From assembly GCA_963780985.1 (NCBI GenBank), contig CAWAEF010000031.1, positions 86,100 to 150,099 of the forward strand: 64,000 nucleotides of DNA, given 5' to 3'. This document shows, one piece after another, positions 1-64,000 of the stretch (position 1 is the stretch's first letter; the number at the start of each line of letters is the position of its first letter). A model generated the notes under the pieces. It worked only from the letters and a program-made list of their open reading frames with translations. It did no database searches and was not told the origin of the DNA. The position numbers were made by a program, and so were the translations under genes. The stretch is from an uncultured Alphaproteobacteria bacterium. Its GTDB lineage: Bacteria > Pseudomonadota > Alphaproteobacteria > JAGOMX01.

Positions 1-313
1 TAACTGTGACTTCTTCAGCATTCGTATGCCAGTGCGGAGGGATAACGTAACAATCCGGTAACTCAAGCCTTAGTGTATAGGGCTCTGCTTTGCTAATGTC
101 TCCACGAAGAACACTTATGTTTGCTCCGTCAGGTAATCCCGGTGCAGGGTGAAACTTAACATCAGCTTGTTGTATTATAATAGATTCGCTTTGTTTCGTT
201 GGTACAGGTGCATCTTGTTGATTTTTATTTTCATCTGCAGCATGTAAAAAAGCAATAAATAGTGAACAAGACAGCATGGCGCTAAATGCTATAGTTTTCA
301 AAAAAGCGTACAT
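1..313 (-). CDS. cupin-like secreted protein, N-terminal part only (gene runs off the left edge)
   Basis: ATG at 313-311 sits behind a GAAGGGGA purine run. My translation MYAFLKTIAFSAMLSCSLFIAFLHAADENK... has a signal-peptide-like start. It reaches the window edge in ...YVIPPHWHTNAEEVTV, a cupin-type motif. It is absent from the ORF track because there is no stop inside the window. Confidence 0.45.
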   Translation of the reverse strand, partial: MYAFLKTIAFSAMLSCSLFIAFLHAADENKNQQDAPVPTKQSESIIIQQADVKFHPAPGLPDGANISVLRGDISKAEPYTLRLELPDCYVIPPHWHTNAEEVTV

Positions 314-466
314 AATCATTTCCCCTTCTTTAGGTAGTGTTGCCGTAATGACGTAACAAGAATACCTTATAAATCTTAATGAAAAATTACGTAAATAAAC
401 ATTCAAATGGTACTACAAATGTACATTCCCCCCTTTAATAAAGCATTTACTAGAACTAGAAAAAGT

Positions 467-792
467 GGCTCTTATGTAAAAGGGGGGCTGGATGTAAACT
501 TCTACCCCCGGCAGACGTCATCCTGAACGGAGGACCGCGCAGCGGGCTGTATTGAAGGATCCAGTCAGACATGTGTCGCGTAGCGACCCTGCTTATAGAT
601 ATACCCAACCTACAAATGAAACAATCAGATGTCTACATGACGTTAAAAATGGGGCCATCTACAGCAGAGTTGCTTCGCGACACATGTCTGACTGGATCCC
701 ACACTGCCGCCCGCTGCGCGGTCCTCCGTTCAGGATGACGTCTGCCGGGGGGTAGAAGTTTACATCCAACCCAATCGTTTTGCATAAAAGCC
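467..792. repeat. family A palindromic MITE-like element, copy A1 (326 bp)
   Basis: Long terminal inverted repeats GGCTCTTATGYAAAA..GGATGTAAACTTCTACCCCCGGCAGACGTCATCCTGAACGG...GGATCC are mirrored at the right end. Related copies lie at 25958-26330, 52893-53252 and 56437-56796. Confidence 0.9.
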
Positions 793-1053
793 AAATTTAA
801 TAGAAGGATAATCCCCTGCTCTAACAGCCAAATGCGGCGAGCAAACTGTACCGATTATGAAACCACCTCAACAGATCCCATTACTCTGAGGATGGGCCCT
901 TACGCCATAACTGCCACTTGCTCGTCGGGATCCAGTCTGGGGTTGCTGGAGAGTGTCTTGCGGAAGTCGTCTATTACTTGCTTGGTTTCTTCCGCAGATA
1001 TGCCGAGGCCCAGAAGAACAGAGCTGGCCAGTTGAAGGCTTGGCTCTAGGGTT

Positions 1054-2622
1054 TCAGGAATGATGACTTCTTGCGCCGGCGGCGATCAGCTTCTTGGCAT
1101 AACGATCGTCGCGCAGGCGCACACAAACTTCTACATGAGGGAAGGCCTTTCGTATGTCCAATGTGACCTTCATGGACTTCGTGCTAGAGCTTAGACACAC
1201 GAGGATGACCTTGGCCTTCTTGGCGCCCAAAATATCCAACACATTGGGACGCAGGGCGTCGCCATAAAATACGGGCCAGCCACGGGCTCGGCCTAGGTTG
1301 ACCCTATCCATGTCATCATCGATGGCCACAAAAGGAATCACCCGTTCGGTCAACATGCGGGCCACTAATTTACCCACGCGTCCAAAGCCTAAAATGATAA
1401 CGTGATCCTTCAAGTCACCTTCCCGGAAAGCTTTGCGGATGGTCAGGGTCGACTCGGCCTCCGTATAACGGACCTCAAGGAACTTGCCCAGAGAGTCCAG
1501 CAACGGCGTCAAGCCCATAGATATAGCCACAGCCGCATACAAGATTTGTCCCAATTCTGCTGGAATAATATGGTTATCAATGGCCGGCCCAAAAATCACG
1601 AAAGCGAACTCACCGCCGCTTGCCAAGATCAATGCCACCCTGAGCGACGTCATGAAGGGCAGCATAAACACTCGACAAGAAATGATGATGAGCACGAACT
1701 TCGTCAAAATAAGGCTGGCAATAATTGCTGGCAACAAGACGATGTGATCAATAATGAGTCCCAAATCAATGGACATGCCGACAGTGATAAAGAACAGCCC
1801 CAACAGCAACCCATGGAAAGGTGCAACGTCTGCTTGCACCTGGTGTCGGTATTCGGTTTCCGAAAGCAACAGCCCCGCCAAAAAGGCGCCCAGCTCCATG
1901 GAAAGACCCGCGGCAGCTGTCGTTACACTGGTGGTCAGAATGACCAACAAAGTCATAGCCACAAACAGCTCCGGATTGCCGTGCTTCGACATTGCTCGGA
2001 ATAAAGGCCTCAAAATCATACGGCCAACGGCAATTATAACCGCCAGCACGACACCTGTCTTGACGGCAACCCACGCCAGCTCGTCGATAAGGGGAAGCTC
2101 GTTCTTGCCCATCGTGTTAACCAGCACCAACAGGACAACAACGGCCAGATCCTGGAACAGCAACACCGCAAAGGATGCACGTCCAAAACGGACCGCAAGC
2201 TCTTCACGTTCTGTCATGACTTGTAAGCTCACAGCCGTGGACGAAAGGGCCAGGGCGCTTCCAATAAGGATAGACGCCTGCACGGATACATCGACCATGT
2301 AACAAAATGTGCCTATGGCAAAGCTAGTGATTAAAACCTGCAGGGCCCCCAAGCCAAACACATAACGACGCATGCTCTGCAATCGTTCCAACGTAAGCTT
2401 GAGGCCTACGGAAAACAGGAAAAACACCACACCCATCTGGCCAAGGAATTTCGAGCTTTCAAGCTCACTGATAAACCCCAACAGGTGAGGCCCAATAAGA
2501 ACGCCAGCGATCATATACCCAATAACAGGACTTGCCTTAAAACGACGGAAAATCGAGACAACGACCACCGCCGAAAGCAAAAATACAATGATATCATTCA
2601 GATAGGGTGGTAATTCCTCCAA
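1054..2622 (-). CDS. kefB: CPA2 family K+/H+ antiporter (KefB/KefC-like) with a TrkA-N/KTN domain; the C-terminal tail continues in another frame to 900
   Basis: 522-aa ORF with many TM helices, then VIILGFGRVGKLVARML, a Rossmann/KTN motif. The ORF stops at 1054, but a frame shift near 1070 continues as EVIIPETLEPSLQLAS...VAVMA* to TAA at 902-900. Confidence 0.8.
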   Translation of the reverse strand: MEELPPYLNDIIVFLLSAVVVVSIFRRFKASPVIGYMIAGVLIGPHLLGFISELESSKFLGQMGVVFFLFSVGLKLTLERLQSMRRYVFGLGALQVLITSFAIGTFCYMVDVSVQASILIGSALALSSTAVSLQVMTEREELAVRFGRASFAVLLFQDLAVVVLLVLVNTMGKNELPLIDELAWVAVKTGVVLAVIIAVGRMILRPLFRAMSKHGNPELFVAMTLLVILTTSVTTAAAGLSMELGAFLAGLLLSETEYRHQVQADVAPFHGLLLGLFFITVGMSIDLGLIIDHIVLLPAIIASLILTKFVLIIISCRVFMLPFMTSLRVALILASGGEFAFVIFGPAIDNHIIPAELGQILYAAVAISMGLTPLLDSLGKFLEVRYTEAESTLTIRKAFREGDLKDHVIILGFGRVGKLVARMLTERVIPFVAIDDDMDRVNLGRARGWPVFYGDALRPNVLDILGAKKAKVILVCLSSSTKSMKVTLDIRKAFPHVEVCVRLRDDRYAKKLIAAGARSHHS

Positions 2623-2714
2623 CGCAGCGCCTTATGTATGTTTATGGGTTATGATAGATATAATATAATACCAAATTCAGGCGCAATAACAAGGAGAAAC
2701 CTTGAGCGGGATCC

Positions 2715-3455
2715 GGAAGTCAGAAACCAGAATCCGGAAACCGGAAACCAGAAACCGGAAACCAGAAACCGGAAACCAGAAACCGGAAACCAGAAACCAG
2801 AATCCAGAATCCGGAAACAAGAAACCAGAATCCGGAAACCGGAAAACAGAATTCAGGATTATTAGTTCAGCCCACAGCAACCGTCATCCTGAACGAACGA
2901 CCGCGAAGCGGGCGGTAGAGAAGGATCCAGTTAGACATGTGTGAGCGCAGCGAACTCCTTATTAACCTTCTCGCCCCAACGAAGTTAGTTTCGAGTTCGC
3001 TACGCTCACACAATTGCGCTGGATCCTGTCCAGCAACGCTTCGCTTATGCCGCTCGAGGATGACGGCCGCTGGGGCGGGATCGGTGACCTAAGGCACACT
3101 AAACTGGACTCCAGAAACCAGAAACCAGAAACCAGAAACCAGAAACCAGAAACCAGAAACCAGAAACCAGAAACCTGGATTATTAGTTCAGCCCCCAGCA
3201 ACCGTCATCCTGAACGGACGACCGCGAAGCGGGCGGTAGTGAAGGATCCAGTTAGACATGTGTGAGCGCAGCGAACGCCTTATTAGCACTCTCGCCCCAA
3301 CGAAGTTAGTTTCGAGTTCGCGACGCTCACACTATGTGCGCTGGATCCTGTCCAGCAACGCTTCGCTTATGCCGCTCGAGGATGACGGCCGCTGGAGGCG
3401 GAATCGGTGACCTAAGACACACTAAACTGGATTCCGGATTCCGGATTCTGGATTC
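2715..3455. repeat. composite repeat block: heptad array, palindromic core B1, heptad array, core B2, inverted heptad array
   Basis: 20 RGAAWCC heptads at 2715-2857. Core at 2883-3063. (CCAGAAA)x9 perfect at 3111-3175. Core at 3204-3386. 4 inverted heptads at 3429-3455. Confidence 0.9.
3111..3175. repeat. perfect 7-bp tandem repeat (CCAGAAA) x 9.3
   Basis: Read directly from the sequence: ccagaaaccagaaacc... with no mismatch. Confidence 0.95.
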
Positions 3456-3463
3456 TAACCTTA

Positions 3464-4932
3464 CTAAATACTATAATACATCTCAAACTCAATCGGATGC
3501 GGCACCCTTGAGAACATATGAATTTCCTCTTGTTTGATCCCGATATAGGCATCAATCAGATCATTGGTAAACACATCCCCCTTCAGCAGGTATTCACGAT
3601 CCTCGTTGAGCGCACGAACAGCATCCTGCAGCGACGTGCACAAAAGCCCGTACTTGTTCTCGCCATGCTTTGTTTCGTACAAATTTATATCCAGGGCCTC
3701 TCCGGGGTGGATCTTGTTTTGTATACCATCCAAACCAGCCATCATCATTGCCGTCAAGGCTAAATACCCATTGGCAGTCGCGTCGGGGAAGCGCACTTCA
3801 ATACGCCTCTGTCGCGGTTCAGGAATGTGGGGATCCTCAGCGCCGCGGAACGATTGCGCGCCGAGTATGCAATGTAAACAGGTGCTTCAAAGCCCGGAAC
3901 CAGTCGTTTATAACTATTCGTCGTCGGATTGGTAAACGCATTCAATGACCGGGCGTGATGGATGATGCCGCCGATGTAATGCAGGGCCAGTTCAGACAGT
4001 CCGCCATATTCATTGCCTGGGAACAGGGGCTCCCCATTCTTCCACAGGGACTGGTGCACATGCATCCCAGAACCATTGTCGCCATAAATGGGCTTGGGCA
4101 TAAACGTAACAGTCTTGTTGAAATTATGGGCTACATTGCGAATCACATATTTGAACAGCTGCAGGTTATCACCGGTCGTCAGCAGGTCAGCGTACTTAAA
4201 GCCAATCTCGTGCTGACCGGATGCCACTTCATGGTGATGCTTGTCGCCATTCAGTCCCATGGTATTCATGACCGACAACATCTCCGCCCGAAGGTCATTG
4301 GCCGAATCCACCGGCGGCACAGGGAAATAGCCCTTGCCAGGCAGCATCTTATGGCCAAAATGACGCATATGCCCTTTGGTGTTCAATAAAGAGCTATTCG
4401 GATAGGCACCTTCGGTCCAGTTGATATTATAAAAGGAATTTTGTGGGCTGGTCTCATAATGCACTTCATCAAAGATAAAGAACTCAGGCTCAGGTCCAAA
4501 ACGCGCCTCATCGGCAATACCTGTCTGGCGCAGGTATTCTTCACCCTTTACAGCCACAGAACGCGGGTCGCGGGAATACTGCTTACCCGAGGATGGCTCA
4601 ACCACACTGCAGAACACGATCAACGTCGTATGTTCAGTCAGCTGGTCAAATACCGCATTGGTAGAATCCGGGGAAAGCAACATGTCAGAATCATGAATCG
4701 GCCGCCAGCCAGTTATCGAAGAGCCATCAAACATAAGTCCATCGCAAAGAGTCGCCTCATCTAGAGCATTCTTGTGCACCGATAGATGATGCCAGACACC
4801 CTGCATATCCGTGAAACGAAAGTCGACGTATTCAGCCCCGCCATCGTTGACTTGCTTCATGATGCGCGCCGCATGTTCCTTGCGAGAGCTGTTAAATGAA
4901 TCGTAAGAACTGGTTTTAAGTGCCTTTGACAT
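3464..4932 (-). pseudogene. glnA: glutamine synthetase type I, interrupted by one frameshift near 3817-3830
   Basis: The 390-aa ORF (3760-4932) carries GSI motifs (KPIYGDNGSGMHVHQSLW, YSARNRSAALRIP). The 110-aa ORF (3464-3796) is the GSI C-terminus (RFPDATANGYLALTAMMMAGLDGIQNKIHPGE). The second frame reads back as PEPRQRRIEVRFPD, so the two pieces join with a 1-nt shift. Confidence 0.85.
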
Positions 4933-5122
4933 TGTGATCCCCTAAATTGTAAAGCTATATTACTTTAGTAACCACTCACCAAATATTTCAAGGGATGACA
5001 AGCTGAGACTTGGTCCATCCTATCCACCATGATGGTGATTCGTTACGTTTATTAATTTCCCATGTTATTGACAATGTGCATCACTTTGCGATAGATTTCA
5101 ATCGCCTATTTTAAGGAATGTC

Positions 5123-5941
5123 ATGCCTGAACTCCCCGAAGTCGAAACCGTTTTACAAGGCCTAAAGCCCATTATGAAAGGCTTTAAGATTAATAAGGTT
5201 GTGCAAAACCGCCTTGATCTACGCTACCCTTTTCCAGAAAATTTTGTTGAACGACTGACAGGGCGATTAATCACGGATATCTCCCGCCGCGCAAAATACA
5301 TGATAGCCGATCTAGATTCAGGCGAGTCTCTCATCATACATCTGGGCATGTCCGGCCGCGTGTCTGTGACCAAGGACTATCACCCCAAAAAGCACGATCA
5401 CGCTATATTCCACATGTCGAGCGGAGCCATCGTCACCTACAATGACGCCCGCCGTTTCGGCTTTATAGATTTGTGCACAACCGATCACCTTGCCAGTTAC
5501 AAAGCCTTCAAAACCCTAGGTCCCGAGCCACTGAGCGAGCAATTCACCCTTGATTTCCTCCTAGCCGCTGCCAAAAACAAAAGCGCCCCCATCAAGTCCG
5601 TACTGCTAGATCAAAGAATCGTTGCCGGCCTAGGCAACATCTACGTCTGCGAGGCCCTTTATCTGTCTCGCATCCACCCCAGCCGTCCCGCTTGCGAGAT
5701 AAATCGTCCCGAAATGGCACAATTGCTGAAATCAATCCAAGGCGTCCTGAAAAAAGCCATCGCCGCAGGAGGCTCAACCTTACGTGACCACCAACAAACC
5801 AACGGCGAAATGGGCTATTTCCAACACAGTTTCCAAGTCTACGGCAGGCAAGGAGAAACCTGCAACCGCTGCGGCGCCCCCATCTGGCGCATGCAACATG
5901 CAGGCAGATCGAGTTTTTATTGTTCGAGTTGTCAGGTTTAA
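5123..5941 (+). CDS. mutM: formamidopyrimidine-DNA glycosylase
   Basis: N-terminal MPELPEVETV catalytic motif, an H2TH region, and a C-terminal zinc finger CNRCGAPI...FYCSSCQ. Confidence 0.93.
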   Translation: MPELPEVETVLQGLKPIMKGFKINKVVQNRLDLRYPFPENFVERLTGRLITDISRRAKYMIADLDSGESLIIHLGMSGRVSVTKDYHPKKHDHAIFHMSSGAIVTYNDARRFGFIDLCTTDHLASYKAFKTLGPEPLSEQFTLDFLLAAAKNKSAPIKSVLLDQRIVAGLGNIYVCEALYLSRIHPSRPACEINRPEMAQLLKSIQGVLKKAIAAGGSTLRDHQQTNGEMGYFQHSFQVYGRQGETCNRCGAPIWRMQHAGRSSFYCSSCQV

Positions 5942-5952
5942 ATACCAGTAAA

Positions 5953-7221
5953 TCAAAACACGTGCTTCACCAAAGGTGTCTTATGCAACACCTTCGCCGT
6001 CAACGTCCAAGCCAGCCCTAGTGCAAACGCAAACACAATGGCCATCTTAATCCCATTTGGCAGCCCCACGTTCATCAGCCCGTATTGACTCCACACCACG
6101 ATGGGCTCGTGCAGGTAGAAAATACCATAGGAACAGGCGCCCAGAGAGGCCCATTTACCTATATCATCGTTGGTAAACTTATACAGCACTATCATAATCG
6201 TAAATATTTGAGCCGTACACATGAAGCCATGCAGAGTCGTCCGAATCAACAACCCTGGCGCCACCTCGCGAAATAAGCCCCAAGCGTTATCCATACTGCC
6301 GCCCATGGCGAAATACCGCTGGATATCATTACTGAATGCACCCGTATAAAGATGAGCCTGATTGTACCAGCTATAGGCAATGGACAAAATCACCAAAAGC
6401 CCCACCCAGGCCAGCCAGTTGGCAGAAGCACGCTCCATGATATCTGTTTTCTTCAACAGATCCGCATTGGCCACCCCAACCCCGAGGATAAAGAAAAAGA
6501 TATAGCTGAATAGCATATTACTACGGGCCACAAACAGACCGACAAAGGCTGAAAGCCACGAATTGTCATCCATAATCACAAGATCACCCAGCCCCATCCA
6601 CCAAGGGGTCCCCCAGCGTACATCGCTATATCCAATCAGGATCGAGGCAATAATAGCAACGATCAAATACCCAACAACAGGCCGCCCCGCCAACCAAGCG
6701 GTCAGCCGCCCGATAAACCTGGTTACAAAAGGCAAGATCAAGTCCACAAAAGCAGTCACAAACGTGAACAGCAACAGAAAGGCAATGAACCAAAACCCCG
6801 CTGGGCTGAAGTTCTCTGGTGTCAAGAACACGTTCCACCAATAATCAAAATAGCCAATGCCTGGCTCTTGAGTTTCTTCGTATTTAACATAACGTAGAGG
6901 CGGCACCAATACGGCGATACCCACAAGCATGGGAATGAACAGCCGGACTGTTTTTTCCTTAATAAAGCTGAGCCATCCACGGCGATAAAGGGATGGCAGC
7001 ACAAACATACCGGCCAGGAAAAAGAGAGCCTGCATGATAAAGGCATCGGTCCACATAAACATCACATCAAAAGCACGACTGCGGTCGGGCAGGTCTATAA
7101 ACCACATCCGTCCGCCCCATTGTTCAGCATATCCTTGAACAGCATGCTGCAAGACGACGAAGGCAATCATCAATCCGCGCATATGGTCTAAATAATGGAA
7201 CCGTGCTTTCGTGGCAATCAT
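5953..7221 (-). CDS. acyltransferase family 3 membrane protein (OpgC/OafA-like)
   Basis: RFHYLDHMRGLMIAFVVLQHA motif and about 10 TM segments. I place the start at the ATG at 7221, behind AAGGAG. The longer ORF to 7446 overlaps the divergent neighbour. Confidence 0.75.
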   Translation of the reverse strand: MIATKARFHYLDHMRGLMIAFVVLQHAVQGYAEQWGGRMWFIDLPDRSRAFDVMFMWTDAFIMQALFFLAGMFVLPSLYRRGWLSFIKEKTVRLFIPMLVGIAVLVPPLRYVKYEETQEPGIGYFDYWWNVFLTPENFSPAGFWFIAFLLLFTFVTAFVDLILPFVTRFIGRLTAWLAGRPVVGYLIVAIIASILIGYSDVRWGTPWWMGLGDLVIMDDNSWLSAFVGLFVARSNMLFSYIFFFILGVGVANADLLKKTDIMERASANWLAWVGLLVILSIAYSWYNQAHLYTGAFSNDIQRYFAMGGSMDNAWGLFREVAPGLLIRTTLHGFMCTAQIFTIMIVLYKFTNDDIGKWASLGACSYGIFYLHEPIVVWSQYGLMNVGLPNGIKMAIVFAFALGLAWTLTAKVLHKTPLVKHVF

Positions 7222-7303
7222 GGCGTTTACTCCTTCATAGTTTTTTAACAATACAATGTCATCATACAAGGGCACAATAATTATTATGAGGGAGTGCAAA
7301 CCC

Positions 7304-9430
7304 ATGGCGATGATCCTTATCGACCTTAACAAGAAGCGGGCTGAGCTGATCCGCCAGTCCTTAGCGCGAACGCCCATGGGGCTTAATATAGAATCATTCC
7401 AAAAGCCAACGGACGCGGTGTCTTGGGTTGAGCAAAATAAGTGCAATCTTTTTGTTGTGGATCAAAAAATCCTTGAAGATACAGTTCATCTGAAAACCCT
7501 GAAAAGTTTGCCACGCGATGTGCCGATACTCGTACTTCAAAATGACGACAAAGAAGTACCCCTTGATCTGGATAATTTTGTCCATGAAGTGATTGGGCCT
7601 GTCATTGAACGAGCAACCCTTTTGCAACGTATCGAAAATCTTCTCGGGCTACAGCAATCTAAAGAAAAGCTGCGTAACATCCAAGAGTCCATATCTGAGC
7701 GAGGATTAGAGCGGTTTGAACTTGCCGTAAGTGCTTCCAATGATGGTGTTTGGGACTGGGATCTCGCCCGTGATCTCGTATTTTATTCACCCCGCTGGTG
7801 CGAAATCATAGGTTTTCAGATCGATGAAGTCGAGCCCAATGCGACCTCTTGGTTTGCCCGGGTTCATCCTGATGATGCCCCGCTACTAGAGACTGCCATC
7901 CAAACCCATCTGGAAGGGTCAGCTGAACGGATAGCAATAGAATACCGGATTCGCCATAAGAATGGTTATTATCGCTGGGTCTTGACCCGCGGCCAAGTCT
8001 TACAAGATGTAGCCGGACAGCCCCGTCGCTTGGTGGGTTCGCAAACGGATATTACGGATCGCAAAAGCGAAGAGCAAGAGATGTCATACAATGCCTTGCA
8101 TGATCCTTTGACGGGGACGGCCAATCGGGCCTTGCTGATGGAGCGGTTGCAGCAAATCATCGTTCACCAACGACGAGATCCAACCCAATTGTATTCGGTC
8201 ATGTTCTTGGATTTGGACGAATTTAAAGACGTCAACGATAACCTTGGCCATGAAGCTGGGGATCAGATCTTGAAAACCGTGACACAGCGCATGACTGCCT
8301 GTGTCCGCGAGCAAGATACTGTGGCCAGGCTAGGCGGCGATGAGTTTGTCATTTTAGTGGCAGGAACATCCGATCAGAACGAAGTAGAAGGGCTAGCCAC
8401 CCGCATCCTCTCAGAAATAGAAAAGCCAATTAAGTTACACGATATGTCCGTTCGAGTGAGTGTGAGTATCGGTATCGTAACGGATACCAGTGAATACAAG
8501 GACGCCGAGATGAGTGTCCGGGACGCAGACTTGGCACTCTATCACGCCAAATCCAAAGGTCGCAACCGATACGAAATCTTCAATCATACGATGGAAATGA
8601 GCTCCAGTAAGCATTTCACCCTGCAACACACCTTGTTGGGCGCAAAAGATCGACAGGAATTGCTCCTGCATTATCAGCCGGTGGTTTCCTTGGAAACAGG
8701 AGAAGTGGCTGGCTTTGAAGCATTGATGCGCTGGCAGCACCCTGAAAATGGTATCATTTATCCCTTGGATTTTATCCCATTGGCAGAGGAGATCGGTCTT
8801 ATCAAAGAGATGGGCAGCTGGGGCCTCCAAAAAGCATGCGAACAGCTCCGTGAGTGGCAGCAGACCATGCCAGGATCCAAAGATTGGTTTATGTGTGTTA
8901 ACGTTTCGGGACGCCAGTTAGATGGGGACGGCCTTGCGGATGTCATCCATGAAGTCTTGAGCGAAACAGGTATTGCTGGCAACAATCTTATTGTTGAAAT
9001 CACTGAAAATATATTAATGCACGATATTTATCAGGTCCTGCCGCGCCTGCACCAGCTCAAAGAATTAGGTATACAACTGGCCATCGATGATTTTGGTACA
9101 GGCTATTCTTCTCTTGCAGTCCTGAATGATTTCCCCTTTAATATATTAAAGGTAGCCCGAGAATTTGTAACTGGAATTGACGGTCGACAGAAGTCGGCTC
9201 GCACCGTGAAGCTGATACACATGCTCGCCAAGGAAATGAAGATGCTATCCATTGTGGAAGGCATCGAGACCGTCAGTGAGTACGAGGTGGTCAAAAGAAT
9301 TGGCTGTGAATTAGCCCAAGGCTTTTACTTCTCAAGACCTAAGGATGCGCAAACCATCACCGCATTTTTAGAGGCCGACCCTAAAGGAGCCTTTGTGGGC
9401 TCGCACAAATCGAAAAAAGTAACAGCTTAA
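7304..9430 (+). CDS. receiver-like/PAS/GGDEF/EAL c-di-GMP signalling protein
   Basis: PAS (SASNDGVWDWDL..), GGDEF (RLGGDEFVIL) and EAL (EALMRW, DDFGTGYSSL) motifs. I place the start at the ATG at 7304, behind GAGGGAG. Confidence 0.85.
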   Translation: MAMILIDLNKKRAELIRQSLARTPMGLNIESFQKPTDAVSWVEQNKCNLFVVDQKILEDTVHLKTLKSLPRDVPILVLQNDDKEVPLDLDNFVHEVIGPVIERATLLQRIENLLGLQQSKEKLRNIQESISERGLERFELAVSASNDGVWDWDLARDLVFYSPRWCEIIGFQIDEVEPNATSWFARVHPDDAPLLETAIQTHLEGSAERIAIEYRIRHKNGYYRWVLTRGQVLQDVAGQPRRLVGSQTDITDRKSEEQEMSYNALHDPLTGTANRALLMERLQQIIVHQRRDPTQLYSVMFLDLDEFKDVNDNLGHEAGDQILKTVTQRMTACVREQDTVARLGGDEFVILVAGTSDQNEVEGLATRILSEIEKPIKLHDMSVRVSVSIGIVTDTSEYKDAEMSVRDADLALYHAKSKGRNRYEIFNHTMEMSSSKHFTLQHTLLGAKDRQELLLHYQPVVSLETGEVAGFEALMRWQHPENGIIYPLDFIPLAEEIGLIKEMGSWGLQKACEQLREWQQTMPGSKDWFMCVNVSGRQLDGDGLADVIHEVLSETGIAGNNLIVEITENILMHDIYQVLPRLHQLKELGIQLAIDDFGTGYSSLAVLNDFPFNILKVAREFVTGIDGRQKSARTVKLIHMLAKEMKMLSIVEGIETVSEYEVVKRIGCELAQGFYFSRPKDAQTITAFLEADPKGAFVGSHKSKKVTA

Positions 9431-9454
9431 GCCCGCAAGGGCTGAGGAGGGGGC

Positions 9455-10366
9455 ATGGCAAGACTCGTCTTATATTTATTGTTATGTCTTCCGGGGGCTA
9501 GTCTAGCATCGGCTCCTGACAGCCCGGATAATAATCCCATGGAACAGTCCGGCATGCTCCGCTCATGGTTCCAGAGCAAACCCCAATTCATCCCCAGAAG
9601 AAGCAGCTCCACGTTCTTTGACATAGAATGGGGCTCTTCCGATAATGAGGCAGACAGCGCCGCCAAACCTAAACTTGAGACCGCGTACCTTAAGATCGTA
9701 GCAGCTTCTGCAGATCCTTTAGTCTTCAACGTATACACAAAGTGTCTGACCACTTACTGCAAACTGGTTATTCAAGAAAAAAAGTACACTGTCAGTGATC
9801 AGCTTATGGAGCAGCTTACTACCTTTGAATCATACTCTCTCAGTAGCATGGAAGAATATCGACTCAACTCCAATTTCTCCAGCGGCATGAACCGTTGGTT
9901 ACCCAGCCGTGATTCGCGAGTTCTTTGGATTGTGCGCCATCCTTTCTCCTTTCGTTGGCCGACCATTGACATGTATGATGATATCCAAAAGCTGCGAGCG
10001 GCGTATCCCGTGGCGGCAGACTATGTCGATTTTTTATTCAAAGTAACACCTCCCTCCTTCAATATCGAGTTCTTAGCCGCCAGGGCACGTGAAAATTGCA
10101 AGCGAGGCGTCAATGCCGTGGAGCTATTGACACTGTTCGCCTTGCACGCATTCGGTCACGGTAAGATGTATGACCTAAATCTTGCAAAGCAAGAAGCGGA
10201 AAAGCTGCGCCTGTCCTTTGGCGCAACGTCTGCATCCACCATATATCAAATCATGGATGCCCATGATAAGTGCCTCTCTACGGGCTTACTTTTTTCCGAT
10301 GATGACCTCGCAGCCAATTTACTATCGGATGGAGACGATGATTTCATGAGTGCCGATGGTTTGTGA
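9455..10366 (+). CDS. hypothetical secreted protein
   Basis: GGAGG RBS, signal-peptide-like MARLVLYLLLCLPGASLASA and an acidic C-terminus. I recognise no family. Confidence 0.55.
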   Translation: MARLVLYLLLCLPGASLASAPDSPDNNPMEQSGMLRSWFQSKPQFIPRRSSSTFFDIEWGSSDNEADSAAKPKLETAYLKIVAASADPLVFNVYTKCLTTYCKLVIQEKKYTVSDQLMEQLTTFESYSLSSMEEYRLNSNFSSGMNRWLPSRDSRVLWIVRHPFSFRWPTIDMYDDIQKLRAAYPVAADYVDFLFKVTPPSFNIEFLAARARENCKRGVNAVELLTLFALHAFGHGKMYDLNLAKQEAEKLRLSFGATSASTIYQIMDAHDKCLSTGLLFSDDDLAANLLSDGDDDFMSADGL

Positions 10367-10589
10367 ACCTGTCCTTAGTACTCCCCAGACCAATTAAATC
10401 GAAACTATCTGACCTGGCTCAGGCAATAAAACTCTAGGTTAATAGCGCGTCCACCTCTATCTCGCATCAGACATTTACTAATGATATGCTAACTATGCCT
10501 ACAATTCTATACTATAACATTTCTATCTGTAATATAATAAACTATTATCAAGTACTTATTTAATGCTTTTTTAAACTGGTGGTAAAGAA

Positions 10590-10859
10590 ATGTATACATC
10601 AAGGCATCTGTCATACATAGGGAAGGTCCGACTTGGGTTAATATCCCTCGTTGTTATAGCCCTGATTCTTAACGCATTTTTCAGTGTATCAGGTACGTTT
10701 GAGTCTCCCTCTCCGGGGCGGGCCATTTTTCTAGACATGGGAAGGCCTCACCAGCACGCAGTTGCCACCTTCAATCAAGCGGGAATTTACTATGAGGGGA
10801 TAGGTGACCCTTATGATCGCGGGTATTTCATGTCCCTTACTCCTACTATTTTGTCCTAA
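10590..10859 (+). CDS. hypothetical small membrane protein
   Basis: 89-aa ORF with one hydrophobic helix (LGLISLVVIALILNAFF) in an AT-rich gap. Coding status is uncertain. Confidence 0.25.
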   Translation: MYTSRHLSYIGKVRLGLISLVVIALILNAFFSVSGTFESPSPGRAIFLDMGRPHQHAVATFNQAGIYYEGIGDPYDRGYFMSLTPTILS

Positions 10860-10923
10860 TGGTTCATAAATCATACATGATGAATATCCCCAGTCAAAGA
10901 ATGCCTAATAGGGCAAAATAAGT

Positions 10924-10938
10924 TTAACAAAAAGTTAA
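10924..10938 (+). promoter_or_regulatory. CtrA-box-like site TTAA-N7-TTAA upstream of the giant repeat protein gene
   Basis: TTAACAAAAAGTTAA lies about 170 bp upstream of the ATG at 11106. The context is AT-rich, so a chance match is plausible. Confidence 0.2.
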
Positions 10939-11105
10939 AAACTGTGAAAATTGAAAACACAGCCACAATAGTTGTGCTAGAATGTAATTATGGACAAGTA
11001 AGAATAAGCTAATTATCGATAAGTATTATATAGTAACTCCAGGTAATCTGCGATCTTGGTTTTACGGTAAAGAATTTAACGGTGAAGAGATAGGGATATA
11101 GTATC

Positions 11106-14100
11106 ATGAAAGACTTTAAAGATTACGAGAAAATGGTAAAAAGCAAGAGGCATAACGTCCTGCCCCTCCTGATGCTCGTTGACCTAAATCTAGATAAAAT
11201 CCTCGATTGGATCCATGAGGGTCACTTTAAGCCTCTTCCTGACCATTCTGGAAATCACGAATTAACAACTGTGGCAGGCCATAGCGGCGTGATCTTTGCA
11301 GACGGTGCGTCAGATCTTCTGACTTACGCTGCCAGTACAGTTCCAGTAGATCCTGTTTATATGGAGACAGCCGCACATACAAAACCCCACCATTCACATG
11401 ATCTTGATTATGATGAGGCCAAGGACAAGGTCGTGCCAGAAGGTCATGCGAATCAACAGAAGTCAGAATCTGACGGAAACTTCGATTACAGTGGCTCAGC
11501 AAGCGTAAATTTCGTGCATCCTGGTATATCTACGGACTGGTCGCAAACATTGGCCGGATCCAAGTTCGCTGGCGTGACCGCCCCTGCAGGCTTTGGCACT
11601 ATAGCCCCAGATAATTTTTATAGCGGCATTCGTGTAACGGGCGCCCTATTGCCATACTCAGGCGGCGCGGACTTTTTGCCCGCCGATGATTATTTCAGTG
11701 GTAGCGCCGGTCTTTTGAGCGCTTTGAGCCCCGGGCTAGCTCCTCTAGGGTTGAGTCGTGAGATTGATCCCTTGATTCCAGTGCCCCAAATCCACTTTCT
11801 TGAGGAGGAAGAGAACGTCCCCCAGGTACAGTACATACCGGTTCATAACTATATTCCACCAAATCTTCCACCAATGCACATGTGTATGCTTGCGTTGACC
11901 TATCCCGTATTGAACCCTACCCCGATCTACGATATGCCTTGCGATTCACGTTCGGGCAACCTCGTCATAGATTCTGGTGCCTATGATAACGATGGCTCAC
12001 CTATCCATGTGGACTCGGTGTCCTTTGATGCGGGAACTTCCTCACCAGGTATTTCAGCCGGCCCAGGTGTTATTACGGACGGGCACGAAATCATAACGAT
12101 TTATTTTGATGGTACCATCGAGATTGGAACCTTGAATGTGAACCTATCAACAGGAGCATACACTTATGCGAATGCACCTGGTGCCGATAAGCTGCCCATA
12201 GGCGCCAATATTATAGAGTTTCAGTTCGTCTTAGGTGAAGCCGGGATGAGCTGCACAGCCACGGGCACGTTGAACGTGACCGTCGAGGGCGGTAACTGTA
12301 TGATCACTATTCCCGAGCCTATACTTAACCCACCTCCTATCTGGGATGACATGTGCTCATCGCTTTCTGGCAACATCATCGTGGATTCCGGTGCTTACGA
12401 TGGTAATGGCACGCCTATTCATGTGGACTCCGTATCCTTTGATGCCGGTACATCTTCCAAAGGCATAACCGCCGGTTCTCCTGATCTGACAAGTGTACCT
12501 GGCCATGAGCTTATCAATGTCTTTTATGACAGCACCGAGATTGGTACCCTGAATGTAACTTTGGCAACCGGTGCTTATACCTATTCCAATAGCGCCAATG
12601 CGGACGTTTTGCCCGAAGGCAAGAACGTTATTGAGTTCAACTTCACTCTCGGTGATGGTATGGAAGGCTGCGGCTGTGGTTGCACAGCCACTGGTACACT
12701 GAACGTGACCGTCGAGGGCGGCAGTTGCATGATCACCCTTTGCGAGCCTATTCTTAACCCACCTCCCATCTATGATGACATGTGCGCATCGGTTATGGGT
12801 AACATCATTGTCGATTCCGGTGCGAGCGATGGCAATGGCTCACCTATCCATGTGGACTCCGTTGCCTTTGATGCCGCTACCTCTTCCAAGGGCATCACTG
12901 CCGGTACTCCAGATCTGACATCTGTCCCTGGCCATGAGCTTATCAATGTCTTTTATGACAGCACCGAGATTGGCACGCTGAATGTAACTTTGGCAACCGG
13001 TGCTTATACTTACGCCAATAGCGCCAACGCAGACGTTTTGCCCGAAGGCAAGAACGTTATAGAGTTCAAATTCACGCTCGGTGATGGTATGGACGGCTGC
13101 GACTGTGGTTGCACAGCCACTGGCACACTGAACGTGACCGTCGAGGGCGGCAGTTGCATGATCACCCTTTGCGAGCCTATTCTTAACCCACCTCCCATCT
13201 ATGATGACATGTGCGCATCGGTTATGGGTAACATCATTGTCGATTCCGGTGCGAGCGATGGCAATGGCTCACCTATCCATGTGGACTCCGTTGCCTTTGA
13301 TGCCGCTACCTCTTCCAAGGGCATCACTGCCGGTACTCCAGATCTGACATCTGTCCCTGGCCATGAGCTTATCAATGTCTTTTATGACAGCACCGAGATT
13401 GGCACGCTGAATGTAACTTTGGCAACCGGTGCTTATACTTACGCCAATAGCGCCAACGCAGACGTTTTGCCCGAAGGCAAGAACGTTATAGAGTTCAAAT
13501 TCACTCTCGGTGATGGTATGGACGGCTGCGACTGTGGTTGCACAGCCACTGGCACACTGAACGTGACCGTCGAGGGCGGCAGTTGCATGATCACCCTTTG
13601 CGAGCCTATTCTTAACCCACCTCCCATCTATGATGACATGTGCGCATCGGTTATGGGTAACATCATTGTCGATTCCGGCGCTGCCGATGGCAATGGCTCA
13701 CCTATCCATGTGGACTCCGTTGCCTTTGATGCCGGTACCTCTTCCAAGGGCATCACTGCCGGTACTCCAGATCTGACATCTGTCCCTGGCCATGAGCTTA
13801 TCAATGTCTTTTATGACAGCACCGAGATTGGCACGCTTAATGTAACTTTAGCAACCGGTGCTTATACTTACGCCAATAGCGCCAACGCAGACGTTCTGCC
13901 CGAAGGCAAGAACGTTATAGAGTTCAAATTCACGCTCGGTGATGGTATGGACGGCTGCGACTGTGGTTGCACAGCCACTGGTACACTGAACGTGACCGTC
14001 GAGGGCGGCAGTTGCATGATCACCCTTTGCGAGCCTATTCTTAACCCACCTCCCATCTATGATGACATGTGCGCATCGGTTATGGGTAACATCATTGTCG

Positions 14101-17100
14101 ATTCCGGTGCGAGCGATGGCAATGGCTCACCTATCCATGTGGACTCCGTTGCCTTTGATGCCGCTACCTCTTCCAAGGGCATCACTGCCGGTACTCCAGA
14201 TCTGACATCTGTCCCTGGCCATGAGCTTATCAATGTCTTTTATGACAGCACCGAGATTGGCACGCTGAATGTAACTTTGGCAACCGGTGCTTATACTTAC
14301 GCCAATAGCGCCAACGCAGACGTTTTGCCCGAAGGCAAGAACGTTATAGAGTTCAAATTCACGCTCGGTGATGGTATGGACGGCTGCGACTGTGGTTGCA
14401 CAGCCACTGGCACACTGAACGTGACCGTCGAGGGCGGCAGTTGCATGATCACCCTTTGCGAGCCTATTCTTAACCCACCTCCCATCTATGATGACATGTG
14501 CGCATCGGTTATGGGTAACATCATTGTCGATTCCGGTGCGAGCGATGGCAATGGCTCACCTATCCATGTGGACTCCGTTGCCTTTGATGCCGCTACCTCT
14601 TCCAAGGGCATCACTGCCGGTACTCCAGATCTGACATCTGTCCCTGGCCATGAGCTTATCAATGTCTTTTATGACAGCACCGAGATTGGCACGCTGAATG
14701 TAACTTTGGCAACCGGTGCTTATACTTACGCCAATAGCGCCAACGCAGACGTTTTGCCCGAAGGCAAGAACGTTATAGAGTTCAAATTCACTCTCGGTGA
14801 TGGTATGGACGGCTGCGACTGTGGTTGCACAGCCACTGGCACACTGAACGTGACCGTCGAGGGCGGCAGTTGCATGATCACCCTTTGCGAGCCTATTCTT
14901 AACCCACCTCCCATCTATGATGACATGTGCGCATCGGTTATGGGTAACATCATTGTCGATTCCGGTGCGAGCGATGGCAATGGCTCACCTATCCATGTGG
15001 ACTCCGTTGCCTTTGATGCCGCTACCTCTTCCAAGGGCATCACTGCCGGTACTCCAGATCTGACATCTGTCCCTGGCCATGAGCTTATCAATGTCTTTTA
15101 TGACAGCACCGAGATTGGCACGCTGAATGTAACTTTGGCAACCGGTGCTTATACTTACGCCAATAGCGCCAACGCAGACGTTTTGCCCGAAGGCAAGAAC
15201 GTTATAGAGTTCAAATTCACTCTCGGTGATGGTATGGACGGCTGCGACTGTGGTTGCACAGCCACTGGCACACTGAACGTGACCGTCGAGGGCGGCAGTT
15301 GCATGATCACCCTTTGCGAGCCTATTCTTAACCCACCTCCCATCTATGATGACATGTGCGCATCGGTTATGGGTAACATCATTGTCGATTCCGGCGCTGC
15401 CGATGGCAATGGCTCACCTATCCATGTGGACTCCGTTGCCTTTGATGCCGGTACCTCTTCCAAGGGCATCACTGCCGGTACTCCAGATCTGACATCTGTC
15501 CCTGGCCATGAGCTTATCAATGTCTTTTATGACAGCACCGAGATTGGCACGCTTAATGTAACTTTAGCAACCGGTGCTTATACTTACGCCAATAGCGCCA
15601 ACGCAGACGTTCTGCCCGAAGGCAAGAACGTTATAGAGTTCAAATTCACGCTCGGTGATGGTATGGACGGCTGCGACTGTGGTTGCACAGCCACTGGCAC
15701 ACTGAACGTGACCGTCGAGGGCGGCAGCTGCATGATCACCCTTTGCGAGCCTATTCTTAACCCACCTCCCATCTATGATGACATGTGCGCATCGGTTATG
15801 GGTAACATCATTGTCGATTCCGGCGCTGCCGATGGCAATGGCTCACCTATCCATGTGGACTCCGTTGCCTTTGATGCCGGTACCTCTTCCAAGGGCATCA
15901 CTGCCGGTACTCCAGATCTGACATCTGTCCCTGGCCATGAGCTTATCAATGTCTTTTATGACAGCACCGAGATTGGCACGCTTAATGTAACTTTGGCAAC
16001 CGGTGCTTATACCTATTCCAATAGCGCCAACGCTGACGTTCTGCCCGAAGGCAAGAACGTTATTGAGTTCAACTTCACTCTCGGTGATGGTATGGAAGGC
16101 TGCGGCTGTGGTTGCACAGCCACTGGCACACTGAACGTGACCGTCGAGGGCGGCAGCTGCATGATCACCCTTTGCGAGCCTATTCTTAACCCACCTCCCA
16201 TCTATGATGACATGTGCGCATCGGTTATGGGTAACATCATTGTCGATTCCGGCGCTGCCGATGGCAATGGCTCACCTATCCATGTGGACTCCGTTGCCTT
16301 TGATGCCGGTACCTCTTCCAAGGGCATCACTGCCGGTACTCCAGATCTGACATCTGTCCCTGGCCATGAGCTTATCAATGTCTTTTATGACAGCACCGAG
16401 ATTGGCACGCTTAATGTAACTTTAGCAACCGGTGCTTATACTTACGCCAATAGCGCCAACGCAGACGTTCTGCCCGAAGGCAAGAACGTTATAGAGTTCA
16501 AATTCACGCTCGGTGATGGTATGGACGGCTGCGACTGTGGTTGCACAGCCACTGGCACACTGAACGTGACCGTCGAGGGCGGCAGTTGCATGATCACCCT
16601 TTGCGAGCCTATTCTTAACCCACCTCCCATCTATGATGACATGTGCGCATCGGTTATGGGTAACATCATTGTCGATTCCGGCGCTGCCGATGGCAATGGC
16701 TCACCTATCCATGTGGACTCCGTTGCCTTTGATGCCGGTACCTCTTCCAAGGGCATCACTGCCGGTACTCCAGATCTGACATCTGTCCCTGGCCATGAGC
16801 TTATCAATGTCTTTTATGACAGCACCGAGATTGGCACGCTTAATGTAACTTTAGCAACCGGTGCTTATACTTACGCCAATAGCGCCAACGCAGACGTTCT
16901 GCCTGAAGGCAAGAACGTTATAGAGTTCAAATTCACTCTCGGTGATGGTATGGACGGCTGCAGCTGTGAATGCACAGCCACTGGCACACTGAACGTGTCA
17001 GTCGAGGGCGGTAGTTGCGAGATTACTCTTTGTGAGCCAGTGCTCAATCCAGCTCCTATCTGTGCTATGCCTTGCGATTCCGTAGCAGGCAATCTGGTGG

Positions 17101-18725
17101 TTGACACTGGTGCCCATGATACTGACAATGCCGGTATTACCGTGAGCAACGTGGCGTTTGATGCCGGTAGCTCATCCAGTCATATCACCGCTGGTGCGGG
17201 TCTGGTGTCCAATGGGCATGAAATAATTACGGTTTACTTTAATGGCACCACCGAGATTGGCACCTTGAATGTGAACTTGAGCACAGGCGCTTATACCTAT
17301 AACAATACCGCTGGCGCTGAGAATCTTCCCGATGGTCCTAACACCATTGAGTTTAAGTTTACTTTGAGCGATAGCATGGACGCCGATGGCTGTATGTGCG
17401 GCTGCTCCGTCGATGCTACCTTGAATATCACCGTGGTCGGCGACGAAGGCTGCAAGATTACTCTCTGCCAGCCAGTGCTTAACCCACCAGCTATCTGTGA
17501 TGACACTTGCGATTCTGTTAATGGCAACCTGGTGGTTGACACCGGTGCTCATGACAACGAAAATGCGGGTATTACCGTGAGCAGCGTTGCGTTTGACGCC
17601 GGCAGCTCATCCAGTCATATCACCGCCGGGGCAGGTGTGGTGTCCAATGGGCATGAGACCTTTGCAGTATACTTTAGTGGTGCCGAGATTGGTACGCTGA
17701 ATGTGAACTTGAGCACAGGTGCTTACACCTATAACAATACCGCTGGTGCTGAGAATCTCCCCGATGGCCTTCACACCATTGAGTTTAATTTCACCTTGAG
17801 TGATAGCATGAACTCTGATGGTTGTATGTGCGGCTGCTCGGCTGATGGTGTCTTGAACATCTCCGTGGCCGGCGATGAAGGCTGCAAGGTTACTCTTTGC
17901 GAGCCTGTACTCAACCCATGTCTTATCGGTGATGCGCCTTGCGTTTCCGTTGTCGGCAACCTTGTGGTTGACACCGGTGCTCATGATAACGATGGTGCTG
18001 CGATCCATGTGAGCAATGTGGCGTTTGATGCGGGCAGTTCTTCCACAGGAATTACTGCGGGGGCGGGCGTTATTTCAAATGGACATGAAGATTTTAATGT
18101 TTACTTTGATAATAATGTCCAGATAGGGACTTTGGATGTCAATCTCAGCAGTGGTGCTTATACCTATTCGAATACGGCTGGTGCTGAAAAGTTGCCTATG
18201 GGTGATAACACCATCGAGTTTAATTTTACTCTGGATGATGGCATGAGCTCCAAAGATTACGGCTGTGATTGTTCAGCGCAAGGTACATTGAACGTTTCCG
18301 TCCTCGGTGCGGGCGATGTAATCGTTAACCATTGCTCGGATAAATTTGGCAGTGGTGATAGCTATATCTTTGATGTGGAGACGGGCAGTAATGGTAAGAT
18401 ATGCTTAGCCGGGGCGCAACAAGATCTAATATTAAATTATAACGGTGCAGATTGTTTTGAGTTCGACGACCATACCGCAAACGGGGTACTATGTGCTTTA
18501 GATAAGCTGCACGATAATCATCTTACCAGCGGTGAGTGCAATCAGGCCGAGCTTAATAATTTAGGCATAACATGCACTGTAGGCCACTATGGTCCGGACC
18601 CAAGCGCCATCGATACAAAGATCAGCTTTGCGGGCGGCGGCTGCATCATCATACAGAATTGCAGTGATACCCAATTTGCTGAACATCTGATTGCAGCTGG
18701 GAAGTGCGAGGTTTCACACGCATAA
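11106..18725 (+). CDS. giant repetitive surface/secreted protein with 15 VCBS-like (cadherin/Ig-like) 143-aa modules, Cys-rich
   Basis: 2539-aa ORF. The module ...IHVDSVAFDA..GTLNVTLATGAYTYANSANADVLPEGKNVIEFKFTLGDG... resembles the VCBS repeat pattern. Each module has 6 Cys (LC, MC, GCDCGC, SC). There is no N-terminal signal peptide. Confidence 0.85.
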   Translation: MKDFKDYEKMVKSKRHNVLPLLMLVDLNLDKILDWIHEGHFKPLPDHSGNHELTTVAGHSGVIFADGASDLLTYAASTVPVDPVYMETAAHTKPHHSHDLDYDEAKDKVVPEGHANQQKSESDGNFDYSGSASVNFVHPGISTDWSQTLAGSKFAGVTAPAGFGTIAPDNFYSGIRVTGALLPYSGGADFLPADDYFSGSAGLLSALSPGLAPLGLSREIDPLIPVPQIHFLEEEENVPQVQYIPVHNYIPPNLPPMHMCMLALTYPVLNPTPIYDMPCDSRSGNLVIDSGAYDNDGSPIHVDSVSFDAGTSSPGISAGPGVITDGHEIITIYFDGTIEIGTLNVNLSTGAYTYANAPGADKLPIGANIIEFQFVLGEAGMSCTATGTLNVTVEGGNCMITIPEPILNPPPIWDDMCSSLSGNIIVDSGAYDGNGTPIHVDSVSFDAGTSSKGITAGSPDLTSVPGHELINVFYDSTEIGTLNVTLATGAYTYSNSANADVLPEGKNVIEFNFTLGDGMEGCGCGCTATGTLNVTVEGGSCMITLCEPILNPPPIYDDMCASVMGNIIVDSGASDGNGSPIHVDSVAFDAATSSKGITAGTPDLTSVPGHELINVFYDSTEIGTLNVTLATGAYTYANSANADVLPEGKNVIEFKFTLGDGMDGCDCGCTATGTLNVTVEGGSCMITLCEPILNPPPIYDDMCASVMGNIIVDSGASDGNGSPIHVDSVAFDAATSSKGITAGTPDLTSVPGHELINVFYDSTEIGTLNVTLATGAYTYANSANADVLPEGKNVIEFKFTLGDGMDGCDCGCTATGTLNVTVEGGSCMITLCEPILNPPPIYDDMCASVMGNIIVDSGAADGNGSPIHVDSVAFDAGTSSKGITAGTPDLTSVPGHELINVFYDSTEIGTLNVTLATGAYTYANSANADVLPEGKNVIEFKFTLGDGMDGCDCGCTATGTLNVTVEGGSCMITLCEPILNPPPIYDDMCASVMGNIIVDSGASDGNGSPIHVDSVAFDAATSSKGITAGTPDLTSVPGHELINVFYDSTEIGTLNVTLATGAYTYANSANADVLPEGKNVIEFKFTLGDGMDGCDCGCTATGTLNVTVEGGSCMITLCEPILNPPPIYDDMCASVMGNIIVDSGASDGNGSPIHVDSVAFDAATSSKGITAGTPDLTSVPGHELINVFYDSTEIGTLNVTLATGAYTYANSANADVLPEGKNVIEFKFTLGDGMDGCDCGCTATGTLNVTVEGGSCMITLCEPILNPPPIYDDMCASVMGNIIVDSGASDGNGSPIHVDSVAFDAATSSKGITAGTPDLTSVPGHELINVFYDSTEIGTLNVTLATGAYTYANSANADVLPEGKNVIEFKFTLGDGMDGCDCGCTATGTLNVTVEGGSCMITLCEPILNPPPIYDDMCASVMGNIIVDSGAADGNGSPIHVDSVAFDAGTSSKGITAGTPDLTSVPGHELINVFYDSTEIGTLNVTLATGAYTYANSANADVLPEGKNVIEFKFTLGDGMDGCDCGCTATGTLNVTVEGGSCMITLCEPILNPPPIYDDMCASVMGNIIVDSGAADGNGSPIHVDSVAFDAGTSSKGITAGTPDLTSVPGHELINVFYDSTEIGTLNVTLATGAYTYSNSANADVLPEGKNVIEFNFTLGDGMEGCGCGCTATGTLNVTVEGGSCMITLCEPILNPPPIYDDMCASVMGNIIVDSGAADGNGSPIHVDSVAFDAGTSSKGITAGTPDLTSVPGHELINVFYDSTEIGTLNVTLATGAYTYANSANADVLPEGKNVIEFKFTLGDGMDGCDCGCTATGTLNVTVEGGSCMITLCEPILNPPPIYDDMCASVMGNIIVDSGAADGNGSPIHVDSVAFDAGTSSKGITAGTPDLTSVPGHELINVFYDSTEIGTLNVTLATGAYTYANSANADVLPEGKNVIEFKFTLGDGMDGCSCECTATGTLNVSVEGGSCEITLCEPVLNPAPICAMPCDSVAGNLVVDTGAHDTDNAGITVSNVAFDAGSSSSHITAGAGLVSNGHEIITVYFNGTTEIGTLNVNLSTGAYTYNNTAGAENLPDGPNTIEFKFTLSDSMDADGCMCGCSVDATLNITVVGDEGCKITLCQPVLNPPAICDDTCDSVNGNLVVDTGAHDNENAGITVSSVAFDAGSSSSHITAGAGVVSNGHETFAVYFSGAEIGTLNVNLSTGAYTYNNTAGAENLPDGLHTIEFNFTLSDSMNSDGCMCGCSADGVLNISVAGDEGCKVTLCEPVLNPCLIGDAPCVSVVGNLVVDTGAHDNDGAAIHVSNVAFDAGSSSTGITAGAGVISNGHEDFNVYFDNNVQIGTLDVNLSSGAYTYSNTAGAEKLPMGDNTIEFNFTLDDGMSSKDYGCDCSAQGTLNVSVLGAGDVIVNHCSDKFGSGDSYIFDVETGSNGKICLAGAQQDLILNYNGADCFEFDDHTANGVLCALDKLHDNHLTSGECNQAELNNLGITCTVGHYGPDPSAIDTKISFAGGGCIIIQNCSDTQFAEHLIAAGKCEVSHA
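12290..17010. repeat. tandem array of 11 near-identical 429-bp units inside the giant gene
   Basis: Antisense marker ORFs recur every 429 bp from 12581 to 16871. The units differ by only a handful of SNPs. Confidence 0.95.
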
Positions 18726-19860
18726 GCACAGCCTGTGCAGCGATCTGACTCGGTGTTCCTGAATCGGGTCGCAGCATGGATGTGGCCTCTTCTGCGTCCT
18801 TCACGAGCTTTTCTTTGAGTGTTTTATCCTTTAAGAACATGTGCACCGCTGAGAATAAGTTCTCAGCGGTGCAGTCGTTCTGAAAGAACTCAGGCACCGC
18901 AGGGCGATCCAGCAGGATATTGGTCATGGTCATGTACTTGACCTTAATCACCTTCGGCGCAAGCCAAGCAGTCAGGGGATTCATCTTATAGGCAATCACA
19001 AACGGCACCCCCGCCATGGCCAGTTCCAGATTTACGGTACCAGAAGCCGCCAACGCCACATCGGCGGCACGCATGGCTTCATAGCGTTGCTGTTGGTCCT
19101 TTACGTAAATAATGGGTACCTTTAGATCCTTCAGCTCTTTCTCGATGATATCCTTCACAGCCTCAACCACCGGAATAGCCACAGTCAGGCTGGGATGCAT
19201 GATCTTCAGGCGGCGGACTGTATCTTTAAATATCGGCAACAAACGCTCCACCTCGCCGCGGCGACTGCCGGGAAGAAGGCATAATAGGGTGTCTTGTGTC
19301 AGCAGATCATTATCTTTCCGGAATTTATCCCGGGGAATAGTCTCAATCCCCAACTCCGTCACCATATGCCCCACAAACGTGCAGGGAAGGCTATAGGGAG
19401 CAAAGTAGGGCGGCTCAAATGGAAGTATGCAAAGCAAATGATCCACCAGCCTAGAGACCTTCTTAGCGCGCCCAGGGCGCCAAGCCCAAACGGTGGGCGC
19501 CGTGTAGTGAACATGGGGTATCCCCAAGCCGCGCAATTTCTTAGCTAACCGGAAAGAAAAGTCTGGCAAATCAATGGTCACAACCACATCTGGCTTGGTC
19601 TCTTGTATATAGCGCGTCACCTCATCCAGCCGCCGCAGAATCTGGGGCAGGTGCCTGATCACCTCAAAAACCCCCATGATAGAGAGTTCAGACATAGGAA
19701 AGAGAGATTTCAATCCCGCTTCCTCCATGGTAGGTCCGCCCACACCCGTAAATTCCACAGGAAAGTCAGCTTGTTGTGTGATAGCGTCAAGAAGTCGTCC
19801 CCCCAGCAGGTCGCCAGAGGCTTCGCCTGCGAGTACAAAAATACGCTTAGGTACGGTCAT
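18649..19860 (-). CDS. lpxB: lipid-A-disaccharide synthase
   Basis: N-terminal RIFVLAGEASGDLLGGRLL motif and a position downstream of lpxA-lpxI. The last 77 nt overlap the convergent giant gene. Confidence 0.9.
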   Translation of the reverse strand: MTVPKRIFVLAGEASGDLLGGRLLDAITQQADFPVEFTGVGGPTMEEAGLKSLFPMSELSIMGVFEVIRHLPQILRRLDEVTRYIQETKPDVVVTIDLPDFSFRLAKKLRGLGIPHVHYTAPTVWAWRPGRAKKVSRLVDHLLCILPFEPPYFAPYSLPCTFVGHMVTELGIETIPRDKFRKDNDLLTQDTLLCLLPGSRRGEVERLLPIFKDTVRRLKIMHPSLTVAIPVVEAVKDIIEKELKDLKVPIIYVKDQQQRYEAMRAADVALAASGTVNLELAMAGVPFVIAYKMNPLTAWLAPKVIKVKYMTMTNILLDRPAVPEFFQNDCTAENLFSAVHMFLKDKTLKEKLVKDAEEATSMLRPDSGTPSQIAAQAVLMRVKPRTSQLQSDVQQIGYHCNSV

Positions 19861-20674
19861 TTTCTATCCCATAAAGAAATAGGCCATGGGCATTAGCATA
19901 TTCAACGGCCTCGCGCTTTTGCAGCACCTGCACGCTATTGGCCTCCACCGCAATACCCCGCAAGCCATGTGCATGGGCCTGTTTAACGGTCTCCAGCCCA
20001 ATGGTAGGCAGGTCCACCCGCCGGTCCTGATCAGGTTTAACCGTCTTCACCAAAACACCGCCCGGGCCTTTTCGATGCAGAGATTGGCAACGCTTAATCA
20101 GTTCACTGGTCCCCTCCACAGCCTCAACACCCAGGACAATACCCCCCTGGACGATAACCGCTTGTCCCACATCCGCTTGTCCCAGCAAGTGGGCCACCTT
20201 AGTGCCATGTTGGATGTCCTGGAGAGCCTGCTCATCCGGCGTAATCTTGCCCATAGGGCCCGCCGTCGCTAAAATACTAGCACCAATCAAGTTTTCCGCG
20301 CCAATCACCCGAAAACCTTCTTTTTCCAGCTCATCGATAATAATGCGGAACATAGAATCATCACCAAAAGCATGCTTGGCCAGCCGTGCCAGCCAAAAGG
20401 CGCCTTTGGTGTCTGGCCGGATCTCCCACCAGGAAGGGCGCTTCATTGGCCCCACCATGACCAGTTCTTCCACGCCATTCTGCTTGAGTAATTTCAGAGA
20501 TTGACCCACGGCCCCCAGTCTCACCCAGGCATGATCACTATCAATGACAGTTTCAGGATCGGTCTGACCATCAAAGGCCAAGACAAAGTAAGGGCGACCG
20601 CTCGCGCGGCAATGCTTGATGACCTCTTGAGGTAAATCCCTGCCGCCTGCTATAATCCCTAACTTACCGCTCAT
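19847..20674 (-). CDS. lpxI: UDP-2,3-diacylglucosamine diphosphatase LpxI (DUF1009)
   Basis: 275 aa, located between lpxA and lpxB as in alphaproteobacteria. It has LGIIAGGRDLP and GLRGIAVEA motifs. Confidence 0.8.
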   Translation of the reverse strand: MSGKLGIIAGGRDLPQEVIKHCRASGRPYFVLAFDGQTDPETVIDSDHAWVRLGAVGQSLKLLKQNGVEELVMVGPMKRPSWWEIRPDTKGAFWLARLAKHAFGDDSMFRIIIDELEKEGFRVIGAENLIGASILATAGPMGKITPDEQALQDIQHGTKVAHLLGQADVGQAVIVQGGIVLGVEAVEGTSELIKRCQSLHRKGPGGVLVKTVKPDQDRRVDLPTIGLETVKQAHAHGLRGIAVEANSVQVLQKREAVEYANAHGLFLYGIENDRT

Positions 20675-20675
20675 A

Positions 20676-21467
20676 TCACGCCGCCGGCATACTCAAGGCA
20701 CGCTTGGAGTCATTGCTGATAAAGTTGATGATCTCCATCACATACTTATGGTCTTTATATTTCTCGGCCACATGTTCGGTACGTTCTTGCATTGTGTGGT
20801 GATCCGCAAACAGGTCATTGTAAGCACTGATCATTTCAAGGATATCTTCACGAGAAACCCCAGAACGCTTTAAGCCCACCAAGTTCAAACCCGACACATT
20901 GTCCGGATGAGGCATAACCATGGCATAGGGGATCACATCGTACTTGATACCGGCGGTGCCGCCGATAAAGGCATGATGCCCAATACGCACATGCTGGTGG
21001 ACAGCGGCCAAGCCGCCGACGTTCGCATGGTCGCCAATGATCACATGTCCGGCCAAAGTTGCCATATTAGCCATAGTGACGTGATCACCAATATGACAGT
21101 CATGGGCCACGTGACTACCGGCCATAAAGAGTCCATTGTCGCCCACACTCGTCACCAAGCCCCCTGCGGAGGTTCCTGGCTGCATAGTCACATACTCACG
21201 GATGATATTGTTCTTACCGATGATCAACTTGTTCGTCGGCCCGGACTCATCCTTGTGAGATTGCGGCGGTTGCCCCAGAGATGCAAACGGATAAACGAGC
21301 GTGCCCTCACCGATGGTCGTATTGCCATCAATCACCACATGGGATTTCAGGGTTACATTATCGTGAAGGGTCACATGGTCGCCCACAAAACAGAACGGAC
21401 CAATAGTAACGTTTTGCCCGATTTTTGCCGATGGAGAGACCACGGCCGATGGGTGAATCTTTGTCAT
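20676..21467 (-). CDS. lpxA: acyl-ACP--UDP-N-acetylglucosamine O-acyltransferase
   Basis: Hexapeptide repeats, an IHPSAVV start, and 263 aa. It sits downstream of fabZ. Confidence 0.92.
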   Translation of the reverse strand: MTKIHPSAVVSPSAKIGQNVTIGPFCFVGDHVTLHDNVTLKSHVVIDGNTTIGEGTLVYPFASLGQPPQSHKDESGPTNKLIIGKNNIIREYVTMQPGTSAGGLVTSVGDNGLFMAGSHVAHDCHIGDHVTMANMATLAGHVIIGDHANVGGLAAVHQHVRIGHHAFIGGTAGIKYDVIPYAMVMPHPDNVSGLNLVGLKRSGVSREDILEMISAYNDLFADHHTMQERTEHVAEKYKDHKYVMEIINFISNDSKRALSMPAA

Positions 21468-21468
21468 T

Positions 21469-21957
21469 TTATGCCTTTTTCTCGACGATCATCGCCGTGT
21501 AGGTAGCTTCTGCATGAACGACGCCGTTCACCAAGGCTTTGCCATTGAATTTCCAAACGTTACCCCGGTGCTGTTCTTTTTTAACCTGCAGCTCAAGCAC
21601 ATCCCCAGGCACCACAGGCTTGCGAAAGCGCGCACTCTCGATGGACATAAAGTACACCAACAGGTCTTCCTGATTACGGTTGATCGTATGTATCACCAAA
21701 GCCGCCGACGTCTGAGCCAGCGCCTCAATAATCAATACCCCGGGCATCACCTTAAGTTTCGGAAAGTGCCCTTGGAAAAAGGGCTCGTTCACCGAAACAC
21801 ACTTGATACCCGTAGCACTTTCACCAGGAACGATATTGGTCAACTTCTCCAGCATCAAAATCGGCGCCCGATGGGGGATCAGCTGTTGGATTTGTTCAAC
21901 ATCTAAGGTTAAGTTATCCACTTCAGGATGTAATAGAATGACGTTATCATCGGACAT
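21469..21957 (-). CDS. fabZ: 3-hydroxyacyl-ACP dehydratase
   Basis: The LPHRAPILMLEK...FFQGHFP motif is present. I place the start at the ATG at 21957, behind AAAGGAG. Confidence 0.92.
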   Translation of the reverse strand: MSDDNVILLHPEVDNLTLDVEQIQQLIPHRAPILMLEKLTNIVPGESATGIKCVSVNEPFFQGHFPKLKVMPGVLIIEALAQTSAALVIHTINRNQEDLLVYFMSIESARFRKPVVPGDVLELQVKKEQHRGNVWKFNGKALVNGVVHAEATYTAMIVEKKA

Positions 21958-21984
21958 GTTACATACTCCTTTCATAATTATTTT

Positions 21985-22110
21985 CTTAACAACTCAGATA
22001 GTGCGTTAGCTACGTGTGAAAGCCGAGCACCGGAGCGGAGCGTACTTTTGGGTACGTGAGCACCGGAGCGCAGGCTTTCGCGCGTAGATGACGTGCTAGG
22101 TGAGTTGTTG
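21985..22110. repeat. family E palindromic element (TIR AACAACTCA), copy E1
   Basis: This roughly 125-bp imperfect palindrome has a reverse-complement copy at 60715-60840. It overlaps the last 5 codons of lpxD. Confidence 0.9.
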
Positions 22111-23145
22111 GCTCCTTTTATTCTTTGCTAGTTTTTCTAAAGCAACTGTCTGGCGGTGCCATTGTTTGGCAGGAACCGCAGGGGATCCGCCCACCACTTG
22201 ACCGTCTTCAATGTCCCGCATGATACCACTTTGCGCGGCGATCTGAACACCCTTACCGATTGTAAGATGCCCGCTCAAGCCAGCTTGGCCACCAATGGCC
22301 GTATGGTCTCCCACTTTTGTGCTACCAGAGATACCCACCTGCGCCACAATAACGCAGCCACGCCCGATTTGGACGTTATGGGCAATCATGACCAGGTTGT
22401 CGATACGACTACCAGCGCCAATAATGGTATCTTCGCTGCTACCTCGGTCGATGGTGGTATTTGCACCCACGTCCACATAATCTTCGATAATAACCCGGCC
22501 CAGCTGCGGCACAGGGAAATGCCCCCGTTTATCCATATGGAAGCCAAATCCCGCCTGACCGACGCGCACGCCCGTGTGAAGAATCACGTGATTACCGATC
22601 AGGGCATTGGTTATGGTCACATTCGATGCAATCTTACAGTGGCTACCCAGCTTCACGCCTTTACCAATCACGGTGTTAGCGCCGATAAAGCTATTGCTAC
22701 CAATTTCCACATTTTCGCCAATGACAACGCCCGCTTCAAACGTGCAATTCAGACCGATGGTGGCTGAAGGATGGATGGGATTAAACGTATCTGTCCCTGT
22801 CCTAAACGAGTCATGGCTTGGATAAAATGCTGTGGCTAATTGGGCATAAGAACGATAAGGGGAAGCAGAAGACAATACCACCGCTGTGCTAGGGCAACGG
22901 TCCGCAAATTGAGGCTCGATAATAATAACGCCAGCCTGAGAACTATCCAGTGACGACAAATATTTCCGATTATGAAAGACAGCAATGTCTTTGGCTGATG
23001 CCGCATCCAGAGTCGCCACATCATTAAACGATGACTCTTTCGAGACGCCAACAGGCAAATCCCCATGAATCTCAGTCTCAGAGACCGTCATAATCTCCGT
23101 CAAAGTCTTACTGCCGGAGTACATAAAAAAACGCGCGTCAGCCAT
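22096..23145 (-). CDS. lpxD: UDP-3-O-acylglucosamine N-acyltransferase
   Basis: Hexapeptide-repeat LpxD architecture, upstream of fabZ. I place the start at the ATG at 23145, behind GGGAG. Confidence 0.9.
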
Positions 23146-23426
23146 TAGATAACTCCCTTTCTCGGAACCTGAGTATACTGGAATAGTCCAGAAAAGCAAG
23201 AACAGTGACAGCAGATTGACTGACTATCGGGCTGGGGGGTGGCTTTCGTTGACCTTTCGACCTATCGGGGTTATCCTATTCCGCTTCAGCAGCCCTTTAG
23301 CGAGTGTTTACAGAAAACTTATCTAAAACCCTTCTTACCTTTAGTGGCAAAATGCGCTACAATACATTTTTAGACAACCATGATCTTGTTCAGCAAGGTT
23401 AGATAAGCAGGATACACTGGGGGGAT

Positions 23427-24674
23427 ATGAAGGTCTTTCACATATTTTTGATCTTTCTCATGTGTCTAGCGACCGCGGCGGATGCGAAACCTCGCAAGAA
23501 GCAGAGGTTGTATTCCCCTAATCCTGCCTATTCATCTATTGTCATAGACGCCCACACGGGCAAGGTTCTTCATAATGAAGGCGCGGACAATATTACCTAT
23601 CCCGCATCTCTTACCAAAATGATGACACTGTATTTATTGTTCGAAGCCCTTGAGAATGGCAAAATTAGCCATAACCATAAGTTTCGTGTTTCCGTCAATG
23701 CCAGCCGACAGGGTCCCACCAAATTATACTTGAAGCCAGGTGAGATTATAGCCGTGCGCGACGCGCTTTTGGGCATTATGACCAAGTCTGCCAATGATGC
23801 GTCTGTCGTCGTTGCGGAAGGATTAGCCGGGTCTGAGGCAAACTTTGCCGCGCGTATGAACATTAAGGCTAAGTCCTTAGGCATGACCAACACTCATTTC
23901 TGCAACGCCTCAGGCTTGCCCAATCCCAATCAAAAGACTACGGCCCGTGATATGGCCATCCTGTCCTTGGCCTTGTATAAACATTACCCGAGGTACTATA
24001 GCTATTTCCAAACCAAAAACTTTAAGTTTAAAGGAAATAACCACGCCAACCATAACCATCTTTTGGGCAATGTTCCTGGGGTGGACGGCATCAAGACCGG
24101 CTGGATTATAGCCTCAGGCTGGAACTTATCAGCATCCGCTGTGCGTTCTGGCAAGCGGGTTATTGCGGTGGTTTTGGGCGGTAAGACGCGGCTGTGGCGG
24201 GATAAACGAGTAACTGAGCTCCTAGATGTGGGGTTTAATAAGCTAGGCGTGGTTAACAATAATGACGTGCCAATCCCTGAGGAAAGACCTGAACCCGTGG
24301 TGCAAAATGCTGCTACGGAGCCCCCGGTCCAGCAGGCCGAGGTTATGGCACCTATTGCCAATCAGAAGGCGCCTCTGCCTAAGATGAAACCAGCCTCATT
24401 GCCAGAAAAGACGGTGCAGGCCATCGCAGGCAAGTGGGGCGTGCAAGTGGGTGCCTTCGGCTCCCAAAAGAAAGCCCAAGAAGTCGCAGCCAAAGTAAAG
24501 CAAGAGGTTAGCGCTTTAAGTACAGCTAAGGTGGTGATCAATCCCATCAAGCATACTCGTGGTAAGCTGTATCAAACAAGATTCGTAAACCTGCCTGAGA
24601 ACGTGGCGCGCAAGGTGTGTTCGCAAGTGGTGAAAAAGGGACATTCTTGTATGGCGATGAAGGTTGTGAAGTAG
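23427..24674 (+). CDS. D-alanyl-D-alanine carboxypeptidase (S11, PBP5/6-like) with a C-terminal SPOR domain
   Basis: Signal peptide, SLTKMMT (SxxK), SAND-like and KTG motifs. The C-terminal WGVQVGAFGSQKKAQEVAAKV is SPOR-like. Confidence 0.85.
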   Translation: MKVFHIFLIFLMCLATAADAKPRKKQRLYSPNPAYSSIVIDAHTGKVLHNEGADNITYPASLTKMMTLYLLFEALENGKISHNHKFRVSVNASRQGPTKLYLKPGEIIAVRDALLGIMTKSANDASVVVAEGLAGSEANFAARMNIKAKSLGMTNTHFCNASGLPNPNQKTTARDMAILSLALYKHYPRYYSYFQTKNFKFKGNNHANHNHLLGNVPGVDGIKTGWIIASGWNLSASAVRSGKRVIAVVLGGKTRLWRDKRVTELLDVGFNKLGVVNNNDVPIPEERPEPVVQNAATEPPVQQAEVMAPIANQKAPLPKMKPASLPEKTVQAIAGKWGVQVGAFGSQKKAQEVAAKVKQEVSALSTAKVVINPIKHTRGKLYQTRFVNLPENVARKVCSQVVKKGHSCMAMKVVK

Positions 24675-24720
24675 GGGGTCCCGTTTACAGACTGGGACGG
24701 ACGTCTGTCATGGAGTTTAT

Positions 24721-25241
24721 GGGCTCTGCCCAAACCCCGGGATATATAAAAGAAACCCAGAGATCATTATCCTCGATCAAGTAATTTCAATGGAAGAGGG
24801 GCGGCCTAAGCCACCCCTCAATCTCTGGTTTTCTGCGGCCATCGGCGTCCCCGCCTGTACCGCATTCACAGAATTATCATATTTCCGTTTTAAAACGACT
24901 CAAATTTTAATTGCCTCACTCGACCTCATCGTGCAATGCAGTCCTAGTGCCCCGAATCATTAATTCTGCCCCCGGGGCCCGTCATTCTGAAACGGACGAC
25001 CGCGAAGCGGGCGGTAGTGAAGAATCCAGTTAAACATGTGTAAGCGCAGCGAACTCTTTATATAAACTACTCGCCCCAAGTAGGCTAGTTACGAGTTCGC
25101 TAAGCTCACACTATTGCGCTGGGCCCTGTTCAGCAACGCTTCGCCTATGCTGCTCAGGACAACGATCAAGGGGGTAGAATTAGTGATTCGGCATTTAGAA
25201 CCCATCTCTGGGTTCTACAACTATGGTTTGGGGCAGAGCCC
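24721..25241. repeat. nested repeat: family D inverted ends enclosing a type-B palindromic core
   Basis: GGGCTCTGCCCAAACC..AAACCCAGAGAT at 24721-24770 is mirrored at 25198-25241. A B-type core lies at 24981-25164. A further D end is at 41320-41370. Confidence 0.8.
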
Positions 25242-25296
25242 CAAGACTAATGCCACCGATGGCGCCAAGTCAATCAACCCCCGGACAAGTTATAAT

Positions 25297-25932
25297 CTAT
25301 TTCCCAAATAAATGAAGTTTATTACCAAAATAGACTCTATACATGTTCGCAAGGCGAGTTTTATCCGTGAAGTGCGCATATAAAGAATCATCCGTATTTA
25401 GCCACCAGCCCCTATTGTTCATATCCAGAGTATGCCAGCACGAACCAAGGGTAACATAGTCAGTGTTACCACCAGGAATGACTTTACCATCTTCTATACT
25501 TAATGTGTGGGCGCCCGTGGCGGTTAATGTAAGAACTATTCGATCAAGGGTTATGGAATTCGGCACCTTAAAGTCGCAACGCATGAAGGTATCCGTACTT
25601 GGTAGATTATTCAACAACGATTGGCTATATCCGGCCTTATCGCAAACTGTCAGCATAACTTGAATATCATAGGTCAGCAACATGCTGCTCGGCTCACCAT
25701 AGGGAAGAATATAGGGTGCTGATTTAGGCAAATCTCCATTTATTTTTATTAAGGTTCTAGGGTGACTGCTGTTCTGACCTGATAAATCCACGCCAGGTAT
25801 TTCATTAAGCAAATGGACCTTAATTGTCCGCATGCCTTCTGTTCCATCCCCAACATTACTCGCAAAACTCTGACCGCCAGCCATCAATAGTGCTGCCGAT
25901 AAACCTAAAGTATACGTGATTATTTTATTCAT
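25297..25932 (-). CDS. hypothetical secreted protein
   Basis: 211 aa, AGGAGA RBS and signal peptide MNKIITYTLGLSAALLMAGGQSFA. I recognise no family. Confidence 0.55.
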   Translation of the reverse strand: MNKIITYTLGLSAALLMAGGQSFASNVGDGTEGMRTIKVHLLNEIPGVDLSGQNSSHPRTLIKINGDLPKSAPYILPYGEPSSMLLTYDIQVMLTVCDKAGYSQSLLNNLPSTDTFMRCDFKVPNSITLDRIVLTLTATGAHTLSIEDGKVIPGGNTDYVTLGSCWHTLDMNNRGWWLNTDDSLYAHFTDKTRLANMYRVYFGNKLHLFGK

Positions 25933-25957
25933 GATTATTCTCCTATTATTATTTTAC

Positions 25958-26330
25958 GGCTCTTATGCAAAACGGGTGGGTTGGATGTAATATTCTGCCC
26001 CTGCAGACGTCATCCTGAACGGACGACCGCGAAGCGGGCGGTAGTGAAGGATCCAGTTATAGATGTGTCGCGTAGCGACTCTGCTTATAAGTATACCCAC
26101 TATACAAATGTTACAGCCAGCTGTCGACATGACGTTAAAAATGGGGCCATCTACAGTAGAGTCGCTTCGCGACGCATGTCTTACTGGATCCTTCACTACC
26201 GCCCGCTTCGCGGTCGTCCGTTCAGGATGACGGGAACCGGGAGCCGTGAATATTCTCCTTGCAATTATCCTCATTCACATTCAGTTCAGGATAATGACTA
26301 CCCATTACCCACCCGTTTTGCATAAGAGCC
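25958..26330. repeat. family A element, copy A2
   Basis: It has the same termini and central block (CATGACGTTAAAAATGGGGCCATCTACAG) as A1, A3 and A4. Confidence 0.9.
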
Positions 26331-26532
26331 TGTTTCACTCTTGATACCCGCAGGAACGGTCTACGCTTCAAGAAATTTGTCAGGCACGATAGACATACCC
26401 TGACCTCCCCTTTTCCTACTTAATGCATGTATAATCTATGCATTTCCTAAAAGCAATGGGTCCTAATTGGAAAGTTGCAGCAAACGCTTCCAATTAATCC
26501 AACCCCCTGAAAAAACACCAAAAACCCCCACT

Positions 26533-26548
26533 TGGCCCGATCCTTGCT
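26533..26548 (+). promoter_or_regulatory. candidate sigma54 (-24/-12) promoter for fliK-flgD-flgE
   Basis: TGGCCCGATCCTTGCT fits TGGCAC-N5-TTGCW with the correct GG/GC spacing. It lies 37 nt upstream of the fliK ATG. A sigma54 activator (flbD) is encoded nearby. Confidence 0.5.
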
Positions 26549-26584
26549 TCATACACAGCAGGATCATAACCAAAGGGGACCACC

Positions 26585-28045
26585 ATGGCCAATTATGTGA
26601 TAGCGCCGACTCAAACTATGGATTTGTCTAAGCTTATCACTGAAGCCATTGCGCCAGAGTCCGGTCTATCCCTGGAGCAAGGTTCGGACATGGGTCTTGA
26701 AAAAGAAACTTTTGCGCAAGTCATCGAGCAAGGCCAGGCGGCGACAGCTGATACGTCCTTGGTAGACAAGATGGCTCCTTTTAAAGAAGCTCTCTCCGTA
26801 AACACAGAAATTGAATCACCCCAAGAAACACTAGGACTCGAAGCCATTTTCAACCCCGTACCCCTTGACGGAATTGTATACAGAGTACCCCTTGACGGAA
26901 TTGTCTACAGAGACAGATCATTAGGCAATAAATCGTCTCCCGAGATTTTAAGTGATGACGGCTCAGTTCAACGAGATTCAGTTCTAGATCTGGTCGCAAC
27001 CGAAGTTCCAACAGCTCCTGTGCTCAAGGTTCTTTCCAAAGAATTGCCTGCGGAAGATTTGGAAATGTACATCCCCAAAGATAATGTACTCGTTGCAAGG
27101 CAAGCTGAGCCTCAGTTGGGACTCCCCGCGCAGGCTAAGCCCTTGGATAATGAGCCCGCTCCGCTAGTCCAGCTTAAGGGCTTAGAACAAAAACCCGACC
27201 AATCGCCGGTCGAAAAAGTCACTTTTGTCCCTGGAAATCAGGCTGAAGCAAAGCCTGAGCCTGCACCAAAATTCGCAGAAATACTTCAGAATGTGACCGT
27301 TAAAGAGGAAGTAGTCAAAGCCGTCATTACCAAAACAGACAAGACTACCCATAAGGATGCATCGATAAATAAACCGATGACTGACACCGCATTGACGTCT
27401 TCTGACAAACCTCAGGTAGCAGACAACCAAAAGATCACGCCGCCGCTGGAAATCAGAGAAACAAAGCCAGGGCCAAGAAACTTGAACTTAAAAGCAGATC
27501 TGCCTGCAGATAATGAACCTCGGATTGAGCCCATAGCCAACTACAAGCTAGAGGCCGCTGCAAGCCAAGAGTCTGCATCATTAAAGGCCCAGCAAACCTC
27601 ATTGACGCCACAATTGCTGCAGGCAAAAACGCCCCAGATTATGCATGACATAGCTGTGCACATGAAACAGGCTATCAATGCCTCCTCAGACAAGGTGACC
27701 GTACAGCTCAATCCACCAGCGCTTGGCAAAATACAAATCGAGCTGCAGTTTGCAAAAGACGGTCGGGTGAACGCTATACTCTATGCGGATAAAATCGAGA
27801 CCTATGATCTTTTGCAACGGAATCCTCAACTGCTGAAAGAATCGATTGCCGGGACAGGAATAAATCCAGAAACCACGGATTTGTCTTTTAGCTTTAGAGG
27901 CGAGAATTCCGATCGGGATGATGGAAAGACTGAAAAGCCCGTATGGGGAAATTCTCAAGGAATGGGCGAATCTAGCAGTGAGGCAGTCTTGTACAGGCAG
28001 TCGACTGCTTTAAATTCGGACAAGAAGGTGGACATCCATGCTTGA
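26585..28045 (+). CDS. fliK: flagellar hook-length control protein
   Basis: Pro/Gln/Lys-rich central region. The C-terminal Flg_hook-like segment is KVTVQLNPPALGKIQIELQF..ILYADKIETYDLLQ. It lies upstream of flgD-flgE. Confidence 0.8.
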   Translation: MANYVIAPTQTMDLSKLITEAIAPESGLSLEQGSDMGLEKETFAQVIEQGQAATADTSLVDKMAPFKEALSVNTEIESPQETLGLEAIFNPVPLDGIVYRVPLDGIVYRDRSLGNKSSPEILSDDGSVQRDSVLDLVATEVPTAPVLKVLSKELPAEDLEMYIPKDNVLVARQAEPQLGLPAQAKPLDNEPAPLVQLKGLEQKPDQSPVEKVTFVPGNQAEAKPEPAPKFAEILQNVTVKEEVVKAVITKTDKTTHKDASINKPMTDTALTSSDKPQVADNQKITPPLEIRETKPGPRNLNLKADLPADNEPRIEPIANYKLEAAASQESASLKAQQTSLTPQLLQAKTPQIMHDIAVHMKQAINASSDKVTVQLNPPALGKIQIELQFAKDGRVNAILYADKIETYDLLQRNPQLLKESIAGTGINPETTDLSFSFRGENSDRDDGKTEKPVWGNSQGMGESSSEAVLYRQSTALNSDKKVDIHA

Positions 28046-29114
28046 TTTAATAGATAAAAAAACCGAGTTCTTGCCTCCAAAGGTAGCCGCGGCCCAAGAG
28101 CATCTGAGAGAATCCCGGGTGCGGATGACGACCAGAGGCAAGGAGGATAGCATAGAGAAGTCATCCCAGATGATGTTCTCAACGTTTAAGGACTCGCTGA
28201 AGCTGTTTCTCAGTTCCATTAAGTGCCAGGACCCTATGGATCCAGTGGATACCTCGGAAATGGCTAAGCAGATGTTCCAGCTGTCCCAGGCCCAAGGACA
28301 GTACGCCATGCTGGAGAAAATCGAAGAGCAGAACGATTTGCTACGTTCAGGGCAAGTGCTGAATGCATCTAGCTTTATTGGCAAAACTCTTGAGGTCAAG
28401 AGTGACCGCTTCACACTGCAGGATGGGAAGATTCAGCTGGGCGCCATGCTCCCAGAGGGAGCATCAAAAGCGAGTTTCGAGATCGTCGATAGTAAGGGCT
28501 TTGTCGTATATGAAAAAGAAATCCAACCTAATGCAGGGCAAAAGTATCTGCAGGGCGGAAAGCAAGAACTCATTTGGTCCGGTGAGGTTAATACGGTACA
28601 TGGCAAGTCGATTAATGCTGGAAAGTCGCTGGAGAAGGGTGATTTCGGTGTTCGTGTGATGCTCTATGATGAAGCTGGCGGCTTTCTAAGAGAAAGATAC
28701 ACGAGGGAGTATGCTGCTGCGGAAACAACAATCAGGGCGCCGCTTACAGGTAGCGATTTTGCGGATAAGCAACCAAAAATTGTCGTCAACAACCAGATTC
28801 TCCCCCTGTCAGCTATCGTGAGTATTCAACAGGACGTTGAGGTGGCTCCTGAGGAAGAAGAGGTTGTTAATCGGGGTGCCGTCATAAGGCAGGCCCTGAA
28901 TATCCTCTCTGAGGAAGAGCGCAATGCCTACAAGTTGCGTATCCAAGAAGAAGCCAAGGTAGCTAAAAAATTACTAGAGGTGGATCAAAGTCTTGAACAG
29001 GAGGTGAATTATTTGCCTCCAGAGAACTATAACAAATTGTTTAAGGAAATAGAGGAGAAGTTGAAAGTTATACATGATCAAAAGCAAAAGGAAATGCAAA
29101 AGCCAGTAGCTTAA
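28038..29114 (+). CDS. flgD: flagellar hook capping/assembly protein with an extended Glu/Lys-rich tail
   Basis: LSSIKCQDPMDPVDTSEMAKQMFQLSQAQG matches the FlgD N-terminal motif. It overlaps fliK by 8 nt. Confidence 0.8.
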   Translation: MLDLIDKKTEFLPPKVAAAQEHLRESRVRMTTRGKEDSIEKSSQMMFSTFKDSLKLFLSSIKCQDPMDPVDTSEMAKQMFQLSQAQGQYAMLEKIEEQNDLLRSGQVLNASSFIGKTLEVKSDRFTLQDGKIQLGAMLPEGASKASFEIVDSKGFVVYEKEIQPNAGQKYLQGGKQELIWSGEVNTVHGKSINAGKSLEKGDFGVRVMLYDEAGGFLRERYTREYAAAETTIRAPLTGSDFADKQPKIVVNNQILPLSAIVSIQQDVEVAPEEEEVVNRGAVIRQALNILSEEERNAYKLRIQEEAKVAKKLLEVDQSLEQEVNYLPPENYNKLFKEIEEKLKVIHDQKQKEMQKPVA

Positions 29115-29197
29115 AGACTTTAAGCAATTGTGAGGAAACTTAAGATAACAAAATGTAACTTCTTTTAAGGGGGAGTTACTTTAAAAAGGAGGATTAA

Positions 29198-30478
29198 ATG
29201 CCAACAGGTGCAGACGCGGCCGCGCTTTCAGGAATGCAAGCTGCAGGTTATAAAATGACTTCAATCGGTAACAACGTCAGTAACGCTGATACGGTGGGGT
29301 ACAAAAAAGAACAAGCTAACTTCTATACAATTGTGGCTGGATTAACCAGTTCGACCACTTTCGCTTCAGGCGGTGTGGGTGCAATTCCGTTACGTCAAGC
29401 TAATGAGCAAGGCTTGCTAAGTGCCACCACGTCTGGCACGGATATCGCAGTTTCCGGAAATGGCTTCTTCGTTGTCGGTAAACTAGGGGGGCTTACAACG
29501 GGTCAAACCAACTCATTTGCCTTTACGCGAGCCGGTTCTTTTATGCCAGATAAACAGGGTTATTTGTGTAATACCGCAGGATATTATTTACAGGCATGGC
29601 CCACGGATACCAGTGGTGTGCCGATTGCGACAGACTTGAACTCTTTAAACCAGCTGCAAACGGCGCGTATCAACCAAATTGCAGGTATTACAACGCCGAC
29701 GACGGAAATTGATCTGAAAATAAACCTGCCGGCTGATGCTGCTATTGGTGATGTTGAGACAACGAATATCGAGGTATATAACTCTCTGGGTGAGGCGAAT
29801 ACATTAACGTTTTCATGGACAAAGCAGACCACCAATCCTCTGGCGTGGAACCTAGCTATATCGGTACCTGGCGCCACTATTACTCAAGGGACCACGGCAG
29901 GTGCGGCATATACAGGCGTGCCCGTCCTATTTAATGGTAGTGGTCAGCCCATAAGCTATGGTGGTGGAGCAACGCCCCCTGCTATCGCTGTTACCTGGGA
30001 TTCTTCCGCAATTCCTAGTAAGCTCAATTTAACCTTGGGTACGGCAGGAACGTCTGATGGCATAAGCTGCTGTGCTGGTCCTTACGCACAAACTCTCGTG
30101 GACCAGGACGGTAACGGCGTCGGTCAGTTAAACGGTATCTCAATTAATGAAAATGGTATTGTGTCCGCTACGTTTGATAACGGCCAGTCCTTGAACATCT
30201 TTATGATACCCCTGGCCAACTTCGCAGCCCCCCATCAGTTGGCCGCTCAAAACGGAAACGTTTGGAGTCAGACCGATGCCTCGGGTGAATATTTGTTGTC
30301 AGCGGCAAAAAGTGCCGGTATGGGAAGTATTGAATCAAACGCTCTCGAGCAGTCCACAGTGGACCTAGCGGAACAGTTTACAGACATGATGGAAACTGAA
30401 CGCTATTACTCCAGTAACGTTAAAGTGATTCAAACTACCGAAAACATGTTCAACGACTTGAAACGAATAAAACAATAA
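29198..30478 (+). CDS. flgE: flagellar hook protein
   Basis: N-terminal rod/hook motif IGNNVSNADTVGYKK and C-terminal motif LEQSTVDLAEQFTDMMETERYYSSNVKVIQT. It has a strong AAGGAGG RBS. Confidence 0.9.
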   Translation: MPTGADAAALSGMQAAGYKMTSIGNNVSNADTVGYKKEQANFYTIVAGLTSSTTFASGGVGAIPLRQANEQGLLSATTSGTDIAVSGNGFFVVGKLGGLTTGQTNSFAFTRAGSFMPDKQGYLCNTAGYYLQAWPTDTSGVPIATDLNSLNQLQTARINQIAGITTPTTEIDLKINLPADAAIGDVETTNIEVYNSLGEANTLTFSWTKQTTNPLAWNLAISVPGATITQGTTAGAAYTGVPVLFNGSGQPISYGGGATPPAIAVTWDSSAIPSKLNLTLGTAGTSDGISCCAGPYAQTLVDQDGNGVGQLNGISINENGIVSATFDNGQSLNIFMIPLANFAAPHQLAAQNGNVWSQTDASGEYLLSAAKSAGMGSIESNALEQSTVDLAEQFTDMMETERYYSSNVKVIQTTENMFNDLKRIKQ

Positions 30479-30496
30479 AAAGAGCGATTAAACTTT

Positions 30497-30527
30497 AGCC
30501 CCCACTTTCTGTGGGGGCTTTTTTTTC
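30497..30527 (+). terminator. rho-independent terminator after flgE
   Basis: Stem AGCCCCCAC / GTGGGGGCT with loop TTTCT, followed by T8. Confidence 0.85.
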
Positions 30528-30559
30528 GCCTAGGTAATAAACCTAGGTAATAAACATGA

Positions 30560-30876
30560 GACCATTTCAAAGCCCCATTTCACCTCTCCCCTTGTGGGAG
30601 AGGTCCGGAGCGAAGCGTAGGGGTGAGGGGTGCCAACAAGCAATATTCATAACCCTCACCCGGCCTTCGGCCGACCTCTCCCACAAGGGGAGAGGTATTT
30701 ATTAGCCTCCAAATGGAGTGTTTTCACCTCTCCCCTTGTGGGAGAGGTCCGGAGCGAAGCGTAGGGGTGAGGGGAACCAACAAGCAATATTCATACCTCT
30801 CAACCGGCTTTGGCTGACCTCTCCCGCAAGGGGTAAGGTAATTCTACACCGACAGATGTAGGGTTTTGAAACGGCC
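30560..30876. repeat. two tandem copies of the family F palindromic element (CACCTCTCCCCTTGTGGGAGAGGTC ... GACCTCTCCCACAAGGGGAGAGGTG)
   Basis: Internal palindromes are read directly. Further copies lie at 45051-45238 and 45402-45570 (inverted), with a truncated copy at 40226-40282. Confidence 0.9.
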
Positions 30877-30897
30877 TTAACATAAAATTGTCATAAG

Positions 30898-30913
30898 TTA
30901 ACATATAATTAAC
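30898..30913 (+). promoter_or_regulatory. perfect CtrA-box consensus TTAA-N7-TTAAC upstream of the orphan gene at 30984
   Basis: TTAACATATAATTAAC lies about 70 bp upstream of the ATG. The context is AT-rich. Confidence 0.3.
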
Positions 30914-30983
30914 TATATAATAAAGAATAATTAAGCATAAGGCCTCATAATTAAACTAGTAGTAAAGATGATGGTGAATATAC

Positions 30984-31826
30984 ATGCCAACAAGTAAAAC
31001 AAAGCAAATATACCTAGCAACATTACTGGCAACCTTGATTGCACTGCCCCTGAATGCTTCCGCATTTCACGTTGACGAAAATGCGGGCGCAAGTCCTAAT
31101 ATGCCCAGAACACCGGTGTTTGGCCATAAAGAAAAGCATAATCCTAAAGTACTTGTTACCCATGAAGTGAAAGTTGGCGTCAACGTTATGCCCCAAGAAA
31201 TCAATTATGCTTATGGTTTTGAGGCAGATAAGGCCAATTTTGTACCCGGCGAGTTTAAGCAGACCCAGGGTATCACAAAAGATTGGTTTGTGTTGGTCAA
31301 TGTGCATACGGATATGCCCTTAAATGTTACAAATGTCTTTGATAGGGATAAGCGTACTCTTAAATGGGGCTCTCCCTTTGAAAATGCCCGTGTCAATTTC
31401 TTTAAGATTGGCGATCCCCATCAACAGTCTGCTCTAGTTCGGGATTGGACACAAGGCAAGCATCGCCGAAATGTATCCTTTGTCTTCATTCCACCCAATA
31501 CGCAGGTTGAATACATCATTGGCTATGCGAGTCCGCAGGAAGGCGCAGAATTTCGGGATCAAGCCGGCGGCGGTATGCAGATGCGCCTTAAAAGCTTGCC
31601 TGCAGGTACCATCGTTTTGGATTCAAAATTAGTTGGCGAACAGCAGCTTGGGAAATCAGTTTCGCAAAAAAGCTTCTCATTGGATAAGTTGCTAATAAAT
31701 GCGATCAAGTCATATAACAGGGCCCATCCTGCAGCGAGACTTCCTCAAAAACTTGCAGATCCAAATACCTATCCTTACGATATGAACAATATAGATGAAG
31801 TCAATGAACACCATCTCAACCTTTAA
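30984..31826 (+). CDS. hypothetical secreted protein
   Basis: 280 aa, signal peptide ...LLATLIALPLNASA. It lies between the flgE and fliF blocks. I recognise no family. Confidence 0.55.
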   Translation: MPTSKTKQIYLATLLATLIALPLNASAFHVDENAGASPNMPRTPVFGHKEKHNPKVLVTHEVKVGVNVMPQEINYAYGFEADKANFVPGEFKQTQGITKDWFVLVNVHTDMPLNVTNVFDRDKRTLKWGSPFENARVNFFKIGDPHQQSALVRDWTQGKHRRNVSFVFIPPNTQVEYIIGYASPQEGAEFRDQAGGGMQMRLKSLPAGTIVLDSKLVGEQQLGKSVSQKSFSLDKLLINAIKSYNRAHPAARLPQKLADPNTYPYDMNNIDEVNEHHLNL

Positions 31827-31835
31827 ACCCAATGA

Positions 31836-31862
31836 TTAACAAGTTGCTAACGCAATGTTAAC
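31836..31862 (+). promoter_or_regulatory. overlapping CtrA-box-like sites upstream of fliF
   Basis: TTAA-caagttg-CTAA-cgcaatg-TTAAC lies 140-165 bp upstream of the fliF ATG. fliF is a CtrA-dependent class II gene in Caulobacter. Confidence 0.35.
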
Positions 31863-32002
31863 AAAAATTTATATCCTGCCCATATCAACCTCTTGAATAA
31901 CCCACTAGGAAAAACTTGCCGATTATTGTGGAAATTCTTTCCGATTTCTGTAAAAATTACCATAAATGCAAAACAAATGCATGATATCCAGGGAAACTGA
32001 TT

Positions 32003-33676
32003 ATGGACTTTCTAACATTTATACAGCGACTAGGTTTGGTCCGTGTGGCAATTACGGCCGGTGTTATTCTGTCATTAGGCTGGGGCATGATGTTTTTTGC
32101 GGACCGTGTGTCAACTCCCGACATGTCTCTACTCTACGGAGACTTGGATGTAGGAGAAGCCGGCCGTATCGTATCCCGCCTGGAAGAGCAAAATATTCCG
32201 CACCAGATCAGGGGTAACGGCACTCAAATCTTGGTCCCTTCTGACAAGGTCGCCAGAGTGCGCATGGATATGGCAGAAGCCGGCCTGCCTAATGGTGGCT
32301 CCGTTGGTTATGAGATCTTTGATAAAAGTGACGTTTTTGGCACATCCTTTTTCGTACAGAACGTCAACCAAGTTCGCGCACTCGAGGGTGAGTTAGCAAG
32401 GACGATACGCACTATAAATGGCGTGGCATCTGCACGTGTACACCTGGTTCTTCCTAAACGTGAGCTCTATAACAACGATCAACAAGTGCCTACAGCATCT
32501 ATCGTTATACGCATGCAATCCGCAGGCCGCTTGGATGATTCCCGCGTGAGGGCTATCCAGCATCTTGTAGGAGCAGCTGTCCCAAACCTAGCACCCGAGC
32601 GGGTTTCGGTGGTGGATGATCGTGGTAATCTTCTGTCGGCATCCTATTCATCCGGTGAAAACGCAACCACGCAAAAGGCCGAGGAAATGCGGGCTTCCAC
32701 GGAGGCCAAGCTTGAATCATCGATCCGGTCTCTACTAGAAAGAACCGTTGGTTTGGGCAAAATTCGCGCGACAGTGGCTGTGGATATGGACTTTGACCGC
32801 TTGACGGAAAACAGCGAGCTTTATGACCCCGATGGCCAGGTGCAGCGCTCAACACAAACCATTGAAGATAATTCCAATGCGACCGAATCCAGTGGAAGCG
32901 CAGGCGGTGCGGCCGGTGCAGCCAATGAAATGCCTGCCGCAGGTGGTGGAGCAGCGGCTGGAGGTGGTGGTAACAAGAACACGACAAAACGGACCGAAGA
33001 AACAGTTAACTTCGAGATATCCAAGACCATCAAGAACCATGTGAAAGAGGGTGGGTCCATTAAGAAGCTGTCCATTGCGGTCCTGGTTGATGGTACTCAC
33101 AAACCAGCAACTGCCGAGGGTGGCAAAGAAGCATATGAGCCTCGCACCAAGGAAGAAATGGCCCAGATCGAAAAGTTGGTCAAGTCCGCCGTAGGCTTTG
33201 ATGAAAAGCGGGGCGACACCCTGGAAGTTGTGAACATGCCCTTTACCAACGATCCTATCGATGCAGGGCAAGTAGTCGTGCCCAGCATGTTTGGCTTCGA
33301 AAGCCATGACATGGTACGCTTAATCGAGACAGGAATTATGGGGTTGATAGGCCTGCTCATGTTGTTGTTGGTAGTCAAACCCTTGGTGAGTAGGATTTTG
33401 TCATCATTGACTGAAACTGGTTCTGAACAACCTATCCAGGAAAATGAGAATGCTCAGGCAGAACCATCGACAGCGCCCCCTGTACCTGGCGTACAAACAG
33501 GCTCACAAGCTCCGCCGATGGCCGCCAACCAGGGTATGGTGGCTCCACATCCAATACCCCGTAACGATCATGCCGAAACGGAAGTTAAGCTATCTTCCGT
33601 GACTAAAATTGCTGACATAGTGGAAAAGCATACGGATGAGTCCGTAGCTATGGTTAAAAACTGGATGAACCAATAA
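32003..33676 (+). CDS. fliF: flagellar M-ring protein
   Basis: 557 aa with an N-terminal TM segment, YscJ/FliF-like region, a Gly/Ala-rich linker and a second TM. It lies upstream of fliG. Confidence 0.9.
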   Translation: MDFLTFIQRLGLVRVAITAGVILSLGWGMMFFADRVSTPDMSLLYGDLDVGEAGRIVSRLEEQNIPHQIRGNGTQILVPSDKVARVRMDMAEAGLPNGGSVGYEIFDKSDVFGTSFFVQNVNQVRALEGELARTIRTINGVASARVHLVLPKRELYNNDQQVPTASIVIRMQSAGRLDDSRVRAIQHLVGAAVPNLAPERVSVVDDRGNLLSASYSSGENATTQKAEEMRASTEAKLESSIRSLLERTVGLGKIRATVAVDMDFDRLTENSELYDPDGQVQRSTQTIEDNSNATESSGSAGGAAGAANEMPAAGGGAAAGGGGNKNTTKRTEETVNFEISKTIKNHVKEGGSIKKLSIAVLVDGTHKPATAEGGKEAYEPRTKEEMAQIEKLVKSAVGFDEKRGDTLEVVNMPFTNDPIDAGQVVVPSMFGFESHDMVRLIETGIMGLIGLLMLLLVVKPLVSRILSSLTETGSEQPIQENENAQAEPSTAPPVPGVQTGSQAPPMAANQGMVAPHPIPRNDHAETEVKLSSVTKIADIVEKHTDESVAMVKNWMNQ

Positions 33677-33690
33677 CGGAGTGCTCTTAA

Positions 33691-34716
33691 ATGGTAGAAC
33701 GCGTCGTAGAAAAGGCTGATCTTTTGAGCGGTCCAGAAAAGGCTGCAGCACTGATGCTGTCGTTGCCAACGGAACATGTGTCGAAAATATTCGAAAAACT
33801 GGATCAGACAGAAATTCACGAGATTTCCGAAATTATGTCCAGCCTGGGCAAAATTAAGGCGGATGCGCTAGAAGAGGTGTTCCAAGAGTTCACCGAAAAT
33901 CTCAGCTCAACGGGTAACCTAAGGGGTACTTTCGATACCACGGAAAGGCTTCTTGCCAAGGTAATGGACCAGGACAAAGCCAAATCCATTATGGAAGGTA
34001 TCCGCGGGCCCATGGGCCGTACCATTTGGGATAAACTTGCTAATATGAACACGGATAATCTGGCTTCATACCTCACCAATGAATATCCCCAAACGGTGGC
34101 TGTGGTTCTGAGCAAAATCAAGCCAGATAACGCTTCCAAGATATTTGCCAAGCTGCCAGAGGAATTTTCTCATAAGGTAATTGAACGCATGCTGCGCATG
34201 GAAACAGTCAAGCGTGAGGTCATTGAGAACGTTGAAAAGACGTTGAGAACAGAATTTATGACTAACGTTGCAAAGACATCTCAAAAGGATTCTCACGAAA
34301 TTGTGGCAAACATCTTTAACTCGTTCGACAGAGCCACTGAGGCTAAGTATATGGCTTTTCTTGAAGGTGCGCTGCCTGACTCTGCAGATAGGATAAGATC
34401 TTTGATGTTCACGTTTGATGACCTGATCCGCCTGGAGCCTGCTGGTGTTCAGGCTGTTATTCGCTATGCGGACAAAGCCAGGTTGGTGTTGTCTTTGAAA
34501 GGTGCTGCCGAAAATATCAAAGTGCTGTTTTTCAGCAATATGTCTGAGCGTGCCGGGAAACTCATGAAAGAAGACATGGAAGCCCTTGGTATGGTGCGTT
34601 TGAAGGAGGTAGAGGCCGCCCAGTTGGAAATCGTAACTTTGGCTAAAACACTTGCTGACAGGGGCGAAATCAAGATCGCCGAGCAAGCCAATAATGAAGA
34701 AGAAATGGTGGAATAG
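33691..34716 (+). CDS. fliG: flagellar motor switch protein
   Basis: 341 aa. It has GPEKAAALMLSLPTEHVSKIF and a C-terminal MSERAGKLMKEDME..EAAQLEIV motif. Confidence 0.92.
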   Translation: MVERVVEKADLLSGPEKAAALMLSLPTEHVSKIFEKLDQTEIHEISEIMSSLGKIKADALEEVFQEFTENLSSTGNLRGTFDTTERLLAKVMDQDKAKSIMEGIRGPMGRTIWDKLANMNTDNLASYLTNEYPQTVAVVLSKIKPDNASKIFAKLPEEFSHKVIERMLRMETVKREVIENVEKTLRTEFMTNVAKTSQKDSHEIVANIFNSFDRATEAKYMAFLEGALPDSADRIRSLMFTFDDLIRLEPAGVQAVIRYADKARLVLSLKGAAENIKVLFFSNMSERAGKLMKEDMEALGMVRLKEVEAAQLEIVTLAKTLADRGEIKIAEQANNEEEMVE

Positions 34717-34719
34717 GCC

Positions 34720-35349
34720 ATGGACGCTGCAAAAAAATACACTTTCGGACAGAGCTTTATTAACGCCGATGGGCATTACATTGTTCCTGAAGTGGAAAAT
34801 GCTCGCGAAACCGGCTATCAGGCTGGATATGATGAGGGGTATGTCACGGCCAAAAACGAGTTAGAAGCTGATCTTCTTGCCATGATGACAGTGTTGAATA
34901 TGCGTATGGCAGAAGTGAGTGATCGGCAAAAAGAGGCCTACCAATTTGTAACCAGTTCTACGGTGAACCTTGTTAAGGCCATCGTGCAAAGGGTGGTCCC
35001 TCACGTAATTGCCAAGCATGGTGACGAGGAGGTGCTTGGCTTTGTGGACGAGGTCCTCAAGGGGTTAAAGTCCACGTCTGAAATTAAGATTGCCGTGAAC
35101 CCAGCCCTGAACAAAGCCGTTGAGGCCAGGGTTCAGGAGCATTTGGCTCAATACGAGGGGCAGCTTAAAATTGTCGTTAAACCAGACGATGCCATAGAGA
35201 AGACTGATTGTATGGTGACATGGGATGACGGTGGTGTGGAGCACATTAAAACCAAGCTGTTGCAATCAGTGGATGAAGCGCTCAACCGCGTGTTGGGCAA
35301 TGTACCAATAGAAAAAGAAGAAGTAACGACGGGAGAAAACGATGTCTGA
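34720..35349 (+). CDS. fliH: flagellar assembly protein FliH-like (same position as Caulobacter flbE)
   Basis: 209 aa between fliG and fliN, with a coiled N-terminus and a FliH-like C-terminal half. The assignment rests partly on synteny. Confidence 0.55.
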   Translation: MDAAKKYTFGQSFINADGHYIVPEVENARETGYQAGYDEGYVTAKNELEADLLAMMTVLNMRMAEVSDRQKEAYQFVTSSTVNLVKAIVQRVVPHVIAKHGDEEVLGFVDEVLKGLKSTSEIKIAVNPALNKAVEARVQEHLAQYEGQLKIVVKPDDAIEKTDCMVTWDDGGVEHIKTKLLQSVDEALNRVLGNVPIEKEEVTTGENDV

Positions 35350-35683
35350 AGAAGAAAAAGTACAAACTGAACAGTCCGAACAGCCCGAACAGCCTGCAGA
35401 GGTCATGGATGAAGATGTTAAGGAAATACCCGACGCGGTTGATTTAGGGGCTATTTATGACGTGCCGGTCCAGGTTTCAGCCGTTCTTGGACGCGCCAGT
35501 CTGCATGTGAATCAGCTATTGAAACTCGGTCGTGGAGCCATTATCGAGCTTGATCGCAAAGTGGGAGAGGCAATCGATATCTATGTGAACAATCGACTCG
35601 TGGCCCGTGGCGAAATTGTCGTTATGGATGACGATCAGATTGGCGTGACGATGACGGAAATTATCCGGTCTGATGCTGCTTAA
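35342..35683 (+). CDS. fliN: flagellar motor switch protein FliN
   Basis: The C-terminal SpoA domain is LLKLGRGAIIELDRKVGEAIDIYVNNRLVARGEIVVMDDDQIGVTMTEI. Confidence 0.9.
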   Translation: MSEEEKVQTEQSEQPEQPAEVMDEDVKEIPDAVDLGAIYDVPVQVSAVLGRASLHVNQLLKLGRGAIIELDRKVGEAIDIYVNNRLVARGEIVVMDDDQIGVTMTEIIRSDAA

Positions 35684-35706
35684 ACAAGTATAAAGGAGTA
35701 CGTACT

Positions 35707-37038
35707 ATGCGTTTACTCATTGTTGGAGAAATGGAAGGCCACATTACCACGGCCAGTAAAATAGCTCTGGATCGCGGTGCGCGGGTGAGTCATGTTACCA
35801 CTGTGGATGCGGCCCTGGAGAACTTGCGTTCGGGCAAGGGTGCTGACATGGTGATGATTGATATTACCTTGGACGTCAAAGATCTTGTGACCCGCTTGCA
35901 AGCTGAGCGTATAAGCGTTCCTGTCATAGCCTGTGGCATTAGTATCGATTCGAAAGCGCCTGTAGCAGCCATTAAGGCAGGCGCCCAGGAGTATGTGCCA
36001 CTTCCACCTGACCCAGAGTTGATTGCAGCCGTATTGGAGGCTGTGGCTTCTGATCATACGGAATTTATCACCAAAGACCCTTCCATGAAGCCCGTTTTCC
36101 GTTTGGTGGACCAGATCGCGCCTAGTGATGCAAGTATCCTGATCACAGGTGAATCGGGAACCGGTAAGGAAGTTATGGCCCGTTATATTCATAACCATAG
36201 CCGTAGGAAGGATAAGCCCTTTGTGTCGGTCAACTGTGCGGCTATTCCTGAAAACTTGCTGGAATCTGAGCTTTTTGGTCATGAAAAAGGCGCGTTTACG
36301 GGGGCTGTGGATAGGCGTATCGGTAAGTTTGAAGAGGCCAACCGCGGAACATTATTGCTGGATGAAATTTCAGAAATGCACCCCCGCCTGCAAGCCAAGC
36401 TTTTGCGGGCTATTCAAGAGAGGGAAATCGATCGCGTTGGTGGCAGCAAGCCCATCAAGGTGGATATACGCCTTCTGGCAACCAGCAACCGCAACCTAGA
36501 AAAAGAGGTTGCCGAAGGTAACTTTCGCGAGGACTTGTATTTCCGTCTCAACGTGGTTTCAGTGGAGTTACTGCCCTTAAGGGAGCGTCCTCAGGATATT
36601 GAGATTTTATCTCATTTCTTTGTGGAAAAGTACTCGAAAGCCAATGGCTATCCGGTCAAAAAGCTAACACAGGCTGCGCAGGATAAGTTGCGGCAATATT
36701 ATTGGCGGGGTAATGTGCGCGAGCTGGAAAATGTCATCCATCGATCTATTCTAGTGGCGCAAGGGGCTGAGATTACGAAAGAAGACATCATGCTGCCCAA
36801 ACAGGCTATAGTTGAGTCTGGAACTGGAGAATCAGCCAGTGGATCACCTGCTCATGTGTTGATTGGCCGGACGGTGGCTGATGTGGAGCGAGACCTGATT
36901 ATTGGTACCCTTTCTCATTGTTTGGGAAATCGGACTCAAGCGGCCAATATTTTGGGTATTTCCATCCGGACACTGCGGAACAAGTTGAATCTCTATACGG
37001 ATGAGGGAATTAGCGCGTCTCAGGTAAAGGTATCATAA
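35707..37038 (+). CDS. flbD: sigma54-dependent flagellar transcriptional activator (FlbD-like)
   Basis: AAA+ sigma54-interaction domain ([27 protein letters not shown]) and a C-terminal Fis-type HTH. The N-terminus [11 protein letters not shown]... is a degenerate receiver. It follows fliN as in Caulobacter. Confidence 0.8.
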
Positions 37039-39153
37039 ATGCCAACAAATCAAGATATGCCTGCTATTAATATGGATCGGATTCACGCGGCCCTAAGCCG
37101 CGGTGATATTGCTTTTGCGCTTGGCTTGATGTGCATTTTGGTATTGCTGATCCTGCCTTTGCCAGCATGGATGTTGGATATCGGTTTGGCTTTTTCTATC
37201 ATGTCATCGATTTTGGTGTTAATGACGGTTCTTTTTATCATGAAACCCCTGGAATTTAGCTCTTTTCCCACGGTTTTGTTGGTAACCACCATGCTGCGGT
37301 TGGGTCTTAACGTGGCCTCTACCAGGCTGATATTGACCCACGGCCATGAGGGACCGCAAGCTGCGGGGCATGTGATTCAGGCTTTTGGTAACTTTATCAT
37401 GAGCGGCAACTTTGTGATCGGATTAATCGTATTTGGTATCCTGGTCATCGTGAATTTCGTGGTGATCACGAAGGGTTCTGGGCGTATCGCTGAGGTGTCA
37501 GCACGGTTCAGTTTGGATTCTATGCCAGGTAAGCAAATGGCCATTGATGCGGATCTGTCCGCAGGGTTGATTAATGAGACCGAAGCAAAGCGCCGCCGGA
37601 AGGAAGTTGAAGGTGAGTCTAACTTCTACGGGGCGATGGATGGTGCGGCCAAGTTTGTGCGTGGTGATGCTATTGCGGGTCTTTGCATTACGTTTATTAA
37701 CATCGTGGGTGGTATCATCGTTGGTGTTGCTCAGATGGGCGTTTCTTTTAGCACGGCTGCCCATACCTACACGTTTTTGAGTGTTGGCGATGGGCTGGTT
37801 GCTCAGATTCCGGCCTTGATTGTATCTACGGCAGCGGGTTTGCTGATTTCCAAAGCGGCTACAGACGAGGGTAGTGCCAACCAAGCGTTGTTCAGCCAGT
37901 TAACAGCCTACCCCAGTGCATTGGGTATGGCATCATTTCTTATGTTGTTTATCGCACTGCTTCCGGGCCTGCCTATGATTCCTTTTCTGTTTCTGTCTGT
38001 GGTGACGGGTTATGGGGCCTGGAAAGTGACTCAGGAACAAGAGGCGGTGGCAAATAATAAGGTTTTTGAAGAGACTATGGCTGAGCAAAGAGAGCAGACA
38101 GAATCCCAAGAGCTGATGTCTCAGCAGGGTGCCCTTTACGTGGAGCCCATACGGTTGGAGCTGGGATATAGCCTGCTGCCGCTGTTACAGGATGCGGCTA
38201 ATGGTCGTTCGCTGCCGGAACAAATTACGGCCTTGCGGAAGCAATTGGCTAATGAGATTGGATTTTTGCTTCCTGTGGTACGTATCCAGGATAATATCCA
38301 ACTGGGCTCTAATGAGTACTGTATATGCATCAAGGAGATCCAATGTGCTAAGGCTGAATTGCGGCCAAATATGCTGTTGGCGATGGATCCTCAGAACCGT
38401 GAAATGCCTCTACCTGGGGAAGTAACTAAAGAGCCTACCTTTGGTCTGAATGCCAAATGGATTGATACGAATCGTAAGGTTGAGGCTGAAAAAATGGGTT
38501 GTACGGTAGTGGATCCCGGGACGGTTATTACGACTCATTTGACGGAAGTGATTAAGGACAACTTGGTTGATTTACTTACCTTTGAGGAGACCCAAAAGCT
38601 GTTTGATGGTTTGAGTAAGGCTCATCAGAAGCTCTTAAAAGAGGTCTCGCCGGCGCAAATTTCTCTGGCTGGTATACAAAGGGTGCTGCAGATGCTACTT
38701 CAGGAAAGGATCTCTATTCGGGATCTTCCTACCATCCTGGAGAGTATTGCGGAGGCTTGTACTTTTACGAGGGATGTTTCCGCCATTTCCGAACATGTGC
38801 GGGCGCGTTTGTCGCGGCAGATTTGTGCGGCCAATGCCGATGAAAATGGCCTTCTGCCTATCATTACTCTTTCGCCTGAGTGGGAACAGATCTTCCACGA
38901 ATCGTTGGTGGGGGAGGGTGATGCAAAACAGCTGGCTATACCTCCTAGCCGCTTGCAGAGCTTTATTGCGAAGGTCCAAGAAACTTATAACGAGCAGTTG
39001 ATGAAGGGAATTATGCCGGTGTTATTGACGAATCCGTCTACGCGACCCCACGTGCGGTCTATTGTAGAGCGTTTCCGTCCATCTACAGTTGTATTGTCTC
39101 AAAATGAAATTCACCCGCGGGTGAAGCTTAAAACTTGTGCACAGATAGAGTAA
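37039..39153 (+). CDS. flhA: flagellar export apparatus protein
   Basis: 704 aa with the FHIPEP motif region (SFPTVLLVTTMLRLGLNVASTRLIL) and a large cytoplasmic C-terminal domain. Confidence 0.93.
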   Translation: MPTNQDMPAINMDRIHAALSRGDIAFALGLMCILVLLILPLPAWMLDIGLAFSIMSSILVLMTVLFIMKPLEFSSFPTVLLVTTMLRLGLNVASTRLILTHGHEGPQAAGHVIQAFGNFIMSGNFVIGLIVFGILVIVNFVVITKGSGRIAEVSARFSLDSMPGKQMAIDADLSAGLINETEAKRRRKEVEGESNFYGAMDGAAKFVRGDAIAGLCITFINIVGGIIVGVAQMGVSFSTAAHTYTFLSVGDGLVAQIPALIVSTAAGLLISKAATDEGSANQALFSQLTAYPSALGMASFLMLFIALLPGLPMIPFLFLSVVTGYGAWKVTQEQEAVANNKVFEETMAEQREQTESQELMSQQGALYVEPIRLELGYSLLPLLQDAANGRSLPEQITALRKQLANEIGFLLPVVRIQDNIQLGSNEYCICIKEIQCAKAELRPNMLLAMDPQNREMPLPGEVTKEPTFGLNAKWIDTNRKVEAEKMGCTVVDPGTVITTHLTEVIKDNLVDLLTFEETQKLFDGLSKAHQKLLKEVSPAQISLAGIQRVLQMLLQERISIRDLPTILESIAEACTFTRDVSAISEHVRARLSRQICAANADENGLLPIITLSPEWEQIFHESLVGEGDAKQLAIPPSRLQSFIAKVQETYNEQLMKGIMPVLLTNPSTRPHVRSIVERFRPSTVVLSQNEIHPRVKLKTCAQIE

Positions 39154-39165
39154 GGGGAATATACC

Positions 39166-64000: not shown

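Follow-up and report, generated by a model that had tools for sequence, protein, structure and literature searches.

Heptad arrays and palindromic cores in the window

The spacer between kefB and glnA carries tandem arrays of the heptad RGAAWCC that enclose palindromic cores. In the window, i.e., the whole 64,000-nucleotide stretch of DNA that was analyzed, arrays of this kind were found at three loci, namely 2715-3456 (locus 1), 41784-41849 (a miniature) and 50495-50811 (locus 3). With Tandem Repeats Finder, rows were obtained at 2721-2851, 3111-3175, 3429-3455, 41784-41809, 50509-50600 and 50724-50810. A pattern scan of the window for two RGAAWCC units with at most one mismatch gave 51 matches compared to 0.43 expected, and none of 100 shuffles reached 51. 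At each locus, a strongly folding palindromic core lies between inverted arrays, with a CGTC-type hairpin at the dyad in three of three cases. The parts of these composites are listed below, F and R standing for the two orientations of the arrays.

2715..2855, forward strand: locus 1 F array of about 20 RGAAWCC units (18.7 copies with 83% match in Tandem Repeats Finder)
2856..3110, unstranded: core 1a, a type II palindromic core with a GTCAT...ATGAC palindrome of 182 bp at 2883-3064
3111..3175, forward strand: middle F array of locus 1, nine perfect CCAGAAA units between cores 1a and 1b
3176..3428, unstranded: core 1b, 95% identical to core 1a
3429..3456, reverse strand: locus 1 R array of four inverted heptads, with the glnA stop codon 7 nt away
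41784..41849, unstranded: miniature composite of about 3.5 F units, the 19-nt hairpin GTCATCCTGAATGGATGGC and three R units
50495..50599, forward strand: locus 3 F array of 15 units, including the rare units AGGAGAT and AGAAAGC
50600..50724, unstranded: core 2 of locus 3, a 125-bp hairpin dimer with the arms CGTC-ATTGC...GCAAT-CCAG
50725..50811, reverse strand: locus 3 R array of 12 units, including the rare units AGAAGAT and AGAAAGC, with the stop codon of the IalB-like gene 0-2 nt on

The long F array of locus 1 (2715..2855) is broken up by variant units and has GGAAGTC as its outermost unit. Core 1a consists of a CGTC-tagged arm on the forward strand (2882-2930) opposite a diverged inverted arm that ends at 3064-3065, and it is bounded by the terminal modules GGATTATTAGTTCAGCCC (left) and ...CACTAAACTGGACTCC (right). 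Array and core recur with a period of 321-322 bp, core 1b being the second copy. An earlier note on this DNA had given the layout of locus 1 as 20 heptads, a core, nine CCAGAAA units, a second core and four inverted heptads, and had described a modular block bounded by inverted heptad arrays. Both were borne out, the palindrome now measuring 182 bp. The same design with a different core, which the note had reported for 50495-50811 and for the miniature, was found again at both places (the latter at 41784-41849), and the merging of the terminal heptad AGAAGTC into the core start GTCATCC could be confirmed at the miniature.

The miniature hairpin GTCATCCTGAATGGATGGC is a single short CGTC-REP-like stem-loop, whose first 17 nt equal the core arm apart from two C-to-T differences, and the apex of core 2 is formed by GCGCAGC mini-hairpins. 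The window composites (n = 3) contain three different cores. Folded as single-stranded DNA and compared to shuffles, locus 3 reached -128.7 kcal/mol (z = -19), core 1a -62.4 kcal/mol (z = -7) and the miniature -19.9 kcal/mol (z = -5).

Both locus 3 arms contain the rare units AGRAGAT and AGAAAGC, and on either side AGRAGAT is the second unit counted from outside, which argues for a shared ancestry of the two arms and against separate growth. The outermost unit GGAAGTC is repeated at the array ends of locus 1, of the miniature and of two composites outside the window (L151 and L104, described below). Target-site duplications were not evident at the ends of the window composites or of uncapped cores.

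Relation of the cores to CGTC-tagged REP and NTS-SRM hairpins

Elements related to the capped cores also occur in the window without arrays:

452..790, unstranded: uncapped type I core, an internal-deletion derivative of the GIY-YIG element described below, flanked on either side by the outer module GGCTCTTATG...GGATGTAA
24956..25175, unstranded: uncapped type II core with 84% identity to core 1
25939..26290, unstranded: uncapped type I core
42580..42860, unstranded: uncapped core whose two arms are type I-like and whose centre is type II-like
52940..53262, unstranded: uncapped type I core in reverse orientation
56438..56770, unstranded: uncapped type I core
60471..60593, unstranded: short SRM / CGTC-REP inverted dimer of canonical form, both strands reading TGTCATCCCCGCGAAGGCGGGGATCCAG, with the tags outermost and a 67-bp structured spacer

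The termini of the core at 24956..25175 (GAATCATTAATTCT and AGAATTAGTGATTC) each correspond to one F-like and one R-like heptad, and its arm has a compensated ATTCT/AGAAT stem. After the core at 42580..42860 come 2.3 copies of a 38-bp repeat that corresponds to its right end.

Scanning metagenomes with the core arm pattern yielded 52 stretches with a total of 402 kb from two JGI samples. These were taken as belonging to the same organism, since four of the 52 overlap the window with 96-99.5% identity and all of them share the core arms; as the extra 402 kb were chosen for these arms, the census based on them is biased. The arms have a common signature of an NGTC tag, a stem starting with AT, a GCGAAGC or GCGCAGC apex and a CCAG tail. 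In the form NGTC-ATxxx...x'x'x'AT-CCRG, 129 occurrences were counted in 430 kb compared to 0-1 in shuffles, and the 3' ends of all arms read ATCCAG or ATCCGG. At stem position 3, 98 C:G pairs, five T:A pairs and no uncompensated pair were observed over at least two arm backgrounds. Given this clean covariation, each arm folds alone as a single strand.

CGTC-tagged REPs carry a CGTC or TGTC tag, a stem that starts with AT and a CCA tail, and they form inverted dimers (PMC3733652). Common in alphaproteobacteria and in some cases nested within other palindromes, they were described in 2013 as elements without a dedicated transposase (Di Nocera et al. 2013, PMC3733652). NTS / Ssn-related motifs are substrates of Ssn GIY-YIG nucleases, which cut them in single-stranded form; the NTS is CGTCATTCCCGCGMAVGCGGGAATCYRG with the tail CYRG, and ssn genes show the architecture NTS-ssnA-NTS (PMC11893778, 2025). 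The elements described here resemble both in the CGTC/TGTC tag, the AT stem, the GCG-NA-GC apex, the CCAG tail and the inverted dimers with the tags outermost, as well as in their hosts (alphaproteobacteria and symbionts), and share with NTS-SRM a single-domain GIY-YIG gene of ~93 aa between the motifs. They differ in that many copies are MITE-like units of 180-330 bp and in their compound arms. The published hairpin consists of an 8-9 bp stem and a 4-5-nt loop (PMC3733652, PMC11893778), and the arms of the capped cores fail the SRM pattern HGTCWYN(0-2)YYVSBRHN(0-5)WNVSBRGN(0-2)RNCYNB because a 5-bp outer stem encloses a structured insert of 29-38 nt. In the window, this pattern matches the dimer at 60471/60566 only, plus 29 sites in the extra 402 kb. 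Judged by sequence, the capped cores are a compound variant of the CGTC-REP / NTS-SRM family and not canonical members. Heptad arrays as an outer palindrome are not mentioned in PMC3733652 or PMC11893778.

The repeat, which the earlier note had not recognized, can thus be assigned to two known types, the arrays being heptanucleotide long simple-sequence repeats (SSRs) and the cores being of the CGTC-tagged REP / NTS-SRM type.

A GIY-YIG coding copy and its deletion derivatives

In stretch L163 (6602-7092), the same arms surround a gene for a 93-aa single-domain GIY-YIG protein (Pfam E = 4.3e-12). One such coding copy was found in ~470 kb, together with ~40 derivatives in 430 kb. According to the alignment to L163, the type I cores retain the left arm, the leader and 27 nt of the reading frame from the ATG on (~9 codons), followed directly by the right arm. 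From this alignment, the four uncapped type I cores of the window are classified as MITE-like internal-deletion derivatives of the GIY-YIG element, and deletion-derivative copies of an ssn-type element seem not to have been described in the searched literature. Homologues of the L163 protein were found in three other organisms, where SRM hairpins flank the genes. The PDB sequence search and NCBIfam returned nothing for the L163 protein.

Association of arrays and cores in the same organism

Among the 52 paired cores in 430 kb, seven are capped by arrays and 45 are not, which means that cores and arrays do not form an obligate unit. Capping differs between the subfamilies, with five of about ten type II cores (180 bp) compared to one of about 40 type I cores. 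Array hairpins without a core were identified in L163 (F12, 36-bp spacer, R17), in L157 (F15, 28-bp spacer, R6) and, as a third case, in L131. Stretch L151 contains core X twice in the order F-coreX-F-coreX-R, which is the layout of locus 1, a nested core is present in the composite of L158, and the GIY-YIG element of L163 lies between arrays of opposite polarity (R17-core-F6). The arrays run unbroken into the type II terminal units, and the 3' stem of the arm with its tail (AGAATCCAG or AGGATCCAG) corresponds to 1.3 heptad units.

Arrays and cores occur separately, yet they are joined far above chance in this genome. A census of heptad-capped cores, which the earlier note had proposed for the whole genome and which was carried out on the 430 kb, revealed the architecture at many further places in the same organism. 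Of the modular and mobile interpretation, the modular and recurring structure is supported; movement of the whole unit was not found in this organism.

Array length variation between alleles

A second allele of the kefB-glnA spacer was obtained from L120 and from L130 together with L167, which are mutually identical and probably represent one sample. Since the locus 1 versions in ENA ERZ27248494 and JGI Ga0182030 agree throughout and are probably of one sample, two alleles were counted and a count of three independent alleles was rejected.

The R array on the glnA side has four units in the window compared to nine in the other allele (+35 bp, +5 units), and the middle array has nine compared to eight (-7 bp, -1 unit). 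Both indels are exact multiples of 7 and sit in otherwise ~99%-identical DNA, and the alleles do not differ in the cores or in the interrupted 20-unit array. For locus 3, a second allele (L128, 99% identical across 13.4 kb) has both arrays and the core identical to the window. Pure arrays slip and interrupted arrays are stable, which is the ordinary behaviour of simple-sequence repeats. As the alleles differ by whole units, and in pure arrays alone, the arrays are shown to grow and shrink by slipped-strand mispairing. An assembly artefact was rejected, since the arrays were found again in other assemblies (L120, L128, L130 with L167).

The instability expected for the arrays therefore applies to part of them: two pure arrays vary by whole units, while no change is seen in the interrupted 20-unit array or in either array of locus 3. 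Invariant lengths together with an architecture found nowhere else had been named as evidence against a hypervariable, mobile repeat; the lengths do vary, and more copies exist in the same organism.

Position relative to genes

The arrays of the window end 7 nt from the stop codon of glnA, 0 to -1 nt from that of vapC and 0-2 nt from that of the IalB-like gene, and the last base of the miniature is part of the vapC stop codon. In total, the end lies 0-26 nt from a stop codon for 12 of the 13 composites, with start codons 67-136 nt away, and 12 of 13 are intergenic without a spanning ORF. The start codon of kefB lies 92 nt from the array of locus 1, with a promoter-like site in between. The reported location of the arrays at gene ends accordingly applies to the stops of glnA, vapC and the IalB-like gene but not to the kefB start.

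The terminator scan gave only trivial stems inside the arrays, and no T-tract follows the hairpins. A search of the block against Rfam gave no match at the gathering score or up to E = 1.

Occurrence in relatives and other genomes

Homologues of KefB place the organism as an uncultured alphaproteobacterium near Holosporales, Nucleicultrix and Paracaedimonas, the closest relative showing 84% identity; exact-protein look-ups of KefB and VapC gave no match. In the syntenic DNA (~20 kb) of relatives with a KefB identity of 81% (L122-L125) and 75% (L126), neither heptad arrays nor copies of the cores were found. As both repeat classes are absent from these relatives, they are considered recent lineage-specific expansions.

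A GTDB scan with one genome per species for five RGAAWCC units resulted in at least 118 stretches. The matches listed span Planctomycetota, Acidobacteriota, Gammaproteobacteria, Actinomycetota, Bacteroidota, Verrucomicrobiota, Chlamydiota, Cyanobacteria and others. By a wide margin, the commonest tandem period among them is 7 (at least 253 rows in at least 91 heptad classes), and different heptads often adjoin. Also among the matches listed, at least 12 convergent array pairs with spacers of 13-90 bp were found in other phyla, and solitary arrays are the rule in other genomes.

A general link between RGAAWCC arrays and palindromes was rejected, as arms of at least 20 nt stand beside 8% of the arrays compared to 12% of the control windows among the matches listed. 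A general link between arrays and SRM hairpins in other phyla was rejected as well, five occurrences in 829 kb of the matches listed being background.

Individual genomes nevertheless show the same kind of layout. A Chlamydiae metagenome-assembled genome (MAG; L104) has (TAGTCAG)n and (CAGAATC)n arrays followed by two palindromic cores, A and B, with two units between them, and then the mirrored arrays. Another stretch of this MAG (L059) contains two copies of an array, an 88-bp core and an array, which are 2.4 kb apart with unrelated flanks; the bounds of their homology coincide exactly with the arrays. A Lysobacterales MAG (L114) shows a related layout, in which arrays of different heptads enclose a GTAG-type REP dimer. 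The heptad-capped core layout recurs in a Chlamydiae MAG and is not general among the matches listed.

Comparison with known repeat systems

Heptamer repeats are over-represented in bacteria, with a function that is not established, and Xanthomonas has hundreds of GGGAATC arrays, some of them in convergent inverted pairs (PMC4692102, PMC4679880). With this published class and its convergent pairs, the caps described here belong to a known kind. Like the long heptamer SSRs of cyanobacteria, Xanthomonas (GGGAATC) and Beggiatoaceae (TAACTGA), they consist of tandem 7-nt intergenic units (PMC4692102, PMC4679880), and those SSRs likewise vary widely in length among close relatives and occasionally form inverted stem-loop pairs. 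The GGGAATC unit of Xanthomonas and the CGGAATC found here are one base apart. The G-quadruplex heptamers of Xanthomonas and Nostoc need a run of at least three G per unit, whereas AGAAACC, GGAAACC, AGAATCC and GGAATCC contain at most GG on either strand, and lacking a G-run RGAAWCC is not of the G-quadruplex type. A further difference to the long heptamer SSRs is that nearly every array here is the arm of a long palindrome, mostly with a REP-type core at the dyad; palindrome arms with a REP-type core are not described in the accessible text of PMC4692102 and PMC4679880.

BIMEs and REPINs with RAYT transposases (PMC3116915) are similar in being mosaics of inverted REP hairpins in 3' intergenic DNA, in having non-autonomous units tied to one rare coding master and in hairpins that act in single-stranded DNA. 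They differ in the tag (GTAG compared to CGTC here) and in the enzyme (a HUH tyrosine transposase compared to a GIY-YIG nuclease here), and the flanking SSR arrays present here are absent from BIMEs.

The foldback (FB) transposons of Drosophila have inverted termini of short tandem repeats in variable number (units of 10-31 bp) and heterogeneous loops, and their arms are sometimes nearly back to back. They are eukaryotic elements whose mobility and target-site duplications are documented. In structure alone, the composites resemble them in their variable inverted tandem-repeat termini and heterogeneous centre. The composites differ in the 7-bp units, the bacterial host and the absence of duplications, and there is no sign here of a transposase recognizing the arrays.

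Full-text literature searches with the heptad strings returned irrelevant primer matches only. Both parts are known, and their combination of heptad arms and an SRM core seems undescribed in the searched literature.

Origin of the composites

The composites are interpreted as a mosaic of two independent repeat classes that are coupled through hairpin biology, a reading to which we assign somewhat better than even odds (roughly 0.55). As to the coupling, we infer that arrays and cores are located together because both form or exploit hairpins. Palindromic SRM elements may settle at the apex or in the arm of array hairpins, or adjoining them. Template switching across the hairpin in replication, known in general as quasipalindrome correction, could mirror the arms and extend them outward, and this extension would halt at selected sequence, i.e., a stop codon on one side and a promoter on the other. 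The result would be a 3' untranslated region with a very stable hairpin and a site especially prone to length change and recombination, at which assemblies would break. The repeats are probably selfish or neutral and not a conserved regulatory device.

Alternatively, the composite could be a foldback-type mobile element with the arrays as terminal inverted repeats, the whole unit moving, perhaps as a single-stranded DNA hairpin with the help of an Ssn-type nuclease. This appears unlikely, even though it would account for the Chlamydiae pair in L059, in which homology is limited to arrays and core between unrelated flanks and whose array-core-array copies, by their resemblance to whole-composite movement, count against two separate classes. 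It would also explain the rare variant units mirrored in both arms of locus 3 and the outermost GGAAGTC at the array ends of locus 1, the miniature, L151 and L104. Locus 1, read as F20-core-R1 followed by F9-core-R4, and the F-coreX-F-coreX-R order of L151 resemble a composite within the arm of a composite, but unequal exchange between arrays equally yields such tandems of array and core. Three different cores in three window composites, the lack of visible target-site duplications, the 45 of 52 cores without arrays and the solitary arrays that are usual elsewhere among the matches listed argue against movement as a unit, and Ssn nucleases have no known transposition activity (PMC11893778). 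Distinctly improbable is the seeding of the arrays in place from heptad-like core termini, with outward expansion by slippage, by which arrays would automatically be inverted because the core termini are. Type II cores do end in GAATCAT/TAATTCT-like modules that equal single heptads, also in the uncapped core at 24956, and the arrays are continuous with the terminal units, 1.3 heptads being contained in the 3' stem and tail of the arm (AGAATCCAG or AGGATCCAG). The capping of five of about ten type II cores compared to one of about 40 type I cores is in agreement with seeding, and this bias and the one-F-one-R termini fit it at least as well as the mosaic of two classes. Seeding is contradicted by the core-less array hairpins in the same organism, by core 2 and the miniature, which are capped despite having no terminal module, and by the arrays that the same heptads form in many phyla with no more than background levels of SRM hairpins (5 in 829 kb among the matches listed). 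The opposite polarity of the arrays around the GIY-YIG element of L163 is at odds with seeding, too, and this R-core-F order is equally not predicted by simple apex insertion under the two-class reading.

The composites could also be selected cis elements, such as terminators, 3'-end mRNA stabilizers or protein-binding arrays. To this we give very little credence: 12 of 13 composites start 0-26 nt past a stop codon, the predicted hairpins are extremely stable, and REPs are usually downstream of genes and are thought to be RNA elements (PMC3733652), but the composites are absent from the syntenic spacers of relatives at 75-81% KefB identity and polymorphic in length in near-identical alleles. 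They have no T-tract, terminator-like matches being trivial and inside arrays, and no Rfam match even at E = 1. Their neighbour genes are functionally unrelated, and tolerance explains the position at stop codons equally well. For the mosaic of two independent classes, it can be added that the composites occupy dispensable spacer, near stops and off starts. A pair of an empty-site and a filled-site allele was not found, which counts against this reading, and it is the core insertion that we infer here.

A possible link to Ssn nucleases and its significance

Finally, the heptad arrays might be functional partners of the Ssn/SRM elements and, with them, a bacterial counterpart of foldback transposons, although we regard this as a long shot. 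AGAATCC-AG repeats the 3' stem of the SRM hairpin plus the CCAG tail, which are reported to be most important for binding by the Ssn nuclease (PMC11893778). By this correspondence, the arrays could be landing pads or termini for the spread of hairpins via single-stranded DNA. If this were true, some of the heptamer arrays across phyla might have been left behind by such activity.

Known since 1990 and over-represented in bacteria, heptamer arrays have no accepted origin or role, and CGTC-REPs were linked to Ssn nucleases only in 2025 (PMC11893778). From a practical point of view, the loci break short-read assemblies and are candidate markers for strain typing. The organism harbours a dense, recently expanded population that physically joins both repeat classes, with a single nuclease-coding master, dozens of derivatives and measurable differences in array length. 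With the joined classes, the master copy and the variable lengths, it becomes testable whether hairpin repeats target or seed microsatellite palindromes, and whether Ssn elements are mobile.

SRM dimer and copies of the core family

The palindromic cores belong to a family of CGTC-tagged REP or SRM-type hairpin dimers, for which the following further features were found in the window and in a JGI metagenome contig (L163) taken to be from the same organism.

Window 60471-60593: short SRM/CGTC-REP inverted dimer of textbook form, tags outermost, TGTCATCCCCGCGAAGGCGGGGATCCAG on both strands
Window 42773-42858: 38-bp repeat in 2.3 copies (ATGACGGTGGCGGGGGAGTTTATGTTCTTCCATTTAGC), a repetition of the right-hand terminus of the neighbouring core
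L163 6722-7000 (JGI contig Ga0182030_10007343): gene for a 93-aa single-domain GIY-YIG nuclease, with a CGTC-tagged arm on either side

The two halves of the short dimer are separated by a structured spacer of 67 bp and the dimer is flanked by the sequence CCCCCAG...CTGGGAGGG. Apart from the one with the GIY-YIG gene, no coding copy of the core family was found in the ~470 kb examined. The arms around this gene are in turn enclosed by inverted heptad arrays whose polarity is reversed (R17...F6), with 17 inverted units on one side and six units in + orientation on the other.

Other genes in the window

Window 11106-18725: 2539-aa ORF with an internal tandem repeat
Window 41849-42488: vapBC-type toxin-antitoxin pair (PIN domain and MazE/AbrB-like antitoxin)

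Within the 2539-aa ORF, a 429-bp unit is repeated in tandem 11.2 times at 12252-17038 (97% match), and 2.4 diverged copies of 432 bp come after it. The ORF probably encodes a giant surface protein of repetitive structure. The vapBC-type pair lies directly upstream of the miniature composite.

Strain alleles, reading frames and assembly break points

A second allele from metagenome assemblies is 96% identical to the window across the kefB region (1-3929) and 99% across the IalB region (45859-59279). This unequal identity suggests that strains have recombined or that the assemblies are mixtures of strains.

In the window, glnA is broken at 3760-3840 into two ORFs of 390 aa and 110 aa, and kefB is shortened to 522 aa, compared to 574 aa in homologues. 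Relative to the metagenome allele, these result from the loss of 1 bp from a C5 run near 3832 and a 1-bp insertion near 1072, respectively. Homopolymer errors in the assembly could explain both; alternatively, the two genes could be genuine pseudogenes, which are common in symbionts.

Contigs of short-read assemblies frequently end within heptad arrays (L121 2200-2243, L167 1-80 and several GTDB loci), and heptad-array loci are therefore systematic assembly break points.

Heptad arrays in other genomes

Heptad arrays likewise cap palindromic cores in a Chlamydiae MAG (JABDEI01) of an unrelated phylum, and they lie on either side of a REP dimer in a Lysobacterales MAG.

L059 4434-4620 and 6829-7022 (JABDEI01): array, 88-bp core, array; two dispersed copies with unrelated flanks
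L104 1200-1940 (JABDEI01): two-layer array palindrome around two cores
L114 4100-4560 (Lysobacterales MAG): GTAG-tagged REP dimer (cGTAGGTCGGGGTTACATCCCCGAC and its inverse) between heptad arrays

The heptads in the arrays around the Lysobacterales dimer are of three to four kinds (GGTGTTT, GGGGTCC, GGAAACC, CTGAACC).

In actinomycete genomes (L007, L021, L035, L042, L058, L069, L082, L097, L112), (GGAAACC)5-14 is located inside a conserved ORF, between the motifs ...PHG(M/A)GYNK and FGLSxEWLxHDG...GDPxFDR. Despite differing unit numbers, the frame is kept in seven of these nine genomes (exceptions L042 and L112). Here, (GGAAACC)n is a coding heptad array serving as a variable linker, or possibly as a phase switch.

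Follow-up and report, generated by a model that had tools for sequence, protein, structure and literature searches.

For giant repeat adhesins that leave the cell through type I secretion systems (T1SS), folding is believed to take place extracellularly and to depend on the binding of Ca2+. Extreme acidity together with homology to VCBS/cadherin units is characteristic of extracellular fibres that depend on Ca2+, and in the cadherins the linker Ca2+ sites are located at the inter-module face. The RTX adhesins FrhA (V. cholerae; 9y9w/9ybq), MpIBP/MpAFP (5k8g) and LapA share a plan in which a long array of extender domains is followed by a C-terminal export region. Units of the VCBS (TIGR01965)/Cadherin_4 (PF17803)/Big_9 (PF17963) type, found in BapA/LapF-type adhesins and RapA2, are also arranged as tandem arrays in large acidic proteins, and their xNDAP linker is associated with Ca2+ binding. 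[quoted passage not shown] A near absence of Cys is a further typical trait, as RTX proteins contain no Cys or a single one (PMC6891781). Substrates of a T1SS do not encounter the periplasmic Dsb machinery on their way out and as a rule lack Cys (PMC6891781), in agreement with a preceding sequence-only reading of the present locus, which had described such adhesins as normally Cys-poor.

The window, the whole 64,000-nucleotide stretch of DNA that was analysed, contains a complete ORF (11106..18725, + strand) that is intact over 7620 nt and encodes a 2539-aa protein of 260 kDa and pI 4.05. The protein is very acidic, with 315 Asp and Glu residues versus 58 Lys and Arg residues, and contains 97 Cys (3.8 %), a count that replaces an earlier figure of about 90. 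Its overall plan comprises a 260-aa N-terminal region, 15 modules of 138–145 aa and a 134-aa tail. The AT-rich upstream intergenic region (246 bp; 10860..11105, + strand) includes a putative promoter-like site at 10924-10951 and a putative weak purine-rich stretch, GAAGAGATAGGGA, which ends 10 nt 5′ of the ATG; these assignments are consensus matches only. The upstream neighbours are ORFs of 303 and 89 aa. Both were considered as LapG/LapD-like partners and dropped, as neither has a family match, and a PDB sequence search with the 303-aa neighbour returned nothing significant.

Tandem Repeats Finder resolved a 429-bp unit in 11.2 copies with 97 % identity (12252-17038), followed by a 432-bp unit in 2.4 copies with 80 % identity. 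At the protein level this corresponds to the 15 modules that had been proposed, spanning aa 261–2405, with lengths of 138, 11 × 143, 145, 144 and 145 aa and nine distinct sequences. Modules 1–2 (11886..12728, + strand; aa 261–541) are diverged and carry three and five Cys, respectively. Modules 3–12 (12729..17018, + strand; aa 542–1971) are ten near-identical 143-aa (429-bp) copies, among which 26 nucleotide positions are variable. Modules 13–15 (17019..18320, + strand; aa 1972–2405) are diverged again, with 54–59 % identity to the core module.

The Cys layout is less uniform than the sequence-only reading had it. The six-Cys pattern that was taken to be fixed in every module (positions 5, 19, 124, 126, 128 and 143) is exact in ten of the 15, namely modules 3–12. 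Modules 13 and 14 contain seven Cys each, including an extra Cys15, and module 15 contains five, with Cys12 present and Cys124 and Cys143 absent. Likewise, the GCDCGC motif, which had been placed at each module boundary, occurs eight times, alongside the variants GCGCGC (two), GCSCEC (one), GCMCGC (two) and GCDCS (one), and is absent in any form from module 1. This CxCxC cluster lies 15–20 residues before the boundary, in the loop that precedes the last strand (F–G loop). The linker reads VEGGSC in modules 1–12 and GDEGC in modules 13–14. Two positions are present in all 15 modules: C0, which immediately precedes the first strand and corresponds to the 'C143' of the module before it (C260 being counted as the C0 of module 1), and C128, which immediately precedes the last strand. 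N-glycosylation sequons number three per module versus an expected 1.5 ± 1.1, and this enrichment is not significant.

Homology and predicted fold together identify the module as a bacterial VCBS/Cadherin_4-type cadherin-like unit with an insertion of 25–30 residues between the DxDG loop and the GTL hairpin. The HMM search by which this assignment was to be checked gave no direct match: TIGR01965, Cadherin_4, Cadherin_5 and Big_9 models matched neither the whole protein nor single modules, even at E = 10. The VCBS/cadherin-like assignment is upheld by profile comparison and structure prediction. An hhalign comparison of the module family (alignment A2) with true VCBS (TIGR01965) units gave 96.9 % (E 1.9e-10, 102 columns), and homology extends over the whole unit, with the common motifs GN-l-i-D..D.DG and (Y)GTL.v...tGaYtYt and the F and G strands. 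In the reverse direction, the module profile retrieves TIGR01965/Cadherin_4/Big_9 proteins, among them P0007 (E 9e-19) and P0009 (E 8e-13), whose TIGR01965 scores are 468 and 142 bits. These true VCBS proteins contain no Cys, whereas the window modules bear Cys. The window linker aligns to ...GSNDAP, so that xNDAP is replaced by GGSC or GDEGC, with C143/C0 at the position of the A in NDAP; a DxDG-like loop (DSGASDGNG) is kept.

An AF2 model of the module is all-β (pLDDT 90.3, pTM 0.85), and its best Foldseek match is the split domain of the RTX adhesin FrhA (23–24 % identity), followed by MpAFP and cadherin EC domains. The similarity to FrhA and the cadherin EC domains is modest, with a probability of about 1.0 and TMq values of 0.40–0.48 (0.45 for the FrhA group) but E values of only about 2e-3. 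The broader family profile (A2) also matches the FrhA chain sequence (E 2.5e-4). PDB sequence searches with a narrow module profile (alignment A1) and with the whole protein gave nothing significant, and single-sequence AlphaFold modelling of two modules reached a pLDDT of 35. CBM_6 (PF03422) was rejected as an assignment: single modules score 15.7 and 23.4 bits, below the 28.9 cut-off, the 110-bit whole-protein score is a sum over many weak repeats, no CBM6 structure is found in the best 50 Foldseek matches, and a CBM6-containing xylanase was matched only at E 0.22 in the PDB search with the A2 profile. Matches to Top6b_C and Topo_VI_alpha (Pfam/NCBIfam) are obvious repeat-summed false positives. 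As the module escapes the curated VCBS, cadherin and Big models, members of its family are at present labelled hypothetical proteins or falsely assigned to CBM_6.

With 16 matches among 1.84 billion representative proteins, the extended module is very rare; 12 proteins belong to the module family at E < 1e-10, about ten of them with a near-full-length extended module. In a word-indexed database of 5.8 billion proteins, the whole protein retrieved itself only, a chimeric query of its N- and C-terminal regions retrieved no homologue, and alignment A2 retrieved one Bealeia fragment only. A genome-contig scan found no relatives, and there is no close genome among the GTDB representatives; the GlnA sequence reached 56 % identity at most, with matches spread over Alpha-, Beta- and Gammaproteobacteria. 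In a metagenome scan, the sole finds were contigs of the same strain and an unrelated protein of Sec type. Across the database, genome-contig and metagenome searches, no orthologue was found outside the species itself.

Nearest to the window protein stands a Candidatus Bealeia paramacronuclearis protein annotated as 'RTX family hemolysin domain protein / calcium-binding protein' (WP_331255303.1, 2637 aa). It contains 12 copies of the extended module (per-domain E down to 9e-32; 30–39 % identity to the window modules), and the two proteins are similar in size and both without a Sec signal. Every internal Bealeia module has Cys at C128 and C143 (= C0). This amounts to two Cys per module and 40 in total (1.5 %), compared with up to seven and 97 in the window protein. 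The Bealeia protein has six GGxGxD RTX repeats, HemolysinCabind and a direct TIGR01965 match, none of which is seen in the window protein, and its N-terminal third consists of other domain types, unlike the window protein. Like the window gene, the Bealeia gene has no T1SS genes next to it. A review of the Holosporales makes no mention of T1SS or adhesins.

The extended module is further found in the Sec-exported metagenome proteins P0003, P0004, P0005 and L088 7198-8343 (E 1e-30 to 1e-37). These are proteins of 380–440 aa from high-GC hosts, with one or two modules and cleavable signal peptides; they have the C0 and C128 Cys in common with the window protein and differ from it in their knottin-like Cys-rich domains and poly-Thr linkers. 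The window protein, the Bealeia RTX protein, P0003–P0006 and L088 are here grouped as an unnamed extended-module family with a C0/C128 pair, and the window modules show its features: about 140 aa, the insertion, and Cys before strands A and G. Only two of the six Cys positions are thus conserved in the nearest relatives. The sequence-only reading did not recognise this module variant; four of its Cys are lineage-specific, but the variant is not without precedent, because the annotated Bealeia RTX protein already has Cys-bearing modules of this family. What is unusual is the presence of up to seven Cys per module, in a kind of module already known from giant surface adhesins.

The N-terminal region (11106..11885, + strand; aa 1–260) is rich in His, Gly, Ala, Pro and Ser, and its sole Cys, C260, directly precedes module 1. 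It has no signal peptide and no Pfam/NCBIfam match, hence no match to a retention module. The protein as a whole has no hydrophobic Sec-type segment (maximum 19-aa Kyte–Doolittle mean 1.34), which bears out the previous suggestion of a missing Sec signal. The C-terminal tail (18321..18722, + strand; aa 2406–2539) is a candidate secretion domain of 134 aa with nine Cys, shorter than the Cys-bearing 230 aa delimited at first. A BLASTP comparison with the post-RTX C-terminus of the Bealeia protein was colinear and weak (E 4e-4, 23 % identity over 122 columns, a single pairwise comparison). The tail matched no curated T1SS C-terminal model, and its profile had no PDB match. RTX G[GAS]xGxD motifs number zero in the window protein, against six true repeats in Bealeia, and HemolysinCabind (PF00353) was not matched; one degenerate GSGDSY is left. 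As had been noted before, T1SS genes are missing from the window: no ABC, MFP or TolC component was found among its Pfam-scanned ORFs of at least 150 aa, a set that covers all but a few shadow or overlapping ORFs. Of the features expected of an RTX adhesin, the tandem Ig-like extender array is present, with 15 modules; the RTX β-roll, the N-terminal retention module and the typical near absence of Cys are not, and the split and ligand-binding domains that distinguish FrhA, MpIBP and LapA are likewise unrecognisable in the window protein.

The reading modestly favoured as a whole is that the protein forms an extracellular or surface fibre, most likely an adhesin or spacer, which is exported by a T1SS, holds a C0–C128 disulfide in each module and is stapled by its additional Cys. 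The stalk would be the tandem array of 15 cadherin-like β-sandwich modules. Since the protein has no Sec signal and its closest relative has genuine RTX repeats, T1SS export is the most likely route; as the window protein lacks RTX repeats altogether, its assignment to the type I adhesins is one that we infer. Most likely, the protein would be exported unfolded and C-terminus-first through a T1SS encoded elsewhere in the genome, with the 134-aa tail acting as a degenerate, RTX-less secretion domain. The co-occurrence of C0 and C128 in the Bealeia modules and in the Sec-exported single-module proteins, where C0 is the first residue after the linker, suggests an intradomain disulfide between them, by which strand A would be tied to strand G; the lack of C143 in the terminal module and the position of C260, the sole N-terminal Cys, exactly at C0 of module 1 also speak for this pair. 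The four lineage-specific Cys are C5, C19, and C124 and C126, which open the CxCxC loop. Least secure in this model are their placement on the N-terminal, inter-module face of the domain, where linker Ca2+ sites would lie by analogy with cadherins, and the proposal that they may form further disulfide staples, which would stiffen the junctions between modules once the protein is outside the cell.

An assembly artefact in the array or in its copy number is highly improbable, and so is a gene decaying into a pseudogene. The low variability of modules 3–12, with just 26 variable positions among the ten 429-bp units, would fit such an artefact, as would the short metagenome contigs carrying the gene ends, all of which stop within the repeat array; repeat-adhesin genes of this kind are often misassembled (bioRxiv 10.1101/2025.09.30.679566), and the Bealeia homologue is itself broken into three ORFs (1019, 249 and 1250 aa) in one assembly, CP133270.1. 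Against this, the frame is open across 7620 nt, the units contain structured variants, such as three substitutions common to modules 10 and 2, and both unique ends are independently confirmed, the 5′ 1.4 kb and 3′ 1.9 kb of the gene occurring as 100 % identical copies on independent metagenome contigs from other samples. Furthermore, the gene is under purifying selection, because dN/dS among the paralogous modules is 0.11–0.22, far below 1. The copy number may be wrong, but the gene and its module are real. A quite unlikely alternative concerns the route of export: the protein may leave the cell by another Sec-independent system, or be intracellular, with reduced Cys and a non-adhesive array. 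This would accord with the missing RTX repeats, retention module and T1SS model match, with 64 kb free of T1SS genes and with the weakness of the C-terminal likeness to Bealeia. However, every module relative whose targeting can be recognised is exported: the Bealeia protein carries RTX repeats, and the others carry Sec signal peptides together with Cys-rich or poly-Thr domains of extracellular type; the extreme acidity and VCBS/cadherin homology of the window protein are likewise those of extracellular Ca2+-dependent fibres.

The chemistry of the additional Cys admits a different account with the same fold and location, in which C5, C19, C124 and C126, with or without C12/C15, form a metal–thiolate site at the junction. 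Candidate metals are Zn, Cu(I), Cd and Fe, either as a structural replacement for Ca2+ or as part of an extracellular metal sink or sensor. In modules 3–12, CxCxC and two more Cys provide four potential ligands, and the number stays at four in module 15, where C124 is lost and C12 is gained. Modules 1, 2, 13 and 14, and the protein as a whole, contain odd numbers of Cys, so not all Cys can be disulfide-paired within a module; such counts fit a loss-tolerant set of ligands better than strict disulfide pairing. The alignment with VCBS units, read with what is established for cadherins, would also put the cluster on the face used for interdomain metal binding in domains of the cadherin type. Nevertheless, a metal site appears unlikely: Cys4 metal sites are seldom seen in oxygen-exposed extracellular proteins, modules 1 and 2, although otherwise well conserved, have just one and three of these Cys, respectively, and no metal-related genes adjoin the locus, a cation-efflux gene 40 kb away being uninformative. 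Similarly doubtful is the proposal that the junction Cys cluster (C0, C5, C19 and CxCxC) replaces the Ca2+ chemistry of the linker, such that oxidation or thiolate–metal binding drives folding and stiffening after export. If true, the protein would be a redox- or metal-gated giant adhesin with RTX-less, Sec-independent export, and an exception to the Cys-free type I substrates.

The window protein (97 regularly spaced Cys) and its Bealeia relative (40 Cys, likewise regularly spaced, and true RTX repeats) represent a rare branch of the VCBS/cadherin-like extenders. The branch carries a conserved Cys pair, to which the window protein adds an entire cluster of Cys at the domain junction. Export of these proteins by a T1SS, if it holds, would raise the questions of how disulfides form in substrates that never meet the periplasmic Dsb system, and of whether disulfides or metals can stand in for Ca2+ as a stiffening principle. 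The gene content of the window indicates a Gram-negative, flagellated organism with an LpxI-type lipid A pathway.

The giant protein encoded at 11106-18725 (+) is genuine and resembles a fibre or adhesin; its building block is an enlarged, rarely encountered version of the VCBS/cadherin-like module. The gene is a single uninterrupted ORF of 2539 codons, and its 260 kDa product is strongly acidic (pI 4.05; 315 acidic versus 58 basic residues). Tandem Repeats Finder resolved a 429-bp unit in 11.2 copies with 97 % identity (12252-17038), followed by 2.4 copies of a 432-bp unit with 80 % identity. A 260-aa N-terminal region, with a single cysteine (C260) directly before module 1, precedes 15 modules spanning residues 261-2405 (138 aa, eleven of 143 aa, then 145, 144 and 145 aa) and a 134-aa C-terminal tail with nine cysteines. 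That the gene is real follows from a dN/dS of 0.11-0.22 between its diverged paralogous modules and from metagenome contigs of other samples, which carry 1.4 kb of its start and 1.9 kb of its end at 100 % identity. Those contigs all end within the repeat array, as is typical of short-read assemblies, and the count of ten near-identical units is that of the assembly only. The ORF (stop codon 18723-18725) and the convergent lpxB, which ends at 18649, share 77 bp at their 3′ ends (18649-18725). The LpxB Pfam match stops 36 residues short of the lpxB stop codon; LpxB may be able to do without its tail, or the two genes may truly overlap.

The sequence-only reading likened the modules to VCBS and cadherin-like repeats. 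Curated family models do not recover this likeness: TIGR01965, Cadherin_4, Cadherin_5 and Big_9 gave no match to the giant protein or its modules, even at E = 10. It is by homology and by fold that the assignment is borne out. Profile-profile comparison with hhalign matched a 20-sequence alignment of the broader module family to true VCBS units at a probability of 96.9 % (E 1.9e-10); the match covers the entire unit in 102 columns. Compared with VCBS units, the window module carries a 25-30-residue insertion, situated between a DxDG-like loop and a GTL...GAYTY hairpin. AlphaFold2, supplied with the same alignment, returned a confident, all-beta module model (pLDDT 90.3, pTM 0.85). Its top PDB matches are to the split domain of FrhA, an RTX adhesin of Vibrio cholerae (23-24 % identity), to a fragment of the MpAFP adhesin and to many cadherin EC domains. 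The structural similarity is of modest strength (E about 2e-3, TMq 0.40-0.48); the FrhA chain is also matched by sequence with the 20-sequence profile (E 2.5e-4). The module is thus a divergent, enlarged VCBS/cadherin-like sub-type that lies beyond the curated family models. Besides repeat-summed artefacts, Pfam yielded CBM_6 alone, which stays under its threshold in the individual modules. Whole-protein Pfam E-values (CBM_6 8e-32, Top6b_C 1e-10, Topo_VI_alpha 6e-8) are misleading because many weak repeat matches are summed, a warning for automatic annotation of this gene.

The module is rare. In an exhaustive HMMER search of 1.84 billion representative proteins, a profile of six diverse modules matched only 16 proteins at E ≤ 1e-3. 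The full-length module is present in P0002-P0006, P0008 and P0010-P0012, whereas P0007, P0009 and P0013, classical VCBS or tandem-95 proteins, match over the C-terminal half; these score up to 468 bits with TIGR01965 and also match Cadherin_4 and Big_9. A third group is marginal. Searches of protein databases and metagenomes turned up no orthologue beyond the species. The closest relative, WP_331255303.1 (2637 aa), comes from the Holosporales member Candidatus Bealeia paramacronuclearis, which lives as an endosymbiont in Paramecium; the protein carries the name 'RTX family hemolysin domain protein / calcium-binding protein'. It shares the module, in 12 copies, with a regular two cysteines per module (40 in total). 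Unlike the window protein, it has a direct TIGR01965 match in its N-terminal third, six GGxGxD nonapeptides and a HemolysinCabind match. The Bealeia gene is intact in JAVHWZ01 (locus L084, 6092-13753). In the complete genome CP133270.1 (locus L085, 10001-17914) it is split into three ORFs of 1019, 249 and 1250 aa, the cause being either pseudogenisation at the level of the strain or an error, by frameshift or by misassembly of the repeats. An IS element (DDE transposase) and a second repeat protein of 1140 aa lie 3′ of the Bealeia gene. A second group of relatives comprises metagenome proteins of 380-440 aa with signal peptides, one or two modules, knottin-like Cys-rich domains and poly-Thr linkers.

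The giant protein contains 97 cysteines (3.8 %). A fixed six-cysteine pattern had been ascribed to every module; the exact set C5, C19, C124, C126, C128 and C143 (module numbering) is present in modules 3-12, and the other five of the 15 depart from it. Three cysteines are found in module 1, five in module 2 and seven, C15 being additional, in each of modules 13 and 14, while module 15 has C12 and lacks C124 and C143; the number is odd in four modules. Nor does a GCDCGC cluster sit at each module boundary, as had been described: the cluster lies 15-20 residues ahead of it, and GCDCGC itself occurs in only eight modules.

Conservation of the cysteines in orthologues, another expectation, extends to two of the six positions among the nearest relatives and not to the other four. 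In the alignment of all modules, C128, directly preceding the last strand, and C143, directly following it, are the only cysteine positions in common. C143 is missing from terminal modules (window module 15, P0003 module 2, P0004 and P0005), while single-module proteins start with a cysteine directly before the first strand, the place that C260 holds for window module 1. On the simplest reading, 'C143' belongs structurally to the following domain, as its C0. In cadherin-type folds, strands A and G are parallel. Co-occurrence and this fold geometry suggest that C0 and C128 would form an intradomain disulfide linking the start of strand A to the start of strand G. The C0/C128 pair marks a small sub-family without a name.

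C5, C19, C124 and C126, with the occasional C12 and C15, are found in the window protein only; to date, the additional cluster is known from this species alone. The module lacks cysteine altogether in P0008 and P0010-P0012, which are relatives of other lineages, so the fold requires none. Cadherin-type domains form their interdomain Ca2+ sites from the linker together with the following domain's F-G and B-C loops. The hhalign alignment places C143/C0 within the VCBS linker ...GSNDAP and CxCxC in the strand F-G loop. The ND of the linker is lost in the window module (VEGGSC), whereas Bealeia modules retain a linker Asp (GDAPC, GDDQC). By analogy with cadherin Ca2+ site location, this suggests that the cluster supplements or replaces the junction Ca2+ sites, where it could serve either as additional disulfide staples or as a metal site made of thiolates. 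In module 15, C12 offsets the loss of C124 and four cysteines are kept; this compensation and the odd counts are compatible with either option.

The giant protein has no Sec signal and no segment whose hydrophobicity would suffice for a signal peptide or a transmembrane stretch, and no T1SS component was detected among the Pfam-scanned ORFs of the 64-kb window. Its neighbours are fpg, a PAS-GGDEF-EAL gene, two family-less ORFs, lpxB-lpxI-lpxA-fabZ-lpxD, a flagellar cluster and central metabolism genes. With no RTX repeat, no recognisable retention module and no match to T1SS C-terminal models, the protein falls outside the minimal criteria for RTX adhesins (bioRxiv 10.1101/2025.09.30.679566). 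Over 122 columns (E 4e-4, 23 %), its tail aligns colinearly with the C-terminus that follows the RTX repeats in the Bealeia protein, including a GxDxfxxDV start and a ...F..GG.IIQN... element; the Bealeia gene likewise has no adjoining T1SS genes, and all relatives with readable targeting information are exported. On these grounds, T1SS-like export is, with moderate confidence, the likeliest route. RTX proteins are described as containing zero or one cysteine (PMC6891781), and a T1SS substrate with 40-97 cysteines would be notable.

Two ORFs separate the giant gene from the PAS-GGDEF-EAL gene. One, of 303 aa (9455-10366), starts 25 nt past the latter and has a signal-peptide-like N-terminus; the other, of 89 aa (10590-10859), contains a single hydrophobic span. 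Both lack Pfam and PDB matches, and their position is conserved in same-species metagenome contigs only; the giant protein could have in them its accessory or regulatory partners. A 564-aa ORF without a Pfam family (48262-49956) occupies the lowest-GC part of the window (40 % versus about 49 %) and may be foreign DNA. GlnA (glnA, 3760-4932) revealed no close relative of the organism among 185,579 GTDB species representatives: its identity to them does not exceed 56 %, and the top matches are spread across Alpha-, Beta- and Gammaproteobacteria. The window also encodes LpxI and, in the flagellar cluster, a sigma-54 activator.

Self-BLAST of the window detected dispersed intergenic repeats that look MITE- or REP-like. 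One family (461-813, 2780-3435, 24956-25159, 25958-26306, 42594-42788, 52940-53256 and 56431-56779) has partly self-complementary units of about 75-350 bp with 77-93 % identity in both orientations, two of them in tandem at 2780-3435. A second family occurs at 30567-30871, 45063-45231 and 45400-45570, and a 129-bp inverted pair (21981-22109 and 60716-60844) is 97 % identical.
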